NCBI GenBank assembly: GCA_020632555.1
Contig: JACKFI010000001.1
Location: 65,750-129,749, forward strand
Direction: 5' to 3'
Source: Candidatus Omnitrophota bacterium
Lineage (GTDB): Bacteria; Omnitrophota; Gorgyraeia; Zapsychrales; JANLHA01
DNA length: 64,000 nt
Part shown: in pieces, positions 1 through 64,000 of the stretch
Numbering within the stretch: position 1 is the first letter of the stretch
How the letters are laid out: each line of letters starts with the position of its first letter
Notes under the pieces: generated by a model
Told to the model about the DNA's origin: nothing
The model's database searches: none
The model's input: the letters and a program-made list of their open reading frames with translations, nothing else
Program-made: the position numbers and the translations under genes

Positions 1-3000
1 CTTTTTCCGGTGGCTTTAAGTCTGCTGGAATTTGAGGAATACCTTTGCCGCCGCTCAACTCATAAAAAACATCACCAGCCGCCCTATTGATCTGCTCTGT
101 TGTTTGGGTCGCTAAGAATTCATCCGCCCTTTCCATAAAAGAGATAAGACTTAGGTCATCTTTTCTTCTATCCCAATCTTCTTTTGCCCTGGAAGAATAA
201 AACACTTTCTGAAAAAATGAAAGACCTCTACCCAAAGACTGCTCATATTTAATATCTTCCTCACCCAGATAATCTCCAAATTTGAGTTTATCTAGTATCG
301 ACCAAGCAACAATACGGCTTGCGGGAATTACTTTATCGCCGTTGCTATCATACTTTGCAAAATTCATCAGAGTCTTTATTCTCTGCCGCGGAATCTTACT
401 GTTGGCAATTTCAATCAAATAAGCCCAAACTTCCTGCCGGGCCATTGGGCCTGTCGGTTTTACTATAAGATTCTTAACCCACGGCTCTGGGGACTGTATC
501 GGCAAATCCGAATAATCCCACATGGCAATATGCCCTAATTCATGGGTCAGAATATTACTAAAAAATAATTCCAATATCTCCCTGTCGCTTTTTACCTCAT
601 CAAATTTACTTAGATGCTGATCACGATTGATACCATTACCCTGGCTGTTCAAAAAGAATTCCTCTACCACAGGGACGTCCCCCTTAACCTGATCTACATC
701 GACAATGATTCCATATTTTCCAAAAGCAAGAGCCACCGTGCCATAAGGAATATTACTTCTTGGCTTAAGATAATAAATTGGAATATTTTTACCCATCAAC
801 TCAACAGTGTGCTGTGCAACAACATCAGACAAAGCCATATAAACTACAAAAGCCAAATAATTATGCGTATCTCTTGATAAAAACTTTGTTTCAGGAATAA
901 AAGGTTGGTCAATGCCTTCAAATTTAATCTGAGGATTCTCTTGTTTAAATTTATTAAACGCTATTTCTAAAATCTCTTTCTTCATAACAGGATTAAGTTG
1001 ATCTAAGATTTCCTTGGATATCAGCTGTTGAGCAATGCTTTCAAACGTATCTTGTCCCTGACTAATCACAATAACATCCGCGCCTTCTGTTAAAGAGAAA
1101 TCCGCGGCATCGGCATTGCCATGCAGTAAAAACGGGAATAAGCCCAATGCACCAATAGATTTCAAGAAATTACGCCGAGACTCCACCCCGCTGGAAGCGG
1201 AAGCCTTAATCAATGTCCCTATCGCATCCAACACTTCTGCCGCAAAGGGAGAATTACCGTGAGTAATATCTCTGCCTTTCAAATACCTAACATCACTATT
1301 CTTCAAGCCACTCTTAAAATTATTATTAAAAGTTTTCTCGTCAGGAGATAATTCACTCTCTAGTTTTGCTGGCGGATTATTTTCATCACCTTCAACCAAA
1401 AAAGTCATCCGACTGGAAAACGGCAAAGCCTGCCCCTCAGTATACAAGCTGGCTTGAATCAAACCTTTGGGATCTTGGGCTTTACTGATATTTTCAAAAC
1501 CCAACAGAGTCGTAACCGCCTTTGAAAATACCCCACCATAATCCATCGCGCGCGCAGAGCCGCCGTGAGTCGGCGCCACTTCAATAACAGCCGCCTGCGC
1601 AAACAAAGTCTGGTCATCAACAACCGCCTGCCGCAAAACAATATTGCCATACGAATGCGCGACGACAATAACATTATCAACATTATGCCGTCGTTGAAAA
1701 TCCTGCCAACGCGTCTTCAAATCTTGAGCAATCTCTTCTAAAGTACGGGAATCATCAAATTGAAACGCAATCAAATTCGCGTCCTGATAATACTCTTTGA
1801 AAGCATCGACAAAGGTAATCGCCCCGCCTTCTTTAGTCGCCCCGTGAATAAAAAGAACTGTCGGCTTTGTAGAGTCAAATTCCTTATAGATAGGCACCAA
1901 ACCATGGCCCTGTTTCTTTAACAAAACATGAATGTTATCCTTAATCTCTTGTTTAAATTCCTCCGAAGCACTGGGATAATTTAAAATTTTTAATGCCGCA
2001 AGCAATGGACCACGTTGAGCAGAAAGTTCGATTACGTCTTGTCGCGAGACATCTGGTGCTATCTGTTGAGCATAAGTGTCAATATTTACCGTCGACAAAA
2101 TACCGGCGGCAACCAAAGCCACAACAATTCTTTTAGCTATCGCCGAAGATGCCACCCCGCTGGAGGACGCGGCGTCAGGACCTTTGGATACCTGTTCTTC
2201 TAAAGTCTTATATTCTTCACGAATCCGCAGAGAAGTTTGTTTGATTTCACGCATCTGCCGAGCAAACTCATGCATGTCCTTAGGAATTCGGCGCGCCGTA
2301 ATGATATCATCAACAAACACCTCCATCTGGTCCTTTGCTGGCAAATTGTTTTGCCAATCTGTTAGCTGATGGGCATTAATAAACATCCTATTAACAAGAC
2401 TGGCAAAATCTATAATGTCTTGCTTAAATGGTGCATCCACAAGCCAAGGATTAAAGGTTGTCTCATTCCCGTACAAATAGCTCTGGGAGAAATCAATCGG
2501 CATAGCCTCAACCTGACCATTCTTCCGACTAACAACAACAAACTGAGGCTGAATGCCCTTCACAACAACCCCTGCCTGATGAATCTTGGAGAATGTTTCT
2601 GCGAGTTCAATCAAAACATCAAACTGTTCATCAACATCCAACGAATCCCATAAACGAGAATTGGACATCACTTGCGCATTGGACAAAACTTTCATTTTGG
2701 CATAGGGGAACACATCCCCATCTTTTAATTTCTTCAAACTATCCTTAATGCTAATTGTATTTGCTAATCCTCCCAATAAAGGCATAGGCTCGGACGCTTG
2801 AACTAACTGTTGGTACCAATACTCCGAATGATAAAAACGGCTCATCGTATCCAAAGTGAATTCTCCCCAAAATGATTTAACTCTCTGAGGAATGCCCACC
2901 ATCCACTTTCCTAGACTAACAATATGCTGTTTTGTCGTCGCATAGTCATTCTTAAGAAAATTTATCACATCAAACCCAAAATCTTCCAAATCCATTCTCA

Positions 3001-4690
3001 CACGCAATGGTCTTTTGATATTTCCTTGCTCCACAATTTCTGGGACAAGCCCTTGGATATCTGATTCAAAATTTAAAATCCGCAAAATGCTAGCTTGTGT
3101 ATTAACTGCGCCGGCCGATTGCCCAGAAGGAAAGGAGTCTTCAACCAGCCAAAGAAAACCTTCTAACAAACCAGAACCAAACCCATAATATCCATAACCC
3201 TTCTCAGCTCGACTAAATCTCGCGAAATCTCTCAAATCCATCGTCCATGTCGTCGCTCGCAAGTCTGACGGTAGCTGCCCATAATCCAACCCGCTGGAGG
3301 CGGTGATGGCAACGGCTTCGCCGGGAGTTTCGACACCGCTGGCGGCGACAAAGGCGAGTTGATCTTCTGGAGAATGCTTAATTTCATTAGTAACACGATT
3401 AACCGCAGAAGAACTTCGGTCAACTATTAATTGGTTGGGATTCAAGTTCATCCCCAATTTAAGTCCTCCGGAGAAATACTTGCGGGGAATCAAGTCGCCT
3501 TCACTATCGAGCTCTTCCTTGATGACGTTGTACGCGCCTTTTTTAAATGCTTCCAAATACTGTTCATACACTTTTTGTTTGATATCTTTAACGTCGGTTT
3601 CAACACCAGCAATTTTACTTTTGTCGGCGTAAATCCGACCCAACAGGGAATCTTTCAAAGCCTTCTTATACCATGCGGCTAAAATAACGCTTTGATACAC
3701 TTGACGGGTTGGGGCAAAACTTTTGCCGGTGTTGACTTCTTCGATAAGTTTGGGCAAAATCAGCTTGCGGAAAACTTGGGATGGGATACTAGGGGTTAGA
3801 CGTTGGTCGTTGGTGGTTGGATATTGGACGTTGGCAGTGTCATTGCGAGGAGCCGCAGGCGACGCGGCAATCTTGTCCTTACTGTCATTCCCGCGTGCTT
3901 TTAACGGGAGTCTATTTGGGGACTGTGGATCCCCGATAAATGCCTTCGGGGATGACAAATCTGAAGATTGCCGCGCCCCTGCGGGGCTTGTAATGACAAG
4001 GTATTCTTCATCCAACATCACATTTAATTTGCTGTCGGTAATGTAGGCGAATCCGTCTTTTTCAACCACCGTCGCGCTGTCGGGGATGATCCAGACCTTA
4101 TTCAATTGATTAGGGGTTAGGGATTGGGAGCTAGAGGTTAGCGTCTCTAACCGACGGACTTCATCCCAATACTGCTTGCCCAGCGGGGTATCAGGATTGG
4201 TTAGCGACGAGGCTAATTGCTTGAGCATATAATCCTGCTCGAGCATTTGCCGTCCCATTTCAGTTTGACCCAAAGCATCCGGGATGATGCGATCTTTTTC
4301 ATAAGGAGAAAGATTGACCCACGCATCCTGATCTGGAATGGTCATTGACGCGAGGAAATATTTGATCAATTTGGTGCTTTCAACTTTCAGTAAATCATTA
4401 TTGATCTTGTCCTGTCCGCGGTCGACGATAAAATCGAACAAAAGTGGATTCTCGGGATGAACACTCATGCCTTTTAAAATCGGCGGCGCAAATGGTGCCG
4501 TCAGCCAAATGGACTGGCCGGCAGCGGGAAGATTCATCAGTGCTGACGAGGAAAGACCGAGCCCTTGGGCGGCAAGTCCGCTAGATGGCCCAACAACCGT
4601 AAACACACTAAAGGTCAGCAGCAAACAGAGGCTGATCACTTTGCGCGTAAAAAAGGATAGCGTCGTCTTACGACAAAAAATATCGGACAT
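1..4690 (-). CDS. Giant modular membrane/exported protein, C-terminus beyond window edge (>=1563 aa); paralog of 12764..19573; carries alpha/beta-hydrolase-like and HExxH metallopeptidase-like modules
   Basis: Absent from the ORF track because it has no in-window stop. My translation from ATG 4690 (MSDIFCRKTTLSFFTRKVISLCLLL...) stays open to position 2. The N-terminal ~400 aa align with the 2269-aa protein (WVNLSPYEKDRIIP, KVWIIPDSA, IPRKYFSGG). TVLFIHG...VVAHSYG lies at 1646..1660 and HELGH at 530..544. Confidence 0.8.
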   Translation of the reverse strand, partial: MSDIFCRKTTLSFFTRKVISLCLLLTFSVFTVVGPSSGLAAQGLGLSSSALMNLPAAGQSIWLTAPFAPPILKGMSVHPENPLLFDFIVDRGQDKINNDLLKVESTKLIKYFLASMTIPDQDAWVNLSPYEKDRIIPDALGQTEMGRQMLEQDYMLKQLASSLTNPDTPLGKQYWDEVRRLETLTSSSQSLTPNQLNKVWIIPDSATVVEKDGFAYITDSKLNVMLDEEYLVITSPAGARQSSDLSSPKAFIGDPQSPNRLPLKARGNDSKDKIAASPAAPRNDTANVQYPTTNDQRLTPSIPSQVFRKLILPKLIEEVNTGKSFAPTRQVYQSVILAAWYKKALKDSLLGRIYADKSKIAGVETDVKDIKQKVYEQYLEAFKKGAYNVIKEELDSEGDLIPRKYFSGGLKLGMNLNPNQLIVDRSSSAVNRVTNEIKHSPEDQLAFVAASGVETPGEAVAITASSGLDYGQLPSDLRATTWTMDLRDFARFSRAEKGYGYYGFGSGLLEGFLWLVEDSFPSGQSAGAVNTQASILRILNFESDIQGLVPEIVEQGNIKRPLRVRMDLEDFGFDVINFLKNDYATTKQHIVSLGKWMVGIPQRVKSFWGEFTLDTMSRFYHSEYWYQQLVQASEPMPLLGGLANTISIKDSLKKLKDGDVFPYAKMKVLSNAQVMSNSRLWDSLDVDEQFDVLIELAETFSKIHQAGVVVKGIQPQFVVVSRKNGQVEAMPIDFSQSYLYGNETTFNPWLVDAPFKQDIIDFASLVNRMFINAHQLTDWQNNLPAKDQMEVFVDDIITARRIPKDMHEFARQMREIKQTSLRIREEYKTLEEQVSKGPDAASSSGVASSAIAKRIVVALVAAGILSTVNIDTYAQQIAPDVSRQDVIELSAQRGPLLAALKILNYPSASEEFKQEIKDNIHVLLKKQGHGLVPIYKEFDSTKPTVLFIHGATKEGGAITFVDAFKEYYQDANLIAFQFDDSRTLEEIAQDLKTRWQDFQRRHNVDNVIVVAHSYGNIVLRQAVVDDQTLFAQAAVIEVAPTHGGSARAMDYGGVFSKAVTTLLGFENISKAQDPKGLIQASLYTEGQALPFSSRMTFLVEGDENNPPAKLESELSPDEKTFNNNFKSGLKNSDVRYLKGRDITHGNSPFAAEVLDAIGTLIKASASSGVESRRNFLKSIGALGLFPFLLHGNADAADFSLTEGADVIVISQGQDTFESIAQQLISKEILDQLNPVMKKEILEIAFNKFKQENPQIKFEGIDQPFIPETKFLSRDTHNYLAFVVYMALSDVVAQHTVELMGKNIPIYYLKPRSNIPYGTVALAFGKYGIIVDVDQVKGDVPVVEEFFLNSQGNGINRDQHLSKFDEVKSDREILELFFSNILTHELGHIAMWDYSDLPIQSPEPWVKNLIVKPTGPMARQEVWAYLIEIANSKIPRQRIKTLMNFAKYDSNGDKVIPASRIVAWSILDKLKFGDYLGEEDIKYEQSLGRGLSFFQKVFYSSRAKEDWDRRKDDLSLISFMERADEFLATQTTEQINRAAGDVFYELSGGKGIPQIPADLKPPEK
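3839..3998. repeat. Block of four REP-like palindromic units forming an inverted duplication, embedded in-frame in the giant CDS
   Basis: Units are gtcattgcgagg..gcggcaatc (3839..3872), gtcattcccgcg..cgggag (3884..3910), tccccg..cggggatgac (3930..3956) and gattgccgcg..taatgac (3966..3997). Units 1+2 are roughly the reverse complement of units 3+4. Confidence 0.7.
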
Positions 4691-4796
4691 AGGACTTTTC
4701 AAATAAAACAATAAAATAGATTATGAACGGAAATTGAATCAAGAACAAACAAGCAAGATGAGATTTACACTCTGAAATAATACCATTATTCAGATA

Positions 4797-4839
4797 AAAA
4801 AGCAAAAAAAGGCCCGGCTCTCTTTCAAGAACCGGGCCT
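4797..4839 (-). terminator. Rho-independent terminator downstream of csp
   Basis: The minus strand reads GGCCCGGTTCTTGAAAGAGAGCCGGGCC followed by TTTTTTTGCTTTTTT, starting 14 nt after the csp stop. Confidence 0.7.
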
Positions 4840-4852
4840 CTATTTAGAAGGC

Positions 4853-5053
4853 TTATAGCTTCACTACGTTGGTAGCTTGCTCGCCCTTAGGACCTTTTTC
4901 GATTTGGAATTCAACTTCCTGACCTTCAGCTAATGTCTTGTAACCTTCACCCTGAATAGAACTGTGGTGAACAAAAACATCGTTTCCTGACTCTGGAGTA
5001 ATGAAGCCGTAACCTTTTTGGTCGCTAAACCATTTGACTTTACCTTTTGCCAT
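4853..5053 (-). CDS. cspA: Cold-shock protein (CspA family, 66 aa)
   Basis: [33 protein letters not shown] carries the RNP1/RNP2 motifs. AAGGAGG lies 7 nt upstream of ATG 5053. The track ORF starts 17 codons too early. Confidence 0.95.
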
Positions 5054-5174
5054 TTTTTTGTTGCCTCCTTTCCCCTGCACTATAGTAAAGCGCTCAGGCC
5101 CCACGTCCTGCTATGTTTCAGACCACCTGAACACTAGACCAACATGACGGGGAAAAAACTAACAATTGAAAAAA

Positions 5175-5202
5175 CCGCAAAGATCGTATCCTGTCCTTGC
5201 GG
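5175..5202 (-). terminator. Terminator-like hairpin inside the csp leader (or terminator of the upstream SPFH gene)
   Basis: The minus strand reads CCGCAAGG-13 nt-CTTTGCGG followed by TTTTTTCAATTG. It lies between the predicted csp promoter and the csp start. Confidence 0.45.
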
Positions 5203-5239
5203 CCTAAGAATTGCTAATCTTTTGTTTACTACGCTAGAA

Positions 5240-5267
5240 AGTATACCAGCCAACATCAAGCTGTCAA
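5240..5267 (-). promoter_or_regulatory. Sigma70-type promoter candidate for csp
   Basis: The minus strand reads TTGACA-16 nt-TATACT (-35 at 5262..5267, -10 at 5240..5245). This implies a leader of about 180 nt. Confidence 0.55.
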
Positions 5268-5287
5268 GAGAATATTTTGACAAACTT

Positions 5288-6433
5288 TTATTGCGCTTTA
5301 TTCTTAAACATTGGCCCAAAAACACCCGACACATCCATAATGGATGTCGTCTGTTGCCCGACGGGATAACCATAAATCTGCAATTTGTCAGAAATATTTT
5401 CCGCGAACTTCAGCGCGACGACATTCTGACCGCCACCGACGGCATCCGCCAAAAGTTTTTGTCCCTCGGCATTGGCTTTAAAACGCGCCAAGTCCCCGGC
5501 GGCTTCTTGCTCTAACTTGTAGCGATTCGCGTCAGCTTCAATCTTAGCAGATTGCGCCCGGCCTTCGGCTTCTTGAATGGCTTTGAGCTTGCCGCCGCGC
5601 GCTTCAGCTTCTTGCCGCTTGGCTTCCTCTTCTTGCGCCAGCGCCCGGTTACGATTGATTTCAACTTGCTGACCAGCTAATTTCTTCTGTTCAATAGCTC
5701 TTTGGAAGTCTGGGCTAAATTGAAACGAACGAATCAAAGCGTCATGAATTTGAATAGCGGAATATTTGGCCAGAGCATCAATCAACTTTTGCCGAATCGC
5801 CTGCTGCATCGTATCGCGAACTTTGCCTTGATAAATTTCTTCGGCGGAAAAACTACCAATCGCCAACCGAGCTTCGGAACGAATTTGTGGCAAAAGGATT
5901 TGATCTTCGTAATTGCTGCCGATTTGTTGATGCAACAGCGGTACCGTCTGCGAATCCAAAGCATAAATAATGGTCAAATCCACTTCGACATTTTGACCGT
6001 CATTGGTTTTCAATTCAAGGGTGTATTTTTTGGCTTCTTCACTGGCCAAAGTATCCGACGGATAAGCGCGCGCCGCAACTTTGTAAATGACCATGTCAGT
6101 GATCCACCGATTATAAAAATGATAACCAACGCCCAGCGGCTTATCATTGATTTTTCCAGCAATTTTATTGATTTCAACTGCCACTTCGGTGGGATGAACA
6201 TTAATCCAACCAAAGGAAACAATACCAAAAACCAAAAGACCAACAAAAGCCAAGAAACTGAATAACTTCATTCTCATGTCACCCCCCATTTTAGAGCGAT
6301 TAGACACTCCAGATAGACTGTTTAAAAAATCCATAACCCGACGCACCCGGTCCGGCCGCTGTAAAACATATTGAACCAAATTCACAACCAAAAAGAAAAC
6401 AAAAAACAAAAATACGACTGCCGAAAATTTCAT
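5288..6433 (-). CDS. SPFH/band-7 (prohibitin/HflKC-like) membrane protein
   Basis: It has an N-terminal hydrophobic anchor, an SPFH core (TNDGQNVEVDLTIIY...RSEARLAIGSFSAEEIY) and a long Ala/Glu/Gln coiled-coil tail. AAGGGGG lies upstream of ATG 6433. Confidence 0.85.
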   Translation of the reverse strand: MKFSAVVFLFFVFFLVVNLVQYVLQRPDRVRRVMDFLNSLSGVSNRSKMGGDMRMKLFSFLAFVGLLVFGIVSFGWINVHPTEVAVEINKIAGKINDKPLGVGYHFYNRWITDMVIYKVAARAYPSDTLASEEAKKYTLELKTNDGQNVEVDLTIIYALDSQTVPLLHQQIGSNYEDQILLPQIRSEARLAIGSFSAEEIYQGKVRDTMQQAIRQKLIDALAKYSAIQIHDALIRSFQFSPDFQRAIEQKKLAGQQVEINRNRALAQEEEAKRQEAEARGGKLKAIQEAEGRAQSAKIEADANRYKLEQEAAGDLARFKANAEGQKLLADAVGGGQNVVALKFAENISDKLQIYGYPVGQQTTSIMDVSGVFGPMFKNKAQ

Positions 6434-6527
6434 GCTTGCCCCCTTTCTAAAAATAACCAGGGCTCATTGTAACACATGTCTTCCTATGCGCAATAGAAAC
6501 CGAGAAAAACGGGAAAAACCTCGAGAT

Positions 6528-7493
6528 TTAATCTTGATTCGAAGCATTGGTGTTTAATTCTTCAAACACTCTGTCCGTACGTGAGATAAACTGTTGGGGC
6601 TGATAGACTTTAAACGGAGCGATAATGGGCGGTTTGCTTCGATCATAAAAACGCGGTTTGGGAGAAAATTCATTGCGAAAAGCTATCGCCCCTAAACCAC
6701 CAAGGATCATCAAAATAGCCGGCAAAACCAAGGATGCAATAATCTTCGCACGCCTCCCCAAAGCGGTGGCAATGCTCAATTGTTTAAAAATCAGAATAGA
6801 AAGGGCCGCGCCACCTAAGAAGACGCTGAGCAATCCTTCAACTATCATTGAAGCAGAGGCATAACCCAGAAACATGCAAATATTTGCAATAGGAATCATG
6901 ACAATCATGAAAAAACACATCAACGTCAACTGCTCTCCAAAACGCGCCTGCTGATTGATCATGCGGCCAACCAAGGCCCAAATTCCAGATACCAAACAAA
7001 CTGCTAAAAAGGCAAGAAATTCATAAAAAATATACTGACTAACCGCCATCGGCTCGTAGGGATAACTTGCGGCGAGTTGAAAGAAATACAAAACAAAGAA
7101 CCCAACTAAGGCATACCATAATGTCAGACTGGCAACCGGCAAAGGAGGTCTTTCGGCAATGATCTTTCTGGCCGCTGTCACAGGATGGTTCGGCAAAAAT
7201 ACACGAATCTTAGTATGTCCGACGCTAAACATTTCCCCCGAAAGAAGATGGCCAGGCTCGCGGTCAGATTGACGAGGCATTAAAAAAGTACCGTTTTCGC
7301 TCTGACAATCGGTAATTTCAATCTTCCCCAAAAATGAAACCGAAACGACAGCATGCTGAGCACTGACATAGGAATCTTGCAAAATCAAATCATTGCCAAA
7401 ACCTCGGCCAATCGACACGCGGCTTTGATTAAAAACGCGCGGCTCATGTGCCGACCCAGAAGAAGAGACAATTTGTAAAATTATTTTACCCAT
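6528..7493 (-). CDS. FHA-domain protein with multi-pass membrane C-terminal half
   Basis: An N-terminal FHA signature (VSIGRGFGNDLILQDSYVSAQHAVV...SENGTFL) is followed by about 5 hydrophobic helices. Its start overlaps the upstream protease stop by 13 nt. Confidence 0.8.
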   Translation of the reverse strand: MGKIILQIVSSSGSAHEPRVFNQSRVSIGRGFGNDLILQDSYVSAQHAVVSVSFLGKIEITDCQSENGTFLMPRQSDREPGHLLSGEMFSVGHTKIRVFLPNHPVTAARKIIAERPPLPVASLTLWYALVGFFVLYFFQLAASYPYEPMAVSQYIFYEFLAFLAVCLVSGIWALVGRMINQQARFGEQLTLMCFFMIVMIPIANICMFLGYASASMIVEGLLSVFLGGAALSILIFKQLSIATALGRRAKIIASLVLPAILMILGGLGAIAFRNEFSPKPRFYDRSKPPIIAPFKVYQPQQFISRTDRVFEELNTNASNQD

Positions 7494-8785
7494 TTGATCT
7501 CACGCAAAAATTTTAATAAAAAGCTTTTGCCCTCTAACTGGCTGACTCCCGAGACAAAAACATTCATATCCAAACCAGTAATCCACATATCAGTAGAAAC
7601 AACTTTCATCGTCATATCATAGAGGCCTTCATACATTTTGTAGCGGCGAGCACAAAAATCGACCTTGCAAGAATGTCCGTCGACATTAACAAATTCCTGT
7701 TCACACTCAAAGTTGCTCAAATCGCGCTCTTCACCATTTTCAAAATCGCCTTGACGATACTTAGAATAATCTTCAAAAACATTATAAAAACGTACTGGGT
7801 CATTGCCCCGGGCTTCATACCAATTGTAATTAAATACAATCTGTCCTGTTCTCATTGTATTGGACAAATAAATCGAATCCTCCGTTGAACAGGTCATATA
7901 TGTTCCAATAAGAAAATATCTTGTATTGTCACCGCTTTCTCCCCAACAGCGAAATACATCAGAAATTTGACCGGGAACTTGAACTGTCCCGATTTGTGTC
8001 TTAACCCAAGGCACTGCAAGCATCCCGCCGATTAACTCATGTCCTTCTAAAACCAAATGTTTGCGAATAACATTTTTCCAATTGGGCCCCAGAGACTGGC
8101 CGTTATTAAATTGCACCTCGTCATAAATCTTTTTTAAATAATCTATGGGGACAAAGAAACTGATTTCATCCCCGGATGAAGAAACATTAACCCCCAACAC
8201 CCGCCCATCACTGCCCAGTGCCGGTCCGCCGCTCATACCTGGGTTCAAGGAACCAGAAAATAAAATCTTTGGATAACGACTGTGCTCCAGCAGTCCATTG
8301 AACAAGCCCTCGACAATGATCATTCCTAAATCATAAGGATTACCGAATGAAAAGATCTTTTTACCCTTTTCCAAATGAGAATCTCCCAAGGCAAGAACCT
8401 GCCCAACTGTCGCTTTGGTTTTTAAAATCGCTAAATCATGAACGGGATCAATATTGAGAATTTCCATTGCTTCAATCGTGGCATCTGAGAAAATAGCCTC
8501 GACATAAAAAAGTTTTGGGAAATTGACCGCGTCAGCCACGACATGATAATTGGTCGCGACCAAACCATCCTTAGTAAAAAAGAACCCCGACCCCAGAGAA
8601 GACTTTTCTTTTGACCCGCGGGCAATGACACGCACCTGAAGGATGGCGCCATGATATTTCTTATACATTTGGTCTGCTTCAGGAGTCAATGAACCAGCTT
8701 GCGCTCTGGAACAAACTAAAGCCAAAATGACCCACAGAAAAATTTGGGCACACAGAAAATTTTTTATTTTAAAAAAAGAATTCAT
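7481..8785 (-). CDS. Secreted trypsin-like (S1C/DegP-type catalytic domain) serine protease with an unrecognised ~200-aa C-terminal domain instead of PDZ
   Basis: The signal peptide is MNSFFKIKNFLCAQIFLWVILALVCSRAQA. The catalytic triad context is ATNYHVV, HDLAILK and NPGMSGGPAL. I chose the ATG at 8785, which avoids overlap with the upstream ORF. Confidence 0.85.
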   Translation of the reverse strand: MNSFFKIKNFLCAQIFLWVILALVCSRAQAGSLTPEADQMYKKYHGAILQVRVIARGSKEKSSLGSGFFFTKDGLVATNYHVVADAVNFPKLFYVEAIFSDATIEAMEILNIDPVHDLAILKTKATVGQVLALGDSHLEKGKKIFSFGNPYDLGMIIVEGLFNGLLEHSRYPKILFSGSLNPGMSGGPALGSDGRVLGVNVSSSGDEISFFVPIDYLKKIYDEVQFNNGQSLGPNWKNVIRKHLVLEGHELIGGMLAVPWVKTQIGTVQVPGQISDVFRCWGESGDNTRYFLIGTYMTCSTEDSIYLSNTMRTGQIVFNYNWYEARGNDPVRFYNVFEDYSKYRQGDFENGEERDLSNFECEQEFVNVDGHSCKVDFCARRYKMYEGLYDMTMKVVSTDMWITGLDMNVFVSGVSQLEGKSFLLKFLREIKWVK

Positions 8786-8811
8786 AAATACGAGACTCTT
8801 CCTTGACCTGA

Positions 8812-9690
8812 CTATTGCAACAACATCCGCACCGTCACGTCGGGATTTTGATATTTTTGCTGAGGTTTGTGATACCACAACCCAGCCGCCAATTGTCCCG
8901 GAAAATAATCGACATGAAATTTCATATGCGGCTGTTCTGGACTACCGTTATTGCAACCGCCAGAATAACCGCAACTTTGTCCCCGGTGGATATAATCTTT
9001 GAGCTGATAAACATCCTCAAATGCGCTGGCACCAGCCGTCAAAGCCGAGACACCATACGAATTGCGATCATCAAAATAAATGTAGGAAAACCCAAAATCC
9101 CGCGCGTTGAGCGCATCAACCCTCAATTGTTCCCGACAAAATTTCCCGTGCAAAGCCACACATTGCGCGAAATAGTGACTCACATTATAAACCAAAACCA
9201 ACTCTTTCTTTGCTGGATACCATACGGCTGATTGAGGCGGGCTGGGTTGAGCGGCAAAACAAATTGGGTCTGGATTAATAAAAGCATTGGTCGCGTCCAG
9301 CATTAGCAACAAATACGGGTTCAATAAAAACCGTGATTCTTCCGACACACCTTCAATACTCTTGGGCCCCGGACCAAAACAAAACTGGCCCTTAAAACCC
9401 CACCACGGCAAGCCGTCTTCTATCTGGCCAAAAATCGCCGGCGAATATTCATAAGAACCCTCAATCAAGTCAGAATGTTGTAAAACAGCTTGTTTGCGCA
9501 AAGCCATAACCTGCGCTTTGGTCATCGAATCAAATTCTTGTGGAGGATTAAAAGAGAGTGAAACGGCTTCTTGGCCGGTCCACTGTTCACCTGTTATGAG
9601 AGAAAAGGGCTGATCTGGTGCAGCATTTAAAGCTGAACAAATCCCCAACATTCCTAACATTACTATGAGAAACAGTCGTTTCACTGCCAT
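8812..9690 (-). CDS. Secreted hypothetical protein
   Basis: The ORF has a signal peptide (MAVKRLFLIVMLGMLGICSALNA). The track start at 9702 is a GTG; the first ATG is at 9690. I recognise no family. Confidence 0.6.
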   Translation of the reverse strand: MAVKRLFLIVMLGMLGICSALNAAPDQPFSLITGEQWTGQEAVSLSFNPPQEFDSMTKAQVMALRKQAVLQHSDLIEGSYEYSPAIFGQIEDGLPWWGFKGQFCFGPGPKSIEGVSEESRFLLNPYLLLMLDATNAFINPDPICFAAQPSPPQSAVWYPAKKELVLVYNVSHYFAQCVALHGKFCREQLRVDALNARDFGFSYIYFDDRNSYGVSALTAGASAFEDVYQLKDYIHRGQSCGYSGGCNNGSPEQPHMKFHVDYFPGQLAAGLWYHKPQQKYQNPDVTVRMLLQ

Positions 9691-9702
9691 AGAATGCCAC
9701 AC

Positions 9703-10128
9703 TTAAGCCAAACTGGCAAGCCAGCTAAAAACTTTATTTTTGATCTCTAGTTTGACCGCACGGACTTTTTGTAATTTCTCTTCTGCCGTGCCGGTGAATT
9801 TTGACGGATCGGTAAAGCCCCAATGCAGTTTGATGCCGCCGGGGAAAACCGGACAACGCTGCGCGCTAGCCTCATCACAGACGGTGATGACATAATCATA
9901 GACTTTTTTTGCCCGTAAAAGATCAGCGACCGCCTGTGTCTTTTTGCCGGTGATATCGATGCCGTCTTCTCGTAATGCTTCGACGACAATCGGATTCAAT
10001 TCTCCGGGTTCGATGCCTGCGCTTTCAACAGCAAAACGATCACCAGCTTGTTTGCGCAAGAGTTCTTCTGCCATCTGGCTGCGCGCGGAATTGTGAATAC
10101 AAACGAAAAGAACTGTTTTTTTACTCAT
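9703..10128 (-). CDS. arsC: Arsenate reductase, LMW-PTPase (thioredoxin-coupled) type
   Basis: The CX5R P-loop is VCIHNSARS. The downstream Cys pair context is ITVCDEASAQRCPVFPG. Confidence 0.9.
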   Translation of the reverse strand: MSKKTVLFVCIHNSARSQMAEELLRKQAGDRFAVESAGIEPGELNPIVVEALREDGIDITGKKTQAVADLLRAKKVYDYVITVCDEASAQRCPVFPGGIKLHWGFTDPSKFTGTAEEKLQKVRAVKLEIKNKVFSWLASLA

Positions 10129-10138
10129 GACGACAACC

Positions 10139-11098
10139 TCAACTGATTAAAATGTTTTGCAAATAGTTTAAAAGATACCCAATCAAAATAATAGCAACGG
10201 TGGTGATGCCAAAAAAAATGAGAATCAGACGCAACTTCATCGCCCGCCGCAACATGATAGCTTCCGGTAAACTTAAAGCGGCAACAGCCATCATAAACGC
10301 CAGCGACGTTCCCAGCGGTATTCCTTTTTGGAAAAGCACAACCGCAATGGGCACAATAGCCGCGCAACTGCCGTACATCGGAACCCCAATCACCGTCGCA
10401 ATCGGCACCGAAAAAATTCCAGTTTTGCTAATCAAAGCCTGGATGGTTTCTTGCGCAACATAATTGTGAATCGCCGCGCCAATGCCGACCCCGACCAAAA
10501 CCCACAGCCAAATTTTTTGAACAATATCTACAGCTTCCTGAAAGCCAAAAACGACACGAGATTTAAAACTGCCGCTGACAGTTGTCGCCTCACTTTGGGA
10601 CTGAGGAACCATATCTTCAACCAGATATTTTTCCATCTTCAGCTTATCCAGCACCATCCCAGAAGCAATGCCGACGATAAAACCACTTACAACATAAACC
10701 ACGGTAATCTTCCAGCCGAAGAATCCCAATAATAAAACAACCAGATATTCATTGATCAAAGGTGAAGTGACAATAAAAGCGAAACACGCCCCGAGAGGAA
10801 TACCGGCTTTGACAAAACTCAAAAACAAAGGAATCGACGAGCAAGAACAAAACGGTGTCACAGCACCAAAGAACGCCGCAACACAATACCCGCCAATGCC
10901 CTTAGTCTCCATCCACGCTTTGACTTTTTCTTGCGGAAGAAATGTGCGTAAAACGCCAATGACAAAAATCATCCCGAATAAGAGCAATAAAATCTTAATC
11001 GAATCATACACAAAAAAATTAACCGCCGCCCCTAAGCGCGTCGCCGGGTCCATATGAAAAATTTGATACACCAGCCAATCGGCAAATTCTAGCAGCAT
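10139..11098 (-). CDS. Permease of the ArsP/YraQ (PF03773-like) family
   Basis: It is a multi-pass membrane protein with the family-typical [12 protein letters not shown] motif. It is adjacent to arsC. Confidence 0.8.
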
Positions 11099-11238
11099 GA
11101 TCCGCCCTTAGGTTTATTCGACGAGCAACAACCTGTGTCTTTGGCTTTTTCTTCTAACTTTTTATCCAAACGTTCAAACAATTTGGCAAAAAAACCTTTT
11201 TTCTTTTCGGGTTCTTGTTTTTGGGCAGCTTGATTCAT
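11089..11238 (-). CDS. Small Cys-rich protein (49 aa), translationally coupled to the permease
   Basis: It is absent from the track because it is under 60 aa. My translation is [55 protein letters not shown] lies 7 nt upstream of ATG 11238, and its stop overlaps the permease ATG by 10 nt. Confidence 0.55.
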
Positions 11239-11271
11239 AACAACTCCTTTGGTAGAAACTATTAACCTGCG

Positions 11272-12552
11272 TTAAAATCCCAACATCCGTGAAATCAGCG
11301 GGAAAACAAACAACCCCGCCGACAAAACAACCAAAACACCCGTCGTAGTCCAAGCAGTGACATTCTGGAATGGATTATTGACGTGCGCTCCCATGATATC
11401 TTTATTATTGACCATAATCACCATGGAAATCAAAACCAGCGGCAAAAGAATCGCATTAAAAATTTGTGTCCAAATTGTAATGTGAATCAAAGGCGCGTTG
11501 GGAATCAAAATGATCGCCACCCCAAAAGTCATAATCGACGCGAACAAAGTATAAAATTGCGGCGCCTCTTCCACCCTTTTGTCAATACCCGCCTCAAAAC
11601 CAAAGGCCTGACAAATATAAAACGATGTCGCTAATGGCAAAATGGTCGCGGAAAAGACCGATGCGATAAATAAACCGAAAGCAAAAACTTCCGACGCGAA
11701 AGCTCCCGCAAAAGGTTTCAATGCCATTGCCGCATCCTTGGCCTCATTGATCACAATACCGTTGTGATGCAAAGTCGCCGCGCAGGACACAATGATAAAG
11801 AAAGCCACCACCACGGTCACCGCGCATCCGACTACCACATCAATCAAAGCCCATTTGTATTCTTCGGGTTTCGTCCCCCGTTCTATGACAGCACTCTGCA
11901 TATAAAACTGCATCCACGGCGCAATGGTCGTTCCAATCATACCCAGCACCAAAATCAAATATTCTTTTTCAAAACGAATATGGGGCTTGATCACCGCGAT
12001 ACCAATCTCCCCCCAATGAGGTTGTGCCAAAACCGCCGAAACAATATACGACAGTAAACAAAAACTGAATAATAAAAAAATCCGCTCTGTGACTTTATAA
12101 TTGCCCTTGGTCACCAAAAACCACACCCCCAGCGCAGTGACGGGAACAGAAATATATTTGCTGATACCAAAAATTTGCAAACTGCCAGCCACCCCGGCAA
12201 ACTCGGTGGCGGTATTGCCAATGTCGGCGAGAAACAATCCTAAAAATAAAAAAAACGAAAACTTCACACCGAAATTTTCGCGAATCAAATCTGCCAAACC
12301 CTTGCCGGTATAAATGCCCATGCGCAAATTCATTTCTTGAACAACAATCAAAGCCACAAAGCATGGAATCAGCGTCCAAATCAAATCATACCCATACATC
12401 GCGCCAGCGACGGAATATGTAGTAATCCCGCCGGCATCATTGTCGACGCTGCCGGTAATGACCCCGGGGCCCAAAATCGCGGCAAAAAATACAATATTGC
12501 GTACCAGCGGGGTTTCACGAATTTTTTCAAATAGTTTTCTTAAAATGGTCAT
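11272..12552 (-). CDS. mntH: NRAMP-family divalent metal (Mn2+/Fe2+) transporter
   Basis: It has 11-12 TM helices and the N-terminal NRAMP signature region GPGVITGSVDNDAGGITTYSVAG. Confidence 0.9.
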   Translation of the reverse strand: MTILRKLFEKIRETPLVRNIVFFAAILGPGVITGSVDNDAGGITTYSVAGAMYGYDLIWTLIPCFVALIVVQEMNLRMGIYTGKGLADLIRENFGVKFSFFLFLGLFLADIGNTATEFAGVAGSLQIFGISKYISVPVTALGVWFLVTKGNYKVTERIFLLFSFCLLSYIVSAVLAQPHWGEIGIAVIKPHIRFEKEYLILVLGMIGTTIAPWMQFYMQSAVIERGTKPEEYKWALIDVVVGCAVTVVVAFFIIVSCAATLHHNGIVINEAKDAAMALKPFAGAFASEVFAFGLFIASVFSATILPLATSFYICQAFGFEAGIDKRVEEAPQFYTLFASIMTFGVAIILIPNAPLIHITIWTQIFNAILLPLVLISMVIMVNNKDIMGAHVNNPFQNVTAWTTTGVLVVLSAGLFVFPLISRMLGF

Positions 12553-12744
12553 AGCTGTGGCAATTTGCGATTATTAATATTGTTCAACTTGCTGATTTGG
12601 ATAATCCTTTTTAGGCTCAAGTGTTTGGTGCCTCTATGGCGCAATTCGCCTTAAAAAAGATTTTCCAAATCAAGTGCATAAGCCTGCACAATAATAAACG
12701 ATATCTTATCTTTGAGGAAGAATTATTTCTGCAATGAAGCATAC

Positions 12745-12772
12745 AAAAAAGTAGGAGTTGTCCCTACTTTTT
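12745..12772 (-). terminator. Weak hairpin/T-tract overlapping the stop of the 2269-aa gene
   Basis: The sequence is aaaaaaGTAGGagttgtcCCTACttttt. The stem is short and can extend through A:T pairs. Confidence 0.35.
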
Positions 12773-15700
12773 AATGGCGGAGGCTAGCTGATTGTCGGAA
12801 TCAACGCTGGACATTCCTAAAAACATATCGATGGTCGCGACCGGCACCACTTCAATGATCAGCGGTACAAAACGGTCGGAGGGCATGGCATTGAGCATAC
12901 TGGGATCCAACAAGAATTCTGGCGCTGGGAAAACAGCCAAGGAGGCAGAATCCCCAGTGACATTCATTTTTAACAGACGTGGATTCAAATCAATACCACC
13001 GGGCGCAGTCGCATTAGCGCTCGCGGTTAAGGCCGAGCTGGATACCTGCGGGAGAACTGTTTCTTCATTCGACTGTGTTACAGTTTGCTTGTTAAACTCT
13101 TGAGCTGATTCATCAACAGCAGCCGCATTCTGTTGAGGTAAAGTAGTTTGTTCAACAGCTGTTTCTTTTTTCTTTGGTGGAAAATTTGCTAATGGATCAG
13201 CCCCTCTAAACTCAACCGGTTTTTCACTTTTCATTCGCGGAATAGCGGTTGATAAAACACCGGTGCGGAAGAATGTCTTGGAGCGATCCCAAATTTGCAC
13301 CATCCATTTGCCGAATTTAAAGGTCGTTGCATATCGATAGGCTGATTCAATAAAAACTTTTTCGCCAATGAGCCGTCCATAAAGATCGAAACTGTGATGA
13401 TAAAAATCCAAAACCCGCGGCGTGGGAAGATGAATATCTGGAGCGCCAATATTCATTTTATGTTGTGCTCCCGCCGGAACATTTTTGGCGTCTTTGCCGC
13501 GGAAGATGACAAAAATTTCGGCGCCGGCTTTCATGAACTGCCCAAGAATTCCATTTTTGACCGCGGCCACTTGCTGTATGCTTAAAGCAACTTGATCTTG
13601 TGCTGTCGATTCATACGGCATACCAAAAAGCGCCAAAGTGCCGCGAGCAATACGCGGCAAAAGCTTAGCAGCCAATGAGTCGGTCGGGTCCGTGCTCAAA
13701 ACATGCATGTGCATCGACGCTGGTGCTTGCGAACCAAGCTTCACAGCATACATTTCCCCTGATTCTCTTACCAATAAGGACGGATCATTGACAGCCAAGG
13801 TTGTTCCCGATAACCTCGCCCAGCGTGGCCGCTGGCTAAACCAGCGATAAATCCACACCGTAAACTGCCATTGAAACAGCAAAGCAATGGTCGCGTCAGC
13901 CATATGCACAGCGATGGCTATTGCGTTGAAACCAGCCGGCAACGGCGCACCGCTCAAAGACTCAAACAAACTTTGTACCGGAGCCGCAAGCAGAAAAACA
14001 CCAATGACAAATAATCGAAAGTACAAATTCGTAAACGGTCCCTCCAATATCGTTTTACCAACATGTTCCCCTTTTTTGTTCAACATCTCATGAACTTCTG
14101 TTGTCTGAGGCTCTCCTTGGACATTAACACCCACCAAACGCGCCGCTTCCTCAACTAAAATGTCATCCCGCAAACGTTCCAACTCAGCAATCTCATTGTT
14201 GTTCATGGTCATACCAAAGGGCTGACGATGCGGATACAATTGACGAAAATGCTGGGCCAAATAAATCACCAATTCAATATTATTAATAAACAATGCGATT
14301 TCACCGGCACTGATTGCTTCTGATGGATAATAATCTCCCGTATAAAAAATGCGCTGACAAAACGGGGAATCCTTTAAATATTTTTGTCCCAGCGCAAAGC
14401 CAACCAAGGTGTCTGCTCGTGAAGTGCTGGCAAAAACTCGACCCGGCATCATGCGCATTAAACGCGCAACAACCCCTTTGCTGGGTGCTGTCCCGCCCGA
14501 CTTGGACGTGACCATGGCAACCGTCCGCCGGCCAACGCCATCATGACCACTTAAACTCAAAGCCTTATTCGACGACAGATTTAATCTTCGCATTTTAGGA
14601 AAAACGACATGATACAAATCATCTAACGCCTCTCCCAAATGTTCAGAATTTTCATAACCTGTGCTCACAGCATCAATTTCGCCGGCACCAATAGGAACAT
14701 CCTGACCTCCCTGCGCAATAGCATCGTCAAGCCATTGTTGAAAAAATTTAAAATCATTATTAGCAATTCGCTGGCCAATCCTTTTTAATTCACGATAAAA
14801 TTGCAGTTGTAAGGACCGCTCAAACTCATCCTGAATCTCCGGCAAGTCATCTTCTGTTATTTCTTCGGCAATCATCTGATGTGCTAATTGATCTGCCTTC
14901 TGTTCAATGATGCGATCAAGATAATCGGTAAAATAAGGAATAATGCTGTCATTCTGTACTTCATGCAAAATGCGAGCTTTAGTTTCACGGCCTTGCGGCG
15001 TTGTTGTATCCATCACATTATCAATGATCACGCCCAAATTATTAGTTATCTCGCCTTGTCTGCGTCCGTAAACCAAACTATTGGTTTTCAAATATGTTTC
15101 TAAATCTCGCGCGACAAATTGATTCAACATAGCTGCCGCTGTCTGACGAGCATGGGAATGTTCATTGTCCCAATCGCCGCGCAATTCTGCGGCGATAGCA
15201 GGAATCTTTTCCAAATCCTCTTTGGTTTTATTGCTTGAATCTTTATAAACCAAGGGCTTGCGAAAATACGGACTATCTTCTGCTTGTGGATAAGAATTAC
15301 CGAGGATTTCATCATGCGTTAAAGAACGATTTTCTGCGAATGAATAAACGTCCAAACTAAATAAAGGACCATTTTTATTATCAAAAACCGTAACATCCGC
15401 CATTTGTCCCGGCTCCTGCGAATCCAAAATAATAATATTTTCCAAGGGCCCTCTTTGGCCATGATCGTACATCATCGCCGAATGTTCCGAACTAAACTCG
15501 ACGTAGCGGCCAACAGTGCTATAACCAATCGCTAAACCCTGTTCATTGGCATACAGCGTAAAACTATTGGGGTGTAAAGAATCCTTGGCCTGAACCCCGA
15601 ACGTGCCTTTGGCCACTTGTGCAAATTCACGCACTGACGTTGCGCGATCACCAACGAAGAATCGTTCAACCAAAAGATCGACAAACGCTTTGAGCGTCTG

Positions 15701-18700
15701 ATCATTATGGCGGCGCCACTGCCGAATCAAAATCCCTTGGGCCGTCGCTTGTTTCCCGTCTTCAATTTCGTCACGCACGTCCATCAATCTTTGCAGCAGT
15801 GTCGCGCGAAAATGTTCCAAAGCTTGAAATTGAGGCGCCCAGCGAGCATCAGCGTTGACCATGTCTGGAGTGGCCCAAAGATCAACATAACCTTTATTCT
15901 CTTTGGACAAACCCAGTCGCACTAACTGATCAGACTGCTCAACAAACACGCCTTGAATAAACTGTGTGATCAAATTCATTTGTTCTGCAGTCATCACGTG
16001 ATCAACAACTTCTTGCCGATTGTGATGCACCGCATTGGTATAGGCGTAGCGTAAAGATGATTTCCAATTGCCCTGCGTTAATCCAAACAATATTTGCAAA
16101 GCAATCGGCGGCGAATCCCCATTAACAATGCGATGCTTGGCTGGCAAATTCCCATGTTCATCACGTTCGGTAACCCACTGATACGCATCTCCCAATTCAT
16201 ATTGATAAATCTCGGCATAATAATCCCGCAATTGGGCAGTATCCATTTCCTGCCCGAACATCGTCACTTGCAAATCTGATTTTTGCAAATCCTCCCAAAT
16301 ATCATCATATTGAGCCTCTTTGATTTCTGGCGGACGAGACGCTGAGCCATCTTCGTTACGAACCAAACGTACGGTATCCTGCGCGACTTCTTCTAATTTA
16401 CCTTGCGCAATCAATGCATCCAAAATTCCATTTCCCTTGGGATCCGCTTGCGAAAATCTAAACTTAGCAATAGCACGCAAATTATCTCCATTGGCGGCAA
16501 TGGAAACAATCACTTGATCGGGCTGACTTGCAAAACGTCCGTCTTGTATGACCCAATTGTCCTGAATGGCAAAATCACCTTCTCCTTTTCTCCACAAACC
16601 AAATAATCCAGCGGCCAATTGATTATCCGTCGTCGTGAAAGGATGCGCTGCTGCCAGCAAGCTGGCCCCGCCGGTCGGCAAACGAACATGTCCGGTAACA
16701 CCATGAACACGACTTTTAGAATGAGCAACAATCTTTTTGCCGACAGCTTTTTTAACGGTTTTGCGAAACTTGCGATCCAAAGATTTGAACAAATCCCCTC
16801 CGCGTTTGGCTTTTAACACTTTGGCCACCAATGCGACTGTTTTTTGCTGGGCTTGATTCCACGCAAAAGTCATCATCCCCGATGACTCGCCGCCGCGCAA
16901 AGTTAATAATTCTAAATGCCTGCCCAATAAAACTGACACCCAGCGAGGATAAATACGCTCTTGTGGATTAGCTGGTTTTTCATTCTCATCGTCAACCCAA
17001 TAAATACCAAAATTACCGCAAGCGATAATAAACCATTGCATCAGCGAACCAGTCGCGTGATCAACAAAAGAAAAATAAGCCGCGAGCCCTGCCGCCAAAG
17101 AGGCCCAAGCTATACTTGCCGCGAGGGAATTGCGCCAACTTCGACCAGAGCCAGATTGCCCTTTATCCTTAAACACACCCATCGCGCCGGGTAAATTTTT
17201 CTGCCCCCCAGCCGCTTGAGACTGGGAAATGGCGGTCGCTGATTTTCTTTGCGCTAAAATCTCTTCTGCTCGCAAAGCCTCATCTTGATCAGGAACTGTA
17301 GCAATCCCTGATGGAACCGTAAAACCAACAGACTCTTGATGGGCCTTCTGAGCAAAAGCAAGTTCTTCATCCATCGGGACTTGAGCCTGACGACTTGAAA
17401 CAATAAAATCATTTTTAATTGTGGGCTTTTGTATCAACGTCTCCTGGGCAACTTCCTCAACGTATTGTTGCACCGGTTCAACTTTCTTTGCCTCTGATGT
17501 TGATAGGGCATTGGCTCGCACTGCGCCATAGGCTCTGGGTTCGAAGGTCACGGCCCGTACCACATTGACAACGCGCTCATTGACTATCGCCCAATTAACC
17601 AAAGGTTGGGCAGGATCGGCGGACAATCGATTTGATTTTTTATCTTGTCCCGCAAACTTTTGTCCTGCCGCGCTCAGTAAACCAAAACTCGCCAACATTA
17701 AACCTAAAATAGTCCACGAAACAACTGACGGAATGGATTCAATTTTTGTTGTAGCAACGATATCTGATGTGGAAATACTGGATGGTTCGACAACGACGGG
17801 CTGGGCACTGGGCTTTTCTGCCGAAGCCCTAGCGGCTGGGGGTAGCGACGCAACTTTGCTAACATCGGTGGCATTAAGAAAACTAGCTGGAATCACATAT
17901 GTTTTGCCGGCGGTGATTTTGTCCTGATCACTGATTTGCATCGCTTGCGCGACTTTTTCAACCGCACCACTTTTACCCCACAGATGACCGTCTAATAAAT
18001 CTGAACTGCCTTTAACTTTTTGCGCTTTTAATGTCTGCACAATATCGCCCAATGTATCATTCTTCTCAACGTGAATGATCATGCCGCGATCTTTTTGAAA
18101 ATCAAATTGCGCCGCCTGCGTTTGTGTCACGAAACCCAATGTTGAAAATAAAAGTATGGTCGAAAGAGCAATGCCAATCGCTTTGCGCAGAGAACTGGTT
18201 TTTCTAAATAATTTACCAACAGATAAACCGAAAGCCGAGCCGGTAACTATTTTTGCAGGATCTATTAGCGCTGAAGCGGCCACCGCCTTGGGAGCAATTA
18301 ATTGCATTTGGTTGTACCAATTGACTCCCTGCGGATTTACCACAACCGAAGAAACACGATAACCAATCCCACCCTGATAACCGACCGAATGCACTTGCAA
18401 TCGGAGCAAGGCCGCAGGATTAGATGTTTCCCGATAGGCAGAAGGTTCTCCCGCCTTAAGTGAAGCGAAACCCGTAAAGGAAACTCCACCAGCAAAATAT
18501 TTGCGCGGAATCATTTCTTCCGTGACCGGGTCATAATCTTCACGAATGAAATTAAAAGCTCCTTTTTTAAACGCGGCTAAATACTGCTGATAAATTTTCT
18601 CTTTGATTTCCTTATCATCCACATCCACACCAGCGACTTTATTTTGGCCGACATACACTTTGCTAAAAAGATTATTGCGCAAATGCCGTTTAAACCAAGT

Positions 18701-19573
18701 CGCCAAAATCATCGCGTGATAAATCTGGCGCAACATCGCAAAATTTTCGCCTTCGTTGACTTCTTTTTCAATGGCAGGAATGATCACTTCACGAATGGTT
18801 TGGGAAGGACTGTCAGGGGTTAGGGGTTGGGGATTAGGGGTTAGGGGCTGGTCGCTGGGGGAGTTGTTCTCCGATAACGTCCAGCTTCCAGCGTCCAACG
18901 TCTTTTGCATCGCGGTAAAATCCTCTGCCAGCATCACCTTCAAATGGCTGTCCACAACAAAAGCATTGCCGTCCTTGGTATAAACTTCGGCAGAATCCGG
19001 GATAATCCAAACTTTATTAAACGTATTGATATTCGAGATTTGACCGCCTGACTGCGCGGCTTTATTGTAAATCTTTTTCCAAAACTCTTCACCCCGCGCT
19101 GTTGTCGGATCCAATAGGGAAGCTGAGATTTGTTTTAAAAAGTAATCCTGCGCCAATAAATCACGGCCCATTTCGGTCACGCCAAAACCGGTGGGCATAA
19201 TGCGGTCTTTTTCATAAGGCGACAAATTGACCCAAAGGTCATCTTCCGGCACAGTCAAAGACGCTAAAAAATATTTAATCAATTTCTGAGATTCTAAGCT
19301 AACCTCTTGCGCATTAAGCTGCTCTTGGCCTGGATCGATTAAGAAGTCAAAACGAAAAGGATTGTCAGGATAAGTTTTAATGCCCTTGATGAGAACTGGC
19401 GCATAGGCAGAACTCAAGCTCACAGCGGTTCCGGGCATAGGCAAACTCTGCAGATAACTCTGCGCGTAAGCTATTGACTGATAACCAAATGTATCGACGG
19501 AAAATGCAATCAAAACAGTCCAAATCACCGTTCTAAAAAGCAATCCCCATTTTTTCTTTTGTAACCAATGCAT
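12764..19573 (-). CDS. Giant modular membrane protein (2269 aa): shared N-terminal module, LysM-like segment, and a membrane-embedded GlmS-like (class-II amidotransferase + SIS-like) module
   Basis: It is a complete ORF. The N-terminal ~400 aa are paralogous to 1..4690. Amidotransferase-like motifs are IIACGNFG (Cys codon 17018..17020), LTLRGGESSGM and GHVRLPTGG...AAHPF. SIS-like motifs are AVSTGYENSE and MVTSKSGGTAPS. Several hydrophobic helices are present. Confidence 0.85.
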   Translation of the reverse strand: MHWLQKKKWGLLFRTVIWTVLIAFSVDTFGYQSIAYAQSYLQSLPMPGTAVSLSSAYAPVLIKGIKTYPDNPFRFDFLIDPGQEQLNAQEVSLESQKLIKYFLASLTVPEDDLWVNLSPYEKDRIMPTGFGVTEMGRDLLAQDYFLKQISASLLDPTTARGEEFWKKIYNKAAQSGGQISNINTFNKVWIIPDSAEVYTKDGNAFVVDSHLKVMLAEDFTAMQKTLDAGSWTLSENNSPSDQPLTPNPQPLTPDSPSQTIREVIIPAIEKEVNEGENFAMLRQIYHAMILATWFKRHLRNNLFSKVYVGQNKVAGVDVDDKEIKEKIYQQYLAAFKKGAFNFIREDYDPVTEEMIPRKYFAGGVSFTGFASLKAGEPSAYRETSNPAALLRLQVHSVGYQGGIGYRVSSVVVNPQGVNWYNQMQLIAPKAVAASALIDPAKIVTGSAFGLSVGKLFRKTSSLRKAIGIALSTILLFSTLGFVTQTQAAQFDFQKDRGMIIHVEKNDTLGDIVQTLKAQKVKGSSDLLDGHLWGKSGAVEKVAQAMQISDQDKITAGKTYVIPASFLNATDVSKVASLPPAARASAEKPSAQPVVVEPSSISTSDIVATTKIESIPSVVSWTILGLMLASFGLLSAAGQKFAGQDKKSNRLSADPAQPLVNWAIVNERVVNVVRAVTFEPRAYGAVRANALSTSEAKKVEPVQQYVEEVAQETLIQKPTIKNDFIVSSRQAQVPMDEELAFAQKAHQESVGFTVPSGIATVPDQDEALRAEEILAQRKSATAISQSQAAGGQKNLPGAMGVFKDKGQSGSGRSWRNSLAASIAWASLAAGLAAYFSFVDHATGSLMQWFIIACGNFGIYWVDDENEKPANPQERIYPRWVSVLLGRHLELLTLRGGESSGMMTFAWNQAQQKTVALVAKVLKAKRGGDLFKSLDRKFRKTVKKAVGKKIVAHSKSRVHGVTGHVRLPTGGASLLAAAHPFTTTDNQLAAGLFGLWRKGEGDFAIQDNWVIQDGRFASQPDQVIVSIAANGDNLRAIAKFRFSQADPKGNGILDALIAQGKLEEVAQDTVRLVRNEDGSASRPPEIKEAQYDDIWEDLQKSDLQVTMFGQEMDTAQLRDYYAEIYQYELGDAYQWVTERDEHGNLPAKHRIVNGDSPPIALQILFGLTQGNWKSSLRYAYTNAVHHNRQEVVDHVMTAEQMNLITQFIQGVFVEQSDQLVRLGLSKENKGYVDLWATPDMVNADARWAPQFQALEHFRATLLQRLMDVRDEIEDGKQATAQGILIRQWRRHNDQTLKAFVDLLVERFFVGDRATSVREFAQVAKGTFGVQAKDSLHPNSFTLYANEQGLAIGYSTVGRYVEFSSEHSAMMYDHGQRGPLENIIILDSQEPGQMADVTVFDNKNGPLFSLDVYSFAENRSLTHDEILGNSYPQAEDSPYFRKPLVYKDSSNKTKEDLEKIPAIAAELRGDWDNEHSHARQTAAAMLNQFVARDLETYLKTNSLVYGRRQGEITNNLGVIIDNVMDTTTPQGRETKARILHEVQNDSIIPYFTDYLDRIIEQKADQLAHQMIAEEITEDDLPEIQDEFERSLQLQFYRELKRIGQRIANNDFKFFQQWLDDAIAQGGQDVPIGAGEIDAVSTGYENSEHLGEALDDLYHVVFPKMRRLNLSSNKALSLSGHDGVGRRTVAMVTSKSGGTAPSKGVVARLMRMMPGRVFASTSRADTLVGFALGQKYLKDSPFCQRIFYTGDYYPSEAISAGEIALFINNIELVIYLAQHFRQLYPHRQPFGMTMNNNEIAELERLRDDILVEEAARLVGVNVQGEPQTTEVHEMLNKKGEHVGKTILEGPFTNLYFRLFVIGVFLLAAPVQSLFESLSGAPLPAGFNAIAIAVHMADATIALLFQWQFTVWIYRWFSQRPRWARLSGTTLAVNDPSLLVRESGEMYAVKLGSQAPASMHMHVLSTDPTDSLAAKLLPRIARGTLALFGMPYESTAQDQVALSIQQVAAVKNGILGQFMKAGAEIFVIFRGKDAKNVPAGAQHKMNIGAPDIHLPTPRVLDFYHHSFDLYGRLIGEKVFIESAYRYATTFKFGKWMVQIWDRSKTFFRTGVLSTAIPRMKSEKPVEFRGADPLANFPPKKKETAVEQTTLPQQNAAAVDESAQEFNKQTVTQSNEETVLPQVSSSALTASANATAPGGIDLNPRLLKMNVTGDSASLAVFPAPEFLLDPSMLNAMPSDRFVPLIIEVVPVATIDMFLGMSSVDSDNQLASAIKK

Positions 19574-19640
19574 TTATTTAAACCCTTTTAGTTTGTTGTC
19601 ATGTAAATACGTTTTTGTTTTGTTCGAATCCAAAAGAAAA

Positions 19641-19671
19641 AGCCCAAAACCCCTTAAAGGGATTTTGGGCT
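19641..19671 (-). terminator. Rho-independent terminator (minus strand), now separated from the nitroreductase gene by the IS
   Basis: The minus strand reads AGCCCAAAATCCCTTTAAGGGGTTTTGGGCT followed by TTTTCTTTTGG. Confidence 0.6.
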
Positions 19672-19778
19672 GCAACGTCCAATGATAAAGGATTGGCTTC
19701 ACTGCCAATCCGAATTCTTTAATAACTTAAAACAGAACCAATACACGAAGTATACGCAGACAACTTTTTTTTGTCAAG

Positions 19779-19794
19779 AATTCTTTTTGACCTT
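19779..19794. repeat. Target-site duplication, left of IS copy 1
   Basis: aattctttttgacctt is repeated exactly at 21220..21235. Confidence 0.8.
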
Positions 19795-21219
19795 TGTCCA
19801 GCCAAATTAAAAATGTCCTAGTTTAACCAAATTAAAAATGTCCTAATTTTAGAAGTTTCGTAAGCTCCCTTTGAGCTTAAACCCGTTGCGCCAATATGAC
19901 CCCCTAGGCGGCACATATCGCGGCAATCTTTTGACCTTTTTGACAACGGCAACCTTAACCTCTGGCTGCGGCCGTTGGTCTATCGGTTTAAACGCTAATG
20001 GCTGCTTCCCATACTTGATCGCCAGCCGGCCATTTAAATACTCAAAAACTACCACCTGCCGAGCCCGCGTTTTATCTGTCACCTGATACAACCGGCGTTC
20101 ATGCAACACGGTTCGGTCATTGCGTAACACATGCCCTGTCTGTACGGACAATATCTCGTCGAGTTTAACGCTCTTATCAATCGGCCGATGCATATCACCC
20201 AACAACCGCGCTACTACCCTAAAGCGCTTATTAAACTTCGGCAAATACGTTTTTAAGAATGCGTTGGCTTCTTCACAACTCTTAATCCCGGCCAACCGCA
20301 TCTCTTTAACCAACCGGTCTTGCAATGTCTTAAAAACACGCTCGATGCGTCCCTTGGCCTGCGGACTATGCGCATGAATAACTTCGATCCCAAGTTGCTT
20401 GCATGCTCGCTCAAACTGCGTCAGCTCTTCTTTGTCCTCAAAATCCCAATTCGCATAGCGATATCTTTTCTTAGCATTGCTTTTATACGTCGCATGCTTA
20501 TCAAGATACAATTGCACCGGCAATCCATACTTCTGGGCGTAAGACTTTAACCCGCCCATCGCCGGTTTGGTCCCCTCATACTCAAAGAACAACCCATCAA
20601 AATTACTCGTTGCGTCGTCGATAAATCCCATCAAGACCAACTTCGGTCCTCGGTCTTCCAGCCAAAGATGATGACTCCCGTCCATCTGCACCATTTGCCC
20701 AAACCGTTCCTTACGGGCTCGCCAACTGCGCTCTTTAACTTTTCGACGCTTGCCCTCATGCCATAATCCTTCTGCTATCAGCCACAGCCGCAATGTCTCA
20801 TCACTAATCTTAATATGATCTAATTCCCAAAGTTTCTCGCTGGCTAAAAGTGGACCAAATCCCTTGTATCGCTCACGGTACAAACCCAAAATCCTTTCAC
20901 GTACCGCTTTGGCAACACTACGCCGTCCTTTGCATCCTCGCGATCGGTGGATGACTCCGCGTTCTCCTTCCTTGCGTACCCGTCGGACAATCCGCCTAAT
21001 CTGTCGATCACTTAATTCTAAGATCTCGGACGCTTCCTGCTGGTTAATACTTTTGTCAAAGACCTTCCCAATAATTTGATAACGCTTTATCTCCTTTGAC
21101 CTTACCATCATCATGTCCTCTCTGTGAACCATAACGCCTCCTTTATTGCGTTATGGTAGGTTATCAGATTAGGACATTTTTATTTTGGTCAATTAGGACA
21201 TTATCATTTTGGGGTTACA
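19795..21219 (-). mobile_element. Insertion sequence copy 1 (1425 bp), DDE/rve transposase, ISNCY/IS1202-like or IS481-like
   Basis: The ends are TGTCCAGCC... and ...GGGGTTACA. The imperfect ~55-bp terminal inverted repeats each contain two CCAAAWTRAWAATGTCCTA subrepeats. It is flanked by a 16-bp direct repeat and is identical to 24554..25978. Confidence 0.9.
19849..21132 (-). CDS. DDE transposase (N-terminal HTH + integrase-core rve domain), 427 aa
   Basis: HTH region is QQEASEILELSDRQIRRIV. Catalytic context is QMDGSHH...IDDATS...SPQAKGRIER. AAGGAGG lies 5 nt upstream of the ATG. Confidence 0.9.
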   Translation of the reverse strand: MVHREDMMMVRSKEIKRYQIIGKVFDKSINQQEASEILELSDRQIRRIVRRVRKEGERGVIHRSRGCKGRRSVAKAVRERILGLYRERYKGFGPLLASEKLWELDHIKISDETLRLWLIAEGLWHEGKRRKVKERSWRARKERFGQMVQMDGSHHLWLEDRGPKLVLMGFIDDATSNFDGLFFEYEGTKPAMGGLKSYAQKYGLPVQLYLDKHATYKSNAKKRYRYANWDFEDKEELTQFERACKQLGIEVIHAHSPQAKGRIERVFKTLQDRLVKEMRLAGIKSCEEANAFLKTYLPKFNKRFRVVARLLGDMHRPIDKSVKLDEILSVQTGHVLRNDRTVLHERRLYQVTDKTRARQVVVFEYLNGRLAIKYGKQPLAFKPIDQRPQPEVKVAVVKKVKRLPRYVPPRGSYWRNGFKLKGSLRNF

Positions 21220-21235
21220 AATTCTTTTTGACCTT
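21220..21235. repeat. Target-site duplication, right of IS copy 1
   Basis: aattctttttgacctt overlaps the nitroreductase stop codon (21234..21236). Confidence 0.8.
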
Positions 21236-21863
21236 ACTGAAAAGCAATCACTTCCCTTTCGGAAAAACGCACCTTAGCGTGACGGGCATACGCATCATCC
21301 GCCGCGCGATACCCGACGGCACAAAGCACAGTCGCGTGATAACCTTGATCTTTAAGTTTTAAAATTTCATCAAACTTTTGCGGATCAAACCCTTCCATCG
21401 GGCACGCATCAATTTTGCGCTGAGCACATTCTCCCAAAAGCAGACCCAAAGGAATATACACCTGCCGGCTCATCCAAGCAGCCGTTTGTTCGGGCGTCTG
21501 ATTTTGAATAAAGCCCAACATCATGCCCTGATAATCATTCAATGATTCGACGGGAATACCATTAGCCTGGGCGGTACGGGCAATAAAATCTTTAATATAC
21601 GATGTGTCCATTGCTGTCTTAGCGCACAATACAATCAAATGTGAAGCTTCCGTGATCTGCGGCTGGCCCCACGCACTTTTGCGCAACTCTTGACGCACAG
21701 CAGGGTCGGTGACGACAATAAATTTCCAGGGTTGCAAGCCAAAAGATGAAGGAGCCAAACGCAAAACCTCTAAGAGTTCTTGCAAAGTTTCTGCAGCAAT
21801 TTCTTTCTTAGTATCAAACTTTTTTGTCGCATAACGCCATCGTAAAGAGGAACTCACGGTCAT
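21234..21863 (-). CDS. NAD(P)H nitroreductase family protein
   Basis: Motifs RYATKKFD and RLAPSSFGLQPWKF are typical of the NfsB/nitroreductase fold. Confidence 0.9.
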   Translation of the reverse strand: MTVSSSLRWRYATKKFDTKKEIAAETLQELLEVLRLAPSSFGLQPWKFIVVTDPAVRQELRKSAWGQPQITEASHLIVLCAKTAMDTSYIKDFIARTAQANGIPVESLNDYQGMMLGFIQNQTPEQTAAWMSRQVYIPLGLLLGECAQRKIDACPMEGFDPQKFDEILKLKDQGYHATVLCAVGYRAADDAYARHAKVRFSEREVIAFQ

Positions 21864-21869
21864 CCTTTC

Positions 21870-22607
21870 TTATTCACTAAGCGCAACCGGTGCGGCAACA
21901 ATTTGCGGTTCAGTGGTTAATTTCCGGTACACATAAGTTACAGCCAAAGTCGTTGCCGGAATTGTTGCAAACAAACCAATAAATAAGCACAACATTCCAG
22001 CCAAATTAATCAACACAATCAAGAGAACGAATAAAACCAATTGACCCAGCAAACCCTTGGTCAGTGCATAGCTTTTTTTAATCGACTGTATTGCTCCCAT
22101 GTTTTGATCGACAATAAAATAACCAAAAAATTGTAGTCGAACAGAAAAAATAACTGCTGCAATAACAATTAAAATCGAAATAATTACCATCAATAAAACG
22201 AGAATTTGAAGATTGCTAGCCAAACGCACCACAAATGAAATTAACATCCCAGCACAAAGAGCAGGAACGATTACTGCCAAACCAACCAAGATAGAAGCCC
22301 CTAAATACCGAAAAAATAAATGTGGATAAGCAAACAAATCTTCATAGCGAGCCGACTGTCCATCACAAAACTTCAAATAAATAGCCAGCATCCCCGGCGT
22401 GATAAAAATACTCAAAAACTGGCAGATAAGTTGCATCAAACCAGAAACCAGCGGCATTGATTTTTCAGTGACACTGGCAAAAATGCTGGGAATCCCGGTA
22501 ATGGCAAAAATAATCAGCATCAAAACGATAAAAAATCCAAGATTATCGTTCATGGTTTGCCAACCAAAACGTATTGCTTCTCCTTTTGAAAACCGCTGCT
22601 CTGTCAT
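21870..22607 (-). CDS. Integral membrane protein (DUF975-like)
   Basis: It has about 6 TM helices, an N-terminal FSKGEAIRFGW motif and a strong GGGAGGGG SD. The family call is tentative. Confidence 0.55.
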   Translation of the reverse strand: MTEQRFSKGEAIRFGWQTMNDNLGFFIVLMLIIFAITGIPSIFASVTEKSMPLVSGLMQLICQFLSIFITPGMLAIYLKFCDGQSARYEDLFAYPHLFFRYLGASILVGLAVIVPALCAGMLISFVVRLASNLQILVLLMVIISILIVIAAVIFSVRLQFFGYFIVDQNMGAIQSIKKSYALTKGLLGQLVLFVLLIVLINLAGMLCLFIGLFATIPATTLAVTYVYRKLTTEPQIVAAPVALSE

Positions 22608-22619
22608 ATCCCCTCCCGA

Positions 22620-23039
22620 TTATTTAATTTTTTTACAGCTGGTGTCGCAGCAATCATAGCGGCTGACATACAGCCCCAAACAGGCAATGACCACATAGAC
22701 ATAATTACTGGCGGCAATTGCATGCTGACCAGCAACGACCATACCAAAAGCCAAGGTGGTCAAAACAAAAGCAGCCGTGATCCATGCCTTTTTAATATAT
22801 TGCCCGGAAAAAATCCATAAAGCCAGCACAATTTCCACAAAAGGTAAAGCGTAGGCATACGGTGCCACCAAAAAACCCGGCAGCCAAGTTTTGCTAAAAG
22901 ACAACATGATCTGCTCAGCCGAATAACCCAAACCCGTCGCAAATTTATTAATCCCAGCCACCAGAAATAACGACGACATGGCCACCCGCAAGATAATGGA
23001 AATCCAACTTAACTCTGAGTATTCTTTATTCGTGTTCAT
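22620..23039 (-). CDS. DoxX-like small membrane protein
   Basis: It has four hydrophobic helices and a LFLVAGINKF motif. An SD GGGAGG is present. Confidence 0.55.
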   Translation of the reverse strand: MNTNKEYSELSWISIILRVAMSSLFLVAGINKFATGLGYSAEQIMLSFSKTWLPGFLVAPYAYALPFVEIVLALWIFSGQYIKKAWITAAFVLTTLAFGMVVAGQHAIAASNYVYVVIACLGLYVSRYDCCDTSCKKIK

Positions 23040-23074
23040 TGGGCCTCCCTGTGGTTAAATAACCAACATTGTTT

Positions 23075-24283
23075 TTAAGAATACCGGCGCTTACCGCCCG
23101 AACGACGACCACCAAAACGACGCGAACTAAAAACAACCGAAGGCTTTGAAAATGTCTCAGCTGGAATATCTGGATGCTGTGACACTTGCAATGCTGTTTT
23201 GATCAATTTTTCAATATTCGCGATATCATGCTTTTCATCCGGCGCGGCAAAAGAAATCGCATGCCCCGGCAAACCCGCCCGGCCTGTACGACCAATACGA
23301 TGCACATAATTTTCGGCTTCATCTGGCAAATCATAATTGATGACCAGCTCAATGCCGACGACATCAATGCCGCGAGCGGCGATATCAGTGGCCACCAGAA
23401 CGCGGTACAAGCCGGATTTGAAACCGTCTAACGCTTTCCGACGTTGAGCCAATGTTTTGTCTGAATGAATGTCAACGGCATTATGATTCATGCCGCGCAA
23501 AGCGCGCGCGACTTTAAAAGCACCGATCTTGGTTCGGCAAAATAATAAAACCGACCCGCGGTATTGCGCGAGCAGTTTTTGCAAAAGATCCTTTTTGCGA
23601 TCACGACTGACAATAAATAATTCGTGAGTAACGCGCTCGGCGGCTGTCCCGGGAGGAACGACCTCCACCTGCGTTGGCAGTTTCAAATACTTAGACGTCA
23701 TTTTGACAATTTCCGGAGCCATGGTTGCCGAAAAAAACATGGTTTGACGATCTTTGGGAATTGTTTTCAAAATTTGGTCAATTTGCGGCGCAAATCCCAT
23801 ATCTAACATGCGATCCGCTTCATCCAAAACCAAAACGCGCACATCGTGCAAATTAACTTTGCGCTGCTGCATCAAATCATTGAGCCGCCCGGGGGTGGCA
23901 ATCAAAACGCGGGGATTTCTCGCCAAAGAGCGCACTTGACGCTCCATCGAATCTCCGCCGATCAGAACCACAGTGCGAATGCCAAACGCTTGAGCGATTT
24001 TTAAAAGACTAGACTCCACTTGCAATGCTAGCTCTCTGGTCGGGACCAAAATCAAACCGCGGCCTTTAAGCCCGCTGGCCAAGCGCTGAATCATTGGAAT
24101 AGCGAAAGCCATGGTCTTGCCTGTTCCGGTTTGGGCGATACCGATCATATCTTTGCCCTCTAAACCAATGGGAATCGCTTTGTGTTGAATCGGGGTGGGA
24201 GTTTTAAAACCTAACTTCGCGATGCTGTCTAAAACCTGCGGCGCGATGCCTAAACCATAAAAGTTTAACGTTGAATCATTCAT
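23075..24283 (-). CDS. DEAD-box ATP-dependent RNA helicase
   Basis: The Q-motif region is followed by AQTGTGKT, PTRELA, DEAD, SAT and HRIGRTGRAG, with an RG-rich basic tail. Confidence 0.95.
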   Translation of the reverse strand: MNDSTLNFYGLGIAPQVLDSIAKLGFKTPTPIQHKAIPIGLEGKDMIGIAQTGTGKTMAFAIPMIQRLASGLKGRGLILVPTRELALQVESSLLKIAQAFGIRTVVLIGGDSMERQVRSLARNPRVLIATPGRLNDLMQQRKVNLHDVRVLVLDEADRMLDMGFAPQIDQILKTIPKDRQTMFFSATMAPEIVKMTSKYLKLPTQVEVVPPGTAAERVTHELFIVSRDRKKDLLQKLLAQYRGSVLLFCRTKIGAFKVARALRGMNHNAVDIHSDKTLAQRRKALDGFKSGLYRVLVATDIAARGIDVVGIELVINYDLPDEAENYVHRIGRTGRAGLPGHAISFAAPDEKHDIANIEKLIKTALQVSQHPDIPAETFSKPSVVFSSRRFGGRRSGGKRRYS

Positions 24284-24538
24284 TGCTGCTTCCTTCTTTC
24301 TCTTGTACCGTGCTTCCTATAAGGTACAAGACCAAAAGGACACGGCGATGTGCTTTGACTGACTGAACGAATATCAGCCAACACAAGCACTAAAAATTTT
24401 TCGACCCGCATTCTCTATATTATTAATACTGCGAATGGAACACGGAGCAAATGTGAGCTTTCTTCGGGGAGCTGTCCCTGTGTCCCTGTGGACTGCAGAA
24501 AGCGCAATAGTCTAGCACTTGTGCTTTGAAAACACAAG

Positions 24539-24553
24539 CAGACAGATTTTTGG
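24539..24553. repeat. Target-site duplication, left of IS copy 2
   Basis: cagacagatttttgg is repeated exactly at 25979..25993. Confidence 0.8.
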
Positions 24554-25978
24554 TGTCCAGCCAAATTAAAAATGTCCTAGTTTAACCAAATTAAAAATGT
24601 CCTAATTTTAGAAGTTTCGTAAGCTCCCTTTGAGCTTAAACCCGTTGCGCCAATATGACCCCCTAGGCGGCACATATCGCGGCAATCTTTTGACCTTTTT
24701 GACAACGGCAACCTTAACCTCTGGCTGCGGCCGTTGGTCTATCGGTTTAAACGCTAATGGCTGCTTCCCATACTTGATCGCCAGCCGGCCATTTAAATAC
24801 TCAAAAACTACCACCTGCCGAGCCCGCGTTTTATCTGTCACCTGATACAACCGGCGTTCATGCAACACGGTTCGGTCATTGCGTAACACATGCCCTGTCT
24901 GTACGGACAATATCTCGTCGAGTTTAACGCTCTTATCAATCGGCCGATGCATATCACCCAACAACCGCGCTACTACCCTAAAGCGCTTATTAAACTTCGG
25001 CAAATACGTTTTTAAGAATGCGTTGGCTTCTTCACAACTCTTAATCCCGGCCAACCGCATCTCTTTAACCAACCGGTCTTGCAATGTCTTAAAAACACGC
25101 TCGATGCGTCCCTTGGCCTGCGGACTATGCGCATGAATAACTTCGATCCCAAGTTGCTTGCATGCTCGCTCAAACTGCGTCAGCTCTTCTTTGTCCTCAA
25201 AATCCCAATTCGCATAGCGATATCTTTTCTTAGCATTGCTTTTATACGTCGCATGCTTATCAAGATACAATTGCACCGGCAATCCATACTTCTGGGCGTA
25301 AGACTTTAACCCGCCCATCGCCGGTTTGGTCCCCTCATACTCAAAGAACAACCCATCAAAATTACTCGTTGCGTCGTCGATAAATCCCATCAAGACCAAC
25401 TTCGGTCCTCGGTCTTCCAGCCAAAGATGATGACTCCCGTCCATCTGCACCATTTGCCCAAACCGTTCCTTACGGGCTCGCCAACTGCGCTCTTTAACTT
25501 TTCGACGCTTGCCCTCATGCCATAATCCTTCTGCTATCAGCCACAGCCGCAATGTCTCATCACTAATCTTAATATGATCTAATTCCCAAAGTTTCTCGCT
25601 GGCTAAAAGTGGACCAAATCCCTTGTATCGCTCACGGTACAAACCCAAAATCCTTTCACGTACCGCTTTGGCAACACTACGCCGTCCTTTGCATCCTCGC
25701 GATCGGTGGATGACTCCGCGTTCTCCTTCCTTGCGTACCCGTCGGACAATCCGCCTAATCTGTCGATCACTTAATTCTAAGATCTCGGACGCTTCCTGCT
25801 GGTTAATACTTTTGTCAAAGACCTTCCCAATAATTTGATAACGCTTTATCTCCTTTGACCTTACCATCATCATGTCCTCTCTGTGAACCATAACGCCTCC
25901 TTTATTGCGTTATGGTAGGTTATCAGATTAGGACATTTTTATTTTGGTCAATTAGGACATTATCATTTTGGGGTTACA
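24554..25978 (-). mobile_element. Insertion sequence copy 2 (1425 bp), identical to copy 1
   Basis: It has the same ends and orientation, offset by exactly 4759 bp. All six-frame ORF translations are identical between the copies. It has its own 15-bp direct repeat. Confidence 0.9.
24608..25891 (-). CDS. DDE transposase, identical to 19849..21132
   Basis: The 427-aa translation is identical. Confidence 0.9.
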   Translation of the reverse strand: MVHREDMMMVRSKEIKRYQIIGKVFDKSINQQEASEILELSDRQIRRIVRRVRKEGERGVIHRSRGCKGRRSVAKAVRERILGLYRERYKGFGPLLASEKLWELDHIKISDETLRLWLIAEGLWHEGKRRKVKERSWRARKERFGQMVQMDGSHHLWLEDRGPKLVLMGFIDDATSNFDGLFFEYEGTKPAMGGLKSYAQKYGLPVQLYLDKHATYKSNAKKRYRYANWDFEDKEELTQFERACKQLGIEVIHAHSPQAKGRIERVFKTLQDRLVKEMRLAGIKSCEEANAFLKTYLPKFNKRFRVVARLLGDMHRPIDKSVKLDEILSVQTGHVLRNDRTVLHERRLYQVTDKTRARQVVVFEYLNGRLAIKYGKQPLAFKPIDQRPQPEVKVAVVKKVKRLPRYVPPRGSYWRNGFKLKGSLRNF

Positions 25979-26767
25979 CAGACAGATTTTTGGGCCCCTA
26001 CAGATTTTTGGGCCCGTTGATATCGACGGCGGCTGAAATGTCCCGCGCAACATCTCTTTTTTCGTTCCGTAGCCAGCAAATTTCTCAACAGTAAACCCGG
26101 CGGTTTCTAGGCCGCGGCGTACCGCCCCAGCGACGGTAAAAGTCGAAAACGTTGTGCCCCTCTGGCTTAACCGCGCCATCCCGGCAAAGACATCCGGGAC
26201 CCACATCCGCGGATTAGCAAACGGCGAAAATCCGTTTAACAACCAACCGTCAACTTTCGGCAAGGCAATCTTTTGCTTAAGTATTATCGCCAAGGCATCT
26301 ACTACGTCGGCAAAAACAATGGTTAAATGCGCTCGATGCTCTGGAAAATCAAAGTCACCAATGCCCTGGCTACAGGGTTGATATTGACTAACTAAGAGCT
26401 GCCGATATTTGGCCAGTGGTAACCACACGCTCAAGGCCCGATCCAAATCCATCTGTGACAAAGGGTACAGTTCAATCGAAATAAAATGCAACGTCCACGA
26501 GGCGGGAGCATACTGTTCCCATAATTGCCACAGACAACAAAAACTCATGCCCGTTCCAAAACCGGTTTCGATAATTCGAAAGGTGCCCTTTTGCGTCGGG
26601 TCCAATTGCGCAAAGCGCTGTGGCAAAGTACTGCCGTAGATTAAAATATGACGATATTCTTCGTAACCGTTTTGGGTACAAAAATATTTGTCACGAAATT
26701 CAATGGAATGAGGTACGCCTTTGGCGTCCCAACGAATGGGCTGTGAAACTGAAGTTTTGGAATTCAT
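25952..26767 (-). CDS. mnmD: tRNA 5-methylaminomethyl-2-thiouridine methyltransferase (MnmC N-terminal/DUF752-type, stand-alone); last 8 codons and stop supplied by IS copy 2
   Basis: Motifs FRIIETGFGTGMSF, DGWLLNGFSPFANPRMW and GYGTKKEML are present. The true start is ATG 26767 (MNSKTSV...). The track ORF extends 63 codons upstream through the neighbouring gene. Confidence 0.8.
   Translation of the reverse strand: MNSKTSVSQPIRWDAKGVPHSIEFRDKYFCTQNGYEEYRHILIYGSTLPQRFAQLDPTQKGTFRIIETGFGTGMSFCCLWQLWEQYAPASWTLHFISIELYPLSQMDLDRALSVWLPLAKYRQLLVSQYQPCSQGIGDFDFPEHRAHLTIVFADVVDALAIILKQKIALPKVDGWLLNGFSPFANPRMWVPDVFAGMARLSQRGTTFSTFTVAGAVRRGLETAGFTVEKFAGYGTKKEMLRGTFQPPSISTGPKICRGPKICLCNPKMIMS
25979..25993. 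repeat. Target-site duplication, right of IS copy 2
   Basis: cagacagatttttgg overlaps the first unit of an 18-bp tandem repeat. Confidence 0.8.
25982..26017. repeat. 18-bp tandem direct repeat x2
   Basis: The units are acagatttttgggcccct and acagatttttgggcccgt. They encode the GPKICRGPKIC tail of the mnmD-like ORF. Confidence 0.8.
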
Positions 26768-26769
26768 TC

Positions 26770-26964
26770 TTAACCTAACGATAAAAGAAAACTTAAAATA
26801 ATCGTAACCGCGACGATCACAAAAACCCATGTCCACGGCATCGAGCGCATCATCCCAATACCGCCGCCGGAATGACGTCCCAGACTTTCGCCGCAAAAAT
26901 GGCACAATAAAGCGTCCTCGTCGTAAATTGTATTTTTGCAATGCGGACACACACACTCATACAT
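26770..26964 (-). CDS. Zinc-ribbon protein with C-terminal TM helix (64 aa)
   Basis: CPHC...CHFC is followed by the hydrophobic stretch WTWVFVIVAVTIILSFLLSL. It ends 2 nt before the mnmD-like start. Confidence 0.6.
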   Translation of the reverse strand: MYECVCPHCKNTIYDEDALLCHFCGESLGRHSGGGIGMMRSMPWTWVFVIVAVTIILSFLLSLG

Positions 26965-26988
26965 AAAACGCTACTCCTGATAAAAGTT

Positions 26989-28005
26989 TTAAACCCACCT
27001 CACCGCGTGAGCGGTTTCCAACAAAAGATTGTTTAAAAAAATATCGCCGTCGGCCGCAGCGATAAAGACATCCGCCAAATAACGGTCGTACTTGCCCGGT
27101 CGGCTGCTGCGCACAGTAATTGTCTGCGATTGCTTGATCAAAGATTGAACAAAATCTTTGGCTGCCTGACCTTCCTTGGTTTTAAGCTCCGGGCAATCAA
27201 TACCGCGTAAGCGCAACGTTTCGGTTCGCTGAAAATCAAAGCCTTGATCAAAACGAACTTTCAAAGTATCCCCGTCGATAACGCGCTCGACCTTCGCCTC
27301 ATACGTATACAACCAGCTGTCTGTCGCGTCAGCAACTTTGGCAAAACGATATTGCCCCTCTTTAAACGACGAACACACAATGTCCCCTTGCGTCAATTGC
27401 GCCGCGGCACGAATTTTGATCTTCTCAAAATTGCGAAATCCCAAATCCAGCAGCAAATCACTTTCGCCAGCTTGCGCAACATCAGGGCGGCGAATGACTT
27501 TGTAATGATACAAGAGCCCCCGTAAAGGTTTTAATAAACTCTCTGGCGAAAACTTTTTTGCAGGCAAATCAATGGTCTGGGAAGGCTTCTCTTGTTTGAC
27601 CAGAGCACTCAGCTCTTGAATGCTTAAGCCCTTGCTCTGAATGTTTGCCTCCAAGCCTGCCCGCTGGTCCTCGTCTGAAATTTTGAGCAATTCGCAAAAA
27701 TGCGACCACTTCAATTTCGGCGATATCGCCGAAATTTGCAATTTAGGGTAGGTTTTTGCGAATTTCACGCAGCGGGTTAACAATGTTTGGCTCAATCCCA
27801 AATCACCAGAAAGCTTAGCAATAACCTCTGACCCATACTGTGCCCGCGCTTTATTTTCAAGAATATCTCGTAAAATCACTTTACCGGTTTCCCAATAAAT
27901 ACGAATCTTAATTTGCGTGATTTGTTTCTGCCCGTCCAATAAAATCCCGCGAACCTTTTTAAGCAGAACTATATATGAATTAGAATGTGATTGCGGCACC
28001 GACAT
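26989..28005 (-). CDS. DUF1016 (YhcG) N-terminal domain fused to a staphylococcal-nuclease (SNase)-like domain
   Basis: The N-terminal half has the DUF1016_N pattern (IYWETGKVI...AQYGSEVIAKLSGDLG...CVKFAKTYP). The C-terminal part has the SNase pattern (VIDGDTLKV...LRLRGIDCPE...GQAAKDF...DRYLADVF). Confidence 0.75.
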   Translation of the reverse strand: MSVPQSHSNSYIVLLKKVRGILLDGQKQITQIKIRIYWETGKVILRDILENKARAQYGSEVIAKLSGDLGLSQTLLTRCVKFAKTYPKLQISAISPKLKWSHFCELLKISDEDQRAGLEANIQSKGLSIQELSALVKQEKPSQTIDLPAKKFSPESLLKPLRGLLYHYKVIRRPDVAQAGESDLLLDLGFRNFEKIKIRAAAQLTQGDIVCSSFKEGQYRFAKVADATDSWLYTYEAKVERVIDGDTLKVRFDQGFDFQRTETLRLRGIDCPELKTKEGQAAKDFVQSLIKQSQTITVRSSRPGKYDRYLADVFIAAADGDIFLNNLLLETAHAVRWV

Positions 28006-28070
28006 GTGCTAATCCTATCAAAACACGGGGCATCATTCCACAAAACTTTATTTTGGAATTGCAAAACTCC

Positions 28071-28141
28071 GGATAACATCGCAACACCCTGTTCGGTAAA
28101 AACATACGGGCGATACTTCATATGTTCTCCTCTCTTTAAAG
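28071..28141 (-). pseudogene. Remnant of a third ORF6N-family gene (internal ~70 bp only)
   Basis: It is near-identical to 28976..29045 within the complete copy (ggataacatcgcaacacc.tgttc.gtaaaaacatacgggcgatacttcatatgttctcctctctttaa). The same upstream-type spacer follows it. Confidence 0.7.
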
Positions 28142-28174
28142 GGTAGGATTTATTTGGTGAAGACCAAACAATAT

Positions 28175-28687
28175 TTATTTTGAATGAAATCCAATCTTAC
28201 GTTTTTGCGGTTCTGGTTCTGGGGTCATCAGCCGGCGAATAGCGTCAAAGACAGCTTTAAACTGGACATCATATTTATTTTCTAATTGCTCAAGCTTACG
28301 CGCAAGCTCTATATGCGAAGCCAAAATTTGTCTTAAACGCACAAAGGCGCGCATGATTTCAATGTTTACGGCAACAGCCCGCTTGCTTCTTAAAACACTC
28401 GAAAGCATGGCAATCCCCTGCTCAGTAAAAGCATAAGGCCAAGATCCGCCAACATGACTCATGCTTGGTATCGCATTTTGCGATACCAAGACCTGCACCT
28501 CAGCTTTTGTAAGCTGAAACATAAAATCAGCCGGGAATCTATCTCGATTGCGTTTCACCTGCTCTCTTAACCGTATGGGTTTAACTTGATACAAGTCAGC
28601 CAGATATTTATCCAGCATAACTTTATGCCCACGAATCAAAAGAATTTTGTTCTCAATCATTTCCGTCGGAACCAATACTGTGGACAT
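28175..28687 (-). CDS. ORF6N (KilA-N-related) DNA-binding domain protein
   Basis: The N-terminal pattern is [25 protein letters not shown]...[15 protein letters not shown] strong AAGGAGGA SD is present. Confidence 0.85.
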
Positions 28688-28741
28688 GCGTCCTCCTTGT
28701 TTTTGAGGGGTAAAATTTATTTATGGAAAACCAAATAATAT

Positions 28742-29263
28742 TTATTTTGAATGAAAGCCAATCTTGCGTTTTTGCGGTTCTGGCTCTGGTGCCATCAGAC
28801 GGCGAATAGCTTCAAAGACAACGACAAACTTTTTATCATGTTCTTCAAACTTTCTTTCAAGAGCATCAATCTTCTGAGCTAAATCATGATGCGTTAACAC
28901 AAATTCTTTAATTTTCACAAAAACCCGCATAATCTGAATATTAACTTCAATGGCACGCTCACTATTGATCACGCTGGATAACATCGCAACACCTTGTTCA
29001 GTAAAAACATACGGGCGATACTTCATATGTTCTCCTCTCTTTAAGGTCGCAAATTGCGACCTTAAACCTTTAGCTTCAGCCAGTGTTAGTTCAAACATAA
29101 AGTCGTCGGGAAACCGCTTCCTATTACGATTAACCTGTTCTTTTAACCGTTTAGTCGGGATATCGTAAAGAATCGCCAAATCACGATCGAACATAACCTT
29201 CTTACCACGGATCAAAAAGATTTTGTTTTCAATGATTTCCGTCGGAACCAATACTGTGGACAT
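28742..29263 (-). CDS. ORF6N (KilA-N-related) DNA-binding domain protein, tandem paralog
   Basis: It has the same N-terminal pattern as 28175..28687. Its C-terminal tail is near-identical to that gene's ([15 protein letters not shown]). Confidence 0.85.
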   Translation of the reverse strand: MSTVLVPTEIIENKIFLIRGKKVMFDRDLAILYDIPTKRLKEQVNRNRKRFPDDFMFELTLAEAKGLRSQFATLKRGEHMKYRPYVFTEQGVAMLSSVINSERAIEVNIQIMRVFVKIKEFVLTHHDLAQKIDALERKFEEHDKKFVVVFEAIRRLMAPEPEPQKRKIGFHSK

Positions 29264-29314
29264 GCGTCCTCCTTGTTTTTGAGGGGTAGGATTTTAAAGT
29301 GGGGAAAATACAAA

Positions 29315-30376
29315 TTAACAAATACGCGGCAATTGCTCGCCGCTGATCATATCGACAATGCGCTTAACACCGATGAGGCTTTCCATGGTTACGCAAGGTG
29401 TCGGCGGGCTGACAACTTCACCAATCACCGCCGCGCTGGCTCCCAAAACATGCTGGCGCATAACTCGCAGAGCATCTTGCGCGCATTCTTTCGGGACAAA
29501 AGCAACAAACCGACCTTCACAAGCGACGTACAAAGGATCAAAACCCAACAGTTCGCAAGCGCCTTTGACATCTTCTCGCACCGGTATCAAACGCTCAACC
29601 AGTTGTATTCCTTTTTTTGCCGCCATCGCAATTTCATTCAACGTGCTGGCCATGCCCCCGCGCGTTAAATCTCGCAAACAGTGAAGCATCAAGCCAGCGT
29701 CGAGCAGTTGGCCAACCAAATCCGCCACCGGCGCGCAATCGCTTTCGATATTGCTTTCAAATTCCAAATTTTCGCGCTGCGCCATAATCGCCATCCCGTG
29801 ACGGCCAATATCACCGCTGACAATAATCTGATCACCAACAGCAACCGAAGACGGCGAAATATTCTGCTGATGCAGCAAAGTTCCAACGCCAGCCGTATTA
29901 ATAAAAATTTGATCCGCTTTCCCCTTGTCGACAACCTTGGTGTCCCCGGTAATAATTTTGACGCCCGCTTGATCGGCTGCAGCTTTCATCGACAAAACAA
30001 TGCGCCACAATAAATCCATCGGCAAACCTTCCTCAAGAATAAAGCCCGCGCTCAAATACAAAGGTTTAGCGCCCGCCATCGCCAGATCATTGACCGTGCC
30101 ATTGACCGCCAAAGACCCAATATCTCCGCCGGAAAAAACCACAGGACTGACCACGTAGGAATCGGTGGTGAATGCCAAACGAGCATCAGCCGGCGGTAAA
30201 AAAACCGTCGAATCATGGGCACAATCCAAATCGCTAGAGCCAAAAGCGGCGCGAAACATTTTCTCAATCAACTCATGCATCAAGGTTCCCCCGCCGCCAT
30301 GAGCCAATGTGACCGTCGGATAATTGCGTATCGGTAACGGACAAGACAAAGCAAATTCTTTTTGTGATATGGTCAT
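29315..30376 (-). CDS. hypE: [NiFe]-hydrogenase maturation protein HypE
   Basis: It has the AIR-synthase-like fold pattern and a C-terminal PRIC motif. The true start is ATG 30376 (MTISQKEF...), 1 nt after the hypD stop. Confidence 0.95.
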
Positions 30377-30377
30377 T

Positions 30378-31481
30378 TTAAAAACCCGCCTGGCTGGTAG
30401 ACCGACGATACCGATAATATGCCGCGCACGCTCCCTCGGAAGACACCATCGGCGCGCCCAATGGTTTTTCCGGCGTGCAACGCACACCAAAAGCCGGGCA
30501 TTGATGCGGTTTTTTCAAACCCACTAAAATTTCGCCGCTGATACATTCGCCGCTTTCCTCAACCTTGTATCCACTCAAATCAAAACGCGTTTGCGCATCA
30601 AATGCCTGATATTCTTTTTGTAAACCCAAACCACTGTGTTGAATCTCTCCTAAACCCCGCCATTTGCGCGGCACAATACAAAAAACCTGTTCAATGATTT
30701 TACGCGCGTGCTTATTCCCGTCGGGCAAAACCGTACGAACATATTGATTTTCCACCTGCGCCCGGCCCTCTTCCAATTGTTTGACGCACAAATAAATCCC
30801 TTCCAAAATATCCAATGGTTCAAAGCCCGTCACAACAATCGGCACTTTGTACTTGGGCGCCAATGGCTCGTACTCCCGATATCCCATAATCGCGCACACA
30901 TGCCCAGCAGCCAAAAAACCTTGCACCCGATTGCTCGACGATGATAAAATCGCTTCCATGGCCGGCGGAACCAAAACATGCGACACCAAAATCGAAAAGT
31001 TTTTCACTCCGTCTTGTTTAGCTTGATAAACCGCCATGGCATTGGCCGGGGCGGTGGTCTCAAACCCGACGGCAAAGAAAACCACTTGTTTATCTGGATT
31101 TTTCTTGGCCAAAGCCAAAGCGTCCAACGGCGAATAAATAATGCGCACATCAGCGCCCTGCGCCTTGACGCTGAACAAATCATTCTTTGAACCCGGCACA
31201 CGCAGCATATCCCCAAATGAACAAAAGATCACATCCGGCCTAGCCGCCACCGCAAGCGCTTGATCAATCAACTCCAACGGCGTCACACACACCGGACATC
31301 CCGGACCATGCACCAATTCAATATTTTTTGGCAAAAGTTCATCAATGCCAAATTTCACAATCGCATGCGTTTGACCGCCGCAGATTTCCATCAAAACCCA
31401 CGGGCGCGTGGTGATTTTATGAATTTCTTTCGACAACTTTTGAGCCAATTGCGGATTACGATATTCATCTAAATATTTCAT
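30378..31481 (-). CDS. hypD: [NiFe]-hydrogenase maturation protein HypD
   Basis: Motifs are [18 protein letters not shown] and [10 protein letters not shown]. Confidence 0.95.
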
Positions 31482-31523
31482 GTGATGTCCCTACCTGTCT
31501 ATTTTCCCTATGTCCTTTATCTT

Positions 31524-31554
31524 GTCATTGCGAGGCCGTCAGGCCGAAGCAATC
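31524..31554. repeat. REP-like palindromic unit in the hypC-hypD spacer
   Basis: gtcattgcgaggccgtcaggccgaagcaatc belongs to the same family as 3839..3872 and, inverted, 49631..49663. Confidence 0.6.
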
Positions 31555-31614
31555 TGTAACAAAAACAAATTAACTTCACTAACGGTTCCAAAAACGGTAG
31601 ACATTAATTTTCAT

Positions 31615-31866
31615 TTATCCATGAAGTTCTTCCAATTCACCCATTTTTTCTAAATACGAAAAAACTTTTTGGGCTTCCTCTTCCTGCACAACCGCAATGG
31701 CAAACCCGACGTGCACAACCACATAATCCCCCAGCTTAGCCTCGGGCACATACGCCAGCGACACCTCTTTGAGAATACCGCCAAAATTGACCTTGCCCTT
31801 AACCAGCAAAGGGTCCGCGTCAGCGTTAACAATCTTTTCTATTTTTCCAGGAATGGCTAAACACAT
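31615..31866 (-). CDS. hypC: [NiFe]-hydrogenase maturation chaperone HypC
   Basis: It has the MCLAIPGKI N-terminus and is 83 aa long. Confidence 0.95.
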   Translation of the reverse strand: MCLAIPGKIEKIVNADADPLLVKGKVNFGGILKEVSLAYVPEAKLGDYVVVHVGFAIAVVQEEEAQKVFSYLEKMGELEELHG

Positions 31867-31879
31867 ATTTTTATTCTCC

Positions 31880-34225
31880 TTAAGAGGGCTTATTATACCC
31901 TAATCCTGTCTGATCCCAAGCCCTTTCCTGCAAACGCGCCGACGCGACCACCACCTGCCCCAAAGCCAACCCGCCGTCATTAACAGGAATCCGCTGCGGC
32001 CAATACACCGCAAATCCCTTTTTTTGCAAGCGCTCGATGATTTGTTCCAACAAATATTTATTTTGAAAACAGCCGCCGCCCAAAACCACCGTCGGACATC
32101 GAACCCGCAGAGCCATTGCAACGCTCAGCTCAACGAGCGTATTATGAAATTTTAAAGATATCAAACCCGGCCGCACGCGCGCACGCACATCATCAATAAT
32201 TGCCCGCATCATATTCTCCCAATCAAAAATCCAGACAATCCCGTCGCTAGTCTTTTGCTCTGTAAGAACATAAGGATAATACTCTTCCCCCAATTCTGCT
32301 GATAAAGCAAACTCCAACATCATCGCGGCCTGTCCTTCAAAAGACGATTGCAGACAAATTCCCGTCAAAGCACTGACTGCGTCAAACAAACGCCCCATAC
32401 TGCTGGTCAGCGGCGAATTAATGCCGCTGTTTAACATTTGCGCCAATACTTTTATTTCTTGCGATGAAAATTGCGCAAAGCAAGGCAAATCACAATACGC
32501 CTCCCATTGGCCGGCTGACAATTCAAAAATCAAACCCAAGGCTGTTTTGCAGCATTGCCGTACAGCCGCGTCCCCGCCGGGCAATCGAAACGTACGCACA
32601 TGCCCATAACGCCGATAATCCCGTCGAGTGCACAACAAAAATTCTCCGCCCCAAATGGTGCGATCATCACCCAAACCCGTTCCATCCCAAGCCAATCCCA
32701 AAACTTCTTCATCCAAATCATGCTCAGCCATAACTGCGGCAATATGCGCGTGATGATGTTGCACGGCAAGATATTCTTGACAGCTATTTTGCGCAAAACG
32801 AGTCGAGAAATAATCCGGGTGCAAATCCCCGGCGTAACTGACAACCGGCGGCGCATAAAAATCAGTCAAATCATTCACTGCTTTTTCAAAAACCCGAACC
32901 GACTCACTGGTTTGTAAATCACCAATATGTTGACCAACAAACACATTGCCTTTGACTTTGAGCGCAATCGCACTTTTATAATGCCCGCCCACACCCAGAA
33001 TAGATGTCTCTTGATCCGCAATCGCTATCGGCAAGGGCGCGTAACCGCGAGCCCGTCGAGAAACAGACACCTGTCCTTTGATCAAACGCGCAACCGAATC
33101 ATCCAACGGCCGCACAATCGGGCGATTGTGCACCAGAAAGAAATCCGCGATCGCTGACAATCGTTTAACAGCTTCATGTTCATCAGTGCACAATGGTTCA
33201 TCAGAAATATTGCCACTGGTCGCGACCACCGGTAAACCCAAAGCGGCCAGCAATAAATAATGCAATGGCGTATACGGCAACATTGCGCCCAAGTACGGAT
33301 TGCTGGGTGCTATTGACAGCGCAAGAGCCGGAGAATTCTGGCTAGCACAACGTTTGGCAAGCAAAACAATCGGAGCTTGCGCAGAACGCAATAAATCTTC
33401 TTCCATTTGAGAAACGACACAATGCGACGCAATCATTTCAATCGACGGGAAAAGCACAGCCAAAGGTTTTTGCTCACGGTGCTTGCGTTGACGCAACCGC
33501 CGCACCGCCGAATCATTACCCGCGTCGACTAATAGTTGAAAACCCCCCAATCCTTTGAGCGCCAAGATTTTTCCTTGCCGCAAAATATCAACAGCACGCT
33601 CTAAAGCCTTTTGTGTTTTTCCTAAAACACGACCCTCTGTCGTCCATAATTCTAAATGCGGACCACATTGCGGGCACGCATTAGGTTGCGCGTGAAATCG
33701 GCGATTTTTAGGGTCATCAAACTCACATTGACAATCTGCGCACATCACGAAATGTTTCATCGACGTATTGACCCGATCATAGGGCAGACGTTTAATAATA
33801 GAATAGCGCGGTCCGCATTGCGTGCAATTGGTAAAAGGATACCTGAAACGACGATTGGACGGATCAAAAATTTCCGCGCGGCATTGTGCACACGTCGCCA
33901 AATCCGGCAAAGCAATTGCTGTAGGTATCGATCCTGGCTGACTCTTGGAAATAATAAATTCCACAAACCCCTGCGGCTCAACCGACACACACGTCATTGT
34001 CTGAACCACCGCTTGCCTCGGAGCTTGCTCTTTTAACTGATTACAAAACTGATCAATGGAATTTTGAAGACCCTCGACGGAAATAACAACTCCGGCAGAC
34101 GTATTACGAACAAATCCTTTTAAACCTAACCTTTGGCTCAAACGATAAACAAACGGACGAAACCCCACGCCTTGCACAGCGCCTTTGATTTCAATGCACA
34201 CTGCGACAATGGCTTGTTGCCCCAC
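31880..34225 (-). CDS. hypF: Carbamoyltransferase HypF
   Basis: It has an acylphosphatase-like N-terminus (VQGVGFRPFVYRL) and two CxxC...CxxC zinc fingers, followed by YrdC-like and Kae1-like regions. It has a GTG start. Confidence 0.95.
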   Translation of the reverse strand: MGQQAIVAVCIEIKGAVQGVGFRPFVYRLSQRLGLKGFVRNTSAGVVISVEGLQNSIDQFCNQLKEQAPRQAVVQTMTCVSVEPQGFVEFIISKSQPGSIPTAIALPDLATCAQCRAEIFDPSNRRFRYPFTNCTQCGPRYSIIKRLPYDRVNTSMKHFVMCADCQCEFDDPKNRRFHAQPNACPQCGPHLELWTTEGRVLGKTQKALERAVDILRQGKILALKGLGGFQLLVDAGNDSAVRRLRQRKHREQKPLAVLFPSIEMIASHCVVSQMEEDLLRSAQAPIVLLAKRCASQNSPALALSIAPSNPYLGAMLPYTPLHYLLLAALGLPVVATSGNISDEPLCTDEHEAVKRLSAIADFFLVHNRPIVRPLDDSVARLIKGQVSVSRRARGYAPLPIAIADQETSILGVGGHYKSAIALKVKGNVFVGQHIGDLQTSESVRVFEKAVNDLTDFYAPPVVSYAGDLHPDYFSTRFAQNSCQEYLAVQHHHAHIAAVMAEHDLDEEVLGLAWDGTGLGDDRTIWGGEFLLCTRRDYRRYGHVRTFRLPGGDAAVRQCCKTALGLIFELSAGQWEAYCDLPCFAQFSSQEIKVLAQMLNSGINSPLTSSMGRLFDAVSALTGICLQSSFEGQAAMMLEFALSAELGEEYYPYVLTEQKTSDGIVWIFDWENMMRAIIDDVRARVRPGLISLKFHNTLVELSVAMALRVRCPTVVLGGGCFQNKYLLEQIIERLQKKGFAVYWPQRIPVNDGGLALGQVVVASARLQERAWDQTGLGYNKPS

Positions 34226-34240
34226 CCCAAACCCCGCTCT

Positions 34241-34591
34241 TTAAGAATTGCACAACTCAATAGACTCAACCGTAATCTGATTGCCCCGAATCGGCTTAAC
34301 ATCGACGGCATAACATAAAGGACAAGCCACCAAGTGATGATCTTCAACAAAGGTCGCTTGCTGACAATGCGGGCAATACACTTCCATAGATTCTTCTTTC
34401 AAATCCAAATGAACACCTTCCAAAGTCGTGCCCTTGGTCAAAACTGAAAAATGCATTTTCACCGCATCCGGCACTAAATGAAAAACTTCCCCCACCTTGA
34501 CCAAAACCGACTTGGGCTTTTTACCGGGAAATTTCTTCAACTCGCTGATAATCGCATCTACGATCTTTTCTGAAAATTGACCTTCATGCAT
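34241..34591 (-). CDS. hypA: Hydrogenase nickel-insertion protein HypA
   Basis: It has the MHE N-terminus and zinc site CPHC...CPLC, and is 116 aa long. Confidence 0.9.
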   Translation of the reverse strand: MHEGQFSEKIVDAIISELKKFPGKKPKSVLVKVGEVFHLVPDAVKMHFSVLTKGTTLEGVHLDLKEESMEVYCPHCQQATFVEDHHLVACPLCYAVDVKPIRGNQITVESIELCNS

Positions 34592-34598
34592 AATCCCC

Positions 34599-35069
34599 TC
34601 ACCTTGTAGTTGCTGATTGACTGTGCATTAAAAACTCCTCAACCCGAGCCATCGCCTGCGGAATCAATTCTTTTACCGACGCTGACAAAATGTTGCCAAC
34701 ATCAAAGTTCTGGCCGCGCACACAGCAAACATACAAATTCAAATTTATTTCATACAACTCTTGGGCCATAGCCAAAAGAAATTCGGGAGATAAATGATGC
34801 GATGACGCCTGCGCAGCAACACCGTGACATTCAATCTTTTTTAGCACCACACCAGATCCAACCGCCCCCGCATCAATTATCAGAATTCTTTCATAGCCAA
34901 TCGCGTCTTCTAACAACTCAATATTAAGCAATTGGGACGTGATCACGCTGATGCCAGCAATATTTTTCTTTGCGATCTTCTCAGCAATCAGCGGACCGAC
35001 CCCATCATCACTGCGTAAAAGATTACCAACACCGACAACAAAAACTTTTTTATCCTCTTTGGATAGCAT
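34599..35069 (-). CDS. hoxW: Hydrogenase maturation endopeptidase (HoxW/HycI family)
   Basis: The motif is VVGVGNLLRSDDGVGP. Its position directly after hoxH fits the call. Confidence 0.85.
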   Translation of the reverse strand: MLSKEDKKVFVVGVGNLLRSDDGVGPLIAEKIAKKNIAGISVITSQLLNIELLEDAIGYERILIIDAGAVGSGVVLKKIECHGVAAQASSHHLSPEFLLAMAQELYEINLNLYVCCVRGQNFDVGNILSASVKELIPQAMARVEEFLMHSQSATTR

Positions 35070-36492
35070 TTAATAATCCGCCCTGATGATCTCGAACCTC
35101 GATCAAAAGCGGCATCTGCCCAATCGCGTGCGTCGAACAGGACAAACACGGATCATAACAACGAATAGCGGCTTCCACGCGATTGAGAACACCTTCTTTG
35201 ATATCTTTACCCTTAATATATTGTTTAGCAACTTCTAGAACTGAACGATTCATCGCCGGATTATTTTGGCCAGTGGCAATCAATAAATTGATGTTCACCA
35301 ATTTCCCGCTTGCATCGGTTTTGTAATGATGAAACAAAGTCCCCCGCGGCGCTTCTGAACAACCAATGCCTTCCCAATAATTATGCCGACCGGTCACCTG
35401 CGTCTTGCTCTGGGTGACCTGCGAATCCTCGAGAATCGTTTTGCACTCTTCGACAGCTTGCATCAATTCAATCAAACGGGCGTAATGGAAATAAAACGTC
35501 CCGTGCACCGGCTGGCCTTGGCCAATGGCTTTGAATTGCTCAAACTCTTTTTGAGCAATGGGTGTTTTCATTTTGCTGGCCACGTTTAAACGCGCCAAAG
35601 GCCCAACCCGATAAAACCCGCGTTCATACCCGTGCGGCTTGTAATACGGATATTTCAAATACGACCATGGGATCACCCGCTCAGCGATATAATCCAAATA
35701 AAATTTGGGATCCACCTGATCAGCGGCAATGGTGCCGTCGGCTTCAATAAAACGCAACTTGCCGTCGTACAATTCCATTTCACCCTGCGGGCCAACAGTC
35801 CCCAAATACATCGACGGAAAATTCGCAAACGTGCTGACTTCCTGGTGATGTTCCTGATGGTATTTCTTGATCAAGTCAATACCCATTTGCGTTGTTTCAA
35901 TAGCTTCCGGCACCCAGTCCAACAAAGCTTGGCGATTTTCAGCCGTTAAAGGAAACGACATCCCGCCGGGAACAATACCCATGATGTGAATCTTTTTACC
36001 TGTCACCCGTTCGCTGAGCTCTTGCCCAAACTTGCGCAAACGAATTCCTCGGCGGGCAAGATCCGGAAATTTTTCCGCAACGCCAAGAATATTGCGTTTA
36101 ACCGGGTCGCTGTCCCAGCCCAAAATAAAATCCGGAGAAGACAAATGAAAGAAACTCAAGGCATGCGAAGAAATATGCTGCCCCAAATGAATCATCCGTC
36201 TTAAAAGATTGCCCGTATACGGAACGGTAATCCCCATAATCATTTCACATGCTTTAGCGCTGGCCACCGAATGGCTGACCGGACAAATGCCGCAAATCCG
36301 CGGCGTGATCGCTGGCATTTCAGTAAAATAACGACCTTCACAAAATTTTTCAAACCCGCGAAATTCATTGACATGAAATTGCGCGTCTTTAACCTGACTA
36401 GCATCATCCAGCATAATCGTAATTTTGGCATGACCCTCGATACGAGTCACCGGGCTAATCATAATCGTATTGGGCGGCAAATGTTTATCCAT
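35050..36492 (-). CDS. hoxH: Bidirectional [NiFe] hydrogenase large subunit
   Basis: The N-terminal site is RIEGH...RICGICPVSH. The C-terminal site DPCLSCSTH carries a cleavable extension. Confidence 0.95.
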   Translation of the reverse strand: MDKHLPPNTIMISPVTRIEGHAKITIMLDDASQVKDAQFHVNEFRGFEKFCEGRYFTEMPAITPRICGICPVSHSVASAKACEMIMGITVPYTGNLLRRMIHLGQHISSHALSFFHLSSPDFILGWDSDPVKRNILGVAEKFPDLARRGIRLRKFGQELSERVTGKKIHIMGIVPGGMSFPLTAENRQALLDWVPEAIETTQMGIDLIKKYHQEHHQEVSTFANFPSMYLGTVGPQGEMELYDGKLRFIEADGTIAADQVDPKFYLDYIAERVIPWSYLKYPYYKPHGYERGFYRVGPLARLNVASKMKTPIAQKEFEQFKAIGQGQPVHGTFYFHYARLIELMQAVEECKTILEDSQVTQSKTQVTGRHNYWEGIGCSEAPRGTLFHHYKTDASGKLVNINLLIATGQNNPAMNRSVLEVAKQYIKGKDIKEGVLNRVEAAIRCYDPCLSCSTHAIGQMPLLIEVRDHQGGLLNAIQRG

Positions 36493-37027
36493 ATTTCAAC
36501 TTCCTTTCCTGCTCTAAATTCGGAATACGGCCATTAAGAAATTCTGCCAGAACATAAAAAATCGTGTCAGCTTCCGGCGGACATCCGGGAATATAAAAAT
36601 CAATCGGGACCACTTCATGCAAAGGCACAACTTTGTCATGCAATTTTAAAAGCGTAAAATGATCCGGCGGCTGGCCTTGACCGTCATTGCTCTGGGCATC
36701 ACGATACGAGCGATTAAAAACTTCGTCTTTAGAAAAATAATTGCGCATGCCTGTCACATTGGCGGTCACCGCGCAATCCCCAAAAGCGATTAAGACCTTG
36801 CTTTTAGCGCGAATGTCCTGAATCTCATGCCAATGCTCATCGCTGGTCACCGAACCTTCCACCAAAGCAATATCCACCTGCGGGAATTCTTTCCCGTCAA
36901 CCAACGGACATTTGACAATATCCGCCAGTGCCGCCACATCTAAAATCCGTTCATCAATATCCAATAAGGACATATGACATCCTGAACATCCCCCTAACCA
37001 CACCGTCGCTAATTTCTTTTTGCTCAT
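36485..37027 (-). CDS. hoxY: Bidirectional [NiFe] hydrogenase small subunit
   Basis: Motifs are WLGGCSGCHMS and GCPP. It is 180 aa long and overlaps both neighbouring genes. Confidence 0.9.
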   Translation of the reverse strand: MSKKKLATVWLGGCSGCHMSLLDIDERILDVAALADIVKCPLVDGKEFPQVDIALVEGSVTSDEHWHEIQDIRAKSKVLIAFGDCAVTANVTGMRNYFSKDEVFNRSYRDAQSNDGQGQPPDHFTLLKLHDKVVPLHEVVPIDFYIPGCPPEADTIFYVLAEFLNGRIPNLEQERKLKYG

Positions 37028-37731
37028 GATTTCATCTCTCTTTTCTCAACAAGGTCAGATACAGCCTGCGGATACTTCTGCATCGAGCCCTGAGTTGCGT
37101 CTTTATTCCACAATGCGCCCGTCGGACATACATCCACACACTTGCCGCAATACGTGCACGTTGTCGAATCCCCCCACGGCACATTAAAGTCCGCGATAAT
37201 GCGGACCTGATACCCGCGGTTCATAATGCCCCAATTGTGCGCCCCTTCCACATCCGAACAAACCCGCACACAGCGCGTGCACATAATGCAACGATTATGA
37301 TCCATCACAAATTTTGAATGCGAAGAGTCAACCTCGCAATTTTGGAAAAGGTAAGGAAACCGAACATTTTCCATCCCGACCTTATACCCCAAATCCTGCA
37401 GTTCACAATTGCCATTGGCAATACACACCGAGCAGACATGATTTCGTTCAGCAAAAAAGAGCTCGGTAATCATCCGTCGGTATTTTTTTAATTTGTCGGT
37501 CTGGGTATGAATCACCTGATTGGCCTGCACCTTGGTTGTGCACGAGGGCAATAATTTTGACGTGCCTTCCACCTCAACCAAACACAGCCGGCAAGCTCCG
37601 ACATCCACCAAACCTTTTAAGTGGCACATCGTCGGGATATCAATGTCGTTGGCCCGGCAAACATCCAAAACCGTGGTGCCGACTTCCACTTCCAAATCTT
37701 TATCATCAATCTTAACCGAAATCTTGGGCAT
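37024..37731 (-). CDS. hoxU: Hydrogenase diaphorase subunit HoxU (2Fe-2S + 4Fe-4S, NuoG N-terminal-like)
   Basis: The Cys clusters are C..GACRLCLVE, CxxCxxC and two ferredoxin-type CxxCxxCxxxCP motifs. Confidence 0.9.
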   Translation of the reverse strand: MPKISVKIDDKDLEVEVGTTVLDVCRANDIDIPTMCHLKGLVDVGACRLCLVEVEGTSKLLPSCTTKVQANQVIHTQTDKLKKYRRMITELFFAERNHVCSVCIANGNCELQDLGYKVGMENVRFPYLFQNCEVDSSHSKFVMDHNRCIMCTRCVRVCSDVEGAHNWGIMNRGYQVRIIADFNVPWGDSTTCTYCGKCVDVCPTGALWNKDATQGSMQKYPQAVSDLVEKREMKS

Positions 37732-37746
37732 ACCTGCTCCTCTCTC

Positions 37747-39405
37747 TTAACGAGTCCCTGCTAAAGCTTGCGACTTATTGACGTAATCCTCATATTCATT
37801 GCGAAAATATCGTAAGGTGCTTAACAAAGGATTGGGCGCGGACATACCCAAACCGCACAAACTGGTTTCCTTGACAAAAACAGCCAATTCCTCCAACCGC
37901 TCTAAATCCATCGGCAAAGCTTTACGCTGACAAATCTTAGTCAGAAGGTCAAACATCATTTTGGTTCCCACGCGGCATGGCACACATTTGCCGCACGATT
38001 CGTCCATACAAAATTCCATAAAGAAACGGGCCACGTCGACCATGTCTGAGGTCTCGTCCATAACAATCAGCCCGCCTGAGCCCATAATCGACCCCAAAGC
38101 CACCAAAGATTCGTAATCCACCTTGGTATCCAAATGCTCAGCCGGAATACATCCGCCCGACGGACCGCCGGTTTGCGCGGCTTTAAACGCTTTATCCCCG
38201 GGAATGCCGCCGCCAATATCAAAAATAATCTCCCGCAAGGATGTTCCCATCGGAACTTCGATCAAACCGGAAATATTAATCTTGCCGGCCAAGGCAAAAA
38301 CCTTGGTGCCCGAACTTTTGGTGGTTCCGATTTCGCTGTACCATTCGCCGCTGCAGGCAATAATCGGCACAATGCTCGAAAATGTTTCCACATTATTGAT
38401 CAAAGTCGGCTTGCCCCACAAACCCGATTCAGCCGGAAACGGCGGACGCGGACGAGGTGTTCCTCGCTGACCTTCAATGGACGCAATCAAAGCGGTTTCT
38501 TCGCCGCAAACAAAAGCGCCAGCGCCAATCCGAATTTCCACATCAAAAGAAAAAGCACTGCCCAGAATATTGGCACCCAACAAACCAATCTTTTTGGCCT
38601 GCTTAATGGCTAACTCAAAACGTTTGATCGCCAGCGGATATTCGCCGCGAATATAAACATATCCCTTGCTAGCTCCGACAGCATAACCCGCAATGGCCAT
38701 GCCTTCCAAGACCCGATGCGGATTGCCTTCCAAAACACTGCGATCCATAAAAGCGCCGGGATCTCCCTCATCACCATTGCAAATCACGTATTTTTGATCC
38801 GCGACATATTTGTAAACCGTTTCCCATTTGATGCCCGTCGGAAAACCAGCTCCGCCGCGGCCGCGCAAACGGCTGTGTTTGATCTCGGCAATGACATCCT
38901 CGCTGGACATTTGAAACAACACTTTATCCAAAGCTTGATACCCGCCATAAAAAACATAATCCTCCAAGGATTCGGGATTCACGTCCCCGCAATCAGCCAG
39001 TACAATCTTGTGCTGTTTTTTATAAAAAGGATCTTCCTGAGAATTGATGAAAGGTTTTTCACGCGTATCCGAGAAAAGCACCATTTTTTCAATTGGCCGG
39101 TCAGCAATCAAATGCTCATCAACAATCACCGAAACTTTTTCACCCTCGACCTGTTGATAAATCGTCTGGCCGGGATTGACCTTGACCAACGGGCCCTTAT
39201 TGCATGGCCCCATACACCCGGAAGGCACCACTTCAATTTCATTCTCTTTACCTTTGAGTTTGACTTCTTCTTGCAATTTCTTTAAAACCGCTTCACTGCC
39301 CGAGGACAAACATCCCGCCCCACAACACACACAAACCTTTTGTTTAAACTGTCCGTGTTTGGTTTTCATTTGTTCTGAAATCGTTTTCAAATCGTGTCGA
39401 TTCAT
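37747..39405 (-). CDS. hoxF: Hydrogenase diaphorase subunit HoxF (NuoF-like, FMN/NAD-binding)
   Basis: It has a thioredoxin-like 2Fe-2S N-terminus, [10 protein letters not shown], a [13 protein letters not shown] region and [10 protein letters not shown]. Confidence 0.95.
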
Positions 39406-39917
39406 GCCCCGACTCCCGTTTTGGTCGTAATAATATTATTGATCTGTGCTGCCGTAACCTTGGCCTTGACTTCATCATCAACGACCACCGCCGGAGCCAA
39501 ACCGCACGCGCCAATACAGCGCGCTGTTTGCACACCCAGCTGATTATCCGGCGTCACTTGACCCGGCTTAATGTGAAATTTATTCTCGATTTCATCCAGC
39601 AGCGCCTGTGCTCCTTTGACATAACACGCTGTCCCGGTGCAAACCAAACACGTGTGATCGCCCTTAGATTTTAAAGAAAAGAAATGATAAAACGTCACCG
39701 TCGAATAAACACGACTGGGCGGGACTTTCAATTCGCGGGTAATAAACGCCAAAACATTCATCGGCAAATACCCGTACGCATTCTGTGCGGTATGCAAAAT
39801 TTCGATCAGCGCGTCCTGCCGATAATTTTCTTTCTTAATCTTTGCCGCAATCAGCTTAACCCGCGGATCACTCTTGGGCAATTCAACGTCGAGAAAACTT
39901 TTTTTGGTTTTAAGCAT
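39402..39917 (-). CDS. hoxE: Hydrogenase diaphorase subunit HoxE (NuoE-like 2Fe-2S)
   Basis: The Cys pattern is CLVCTGTAC...[12 protein letters not shown] 39917 (MLKTKKSF...) avoids overlap with the upstream gene. Confidence 0.9.
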
Positions 39918-39930
39918 ATTCGTCCTTTTG

Positions 39931-40779
39931 TTAAACAACGGCCAAACGCCGGGCAACAATCCAAGTGAACAACCAAATGACTGCAACTCCAACTAACCTC
40001 GCACCAAATTGATAATCAGCGGTGAACGACCCCAACAAAGCCGATTGAGAATAAGCCAAACCCAAATTTCGCGCGACTGATTCTAAACCGTCGGGCGCGA
40101 CACTGGCCAAAGGCGTCAAAGCCAAAGCCCCCGCGCATAAAACCGCCAACCGCAAACCGGCTTTGCGATCATCTGTTGTGGCCAAGACTACTGATAAAAC
40201 CCGCCCCAAAACCACCGTCAATATTCCCTCACCAACCCCAATCACAGCGTGCACCGGCAACATTGCTTTGGCCATCGCGCCAAAAGCAACCGTGCCCGAC
40301 ACAGCAACTTGCGCTGTGCAAATCAAAGCCGCCAGTATCACCGAGCCAAAAGCCGCCACAGCCAAAGCCGTCGTTTGCGAAATGTGTTTGGCTTTTAAAG
40401 CATTCAACAAAAGTCCGCCGACCCCAACTCCAATCACGGCCATTGTGATCACATTCGCGCCCAAAGCATTGATACCGCCATCAGCAAAAAAGACCGCCTG
40501 CACCGCAAGAATTAAAGCCATCGACAAAATCCCCGCCGGAATTCCCAAAAGACTGGCCGCCAAAACTCCGCCAATCACATGCCCCGAAGTCCCGCTGGCA
40601 ATCGGAAAGTTCAACATCTGCAAAACAAAAATCAAAGCTGTCACACCGGCCCAACGAGACGCGGCAACTTTGTTTTCAGATTGAAAATACACGCCAGCCG
40701 CGGCCGCGACTGATACCGCACCGACGGTCAAAGTCACCGGACAAATTTGACCACCCAACATGCTGGTTGGAATATGCAT
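39931..40779 (-). CDS. cbiM: CbiM/NikM-type metal (Ni/Co) uptake membrane protein fused to a PDGLE domain
   Basis: It has an MHI N-terminus, the CbiM core (PIASGTSGHVIGGVLAA...ADGGINALGANVITMAVIG) and a C-terminal SVAPDGLESVA followed by a final TM helix. Confidence 0.8.
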   Translation of the reverse strand: MHIPTSMLGGQICPVTLTVGAVSVAAAAGVYFQSENKVAASRWAGVTALIFVLQMLNFPIASGTSGHVIGGVLAASLLGIPAGILSMALILAVQAVFFADGGINALGANVITMAVIGVGVGGLLLNALKAKHISQTTALAVAAFGSVILAALICTAQVAVSGTVAFGAMAKAMLPVHAVIGVGEGILTVVLGRVLSVVLATTDDRKAGLRLAVLCAGALALTPLASVAPDGLESVARNLGLAYSQSALLGSFTADYQFGARLVGVAVIWLFTWIVARRLAVV

Positions 40780-40868
40780 ATGCTTCTCCTCTTCATTATT
40801 TATGTATCATCACATCACATGTTAAATAAACTTAGACTAACCCCTCCAGCAGAAAACACCACAAGACT

Positions 40869-41897
40869 TTACGATCTCTTGACAGGATTATAGGTATAAC
40901 TTTCCAAAACCTTGATGTAATTAGCACGTTCAAACGCTTGCGGATTGGGACAAGATTTCTGACTCATGCTGCCCTGCATTTGCGAAACTGATTCGTATTC
41001 CCGCTCTTGCATCCATTGCGTCATTTCCGACAAAATCTGCTGTACATACTGCGGCCCATTCTTCAGCAGCGACGAACACAACATCGTCGCATTAGCGCCG
41101 ACCATCAACATTTTCAAAACATCCTGCGCGTCGTGAACTCCGCTGGTGGCAGCCAGACTACACTTAAGATGGCCGTGCAAAATCGCTATCCAGCGCAAAG
41201 GCAAACGCATCGCCTGCGGTGTCGATAACAAAACATTGGCCACCACTTCCAAGTTCTCTAAATCAATATCCGGCTGATAAAAACGATTAAACAGAACCAA
41301 ACCATCCGCGCCAGCGTCATCAAACTTTTTGGCCATATTCGCCATGGAACTGAAATACGGCGAAAGTTTGACCGCCACCGGTATGGTCACGCTGCCTTTA
41401 ACCGTTTGAAAAACATCCAAATATTGCTGTTCCACATCTGCCGCGGTCTTCGAAGCATCCGTCGGCAAATAATAAATATTCAATTCCAAAGCATCTGCTC
41501 CTGCCTCTTGAATCCGCTTGGCATATTTGATCCAGCCGCCTTTGGTAAACCCATTGAGACTGCCGATAATCGGAATCTTAACATTGCGTTTGGCCTCGGC
41601 CAAATGAACCAAATATTCATCGGGTGTCAAAACATAATTCGACGGTTCCGGAAAGAAACTTAAAGCCTCGGCATAACTTTCTGTTCCAAACGTCGCGTGA
41701 TGATGCAATTCCATCGATTCCCGCACAATTTGTTCTTCAAACAAAGAGAAGAACACCACGGCCGACGCGCCAGCCTCTTCCAACTTTTGAATTGTTTCCA
41801 ATTTGTGCGACAAAGGCGAAGCCGAAGCGATCAACGGATTTTTTAAAGTCAAACCCAAATATTTTGTCGTTAAATCAAGTGCTGTTCTCTCGCTCAT
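40869..41897 (-). CDS. Dihydroorotate-dehydrogenase-like (class-1 DHOD/DHPD TIM-barrel flavoprotein family) protein
   Basis: The N-terminal pattern is LGLTLKNPLIASASPLS and a later motif is GADGLVLFNR. Its start overlaps the PFOR stop (ATGA). Confidence 0.75.
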   Translation of the reverse strand: MSERTALDLTTKYLGLTLKNPLIASASPLSHKLETIQKLEEAGASAVVFFSLFEEQIVRESMELHHHATFGTESYAEALSFFPEPSNYVLTPDEYLVHLAEAKRNVKIPIIGSLNGFTKGGWIKYAKRIQEAGADALELNIYYLPTDASKTAADVEQQYLDVFQTVKGSVTIPVAVKLSPYFSSMANMAKKFDDAGADGLVLFNRFYQPDIDLENLEVVANVLLSTPQAMRLPLRWIAILHGHLKCSLAATSGVHDAQDVLKMLMVGANATMLCSSLLKNGPQYVQQILSEMTQWMQEREYESVSQMQGSMSQKSCPNPQAFERANYIKVLESYTYNPVKRS

Positions 41898-44800
41898 ACC
41901 TTGGTATCCTTTTGCGGTTGCGACGCTGGCTCAGCAGCCATGTCTTTATAGGTCGCCCAGCGCTTATCCACATCGCCTTGAGCCAGCGCCATCAAACGTT
42001 GAGCTTCTTCTGGATTAGTCTTGGTCAAAATCTTAAAACGATTCTGACGATACGCATACTCTTTAAATTTCATCTGCGGATCCGCGGAATCTAAAATCAG
42101 CGGATTTTTTCCTTCCTGCGCCAGCATTGGATTATACCGGAACAATGGCCAATGACCCGACTGCACGGCCGCTTTGTGCTCCTGCAAGCCAGTGGTCATA
42201 TTGATGCCATGCGCGATGCAATGGCTGTAAGCAATCACCAAAGACGGGCCGTCATAACTTTCGGCTTCCATCAAAACTTTAATGGTGTGTTCATCCTTGG
42301 CACCCAAAGCCACCGTCGCCACATACACATGGCCATAGGTCATCGCCATCCGCGGCAAATCTTTTTTGCCATACATTTTTCCACCCGCGGCAAACTTGGC
42401 CACCGCCGCCCGCGGCGTTGATTTGGACATTTGCCCGCCGGTGTTGGAATACACTTCCGTATCCAAAACCAAAATATTCACATTGCGGCCCGACGAAATC
42501 ACATGATCCAAACCGCCAAATCCAATGTCATACGCCCAACCATCACCGCCGATGATCCAAATGCTCTTTTTAATCAGCATATCGGCAATGCTCAACAAAT
42601 GTTGAGCGGCCACTGTTTTAATCGATGCCAATTTCTTTTTCAACTCTTCAACCCGCGCGGTCTGTTCATAAATTTCCGCTTCATCGGCTTGTGAAGCATT
42701 CAGAATCTGATCTACAAACTGATCTCCCAGCGTTGAGGACAAATCTTTTAACAACTCACCGGCAAATTGTTTTTGCTTATCCACCGTCAATCGAAAGCCC
42801 AAACCAAATTCGGCATTATCTTCAAACAGCGAATTGGCCCACGCCGGACCACGACCTTGCGCATTCTTCGTCCACGGCGTCGTCGGTAAATTTCCGCCAT
42901 AAATCGAAGAACAACCCGTTGCATTGGCCACCATCATGCGATCCCCAAACAATTGGGTGACCAACTTAATATACGGCGTTTCCCCACAACCCGAACATGC
43001 GCCAGAAAATTCAAACAAAGGCTGCAAATATTGCGCGCCGCGAATGCTGGCTTTTTTAATTTTGCTGCGATCGACTTCCGGCAATTTTTCAAAGAAATCC
43101 CAATTGGCACTTTCCGTTTCCAACAGCGGCGTAATCGCGTGCATATTTAAAGCCTTAACCTTAACTTCTGTTTTGCTCTTGGCTGGACAAACATCCACGC
43201 ACAAGCCGCAACCGGTACAATCCGCCGGAGAAACCTGCAAAACAAATTGAGAACCCGGCAAATCTTTGGCCGCAACATGTTTAAACGTCGTCGGTAATGT
43301 GGCAACCGCGGAAGGTTCAAACATTTTCGCGCGAATAACCGCGTGCGGACACACCGCCACGCATTTGCCGCATTGAATACATAAATCTTTTTCCCAAACG
43401 GGAATCTCGGTGGCAATATTGCGCTTTTCCCATTTGGACGTTCCCACTGGGAATGTTCCGTCCACTGGAAACTGGCTAACCGCGATGCTATTACCGCAAT
43501 GACTGACAATACGGCTGGTCACACGGTTCACAAACTCCGGTGCGCCGGTGGCAATGGCTGGTTGCAAAGCAATCTTGCTGCTGACCACGGCTGGAACATC
43601 CACCGGATGCAATTGCAAAAGTGTACTGTCCACCGCGGCAAAATTCATCTGCACAACTTCATCGCCTTTTTTCTGATAAGTTTTCTTAATGTACGTCTTG
43701 ATCGCGGCTATCGCCTCTTCTTTGGGCAAAATATCCGAAATCGCGAAGAAACACGTTTGCATAATCGTATTGATCAACCCGCCCATGCCCGCTTCTTGCG
43801 CGACTTTATATCCGTCAATCACAAAGAAACGCAACTGCTTGGCAATCATTGCTTTTTGCACCGTCTCTGGCAGTTGTGCCCAAACTTCTTTGGGGCCATA
43901 ATGCGTATTGAGCAAAAACACCGCCTTAGGCTGCGCGTATTTCAAAACATCATATTGGAAAAGGAAATTAAACTGATGGCAAGCGACAAAACTGGCTTTG
44001 GTAATCAAATACGACGAGCGAATCGGCTGCGGGCCAAAGCGTAAATGAGATATGGTCAACGAACCGGACTTCTTAGAATCATACACAAAATACCCTTGCG
44101 CGAAGTTGGGCGTATTTTCACCAATGATTTTGATCGAATTCTTATTGGCACTGACCGTTCCATCGGAACCCAAGCCATAAAAGACCGCGCGCACACCCTG
44201 TGTATTCTCTGTCGAAAAATCCTCATCATAATCCAAAGACGTGTGACCCAAATCATCTTCAATGCCAACGGTAAAATGATTTTTGGGCGTCTCTTTCTTC
44301 AATTCATCATAAATCGCCTTGACCATCGCCGGCGTAAATTCTTTGGACGACAAACCATAACGGCCGCCAATAATCGCCGGAACAGCGCCCAATTTCTTAT
44401 TCTGCGCCGCTTCAAAAACCGCATTGACCACGTCCAAATACAAAGGTTCACCGCCGCTGCCCGGTTCTTTGGTCCGATCCAAAACCGCCAAACTCTTGAG
44501 TGTCTTGGGCAGGGCCGCGACAAAATGCTCATTGGCAAACGGCCGATACAGCCGTACAATCAATAACCCAACTTTTTCGCCTTGATTGACCAAATAATCT
44601 ACGGTTTCACGAGCCGCATCCGCGCCAGAACCCATCATCACTATCACTCGCTCTGCGTCAGGCGCGCCATAATAATCAAACAGTTTATACTTCCGGCCCG
44701 TCAATTTCGCAAAATCATCCATGGCTTGTTGCGCAATGGCCGGGCACGCATTATAAAAAGGATTACTGGCCTCACGAGATTGGAAGAAAACATCCGGATT

Positions 44801-45457
44801 CTGTGCCGTCCCGCGAATCACCGGATTTTCAGGCGTCAAGCGGCGATTACGATGATCAATAATGCGCTGCTCATTGACCATCGCGCGAATATCTTCATCG
44901 GTTAAAAGCTCAATTTTATTGACTTCATGCGACGTTCTAAAACCATCAAAGAAATGTACAAAAGGAACACGCGACTCAAAAGCAATCGCGTGCGAGATAC
45001 AAGCAAAATCCATAACTTCCTGAACCGAAGATGAACACAAAAAGCCAAAACCGGTTGCTCGGGCAGCCATCACATCCGAATGATCACCAAAAATCGACAA
45101 AGCATGTGTGGCTATCGAACGAGCTGCCACATGAAAAACCACCGGCGTTAACTCACCAGCGATTTTGTACATATTAGGAATCATCAAAAGCAAACCCTGA
45201 GAAGCAGTAAACGTGGTGGACAAAGCGCCAGTCTGCAAAGCCCCGTGCACCGCGCCGGCAGCCCCGCCTTCACTTTGCATTTCCTGAACAAACGGCACTG
45301 TTCCCCAAATATTTTTAATGCCGCGGGTCGCCCATTCATCAGCCAACTCGCCCATGGTTGACGACGGGGTAATCGGATAAATCACAATCACTTCATTAAG
45401 CCGATACGCCACATACGCGGCGGCTTCATTGCCTTCAATCGTAACTTTTTTACGCAT
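41894..45457 (-). CDS. nifJ: Pyruvate:ferredoxin (flavodoxin) oxidoreductase, single-polypeptide type
   Basis: At about 1187 aa it has the full domain order, with two ferredoxin-type CxxCxxCxxxCP motifs and a GDGW TPP-binding region. I prefer ATG 45457 over the TTG at 45475. Confidence 0.95.
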   Translation of the reverse strand: MRKKVTIEGNEAAAYVAYRLNEVIVIYPITPSSTMGELADEWATRGIKNIWGTVPFVQEMQSEGGAAGAVHGALQTGALSTTFTASQGLLLMIPNMYKIAGELTPVVFHVAARSIATHALSIFGDHSDVMAARATGFGFLCSSSVQEVMDFACISHAIAFESRVPFVHFFDGFRTSHEVNKIELLTDEDIRAMVNEQRIIDHRNRRLTPENPVIRGTAQNPDVFFQSREASNPFYNACPAIAQQAMDDFAKLTGRKYKLFDYYGAPDAERVIVMMGSGADAARETVDYLVNQGEKVGLLIVRLYRPFANEHFVAALPKTLKSLAVLDRTKEPGSGGEPLYLDVVNAVFEAAQNKKLGAVPAIIGGRYGLSSKEFTPAMVKAIYDELKKETPKNHFTVGIEDDLGHTSLDYDEDFSTENTQGVRAVFYGLGSDGTVSANKNSIKIIGENTPNFAQGYFVYDSKKSGSLTISHLRFGPQPIRSSYLITKASFVACHQFNFLFQYDVLKYAQPKAVFLLNTHYGPKEVWAQLPETVQKAMIAKQLRFFVIDGYKVAQEAGMGGLINTIMQTCFFAISDILPKEEAIAAIKTYIKKTYQKKGDEVVQMNFAAVDSTLLQLHPVDVPAVVSSKIALQPAIATGAPEFVNRVTSRIVSHCGNSIAVSQFPVDGTFPVGTSKWEKRNIATEIPVWEKDLCIQCGKCVAVCPHAVIRAKMFEPSAVATLPTTFKHVAAKDLPGSQFVLQVSPADCTGCGLCVDVCPAKSKTEVKVKALNMHAITPLLETESANWDFFEKLPEVDRSKIKKASIRGAQYLQPLFEFSGACSGCGETPYIKLVTQLFGDRMMVANATGCSSIYGGNLPTTPWTKNAQGRGPAWANSLFEDNAEFGLGFRLTVDKQKQFAGELLKDLSSTLGDQFVDQILNASQADEAEIYEQTARVEELKKKLASIKTVAAQHLLSIADMLIKKSIWIIGGDGWAYDIGFGGLDHVISSGRNVNILVLDTEVYSNTGGQMSKSTPRAAVAKFAAGGKMYGKKDLPRMAMTYGHVYVATVALGAKDEHTIKVLMEAESYDGPSLVIAYSHCIAHGINMTTGLQEHKAAVQSGHWPLFRYNPMLAQEGKNPLILDSADPQMKFKEYAYRQNRFKILTKTNPEEAQRLMALAQGDVDKRWATYKDMAAEPASQPQKDTKV

Positions 45458-45669
45458 ACCTTCATCCTTTAGCAAAATGAAATTAATAAACCAACAAAAT
45501 GGCTATTGCAAAAAATCTTTTCCATTCTAACTCAAATTAGAAATTTTTCCTCAAGATTTTTTATTTTCGGCAGAAATAAACGAAAACGCGGAATAAAGCT
45601 GATTCGGTATGACAGAGAAGACGGTTTTTCATTCAACTTGTTAAAAAAAACTCCGTAACCTAAGGAAAT

Positions 45670-46812
45670 CTACGGGCAAGTGGTAGCACATGCACTCTTT
45701 ATAGCAAAATAAGTCGCAAAAACATGTGACCCAAAACAATATGCCGTGCCATACGCAATCCCTTTACTGCTCCATGAACAAGAATTTGGGCCAGAATAAC
45801 CCGGAGGAATAATACAATAAGCAACCCAATCCCCTTGTCCAAGATTAGGACTCAGCCAACACGTGCCTGTCGGGCAGTTGCTGCAATTTGTAATTTCACC
45901 TGATGGATTAGTCGACGGACCGAGAGACCATCTTTCACCAAGCACTCCACAACCAAGTCCAGATATAACCGGCAAATCTCCACAATCCCCGCAGGCATCG
46001 CAAGGGTACTCCCCAAGATTGTATTGACAAATACTATCCCCACAATGATCCAAACATCCTCCTGCTATCGCAGTATACCCCGAGTTACACTGTGCCTCGC
46101 AATAATTAGCACTGCTGGAGCAGCCGCCAGTATCACGATACGTAACCGGCCAGCTCGGGCCGGGAAGAAATGTCGTCTGCGCAAAAGGACACCACGTCGC
46201 ATTGGGACTTTTAGCTTGACAGGCAGACAAACAGTTGGCAGGATCACTTTGACATGCCGTTACTCTGGTTATAGGACTAGGTGAACCACATACAGACAAC
46301 CTGTCTCGTAAACTCCCGTCCGAACTTCGACAAGTGCCGCTAGCGGCAGGATTATTGCCACAAAAACCATCCGTGGCCGGATAACAACACGTATTGGTCG
46401 GATCATTGCGGCATTCTTCCATACGATCAAAAACATGCATCTGCAGCATCTGCGCTTCACAGCCCTGCGGTCCACACGTGCGCCGAAAAACTTTTTGATT
46501 GGGCATACAAACAGTTCCATTGACCGCGGTAACCCCATCCCCACAACCCACATCAACTAAATCTGTACAATCACACACCGGCAAATTAATATTCGCGTGG
46601 CCTTCAGTGATCTTTTCCCGTTCTGAATCAATCACCCCTTCTTCCAAAACTTTAAAATTAGAATTGATTGAGCGAACCACATAAGGACCGCCAATCAAAA
46701 TAGCGGCCATAACGAAAACTGCTACCGCGACATATTCAAGGCTGGCCTGTCCAAGACGAGATTTAATAGACGTAAACATACCCAAAGTATAAAACAACCT
46801 TTCCTTATTCAC
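45670..46812 (-). CDS. Cys-rich protein with Flp/class-III-type signal peptide
   Basis: The N-terminus ...SIKSRLG|QASLEYVAVAVFVMAAILIG fits the G-x4-EY Flp prepilin motif. The remaining ~320 aa contain about 34 Cys by my count. The start is uncertain (GTG 46812 or ATG 46779). Confidence 0.6.
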   Translation of the reverse strand: MNKERLFYTLGMFTSIKSRLGQASLEYVAVAVFVMAAILIGGPYVVRSINSNFKVLEEGVIDSEREKITEGHANINLPVCDCTDLVDVGCGDGVTAVNGTVCMPNQKVFRRTCGPQGCEAQMLQMHVFDRMEECRNDPTNTCCYPATDGFCGNNPAASGTCRSSDGSLRDRLSVCGSPSPITRVTACQSDPANCLSACQAKSPNATWCPFAQTTFLPGPSWPVTYRDTGGCSSSANYCEAQCNSGYTAIAGGCLDHCGDSICQYNLGEYPCDACGDCGDLPVISGLGCGVLGERWSLGPSTNPSGEITNCSNCPTGTCWLSPNLGQGDWVAYCIIPPGYSGPNSCSWSSKGIAYGTAYCFGSHVFATYFAIKSACATTCP

Positions 46813-46821
46813 AACAGCAAT

Positions 46822-47448
46822 TTATTGCAACTTTTGTTTGCGCTCTTGGCCCCAAATCTTGTCCAAAGTTCGTTCACGTCCAGAAGCTTGATGATAAGCA
46901 TTGTAACGCAGCGAATTTTTCTTGTAATAATCCTGATGATATTCTTCAGCCGGATAAAAAACCGTCGCCGGCACAATTTCGGTAACAATCGGCTGGTCAA
47001 ACTTACCCGAAGCCGCCAAAGCTTTTTTGGATTCTTCAGCCAGCCGCTTTTGTTCTTCATTATGATAAAAAATCGCACTGCGGTATTGCGTTCCATGATC
47101 AGCAAACTGGCTATTGACCGCTGTCGGATCAATGTTGTACCAAACAATTTGCAAAATTTTCGAATACGACACCACAGCAGGGTCAAAAACAACTTCCACC
47201 GCCTCCGCGTGTCCGGTGGTGCCGCTGCAAACTTCTTCATAGGTAGGATTTTTCGTATGCCCGCCGGTATATCCGGCCGTGACACTTTTGACCCCCTTGA
47301 TCTTTTCTAAAAACGGCTCCATGCACCAAAAACAGCCGCCGGCAAACGTCGCTTTTTCCAAATGCTGATCATTCATCATCATCTCCTTAGCCTGAGCTTG
47401 ACCCAAACTCAACAAAAAAACCATTAAACATAAACTCAAAACACGCAT
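46822..47448 (-). CDS. msrA: Peptide-methionine (S)-S-oxide reductase MsrA, with signal peptide
   Basis: It has the GGCFWCME active site and the signal peptide MRVLSLCLMVFLLSLGQAQA. I prefer ATG 47448 over the TTG at 47475. Confidence 0.95.
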   Translation of the reverse strand: MRVLSLCLMVFLLSLGQAQAKEMMMNDQHLEKATFAGGCFWCMEPFLEKIKGVKSVTAGYTGGHTKNPTYEEVCSGTTGHAEAVEVVFDPAVVSYSKILQIVWYNIDPTAVNSQFADHGTQYRSAIFYHNEEQKRLAEESKKALAASGKFDQPIVTEIVPATVFYPAEEYHQDYYKKNSLRYNAYHQASGRERTLDKIWGQERKQKLQ

Positions 47449-47458
47449 CGGCCATGCC

Positions 47459-47974
47459 TCACTTTTTCTCAACAAATTTTAAAGCAACAGAGTTAATACA
47501 GAATCTTTGCCCCGTTGGTTTGGGCCCGTCATTAAAAACATGTCCCAAATGCGCGCCGCAGCGCGGACAATGCACTTCCACCCGCGTCATAAAAAAACTT
47601 TTGTCGGTGGTCAACCCGACATTCGCGGCATCCACCGGCCGCCAAAAACTTGGCCAGCCCGTGCCGGATTCAAATTTATGTTCAGAACTAAACACATCCA
47701 AGCCGCAAGCAATACACTTGTATATTCCCTGACTATGATTCTCAACATACTCTCCGCTAAATGGTTTTTCTGTCCCAGCCTCACGGACAACATCAAACTG
47801 TGCCGGCGTTAATTGCTCTTTCCATTGAGCGGGAGATTTCACAACTTTTTCCACAACTTTATAAGTTTGACTGTCCACATCAAAAACCCGTATCACATCC
47901 GGAGTGTTTTCGGCCATCGCATTTCCTCCTAATATTAAAATAGCGCATAACAATAAAACCAGCATATGTTTCAT
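47459..47974 (-). CDS. msrB: Peptide-methionine (R)-S-oxide reductase MsrB, with signal peptide
   Basis: Motifs are CIACG...GWPSF...[12 protein letters not shown]. An N-terminal signal peptide is present. Confidence 0.95.
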
Positions 47975-48055
47975 AGGCTACCCTCCACTTAAACAGCGCG
48001 CCCCACAAAAAAATTTTTAACCACAAACATTATAATCTGATAAAGTATTTTTTCT

Positions 48056-48292
48056 ATGTTTAATATTCCAGTCGAACAATGGATCAAAAATCACCAAGAT
48101 CACCTAAGCACATTGGCTGGGGAAAAAATCTCCGATCCCAAAACCATTGAACATTTGGTACAGGAAACTTTTCGCACCGCGCTGGCCTCGCAAGCGGCCT
48201 TCTCTAGTGAAACAGCTCAAAGAAAGTGGCTGGCCGCGATTCTCCATAATAAAATCAGCGACTGGCTTGCCAAAAATTCACCTGCTAATTAA
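48056..48292 (+). CDS. Sigma-70 region-2-like fragment (ECF-type), no region 4
   Basis: LVQETFRTALASQAAF...WLAAILHNKISDWL resembles ECF sigma region 2. The ORF stops after 78 aa, 12 nt before the MFS gene. Confidence 0.4.
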   Translation: MFNIPVEQWIKNHQDHLSTLAGEKISDPKTIEHLVQETFRTALASQAAFSSETAQRKWLAAILHNKISDWLAKNSPAN

Positions 48293-48304
48293 AATTCTAA
48301 AATC

Positions 48305-49573
48305 ATGTCCCAACCCATTCCAACACCCCTTGCCCCGCGTCAAACATTGGCTGCTCTCAAAATCCCGGATATCCGCTTCTTTATTTTAGCCATCGGCTTC
48401 TTTTCTTTAGCAAGCCGCGCGCTGGCGGTGGTCATTGGTTTTCAAATTTATCAATTGACTCACAGCGCTTTGGCTTTGGGCATTCTGGGTTTGGTCGAAG
48501 CCATCCCTGCGCTGTCTCTTATCTTATTCGGCGGATACATTGCTGACCATTACGACCGCAGAAAAATTTTGATCTTAACCCGCTTGTCCAGTTTAATCTG
48601 CGCAATTCTGCTAATCCTTTTATCCGTCAAAATCCATACCTTTTCTCTGATCGGTTTATATGCTGTTATTTTTTTAGCCGGCATTGCTCGCGGATTCGCG
48701 GATCCCGCCAACTCTGCTTTTGAAGCACAAGTGGTGCCCCAAGAATTAACCGTCAACGCTTCCTCGTGGATTGGCAGTGTTTGGATTTTTGCTTCGATCG
48801 CTGGACCGGCGCTGATCGGTTTTATTTTTGCGGCATGGGGAGCAGTCGGTTCCTATACAGTCATTGGAATTTGGTTCTTGTGTTCCTGCTGGGCAACAGC
48901 CGCAATCCAGCCCAAACCCATTGTCCAACAAATTCACAAAGAACCTTTTCTTAAAAGCATGCGCGTCGGCTGGGATTTTGTTTTAAAAAACCAACCGCTA
49001 TGGGGCGCCATGGCATTGGATTTATTTGCTGTTCTTTTTGGCGGCATCATTGCTCTCTTGCCGATTTACGCGCAAGACATTTTACACATCGGGCCGATCG
49101 GTCTGGGTTTTCTTAACGCCGCGCCATCGGTTGGAGCCTTATTGATTATGCTGATTGCCACTGCTCATCCGCCCATCGAACATGCCGGCCGAAATCTTTT
49201 ATGGACGGTCGCCGGATTCGGTGTTAGCATTTTGATCTTTGCTTTTTCTAAGAATTTTATTTTATCGTTAGCCGCGCTGATGTTCAGCGGACTGTTCGAT
49301 GGTATTAGTATGGTGATTCGCCGCTCCATGATCCGGCTTTTATCTCCCGATCATATGCGCGGACGCATTGCCGCCGTCAATTGGATTTTTGTTTGCTCGT
49401 CCAATGAATTGGGAGCTTTTGAAAGCGGCATGATCGCGGCAATGATCGGCGTTGTTCCTTGCGCGGCTTTAGGCGGCGTCTTAACCTTGATCATCGTCGC
49501 GGCCACCGCTTACGCGGCACCCCAATTGCGTCGTTTGCGTTTTCATCCGCAGACATTAGAACAAATACTGTAA
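48305..49573 (+). CDS. MFS transporter
   Basis: It has about 12 TM helices and an MFS loop motif GGYIADHYDRRKIL. Confidence 0.85.
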   Translation: MSQPIPTPLAPRQTLAALKIPDIRFFILAIGFFSLASRALAVVIGFQIYQLTHSALALGILGLVEAIPALSLILFGGYIADHYDRRKILILTRLSSLICAILLILLSVKIHTFSLIGLYAVIFLAGIARGFADPANSAFEAQVVPQELTVNASSWIGSVWIFASIAGPALIGFIFAAWGAVGSYTVIGIWFLCSCWATAAIQPKPIVQQIHKEPFLKSMRVGWDFVLKNQPLWGAMALDLFAVLFGGIIALLPIYAQDILHIGPIGLGFLNAAPSVGALLIMLIATAHPPIEHAGRNLLWTVAGFGVSILIFAFSKNFILSLAALMFSGLFDGISMVIRRSMIRLLSPDHMRGRIAAVNWIFVCSSNELGAFESGMIAAMIGVVPCAALGGVLTLIIVAATAYAAPQLRRLRFHPQTLEQIL

Positions 49574-49630
49574 GGCAACAAAGAACAGGAATTTCCCCCA
49601 AAGATTTTTTATATCGATGAGTTTCTCAAA

Positions 49631-49663
49631 GATTGCTTCGGCTAAAAAGCAGCCCGCAATGAC
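49631..49663. repeat. REP-like palindromic unit (inverted orientation)
   Basis: gattgcttcggctaaaaagcagcccgcaatgac belongs to the same family as 31524..31554. Confidence 0.55.
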
Positions 49664-49705
49664 ACGTGAAAAAACAGGGAAACTCCACCACAAAGAAAGA
49701 TTAAA

Positions 49706-50881
49706 ATGGACATCATCTCAACAGATGTACTGATTATTGGCGCGGGCGCATCCGGATTAATGTGCGCTATAGAAGCCGGCAAACGCGGACGCTCTGTTAT
49801 TGTCTTGGAACACAATGATCAAGTCGGCAAAAAAATTCGAATTTCCGGCGGTGGCCGCTGCAATTTTACCAATATTCATGCCAGCGCGGATCACTTTCTT
49901 TCTAACAATCCGCATTTTGCCAAATCCGCCTTCTCTCGTTTTACGCCTCAAGACTTCGTCACTCTGGTAAAGAAACACAACATTGCTTTTCATGAAAAAG
50001 CACTGGGTCAACTTTTTTGCGACACCAGTTCACAAAATATCATTGCTATGCTCAAAAAAGAATGCGCGGCGGCTAATGTTCAAATCCTCACCAACACACA
50101 TATTAACCAAGTCAGCAAAAAGGACGTTTTTATTTTAAATACCAATCAAGGCGAGTTTCAATGCCAAAGTTTGGTTGTCGCCAGCGGCGGGCTGTCCATC
50201 CCATCTCTGGGTACCAGTGATATCGGATACACGCTGGCTAAACAATTTGATATTCAAGTCAATCCCTGCCGTCCGGGCTTGGTGCCTTTAACATTTAAAG
50301 CTAAAGAGTTAAACATTTTTAAAAATCTCTCAGGTCTTTCGCTGGATGTGATCGTCAGTTTCCAAAATGCCCATTTTCGCGAAAAAATGCTTTTTACCCA
50401 CAAAGGGTTAAGCGGACCGGCTATTCTGCAGATTTCCTCCTATTGGCAAGCCGGGCAACCCATCCTCATCAATCTTGTGCCAAAGTTTCCCATGTTTGAT
50501 GTTTTCAAAAATCACCATCATTCCAAGCTCACGCTTAAAAACTTTCTCAAAGATTATTTACCGGCACGATTGGCGGACGTTTTTGTTGACCATTACCTGA
50601 AAGACAAACCTCTGACGCAAACTTCGCTGGAAGAATTACAAAATTCAGCGACCCTCTTGCACAACTGGCCAATAATTCCGCAAGGCACCGAAGGTTATGC
50701 CAAAGCAGAAGTCACTGTCGGTGGAATTGACCCCAATGAATTGTCGTCTAAGACAATGGCAGCTAAAAAAGTTTCAGGATTATATTTTATTGGAGAAGTG
50801 GTGGATGTCACCGGCTGGCTGGGTGGGTTTAATTTCCAGTGGGCATGGGCTTCAGGTTTTGCCGCCGGACAATATGTTTAA
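49706..50881 (+). CDS. HI0933/BaiN-family NAD(P)/FAD-dependent oxidoreductase
   Basis: Motifs are DVLIIGAGASGLMCA, GGGRCNFTN and the C-terminal GGFNFQWAW. Confidence 0.9.
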   Translation: MDIISTDVLIIGAGASGLMCAIEAGKRGRSVIVLEHNDQVGKKIRISGGGRCNFTNIHASADHFLSNNPHFAKSAFSRFTPQDFVTLVKKHNIAFHEKALGQLFCDTSSQNIIAMLKKECAAANVQILTNTHINQVSKKDVFILNTNQGEFQCQSLVVASGGLSIPSLGTSDIGYTLAKQFDIQVNPCRPGLVPLTFKAKELNIFKNLSGLSLDVIVSFQNAHFREKMLFTHKGLSGPAILQISSYWQAGQPILINLVPKFPMFDVFKNHHHSKLTLKNFLKDYLPARLADVFVDHYLKDKPLTQTSLEELQNSATLLHNWPIIPQGTEGYAKAEVTVGGIDPNELSSKTMAAKKVSGLYFIGEVVDVTGWLGGFNFQWAWASGFAAGQYV

Positions 50882-50902
50882 CAAAAAATCGCAAACTCAA
50901 CT

Positions 50903-51304
50903 TTACGAATCGACAGACTTTGAACCAGCCATTAACTTTGCTACAGTCAAAACCAATGCTTTGGAATCAAATGGCTTAGCCAAAGCCGGAAAAAACTGCC
51001 CATCAATTTTCACACATCGTTCATGATGTTGATCATTCAAATAATCTGCCAAAGCCGTCAAAAACAAAATCGGAATATTCTGCATACCCTTTAAAGCTTT
51101 GATACGCCGCACCGCGTCTCCACCGGACATAATCGGCATAATCACGTCCATAATGATCATCTGGGGATGATATTGCAATGTTTTCTCCACACCTTCCGCC
51201 CCGTTTGCCGCCGTAATCACTTCATAATCAGAAGCCTCAAACCGCGCTTTTAATGTTGAAACAATATCCGGCTCATCATCAACGATCAAAACTCTCCCAT
51301 TCAT
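50903..51304 (-). CDS. Single-domain response regulator (CheY-like receiver)
   Basis: It has the acidic pocket VLIVDDE, the phospho-acceptor context IIMDVIMP, and a conserved K in FFPALAKPF. Confidence 0.9.
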   Translation of the reverse strand: MNGRVLIVDDEPDIVSTLKARFEASDYEVITAANGAEGVEKTLQYHPQMIIMDVIMPIMSGGDAVRRIKALKGMQNIPILFLTALADYLNDQHHERCVKIDGQFFPALAKPFDSKALVLTVAKLMAGSKSVDS

Positions 51305-51413
51305 AAATCATCCCCTTTTTTAAGCAATAAAAAAACCCATCCCTTTAAAAGAGACAGGCCCAATTCTTTATTTTTTTCGTCGTCATAGCAATACTCTAAT
51401 AAAGAACAATGAA

Positions 51414-51462
51414 CCCGGATTTTGCATTAGCCTCGCCTCTGCGAGGCCAAGCAAAATTCGGG
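51414..51462. repeat. Long imperfect palindrome (hairpin) in the spacer upstream of the response regulator
   Basis: The sequence is cccggattttgcattaGCCTCGCctcTGCGAGGCcaagcaaaattcggg. There is no clear T-tract on either side. Confidence 0.5.
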
Positions 51463-51582
51463 ATGAAACTCTTTTTCACCGCTGAATGTTCCAACTGATC
51501 TGTGCCGTTTGTGAGTATATCCTATGCGAGTAAAAAAATCCACCTGCAGGCAAATTAAAAAAATTTTTAAAACAGCGGGGAA

Positions 51583-52086
51583 TTATGTATTAGACGCGGC
51601 AGGGTCTTCCAACAATTGGTCCAAAAGGCCATCGACTTTGTGACCTTTCATGGTTTTGTCAAATTCATCTTTATGATTGCGCAAATGCTGAGCAATCATC
51701 TTATTGGGGATAGCATTGATCATCTGATAAATTCGCTTCTTTGTTTTGAACGAATTGATTTGAGCAACCGCCTTGGCCCGGGTCATTTGCTCGCTGATCC
51801 CATAACTTTCTTTTAATGATTCCGGCAAATCAACAATCATTTCCCGATAAATTTTGCCATAAACACGTTGAAACTTGGCCTCGTCCATCTTCATGATTTT
51901 CTTAATATTTTTCTCTTTGAATCTTTTAAGATTGTTGGTCGCAACATACGTCTTGGCAAAAGTTTTGACCAAAGAACCAATCAACTTTTCTTTCAAAGTT
52001 TCCCGTTTTGCAAACGCGTCAGCATCCTGCGCAAACCCATTGACGCACAATCCCATAAAAACAAACGCCAAAATGATCTTTCTCAT
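51583..52086 (-). CDS. Secreted hypothetical protein
   Basis: It has the signal peptide MRKIILAFVFMGLCVNGFAQ and a Lys-rich helical body. Confidence 0.6.
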   Translation of the reverse strand: MRKIILAFVFMGLCVNGFAQDADAFAKRETLKEKLIGSLVKTFAKTYVATNNLKRFKEKNIKKIMKMDEAKFQRVYGKIYREMIVDLPESLKESYGISEQMTRAKAVAQINSFKTKKRIYQMINAIPNKMIAQHLRNHKDEFDKTMKGHKVDGLLDQLLEDPAASNT

Positions 52087-52150
52087 AAGCCGTAGTTTAC
52101 CTTATCAATAAAAAATTGGCAAGATTTGTATCACACTAATTGAGAATCTC

Positions 52151-52570
52151 CTATTCCACTGAAACATGAAAGTCAGGAGCATTCAAAATCGCCGCCGGCA
52201 AGGCTTTTTTCAATTTTTGCGCAATCATCTGGCTCACCGAATCCCGAGAACGCCCGCCAAACTGCAAATTAGCCATATTCAAAGCCACCATGCCATACAG
52301 CCATTCTTGCGTTGCCTGATCACGAATATCTTGTTCGGCCACAATATCTCCATAAACCTGAGCAATGGTTTCTTGAATTTGTAAAGCCACTTCCGAATCT
52401 CGCGCTTTTTGTAACTCGCTAATTGTTTTCTCCAAACTTTTCTTATCGACAACACCCAAGCGTTGTTTAAAAGCTTTGATCCGCTGAATCTGAGCGGCAG
52501 AAAAAGACCCTTGCGCGTATACCGCAGTAGCGCAACACAAAAACAACACCATCCCCATCCAACACTTCAT
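52151..52570 (-). CDS. Secreted hypothetical protein
   Basis: I prefer ATG 52570 (MKCWMGMVLFLCCATAVYAQ) because AAGGAG lies 7 nt upstream. Confidence 0.6.
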   Translation of the reverse strand: MKCWMGMVLFLCCATAVYAQGSFSAAQIQRIKAFKQRLGVVDKKSLEKTISELQKARDSEVALQIQETIAQVYGDIVAEQDIRDQATQEWLYGMVALNMANLQFGGRSRDSVSQMIAQKLKKALPAAILNAPDFHVSVE

Positions 52571-52633
52571 CTCCCACTCCTTATTCGTATGATATATCAT
52601 CATCTTCTTCCCTGATCCAAAGGCTCAACATTG

Positions 52634-53710
52634 TCATTTTTCACTCTTCACATAAAGTGTTTGCGTCGGATAAGCGAAGTCAATGCCTTCTTTTGCGAAT
52701 TCTTGCATAATGGCAAAATTGATCATCTGCTGTTTATCCATGTAAACATTGTAATCCGCGCTCAAAACATAATAAACAGTTTCATAAATCAAAGCCGAAT
52801 CGCCAAAACTTTGAAAATGAACCCGATCGGCTTTAACTTCAGATTTGTCTAAAATAGCGCGAATCATTTGCGGAATCTTTTGTGCTTTCTCAAAAGATGT
52901 TTGATACGTTACCCCGACTTTAAAAACAATACGCCGCGTTTGCATACGCTTATAATTTCTCACCCGGCTGGACGTCAAATCTGAATTCGAAAAAACCAAC
53001 TGTTCTCCCGAGAGACTGCGAATACGCGTTGTTTTAAGCCCAATATGTTCAATGGTTCCCATGAAATCGCCGATAATAATAAAATCCCCGATCTCAAAAG
53101 GTTTATCCAGGTAAATCGATAAAGCGCTGAAGGCATCTCCCAAAACCGCCTGCGAAGCCATCGCCACCGCGATACCGCCGATGCCAATGCCCGCAACCAA
53201 CGAAGAAATATTAACACCTAAATTATCCAAAATAAAAACCACACCCAAAGCCCACATCGCCCATTTGATGATCCACACCACACTTTTGATCATCGCTTTA
53301 GAGGAAGGATTATCCGAACCCAAACGCGCGGATAAAACTTTGTTAACGCTATATTCAATGATTTCCTGCAACAATAATATAATGCGAATCGTGACCACAA
53401 AAATCAACGCATAACGGACAGCTGAGCGCAATGCATCGGACAAGACCAAGGATGATGTTGACACATACAAAGCCACAACAATAAAAACCGGCCAATTCAC
53501 TTGCGAAATCAGGTTCACAATAAAATCATCAAAATCATTGGCTGTCTTAGCGGCTAATTTTCCCAGATGCTTAATCACAAACCTTTTAACCACTGAACAC
53601 CCCACCAAAAATGCCAAGAAAACCACCAAAGAAATCAAATAACTCTGGACGGTATTGTGAGAATATATGGTCGCCAACCACAGATTAAGATGCTGACTAA
53701 TGCTTATCAT
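52634..53710 (-). CDS. Mechanosensitive ion channel (MscS family)
   Basis: N-terminal TM helices are followed by the MscS beta-domain pattern PFEIGDFIIIGDFMGTIEHIGLKTTRIRSLSGEQLVFSNS. Confidence 0.9.
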   Translation of the reverse strand: MISISQHLNLWLATIYSHNTVQSYLISLVVFLAFLVGCSVVKRFVIKHLGKLAAKTANDFDDFIVNLISQVNWPVFIVVALYVSTSSLVLSDALRSAVRYALIFVVTIRIILLLQEIIEYSVNKVLSARLGSDNPSSKAMIKSVVWIIKWAMWALGVVFILDNLGVNISSLVAGIGIGGIAVAMASQAVLGDAFSALSIYLDKPFEIGDFIIIGDFMGTIEHIGLKTTRIRSLSGEQLVFSNSDLTSSRVRNYKRMQTRRIVFKVGVTYQTSFEKAQKIPQMIRAILDKSEVKADRVHFQSFGDSALIYETVYYVLSADYNVYMDKQQMINFAIMQEFAKEGIDFAYPTQTLYVKSEK

Positions 53711-53996
53711 AAGGCTGCCCCTTTCTTAAAAAACCATCGCGTGAATAATCAAGTCGAATAAAAGTTCTTAATAAAGCTGATGCCGATCGAAACATCAGAA
53801 TTTTGCATTAAAACATTTTCTTTAAGGTAATGATTGCTAAAGCGACAAGCTGGTCAATTTTATTTTTTATGCTTATCTGCAGACAAGACTTTGCGAAAAC
53901 AAACGAAAGCCAAAGCCAAAATAGCGCTCCATGCCGTCAACAAGAATATCCAGCCAGCAAGTTTCATAGGAATTATTTCTAACTGTTGGTTGTTGA

Positions 53997-54605
53997 TTAC
54001 AATCTGATACCGGCAAAACACATAAATCCCATCGCCATCAAACCGGTGATCATCATCGTAATCCCCAGCCCTTTGAGCGGCTGCGGAATATTAGAATACC
54101 AAAGTTTCCGTCGGATAGCGGCCATGGAAATAATAGCCAAAGCCCAACCAATACCCGAACTAAAACCAAAAACCAAAGCTTCCGGAAATGTGTAATTGCG
54201 CTGATCCATAAAAAGCGCGGCACCCAAAATAGCGCAATTGACTGCAATCAGCGGTAAAAAAACACCCAAAGCGCTGTACAAAGCCGGGCTAAATCGTTCA
54301 ATCAACATTTCCACAATCTGGACCATAGCCGCGATCAAGGCAATAAAACAAACAAATGTTAAAAACGTTAAATCCGTATTAGCCAATCCCGCCCAAGCCA
54401 AAGCGCCTTTTTTCAGAAAAATATGCTTAACCAACCAGCCAGCGGGAGTCGTAATCGTCAACACAAACGTCACAGCAATACCTAAACCCGTCGCTGTTTC
54501 CACTTTCTTAGAGCAAGCCAAAAACGAACACATCCCTAAGAAATACGCCAAAAGGATGTTTTCAACAAAAATACTTTTAATCGCTAAATTAAGATAATGC
54601 TCCAC
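53997..54605 (-). CDS. nqrE: NqrE/RnfA-family membrane subunit (closest in pattern to NqrE), isolated from other nqr/rnf genes
   Basis: Family patterns are [38 protein letters not shown] and [12 protein letters not shown]. It has a GTG start with AAGGAG 6 nt upstream. Confidence 0.85.
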
Positions 54606-54752
54606 AACAACTCCTTTGAATTGGATTTTTTAACTCATTGAAAAAATCTGGTACTAAATTACCTGATTTCCACAAATAAGTAAACCAATTTTTATATTTA
54701 CCCCAACCGGTCAATGTTAGCCCAAAGCAGTTTTCGCCCAATCCATAAAACA

Positions 54753-55823
54753 TCACACTGATTTCTTTTGCAATAATTTCATCACAACCCAAACAAAAGC
54801 TCCAGTCAAAATAAGATTTAACGCCAAGCTCAACATCGCCAAAGTCATAACATAACCACCAAAACCATAACCCAAGCCAATCAATAAAACAGCCGCGCCA
54901 ACTTCACCCCGCGGGAACATCGCCACGCTCAAAGCAAGCCTTTCTTTCCATGAAGCTTCTTTTCGGTAGCATAGCGAAGGAAAACATTTACCAATATTAG
55001 ACAAAAGCGTTAAAGCAATGACATGCCCAACAGTGATCCCGATCGGAATAACCCCTAGTGAAACTTTGGGGAAAGATAATCCAACCGTAAACATAAAAAG
55101 CCCTTTGATAACAGTGTCTAAACACAATCCCTTATTTTTATGCGGCGTCGAATCTTGATGCGGAGACATATGAATCAAACACCCCAACATAAAGGCCGGA
55201 ATCAACACCTCCAAATGTATGTGTGCCGTATGTTTCACGAAAGCAACAAAGCCAGCCAAAATAACCCCATACCCCAAAAGCCATTTCTCTCCCACCGGCC
55301 AAAGAATCACATTGCGCCAACGAAATGACACGAACAAAAACGCGGAAATTAAAGCCAAACCAATAACCGAACCCCATTCAAACCCATGAATAATAATTTG
55401 CAATGGAGTTAACAATAAAATCGTGGCCAAATCATCCAAAACCGCCAAAGTCCGCGCTTTTTTGAAAACCCACGTTGCGCTCAAACCAGCGGCCAGCATC
55501 ATCGAAAAAAGCACACCCGCTGACGTCGGAGCACTGGAAAGCCCAGACAATAAAGCCGGCTGCCAAGCACTGTGAATAAAGTACATAAAATACCCAAACC
55601 ACAAAACAGCCGGCAAAGCAGCTGTAATTAAAGCAACACCTGCGTCCCACTCATAACTTCTCAATTTCCTTTTATCAAGCGAAAATTCCAAACCAACTTC
55701 AATCATGATGTAAGCCAAACAAATTGATGTCAACAAACTCAAAACTTGCCCTGCGCCAGACAAATTAAAAATCTGTCCGGCTATAATTCCGGCAATCAAA
55801 ATCAAACAAAAAATAATAACCAT
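54753..55823 (-). CDS. Cation:proton antiporter (Na+/H+ exchanger family), membrane domain only
   Basis: It has about 11 TM helices with a MIEVGLEF motif. The start is either ATG 55823 (GAGGGG upstream) or GTG 55844. Confidence 0.8.
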   Translation of the reverse strand: MVIIFCLILIAGIIAGQIFNLSGAGQVLSLLTSICLAYIMIEVGLEFSLDKRKLRSYEWDAGVALITAALPAVLWFGYFMYFIHSAWQPALLSGLSSAPTSAGVLFSMMLAAGLSATWVFKKARTLAVLDDLATILLLTPLQIIIHGFEWGSVIGLALISAFLFVSFRWRNVILWPVGEKWLLGYGVILAGFVAFVKHTAHIHLEVLIPAFMLGCLIHMSPHQDSTPHKNKGLCLDTVIKGLFMFTVGLSFPKVSLGVIPIGITVGHVIALTLLSNIGKCFPSLCYRKEASWKERLALSVAMFPRGEVGAAVLLIGLGYGFGGYVMTLAMLSLALNLILTGAFVWVVMKLLQKKSV

Positions 55824-55905
55824 AAACCCCTCATAAAAAACCACTATTAATCATATCAATACAATAAAATGACGCACCTATGAACGTCAAAACATTCAAC
55901 CTGTC

Positions 55906-56085
55906 TTATTTGCGTTTTTTTGTTAATAAATACCCTAAGGTGAGCCCCAGACAACCGGTCATCATTAATAATAAGACTTGCGATATCCGCACCTGCCAAA
56001 ACAAAATCTGCAGATTAACACTTTGCCAATTTTGCAAAACAATAATCACCGCCACAAGAGCCAAACCCATAAAGAAATTTCGCAT
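55906..56085 (-). CDS. LapA-domain (DUF1049-like) small membrane protein, 59 aa
   Basis: It is absent from the track because it is under 60 aa. My translation is MRNFFMGLALVAVIIVLQNWQSVNLQILFWQVRISQVLLLMMTGCLGLTLGYLLTKKRK. GAGGAG lies 8 nt upstream. Confidence 0.65.
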   Translation of the reverse strand: MRNFFMGLALVAVIIVLQNWQSVNLQILFWQVRISQVLLLMMTGCLGLTLGYLLTKKRK

Positions 56086-56118
56086 CAGCCATACTCCTCA
56101 ATGTTCTTCGTAAAATCA

Positions 56119-57132
56119 TTAACCTTCTTTGGCAATCCCGCGAAACAACCGGCCAAGAATATCCGCGCCCGTAATAATACGCTTTTGTTCTCCCCAGAAT
56201 AAAATCAAATCATGATCAATCACATCATCACCGGGGATTTCCGGCCGAACTTTAAACTGCGTAATCACTTGACCTAACTTAACGCCATGTTCGGTAATCA
56301 CAATCGGCCGATGACAATAATTTAAAATATGGATTGTTTTCTGACCATAAAGAACGTCTTTCAAAAATTGATCTGTGTTAATGCCCACAACCGGCTTCCA
56401 GTCTAAATCCGTGATAACAACCCATTTCTCACCGGAAGCATAAACTTGCTGCAAAAAAGGGTCTGAAGAATTCTTAATAAATTCCGGAAAAACCGGCAAG
56501 CCATTTTCAACCGGCAGAGCAATGATACTCTGCGGATTAATAATATTGCCTTCTTCCTCTAAAGCGATATCATCCATTTTCATAAAATTGACCGCGCCCA
56601 AACTTTCAATAAAACTCAAATCCGATTGACCCGACTGTGCTTGCCGCGCCAACATAATCATCAATTCATCTTCACGAAAATAATGAATTTGTTCTTTGCC
56701 CAGCCAAAAATCTAAAAGCAGACCCGTCGGCTTCGCAATGGGAAACAATAATGTTTGATAAAAACGAATGACAGGAACTAAAAAATGGCTGGCCGCCAAA
56801 GCATGTCTGGAAAAATAAGCTTGCGGAATGATTTCCCCAAAGAAAGTGATGCCAAACGTTGAAAACAAGAAAACCAAAGCGCCGGTCAAAACAGAATTTG
56901 TTAACAAAGTTAACAAAACATTACTGCAGACATTGCCCCACAAAACAGTGGCCAAAAGAAAATGCGCGTCTTTTCTTAAACTCAAAATTTGAAGCGCTCC
57001 CGGATTCTTTGCCTCAGCTTGAGTTTCTAAACGCAAACGGCTCAAACCAAAAAAACCCAAATTCAATCCGGAAAATAAACCCGAGTGCAACAAACAAACA
57101 ACAATACCTGCCCATGTTAATAGCGTCATCAT
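56119..57132 (-). CDS. CNNM/DUF21-CBS family protein (CorB/TlyC-like putative Mg2+/Co2+ efflux)
   Basis: The DUF21 N-terminus is LHSGLFSGLNLGFFGLSRLRLE. A CBS-pair-like region follows. Confidence 0.85.
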   Translation of the reverse strand: MMTLLTWAGIVVCLLHSGLFSGLNLGFFGLSRLRLETQAEAKNPGALQILSLRKDAHFLLATVLWGNVCSNVLLTLLTNSVLTGALVFLFSTFGITFFGEIIPQAYFSRHALAASHFLVPVIRFYQTLLFPIAKPTGLLLDFWLGKEQIHYFREDELMIMLARQAQSGQSDLSFIESLGAVNFMKMDDIALEEEGNIINPQSIIALPVENGLPVFPEFIKNSSDPFLQQVYASGEKWVVITDLDWKPVVGINTDQFLKDVLYGQKTIHILNYCHRPIVITEHGVKLGQVITQFKVRPEIPGDDVIDHDLILFWGEQKRIITGADILGRLFRGIAKEG

Positions 57133-57160
57133 CTGTCCTGATTTTGCTGCTGCCTTTCCT

Positions 57161-58507
57161 TTAAATCAAATATTGTTGAAACAATACAGCGAACCCCAAG
57201 AAAGCAAAAAAGCCCATGACGTCGGTGATCGTCGTCAGGATAATACTAGAACACTGCGCCGGGTCCAACCCGACTGCTTTCATCGAAAGAGGAATCAAAG
57301 CCCCCGCAAACCCAGCAATAGCCAAATTGACAATCATAGCCAAACCAATCACCACACCCAAGAAAATATTTCCTTGCCACAACCACGCAATGCCCGCGGT
57401 CACAACGCCAATCGCTAACCCATTAATAATCCCAATCCACGTTTCTTTATAAATCAATTGTTTGGCCTTTGAAGCGGGAATCTCCCTCATCACTAATCCC
57501 CGCATCACCACCGCTAAAGATTGGGCACCCGCATTCCCGCCCTGACCGGCCACCACCGGCAAATACACCGCTAAAATCGTAATTTTAGCAATAATATCTT
57601 CAAACAAAGAAACAACCCCCGCCGCTAAAAAAGCCGTCAGCAAATTCACATACAACCATGGCAATCGTGTCCGCAAAGAAAAACTCACCGGTGAAAACGT
57701 CCGTTCATCCCCGCTGGCACCAAACATTTTCTGCAAATCTTCACTGGCCTCTTCCTGAACATCCCCCAGCAATTGTTCGGCGTGGATAATACCGCATAAT
57801 CGCCCATCAGGATCAACCACCGGAACAGCAAAAACATTGCGCGAAGAAATTTCATGCGCCACTTTTTCCCGATCATCAAAACATTCAACTCGAAAAACAT
57901 TTTTATGCATAATGGTTTCCAGCAAATCTGTCTCTTTAGCCAACATCATATCGCGCATATTCATCACGCCCACCAAATGTCCCTGGTGATTCAACGTGTA
58001 AACATACGAAGCGGCATAACCTTTGCTGGCTAATTCCCGAATTTTCTGAATAGCCTCTTTAACTTTAATATCTTGATGAAAAGCGATGAAATCCGTTTTC
58101 ATAATGCGCCCGGCACTATCTTCAGGATATGTCAAAAGTTCTTTGATTTCTTTTTTTGTTTTCTCATCGAGAATTTCCAGAAAAACAGCTTTTCTTTCTT
58201 TGCTCAAGCTCAGAAAAACATTAGACGCCTCAACCGGATCTAAATGTTGAATAAACTTCACAAAAAGTTCGCTGGGTAATTTTTCTGACAAAATAGCCTT
58301 GGTATTGTCATGCAAATGCTTAAAGACTTCCAGCGCTAAGACCGGGGATACCTTCTTAAAAACATCAACCACTTGCTCAGAGGGCATCGTTTCCAAATGA
58401 CGAGCAACCGTCCCCGGATCACTTTCAAAGAATTTTTTTGCTAATAATAAGAATGTTGGCTGAGTGGGCATAAATAATTCAACTCTTTTCTCGATAGGCT
58501 TTAGCAA
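57161..58507 (-). CDS. mgtE: Magnesium transporter MgtE
   Basis: It has an MgtE N-domain, a CBS pair, and a TM domain with the GNAGAQS motif. The track start is a TTG; an alternative ATG is at 58471. Confidence 0.9.
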   Translation of the reverse strand: MLKPIEKRVELFMPTQPTFLLLAKKFFESDPGTVARHLETMPSEQVVDVFKKVSPVLALEVFKHLHDNTKAILSEKLPSELFVKFIQHLDPVEASNVFLSLSKERKAVFLEILDEKTKKEIKELLTYPEDSAGRIMKTDFIAFHQDIKVKEAIQKIRELASKGYAASYVYTLNHQGHLVGVMNMRDMMLAKETDLLETIMHKNVFRVECFDDREKVAHEISSRNVFAVPVVDPDGRLCGIIHAEQLLGDVQEEASEDLQKMFGASGDERTFSPVSFSLRTRLPWLYVNLLTAFLAAGVVSLFEDIIAKITILAVYLPVVAGQGGNAGAQSLAVVMRGLVMREIPASKAKQLIYKETWIGIINGLAIGVVTAGIAWLWQGNIFLGVVIGLAMIVNLAIAGFAGALIPLSMKAVGLDPAQCSSIILTTITDVMGFFAFLGFAVLFQQYLI

Positions 58508-58537
58508 AACTCATGGATTACCTAAAATACCACAAAA

Positions 58538-59722
58538 CTAAAGTTTCTTTTTACGATTCAATAAAATTCGTATATTGGCAGGCTCAATATTTTCCAAATC
58601 AATATCTTCAGGAATATTAAAATTATCCGCGTGCAATTTGAGGTCTTGACTTTGTTCAATTAATTTCAGGTCAAGATTAAATTTAATATCTTCCATTTTA
58701 ATCAAATACAATGCCCGACGGTTACCTCGCAAGGTGATTTTTAATTCCTGCGGCTCAATCTCTTTAACCACCCAGGAATTTGGCAAATTCGGGTAAGGAA
58801 TATTGATCCGAAAACTTTTATAGGTTGTTTCCGCGCCATAAACCAAAACAAACCAAAGCCCTACAGCCAGCAAAAAAGCGTAAATTTTCTCCCTTGTTGT
58901 CCTTTGAAAGAAATCATACCACATTGTCTCATATTGCCGCGGTTTGTTTTTTGCATAGAACCGGTCAATGATTTCCATCAATTCATGGGGTTCAGTAACT
59001 TCCCATAACCGCCCCTCATAAGCGGCTGATACCGTGCCGCGTTCCTCGGACACAATCAAACATAAAGCGTCGCTGAGCTCGGCTAAACCTAAACCAGCGG
59101 CATGACGAGTTCCATGTTCACAAATAGCGTCCAGGTTTTTTGACAACGGCAAATGACACGAAAACCGTATCACCCGATTCCCTTCAATGACAACCGCGCC
59201 ATCATGCCCCACCGAATTGGGATCAAACAAACTTTTGAGCAAAGCCGCACTCATCATTCCATTAAGATCCGTCCCGCCATCCAAATGCCGCTCAATCACA
59301 TCCTGACCTCGCAAAACAACCAATGCTCCCAGCTGATCCCGCGCTAAATCAAATAATGTTCTGGCTAAAATCTCCGTCTCTTCATGCGTAAAAACCTTTT
59401 TAATCTTGCGACCGAAATCCCGATTCAAAAACCAAGCCGCTACTCTTTCAAAAAAGCGCCGAATTTCCTCCTGAAAAATAACAACCATCATAATCACCGC
59501 CACACCAAAAAACTTTTCAAAGACAAGCGAAATCATCACCAAATTAAACTGACGAGCAATCAAATACACCAATAAGACAATAAAAATTCCTTTAAGAATA
59601 AATGCCGCGCGTGTTTTATTAAACCAAATCAACACAATATAAATCAATGTCGCCATGAAAACGATATCTAAAAAACCGTTCCACCCAATTTCCATGATCC
59701 AATGAATAATCAAATTTCCCAT
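58538..59722 (-). CDS. cdaA: Diadenylate cyclase CdaA with C-terminal YbbR-like extension
   Basis: It has 3 N-terminal TM helices and DAC motifs HDGAVVI and GTRHAAGLG. A ~110-aa C-terminal beta-rich region resembles YbbR/CdaR repeats. Confidence 0.85.
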   Translation of the reverse strand: MGNLIIHWIMEIGWNGFLDIVFMATLIYIVLIWFNKTRAAFILKGIFIVLLVYLIARQFNLVMISLVFEKFFGVAVIMMVVIFQEEIRRFFERVAAWFLNRDFGRKIKKVFTHEETEILARTLFDLARDQLGALVVLRGQDVIERHLDGGTDLNGMMSAALLKSLFDPNSVGHDGAVVIEGNRVIRFSCHLPLSKNLDAICEHGTRHAAGLGLAELSDALCLIVSEERGTVSAAYEGRLWEVTEPHELMEIIDRFYAKNKPRQYETMWYDFFQRTTREKIYAFLLAVGLWFVLVYGAETTYKSFRINIPYPNLPNSWVVKEIEPQELKITLRGNRRALYLIKMEDIKFNLDLKLIEQSQDLKLHADNFNIPEDIDLENIEPANIRILLNRKKKL

Positions 59723-59738
59723 TCATCCCATCCTGCTG

Positions 59739-62528
59739 TTATTGCTTTGATATTAAAACCGCTGTCGGAAACACCGATAACAACGTTCCGGCCTCAACCG
59801 ACGATTGGACAGTCAATGGCTGCTGAGTCAATACATCACGATACGTTCCTGCTAAATCAGAAGGAAGAATTATTTTAGTATCTTCCCAAACCGATTGCCC
59901 CAATGGCAGCTGCCCCTGATTAACAACAGAACATAAAAACCGCGGAACAACAACAATCATCGCAGTTTCAGCAAGTTTTCGAGCAAACGCCACAACATGA
60001 TTCGCAAATTTTCCTTCAACAGTCAACGGCGCGTAATTGCCTTGTTCAAAAAACTCCCGCCGGGCTTGCCGTGCCTGTAAAAGATGATGCACAACAAACA
60101 ATTTGATTCGATCGTTTGTCCGGTCCGCCAACAAAGAATTCAAACATCCCGGCAAATCCTGCCGCCCCTGTTCCATCAACATCTGCAAATCTTGGTTTCT
60201 TTTTTCAAAATCAACAGCCCGCCGATTATCTGGGTCGACCATACTCAAATCCCAAAACTCTGCCCCTTGATAAACATCCGCGACCCCCGGAGTCGTAATT
60301 TTCAAAACCGTCTGAGCTAAAGAATTCCAAACCCCATAGGCCGCGATTTTCTTCTGAAACGGCACAAATAATTTTAAAAATTCATTATCCTCCGAGGGAT
60401 TTAACAAATCTTCAATAAAACGCAAACAGGCTTGTTCATAATCTTCAGCCGGTTTAATCCAAGCGGTATGTCTTTTTGCTTCACGGATTGATTTGATAAT
60501 ACAATCTTTAACCCGCCCCACATAAGCATCTTGATGTTTCTCAACTGGATAAGTGCCCAAAAGCGTTTGATACAAAAAATATTCGTCATTATCATCCGGC
60601 GCCAACACTTTTCCAACCTTGGTTTTTTTACTTTTATTAAGCTCCGCCCATTTTTTAAGACAATTGTCCCATTCCTGCGGAATTTCCGAGAGCACATTGA
60701 TTCTGGCCCGCACATCTTCGCCGCGCTTAACATCATGCGTTGCCGTCGCGTTCATGGTATGCGGCATCGCCGTTACTTTCTGAACATTAAACGCATGGAA
60801 TTCTTCTCGAGAAAATCCAAATTTTTGAGGACTACTGCCAACTTCATTCAGGGAAATCAGCTGATTATAAACATACAACATTGTATCTTCGAAACCTTTG
60901 GCCATCACCGGACTGGTGTATTGCTGAAAATGCATCACAAAATCCAACCACGCCCTCTTGTCTTTATCTGTAGCTGATCCGCCATACTGCAAAAGCAAAA
61001 ACTTCTTAATAAAATTCAATTCATAATAAAATCCAGGAATTTTTTCTTTGGCACGCTCAATGGCCTCATTGATATAGGCCACATCGCTCTGCGTCACCGT
61101 TTCGCTATTGATATATGTTCGATAAACAGGAAAATGCGCCATCACTTCCACCAAAGCTCGGCGCAAACCATACAAAGTAATATCGCGTCCTTCCCGGTCC
61201 TTACTGGAAATATTCTTAATCTGATGCGCTAAATTATCAATATTGCCAGCCAAATGCTTGCTGATAATCACGCGTTTCTTATCAGCCAATAAATCCTCAT
61301 AAACTCCCGACATATGCGTAAAGGCTTGATAAATCCGCTCAAAATCATTCTTATTCTCTTGCTGGCAAAACAATCCGTTAACATAATTCATAAAATCATA
61401 GCCGGTGGTTCCACTGGTCGGCCAATGCCCAGGCATATCTTCCTGCGGAAATAAAATCTTTTCAACAACAATATAGCTATCAGGAGCCCGATTTGATAAA
61501 CGCTTTAAATAATTCTCCGGATCATACAAACCGTCCACATGGTCCACGCGCAAACTCTGAATTTTGTTTTCCTTAACCAGCGTAAGAATCAATTTGTGCG
61601 TTAAATTAAAAACCGCCTCGTCTTCAACCCGCACTGAAATCAATTCACTAACAGTAAAGAATCTTCGATAATTGATCTCTTCTGTCGCGACTTTCCAAAA
61701 TGACAATCGAAACAACTGCTGTGAAATCAAATCATCCAGAGGATCAAAACTGTGCTGCTGTTGATTAACATTATTAAAGAACGCTAAATTATTATTAATG
61801 AAATCTCTCACCGCCGAGTTTTGATCATACATTTGCCACAACATTGTTTTCGCGTGCCGCATTTGATCACTTTGCGAAATATCTCCAACCTGACTGGCCA
61901 AGGCTTTAAACAAATTGATCACACCTAAGAATTTGATCAAATCCGAATTATGAGCCAATTGACGCTCAAGCTTTTCCATATCATGACCCAAAATCTGAAC
62001 ATACGACCCCACGCTCACAGGAAAATGATAATGATAATAATTAATTTTAAATCCTTGTTCATCATAAGAAAGCTGAATCTCGCCATCTTCCAAAGCTTGA
62101 GCATAAAACTTACCCAAAACAGGAACCAATAAACGGCCTTTCATATTTTCATACGAATGATTCCAATCAATATCAAAGACACCAGTGTAATCCGAGTCTG
62201 CTCCATTTTCAAAAATATCCATTAACATCGTATTCTGAGAATCCAAAGCCATATGATTAGGGACAATGTCCTGCATCCACGTCATGCCGTGCTGTTTTAA
62301 TTGCAACAAAACATCGTTAAAATCTTCCAAACTCCCCAGCTCAGGATTAATACAGTTGGGATCAACCACATCATACCCATGCAAACTTTTAGCCCGCGCT
62401 TTAAAAATAGGCGACGCATAAACTTCGCTTACTCCCAATTTAGCTAAATACGGAATAATGTCTTTTAACTTTTTGAAATCAAATAAATGATTTAATTGCA
62501 CTCGATACGTTGATTGAGGAATATGCAT
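59739..62528 (-). CDS. treY: Malto-oligosyltrehalose synthase
   Basis: The N-terminus is STYRVQLN...LGVSEVYASPIF...HGYDVVD. Its 929-aa length is typical for TreY. Confidence 0.9.
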   Translation of the reverse strand: MHIPQSTYRVQLNHLFDFKKLKDIIPYLAKLGVSEVYASPIFKARAKSLHGYDVVDPNCINPELGSLEDFNDVLLQLKQHGMTWMQDIVPNHMALDSQNTMLMDIFENGADSDYTGVFDIDWNHSYENMKGRLLVPVLGKFYAQALEDGEIQLSYDEQGFKINYYHYHFPVSVGSYVQILGHDMEKLERQLAHNSDLIKFLGVINLFKALASQVGDISQSDQMRHAKTMLWQMYDQNSAVRDFINNNLAFFNNVNQQQHSFDPLDDLISQQLFRLSFWKVATEEINYRRFFTVSELISVRVEDEAVFNLTHKLILTLVKENKIQSLRVDHVDGLYDPENYLKRLSNRAPDSYIVVEKILFPQEDMPGHWPTSGTTGYDFMNYVNGLFCQQENKNDFERIYQAFTHMSGVYEDLLADKKRVIISKHLAGNIDNLAHQIKNISSKDREGRDITLYGLRRALVEVMAHFPVYRTYINSETVTQSDVAYINEAIERAKEKIPGFYYELNFIKKFLLLQYGGSATDKDKRAWLDFVMHFQQYTSPVMAKGFEDTMLYVYNQLISLNEVGSSPQKFGFSREEFHAFNVQKVTAMPHTMNATATHDVKRGEDVRARINVLSEIPQEWDNCLKKWAELNKSKKTKVGKVLAPDDNDEYFLYQTLLGTYPVEKHQDAYVGRVKDCIIKSIREAKRHTAWIKPAEDYEQACLRFIEDLLNPSEDNEFLKLFVPFQKKIAAYGVWNSLAQTVLKITTPGVADVYQGAEFWDLSMVDPDNRRAVDFEKRNQDLQMLMEQGRQDLPGCLNSLLADRTNDRIKLFVVHHLLQARQARREFFEQGNYAPLTVEGKFANHVVAFARKLAETAMIVVVPRFLCSVVNQGQLPLGQSVWEDTKIILPSDLAGTYRDVLTQQPLTVQSSVEAGTLLSVFPTAVLISKQ

Positions 62529-62544
62529 GCGCCACCTTAACCTT

Positions 62545-64000
62545 TTAACTTAATTTGATTCTCAAACATTCGCCCAACCGAGTAAACGCGTCCGCTAATT
62601 TCTTGGCCTGATCACTTTGGGAACTTTTCTTTTGAATTTCGGCCGCATACTCTGCCCCTAAAGAAAAATAAATGTTCTCAGCTTTCCATAAATTCAATTT
62701 CAAAAATAATCCTTCAATCAATTTCATAAACGTAACAATTTCCTGCAAAGCATCCGCGTCCAAAGGCTCAACACGGAAACATTCTTCAACCGCGCGGTTA
62801 ATGCGCCGGCTACACAATAAGCCTAAAGCTTCGTCATCGATTTTAATATAAAATCGTTTGGCTTCTTTGATCACATGCTCTAACTTTTGCTGATCAATTT
62901 TAACATCAGTTAGCCGCTCCTTAAGTTCAGTATTAAGTAAAAACGGCAATATCCCTTGGAAGAAATCTGGCAGACCAATATTCAAACCCTCCGCCGCGTG
63001 AATAATCGACGAATGATGTTCATAAATTTGGCCCAAAGACGCCAAAATCTCTTTGCGCGCGTCTTCAAAAATCAAATTAACCACTCTCTTCTGTTCATCT
63101 CTAAACAAATGCCACAAAGAAAAATGATGCGTATGAAAATTCTGATCAATCAACAAAACCACTTCCGGTGTTGAACCTTTGAGAAATGCTTCACTGATAT
63201 TCTTTTTCATATCCGCAAACGCATCTTGCCCCTGAAAATCTCGGGCCCCTCCCGTGACATTGTGATCCCCCATATAAAGCACCGCGAAACTCACTTCCTC
63301 CTCCAGCCACGTCAGCGTTGACTTAATACGCACTTTACCCAAAGCTAACCTTTGTTTACCAAAAACATATTGTTCATAAACCAAACGCTCAACATCATAA
63401 ACATACAACTGCTTAATCGTGGATTGATCCGAGAACAAAGACGAAACCGCGTAATGAACACCAACTCTTAATAAATCGAGCACTTGCGGTTCAATATACT
63501 TTCCGTAAATGACAGATCCATTTTGCAATTCAGGCAAATTGCTGGGAGCACGTTCCAATAAACCTTTGTAAGCCTCCTGCAATGATATTCCACTGACATC
63601 TTTGGCAAGCTGCAACGCCCGTGCCGCATAGGTCATAATTTGCACCGTTTCAATACCAGAAAGCTCATCAAAAAACCACCCACAACTGGTATACATAAGT
63701 AATTCATGTCTTTGCATTTCCAATAATTGCAAAACCTTGGCCGCTTCCTCAGCGGTGAGTTCTTTTTGAGCATGCCGCGCTAAAAATTTGTGAATATTTT
63801 CAACACTGCGGTTTAAAATAATGTCAATATAATCATTGCGCATAGCCCAAGGATCTTTAATCAAACCACTGGCCTGCTGCTCAAAAATTTCAATCAAATT
63901 GTCTCGCAACCAATCTAAAGATCCCCGCAAAGGCGCGCGCCATTCTTGATGCCATTCACGGCGCATTCCAGAATTACAACCGCAATTTGCTTTCCAGCGC
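62545..64000 (-). CDS. C-terminal (DUF3536-type) part of a GH57-family glycoside hydrolase, N-terminus beyond window edge
   Basis: The frame stays open upstream of the track Met (…RWKANCGCNSGMRREWHQEWRAPLR). The family call is from memory of this Cys motif. Confidence 0.7.
   Translation of the reverse strand, partial: RWKANCGCNSGMRREWHQEWRAPLRGSLDWLRDNLIEIFEQQASGLIKDPWAMRNDYIDIILNRSVENIHKFLARHAQKELTAEEAAKVLQLLEMQRHELLMYTSCGWFFDELSGIETVQIMTYAARALQLAKDVSGISLQEAYKGLLERAPSNLPELQNGSVIYGKYIEPQVLDLLRVGVHYAVSSLFSDQSTIKQLYVYDVERLVYEQYVFGKQRLALGKVRIKSTLTWLEEEVSFAVLYMGDHNVTGGARDFQGQDAFADMKKNISEAFLKGSTPEVVLLIDQNFHTHHFSLWHLFRDEQKRVVNLIFEDARKEILASLGQIYEHHSSIIHAAEGLNIGLPDFFQGILPFLLNTELKERLTDVKIDQQKLEHVIKEAKRFYIKIDDEALGLLCSRRINRAVEECFRVEPLDADALQEIVTFMKLIEGLFLKLNLWKAENIYFSLGAEYAAEIQKKSSQSDQAKKLADAFTRLGECLRIKLS

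Follow-up and report, generated by a model that had tools for sequence, protein, structure and literature searches.

How can four palindromic hairpin units lie within the reading frame of a giant gene without breaking it, and how did they come to be there? The question is raised by a giant gene of an Omnitrophota window (the whole 64-kb stretch of DNA analysed here), in which a preliminary description had reported four such units with the frame left open. The frame is indeed unbroken: the block contributes 54 codons, and the coding-strand peptide quoted for it is exact. The features that the argument needs are as follows.

2..4690, minus strand: host gene, a giant ORF, at least 1563 aa long and running past the window edge
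3836..3997, minus strand: the 54 block codons, in linker 2 of the N-terminal domain (residues 232-285 counted from the ATG at 4690; peptide read at 3997..3836)
3838..3998, no strand assigned: whole block, two nested heads-outward doublets of hairpin units
3838..3874, plus strand: U1, TTGCGAG type, TGTCATTGCGAGGAGCCGCAGGCGACGCGGCAATCTT
3883..3915, plus strand: U2, TTCCCGCG (NTS/SRM) type, TGTCATTCCCGCGTGCTTTTAACGGGAGTCTAT
3957..3927, minus strand: U3, TCCCCGA type, TGTCATCCCCGAAGGCATTTATCGGGGATCC
3998..3964, minus strand: U4, decayed TTGCGAG type (TTACAAG), TGTCATTACAAGCCCCGCAGGGGCGCGGCAATCT
3795..3834, plus strand: heptamer tandem (GTTGGAC) x5.7, adjoining the block and encoding NVQYPTTNDQ
3723..4046, plus strand: antisense ORF, 107 aa, TTG start, reading the antisense of the units
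31523..31555, plus strand: U5, a single TTGCGAG-type unit between hypD and hypC
49664..49630, minus strand: U6, a single TTGCGAG-type unit in the interval between an MFS transporter gene and an HI0933-like gene

The plan TGTCAT-hairpin-ATC(T/C) occurs four times within 3838-3998. On the coding strand the outer doublet has U4 as its left member, encoding VITSPAGARQS, and U1 as its right member, encoding IAASPAAPRNDT. The inner doublet is made of U3, which has a 7-bp perfect stem and encodes LSSPKAFIGDP, and U2, whose closing pair has decayed (AGTC) and which encodes part of RLPLKARGND. The plus-strand ORF at 3723..4046, taken earlier for an antisense shadow of the block, is just that; it stays open solely through the absence of stop codons from both strands of the units.

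The minus-strand frame is open from 4720 (ATG at 4690) through to the left window edge, and the protein has a signal/TM helix at its start and, over 3419-4690, a conserved domain of ~410 aa with more than 900 homologs. In the AF2 model of this domain the block falls between two folded halves, with pLDDT below 50 at residues 242-289 and no secondary structure at 247-300; the site is thus predicted to be a disordered loop of a conserved Omnitrophota N-terminal domain. The proposal that it is a variable linker was borne out, with the block absent from the closest homologs (54-63% identity) and from the paralog at 12764..19573, which is 41% identical over the N-terminal ~410 aa and shows a gap at the matching place, as had been claimed. 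The heptamer tandem is part of the same junk-rich linker, and homolog linkers read SVQPPTSN. Linker 2 also gathers heptamer tandems, other hairpins and a group II intron. Pfam gave no match for either giant protein, Foldseek gave none in the PDB at E < 0.1 for the N-terminal domain model, and a protein search with the 54-aa block peptide yielded no usable candidates.

The units appear to belong to a dispersed family, in line with the earlier view of them as REP-like hairpin repeats with further intergenic copies, which U5 and U6 confirm. Six copies lie within the window, and the unit pattern is matched 25 times in 482 kb (window plus related loci), against 1.6 matches expected from shuffles. 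Among TTGCGAG units the inner stems vary in sequence yet remain complementary (120 distinct inner segments). When ORFs within 1.5 kb were clustered at 120 metagenome loci, no recurrent neighbour gene of these units emerged; Pfam revealed no RAYT or other transposase near the block and no Y1_Tnp among the 42 window ORFs. The unit ends are inverted (TGTCAT...ATGACA), and no consistent target-site duplication was visible by eye at six inspected junctions, nor was any strain-level pair of empty and filled sites seen, so that it is only from their distribution that we infer that the units move. Literature searches on GTCATTGCGAG returned unrelated primer matches only, and those combining Omnitrophota with palindromic repeats nothing relevant. 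The family of hairpin repeats is widespread and probably selfish.

A candidate class for these repeats is provided by the NTS, or Ssn-related motifs (SRM), which include the Neisseria dRS3 and which small GIY-YIG Ssn nucleases target as single-stranded DNA (PMC11893778, Nat Commun 2025). The NTS reads CGTCATTCCCGCGMAVGCGGGAATCYRG, the published SRM pattern is HGTCWYN(0-2)YYVSBRHN(0-5)WNVSBRGN(0-2)RNCYNB, and SsnA depends critically, for cleavage and binding, on the GTC upstream of the palindrome and the C directly after it (PMC11893778). All six window units open with TGTCAT, which places the SRM head HGTCWY directly 5' of the palindrome, and all six keep TGTC-A...T-C, the palindrome closing with an A-T...A-T pairing followed by C (ATTGC...GCAAT-C; ATCCCCGA...TCGGGGAT-C). 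The full SRM pattern is matched by one unit type, namely by U2, alone in the window, and by five TTCCCGC-type units at the loci; it is not matched by U1, U3, U4, U5 or U6, which have longer loops or TTGCGAG stems. Regex and HMM searches (GIY-YIG HMM built from P0121-P0240) detected no cd10448 GIY-YIG ssn in the window or in 39 Omnitrophota loci, ~0.48 Mb. Genes of ~95 aa of the GIY-YIG type with heads-outward NTS units on both sides do occur at L040, in a Nitrospirae MAG, and at L068, where a TTGCGAG pair also lies within 600 nt; the NTS-ssn-NTS arrangement is therefore reproduced in other phyla. Among the metagenome loci bearing TTGCGAG units, ssn is nearby in 1 of 120, and there it is flanked by the other unit type. 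An Ssn-type nuclease may be involved in Omnitrophota as well, and the heads-outward doublets could be gene-less derivatives of NTS-ssn-NTS. Members of the NTS/SRM class would be cleaved by Ssn as single-stranded DNA a few nt 5' of the head; a single cut in one strand of each unit does not in itself explain the copying of doublets. No follow-up literature on Ssn was found.

The block is not a singular case. About 8 of 120 family members carry units, while most have none. In L007, linker 1 reads VIASEAKQSLKNEIASSLAAPRNDN and linker 2 reads LSSPHVLSGDPLPKIDSRFRGND; L032 has a doublet in an N-terminal-domain family member, L038 a single unit placed in a third loop, and P0049 and P0079 decayed doublets. 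A single VIPA.AGIH unit is found in P0057 and in P0081/L167, the latter confirmed at the DNA level as TGTCATTCCCGCGAAAGCGGGAATCC, and P0022 has a unit read in the SLRG frame, the same DNA units being read in different frames among homologs (VIAS vs SLRG). It had been proposed that orthologs all carrying the same block with conserved protein sequence would mark an ancient domain; some homologs do carry units, but these differ in type, number and frame, which points to recurrent independent insertions rather than to an ancient domain. Besides, similar in-frame doublets are present in unrelated metagenome genes, where they sit between or inside Pfam domains: L159 encodes a class I LysRS, L120 an M50 protease and L105 a PFL-like enzyme. 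Doublets are present in L007, L018, L032, L105 and L159, and alternating-orientation clusters of units in L075.

The anatomy of the block itself is clarified by L018, whose gene is 66% identical and shares the outer pair U1/U4 at the same codon position without the inner pair U2/U3: at the matching codons it reads 'TVIASPEGARQS-QTG-IASSPAAPRNDT' and is 84 nt shorter, the length of the inner pair plus spacer. The outer pair is of the TTGCGAG type and the inner pair of the TTCCCGCG/TCCCCG type. Since L018 has the outer pair alone, and L007 and L032 the inner type alone, the block consists of two nested doublets of two unit types. The earlier suggestion of a recent insertion consequently holds for the lineage-specific inner 84 nt and fails for the outer pair. 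U1 and U4 are each 89% identical to their L018 counterparts (193-228 and 152-186, respectively), and the outer pair is common to both genes codon for codon while the DNA flanks are ~20% diverged (64/72 identical positions in the outer units vs 343/430 in the coding flanks, 89% vs 78-81%). This better conservation could hint at constraint and not neutrality, although on so small a sample it is suggestive only.

We consider it likely that the block is a pile-up of non-autonomous GTCAT-palindrome-C hairpin repeats of the NTS/SRM class, carried as near-neutral passengers. A functional reading would instead make the units domesticated recombination-control sites that promote or limit exchange with single-stranded DNA or between paralogs in the middle of the N-terminal domain of a surface-protein family. 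The domain linkers are strongly enriched in units, an observation that speaks for the passenger reading as well, with 13 in 40.8 kb of N-domain DNA (a count that includes the left member of the L032 doublet, which binning had put in 'rest of ORF') vs no in-frame unit in the 123.7 kb forming the rest of the same ORFs and about 8 in the remaining 318 kb of DNA. A number of contigs or blocks of homology end exactly at linker 2 (L029-L033; L032 6195-6265), the N-terminal-domain family has many paralogs per MAG, a role of NTS in transformation has been described (PMC11893778), and the slightly higher conservation of the outer units would fit as well. However, metagenome assemblers break contigs at repeats anyway, the great majority of family members do without units, those present differ in type, number, frame and exact position, some copies (U4, P0049, P0079) have decayed, and the tandems, other hairpins and intron of the same linker speak for tolerance, not design. 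Such control sites therefore seem to us rather unlikely. No more likely is a version in which the linkers would be a preferred landing pad for Ssn-type repeats, with the units co-opted as strand-specific cut or recombination-boundary sites; were it true, these sites would govern the exchange of the variable C-terminal regions of the giants, between paralogs or with incoming single-stranded DNA, as a coding-sequence-embedded version of the Neisseria NTS system.

Folding raises the possibility of an element acting at the RNA level, that is, an mRNA hairpin selected for ribosome pausing once the first half of the domain has been made, or for use as an RNase III site that would adjust expression of the giant gene. 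Both as RNA and as DNA the block folds into one long imperfect hairpin of ~160 nt, at -77.2 kcal/mol (z = -7.3) and -45.4 kcal/mol (z = -6.6), respectively, with 0 of 200 shuffles as stable in either case; the mRNA-strand fold is thus very stable, and its position between the two folded halves would suit pausing. At this place homologs nevertheless have two units, a single one or none, or else a sequence unrelated to the units, the single units of other homologs give stems of only ~10 bp, Rfam at gathering thresholds has no match in the window or in 14 loci, and SsnA does not bind RNA (PMC11893778), which makes selection on the RNA distinctly improbable.

A local inverted duplication of a two-unit segment, as put forward in the preliminary description, would account for the two halves of the block being 70% identical as reverse complements over ~80 nt. 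Yet partners resemble one another no more than they resemble copies from other genomes: the identity of U1 is 0.89 to L018_b and L007_b vs 0.81 to U4, that of U2 is 0.85 to L025 vs 0.70 to U3, and every unit has its closest relative in another genome, not in its block partner. With the two pairs being of different types and each being found without the other, unit-by-unit identities and homolog anatomy contradict this very improbable origin, which we reject. Finally, an ancient functional peptide with incidental DNA palindromes is scarcely credible and is contradicted by the frame variation among homologs, since, even though L018 shares the outer-pair peptide, units are also intergenic and in unrelated proteins, the region is predicted to be disordered and the closest homologs lack the block.

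For the passenger repeats that we favour, a two-step history can be proposed. A TTGCGAG heads-outward doublet would first have entered the disordered surface loop (linker 2) in the N-terminal domain of a giant Omnitrophota protein, either secreted or anchored, earlier than the divergence of the window gene and the L018 gene; later, a TTCCCGCG/TCCCCG heads-outward doublet (84 nt with spacer) would have entered the spacer of the first. The copies would have survived because their length is a multiple of three, the units hold no stop codon in the frame used, and the loop presumably accommodates an additional disordered stretch in which Pro, Ser, Ala and Arg are frequent. The block would then persist as a near-neutral passenger adding 54 residues, the same situation as in RPE.

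Common metagenome 'junk' peptides (…VIASEAKQS…, …AAPRND., …RFRGND., …VIPAKAGIH…) can in this way be tied to hairpin repeats of a defined class, for which a single-stranded DNA nuclease partner is known. The in-frame colonisation of genes by palindromic repeats extends beyond Rickettsia to Omnitrophota and other uncultured lineages, and includes housekeeping genes such as those for LysRS and an M50 (RseP-like) protease. The nested block and its outer-only homolog in L018 form a natural before/after pair for doublet insertion. For annotation, such blocks account for spurious antisense ORFs and for contig breaks inside conserved genes.

The closest precedents of the block are the Rickettsia palindromic elements (RPE), the REPINs and NTS/dRS3. 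As in RPE, a palindromic repeat lies in frame in ORFs and adds a tolerated peptide, in another host lineage. RPE are single long elements of ~100-150 bp found in frame in many unrelated genes with a peptide that the fold tolerates (PMC10969869), whereas here units of ~30 nt form doublets and nested doublets, and one paralogous family was struck repeatedly at the same loop. No literature linking RPE to GIY-YIG was found.

With REP sequences and REPINs or BIMEs the units share the short hairpin with a conserved 5' tag, the inverted doublets that fold as one long hairpin and the arrays in alternating orientation; as with REP-RAYT, a gene for a single-strand-specific nuclease can be flanked by its own units. 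In contrast, the REP tag is GTAG or CGTC and here it is TGTCAT, the REP-RAYT enzyme is an HUH Y1 transposase and here, where seen, a GIY-YIG protein, and REPs are extragenic by definition while the present units are repeatedly intragenic and in frame. MITEs (ERIC, BOX, Correia/NEMIS) are likewise small and non-autonomous, have inverted ends, here TGTCAT...ATGACA, and can be read as protein; the present units differ in being much smaller, at 75-80 nt per doublet, and no consistent target-site duplication was seen at the six junctions inspected. We know of no IS with ends that match them.

Compared with NTS/SRM, the TTGCGAG type forms a longer hairpin of two stems, in which an internal loop is conserved, and the portions of PMC11893778 drawn on here describe neither in-frame genic copies nor nested doublets and make no mention of Omnitrophota. 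Units like TGTCATTCCCGCGAAAGCGGGAATCC agree with the NTS consensus except that they begin with T instead of C and, where the bases that follow were read, depart at one of the three 3' positions (YRG). In Neisseria, NTS/dRS3 bracket variable antigen genes, and SsnA trims incoming single-stranded DNA (PMC11893778). The units described here share with NTS/SRM the oriented GTCAT head, the palindrome and the C directly after it, and they likewise appear to form a dispersed, multi-copy family, with clusters in alternating orientation, as in L075.

The block at 3838-3998 carries, as the preliminary description had it, four REP-like palindromic units (U1 to U4) in frame within a giant minus-strand ORF. 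All four share a common plan, TGTCAT followed by a hairpin and ATC(T/C). The outer pair is of the TTGCGAG type, defined by a stem ATTGC/GCAAT enclosing a second, variable stem; the inner pair forms a separate class, and GTC-palindrome-C is kept in all units of both types. Two further intergenic copies of the TTGCGAG type, also announced earlier, were confirmed.

Features of the window
3838-3874, plus strand: U1, TTGCGAG type
3883-3915, plus strand: U2, stem type TTCCCGCG or TCCCCGA (U2/U3 class)
3957..3927, minus strand: U3, stem type TTCCCGCG or TCCCCGA (U2/U3 class)
3998..3964, minus strand: U4, TTGCGAG type
31523-31555: intergenic TTGCGAG-type unit between hypD and hypC
49664..49630: intergenic TTGCGAG-type unit between an MFS transporter gene and an HI0933-like gene
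3795-3834: heptamer tandem (GTTGGAC) x5.7, adjoining the block within the coding region
3419-4690 and 18350-19573, minus strand: ~410-aa N-terminal domain of two giant proteins

Across 482 kb (the window and related loci) the unit pattern matched 25 times, against 1.6 expected from shuffles. The block folds as a single long hairpin (RNA -77.2 kcal/mol, z = -7.3; DNA z = -6.6). By our own reading of the sequence, a forward unit is free of stop codons in all three frames and a reverse unit in two. The plus-strand ORF at 3723..4046 exists as an open frame and reads the antisense of the units, in line with the antisense shadow of the preliminary description.

The minus-strand frame stays open from 4720 to the left window edge, with its first ATG at 4690, so that the giant ORF has at least 1563 codons; it translates the block as VITSPAGARQSSDLSSPKAFIGDPQSPNRLPLKARGNDSKDKIAASPAAPRNDT. 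A conserved domain spans its N-terminal ~410 residues, with more than 900 homologs, the named ones nearly all from Candidatus Omnitrophota, and with many paralogs per metagenome-assembled genome (MAG). We found no Pfam family for this domain and, searching with the model, no structural match in the PDB; its AF2 core is confident, and the domain itself is uncharacterised and highly paralogous. The AlphaFold model (121 sequences as input, mean pLDDT 74.6) comprises an N-terminal helix and two well-folded halves. The segment joining them (linker 2, residues ~242-300), which holds the block, has pLDDT <50 and no secondary structure, and in alignments of 104 homologs its length is hypervariable (26-88 residues). 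A second variable segment, linker 1, lies ~50 residues upstream.

L018, the closest relative found (protein 66% identical, flanking DNA about 80%), carries an insert at the identical codons, TVIASPEGARQS-QTG-IASSPAAPRNDT, made up of a U4 counterpart and a U1 counterpart, each 89% identical, separated by an 8-nt spacer; U2/U3 are missing there, and the window has 84 extra nt at this site. Two other loci, L007 and L032, have in linker 2 a U3/U2-type doublet alone (LSSPHVLSGDPLPKIDSRFRGND...), L007 with an additional TTGCGAG-type doublet in linker 1. Moreover, unit-by-unit identities place every window unit nearer to some other-genome copy than to its own block partner. Because L018 has the outer pair only, L007 and L032 the inner type, and the identities favour other genomes, the block most simply reads as an older heads-outward doublet (TGTCAT heads pointing away from each other) into whose spacer a younger heads-outward doublet of the other type would have inserted; less simply, the inner pair was lost from L018. 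Under the nested-doublet reading the preliminary interpretation is partly right: an insertion can be called recent for the inner pair at most, the outer pair being present in L018 at identical codons, and a local inverted duplication is contradicted by the unit identities and by the anatomy of L018, L007 and L032. An ancient peptide domain is likewise contradicted as an explanation of the block.

Other members of the family carry inserts that differ in unit type, number, frame and position, and thus represent independent events.

Inserts in homologs of the domain
L038, third loop: single unit
P0022: single TTGCGAG unit, SLRG frame
P0049 and P0079: decayed doublets
P0057 and P0081: single units of NTS type (an Ssn-related hairpin motif), in the frame giving VIPA.AGIH

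The P0081 unit was verified in DNA as TGTCATTCCCGCGAAAGCGGGAATCC in L167. Counted at the DNA level, the N-domain DNA holds 13 units in 40.8 kb, the remainder of the same giant ORFs 0 in-frame units in 123.7 kb, and other sequence about 8 in 318 kb; leaving out the window, our own arithmetic from this count gives 8-9 domain units seen against about 1.5 expected.

The linkers also host other inserts. In homologs (L008, L018, P0001) the heptamer motif is read within the linkers as SVQPPTSN / TLDAGRWTL; slippage on perfect tracts of a 7-nt unit would shift the frame. Further hairpins (GGGACTGTCCC) occur in linkers of L001 and L032, and L033 (62-133) contains the 3' end of a group II intron (domains V/VI; RF00029, 37.9 bits, E 3.5e-6, slightly below the gathering score). 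Altogether, the family linkers look like a permissive dumping ground for inserts. In L033, itself a homolog of the family, this intron end stops within linker 2, and the same end opens another contig of the same MAG (L005, 1-47). Related G-rich motifs (TAGGGGTTAGGGATTGGG…) at 4111-4141 and 3778-3799 flank both linkers and encode recurring 'PLTPN' peptides, as in the paralog (QPLTPNPQPLTP) and P0005; they may be another short repeat family of these linkers. Several contigs (L029-L033) and one internal homology block (L032 6195-6265) start exactly at linker 2, the homology in L032 starting at a doublet, 4 bases past the point where an unrelated upstream ORF has its stop codon; such starts could be repeat-caused assembly breaks or chimeras, or genuine 5'-truncated gene copies. 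Elsewhere in the window, two 1425-bp segments (19795-21219 and 24553-25977) are 100% identical, each with a 427-aa ORF that has an HTH-like N-terminus and no Pfam match; they are probably two insertion sequence copies, bracketing ~3.3 kb with nitroreductase, DUF975 and DEAD-box helicase genes.

A metagenome scan with TGTCATTGCGAG-N(8-30)-GAAGCAATC returned at least 120 loci. Among the matches listed, the majority of units lie between genes or a short way upstream of one, and the inner stems vary in sequence with complementarity preserved. Colonisation of genes by these units is a general phenomenon, with in-frame heads-outward doublets in three further proteins.

In-frame heads-outward doublets in the metagenome loci
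L159: class I lysyl-tRNA synthetase, between the anticodon-binding and B3/4 domains
L120: inside an M50 protease
L105: inside a PFL-like enzyme

The L159 synthetase has a second insert-like segment at residues ~355-400 (…IRHSGKRSQVPSGTWRSASRISNVVRDSGQARMTD…), which from its sequence looks like another hairpin-repeat type translated in frame. At L075 (4151-5000), units of the TTGCGAG type are arrayed in tandem, their orientation alternating with a 121/242-nt period, much as in BIME/NIME clusters. At L069 (1600-2600), unit clusters bracket a small cassette of two short ORFs, which we take, by eye, to be a candidate HicAB-like toxin-antitoxin pair.

According to PMC11893778, the dRS3 repeats of Neisseria belong to a 28-nt oriented hairpin, the NTS (CGTCATTCCCGCGMAVGCGGGAATCYRG), generalised to 'Ssn-related motifs' (SRM). 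Ssn proteins are described there as small single-domain GIY-YIG nucleases (cd10448) that bind the motif solely in ssDNA form, their cut falling a few nucleotides upstream of it; cutting depends on the three bases before the palindrome and binding on the C directly after, and ssn genes typically have the motif on their flanks, in the manner of an IS (PMC11893778). Against the published motifs, TTCCCGCG-type units are a near-exact fit to the NTS, U2 and five units from the loci match the SRM pattern, and TTGCGAG-type units do not match it. Judged on anatomy, the inner pair would belong to the NTS/SRM class and the outer pair only partly. The TTGCGAG-type units have no recurrent neighbour gene among the metagenome matches listed. 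A GIY-YIG search, with a consensus of ~95-aa proteins as query, retrieved a very large family. In L040 (a Nitrospirae MAG) and L068, heads-outward NTS units stand on both sides of a GIY-YIG gene, which supports the idea that a heads-outward doublet may be NTS-ssn-NTS stripped of its gene. In L068 a pair of TTGCGAG-type units likewise stands 600 nt away. Neither an ssn-like nor a RAYT-like (REP-doublet transposase) gene was found in the window and 39 Omnitrophota loci.

In the mechanism that we propose, hairpin repeats of the NTS/SRM class are selfish and spread both singly and as heads-outward doublets, and copies in coding DNA would survive only if their length preserves the frame, the frame used lacks a stop codon and the protein tolerates an additional disordered stretch. 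In this abundant family of paralogs, linker 2 has these properties and would therefore accumulate units, even one inside another. Mobility is read from distribution only, since neither an empty-site variant nor a target duplication was seen. It is rather improbable that the units are instead domesticated recombination-control sites within a variable surface-protein family. The block is predicted to add 54 residues to the host protein, to form a 160-bp near-palindrome in DNA, with a possible risk of cruciform formation or deletion, and to give an mRNA hairpin of high stability; that it serves as an RNA pause or cleavage element is more doubtful still. The observation on the block itself is solid and extendable. 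The block is akin to NTS/SRM in unit anatomy, to REPINs in its doublet form and, in how it relates to the host protein, to the Rickettsia palindromic elements (RPEs).
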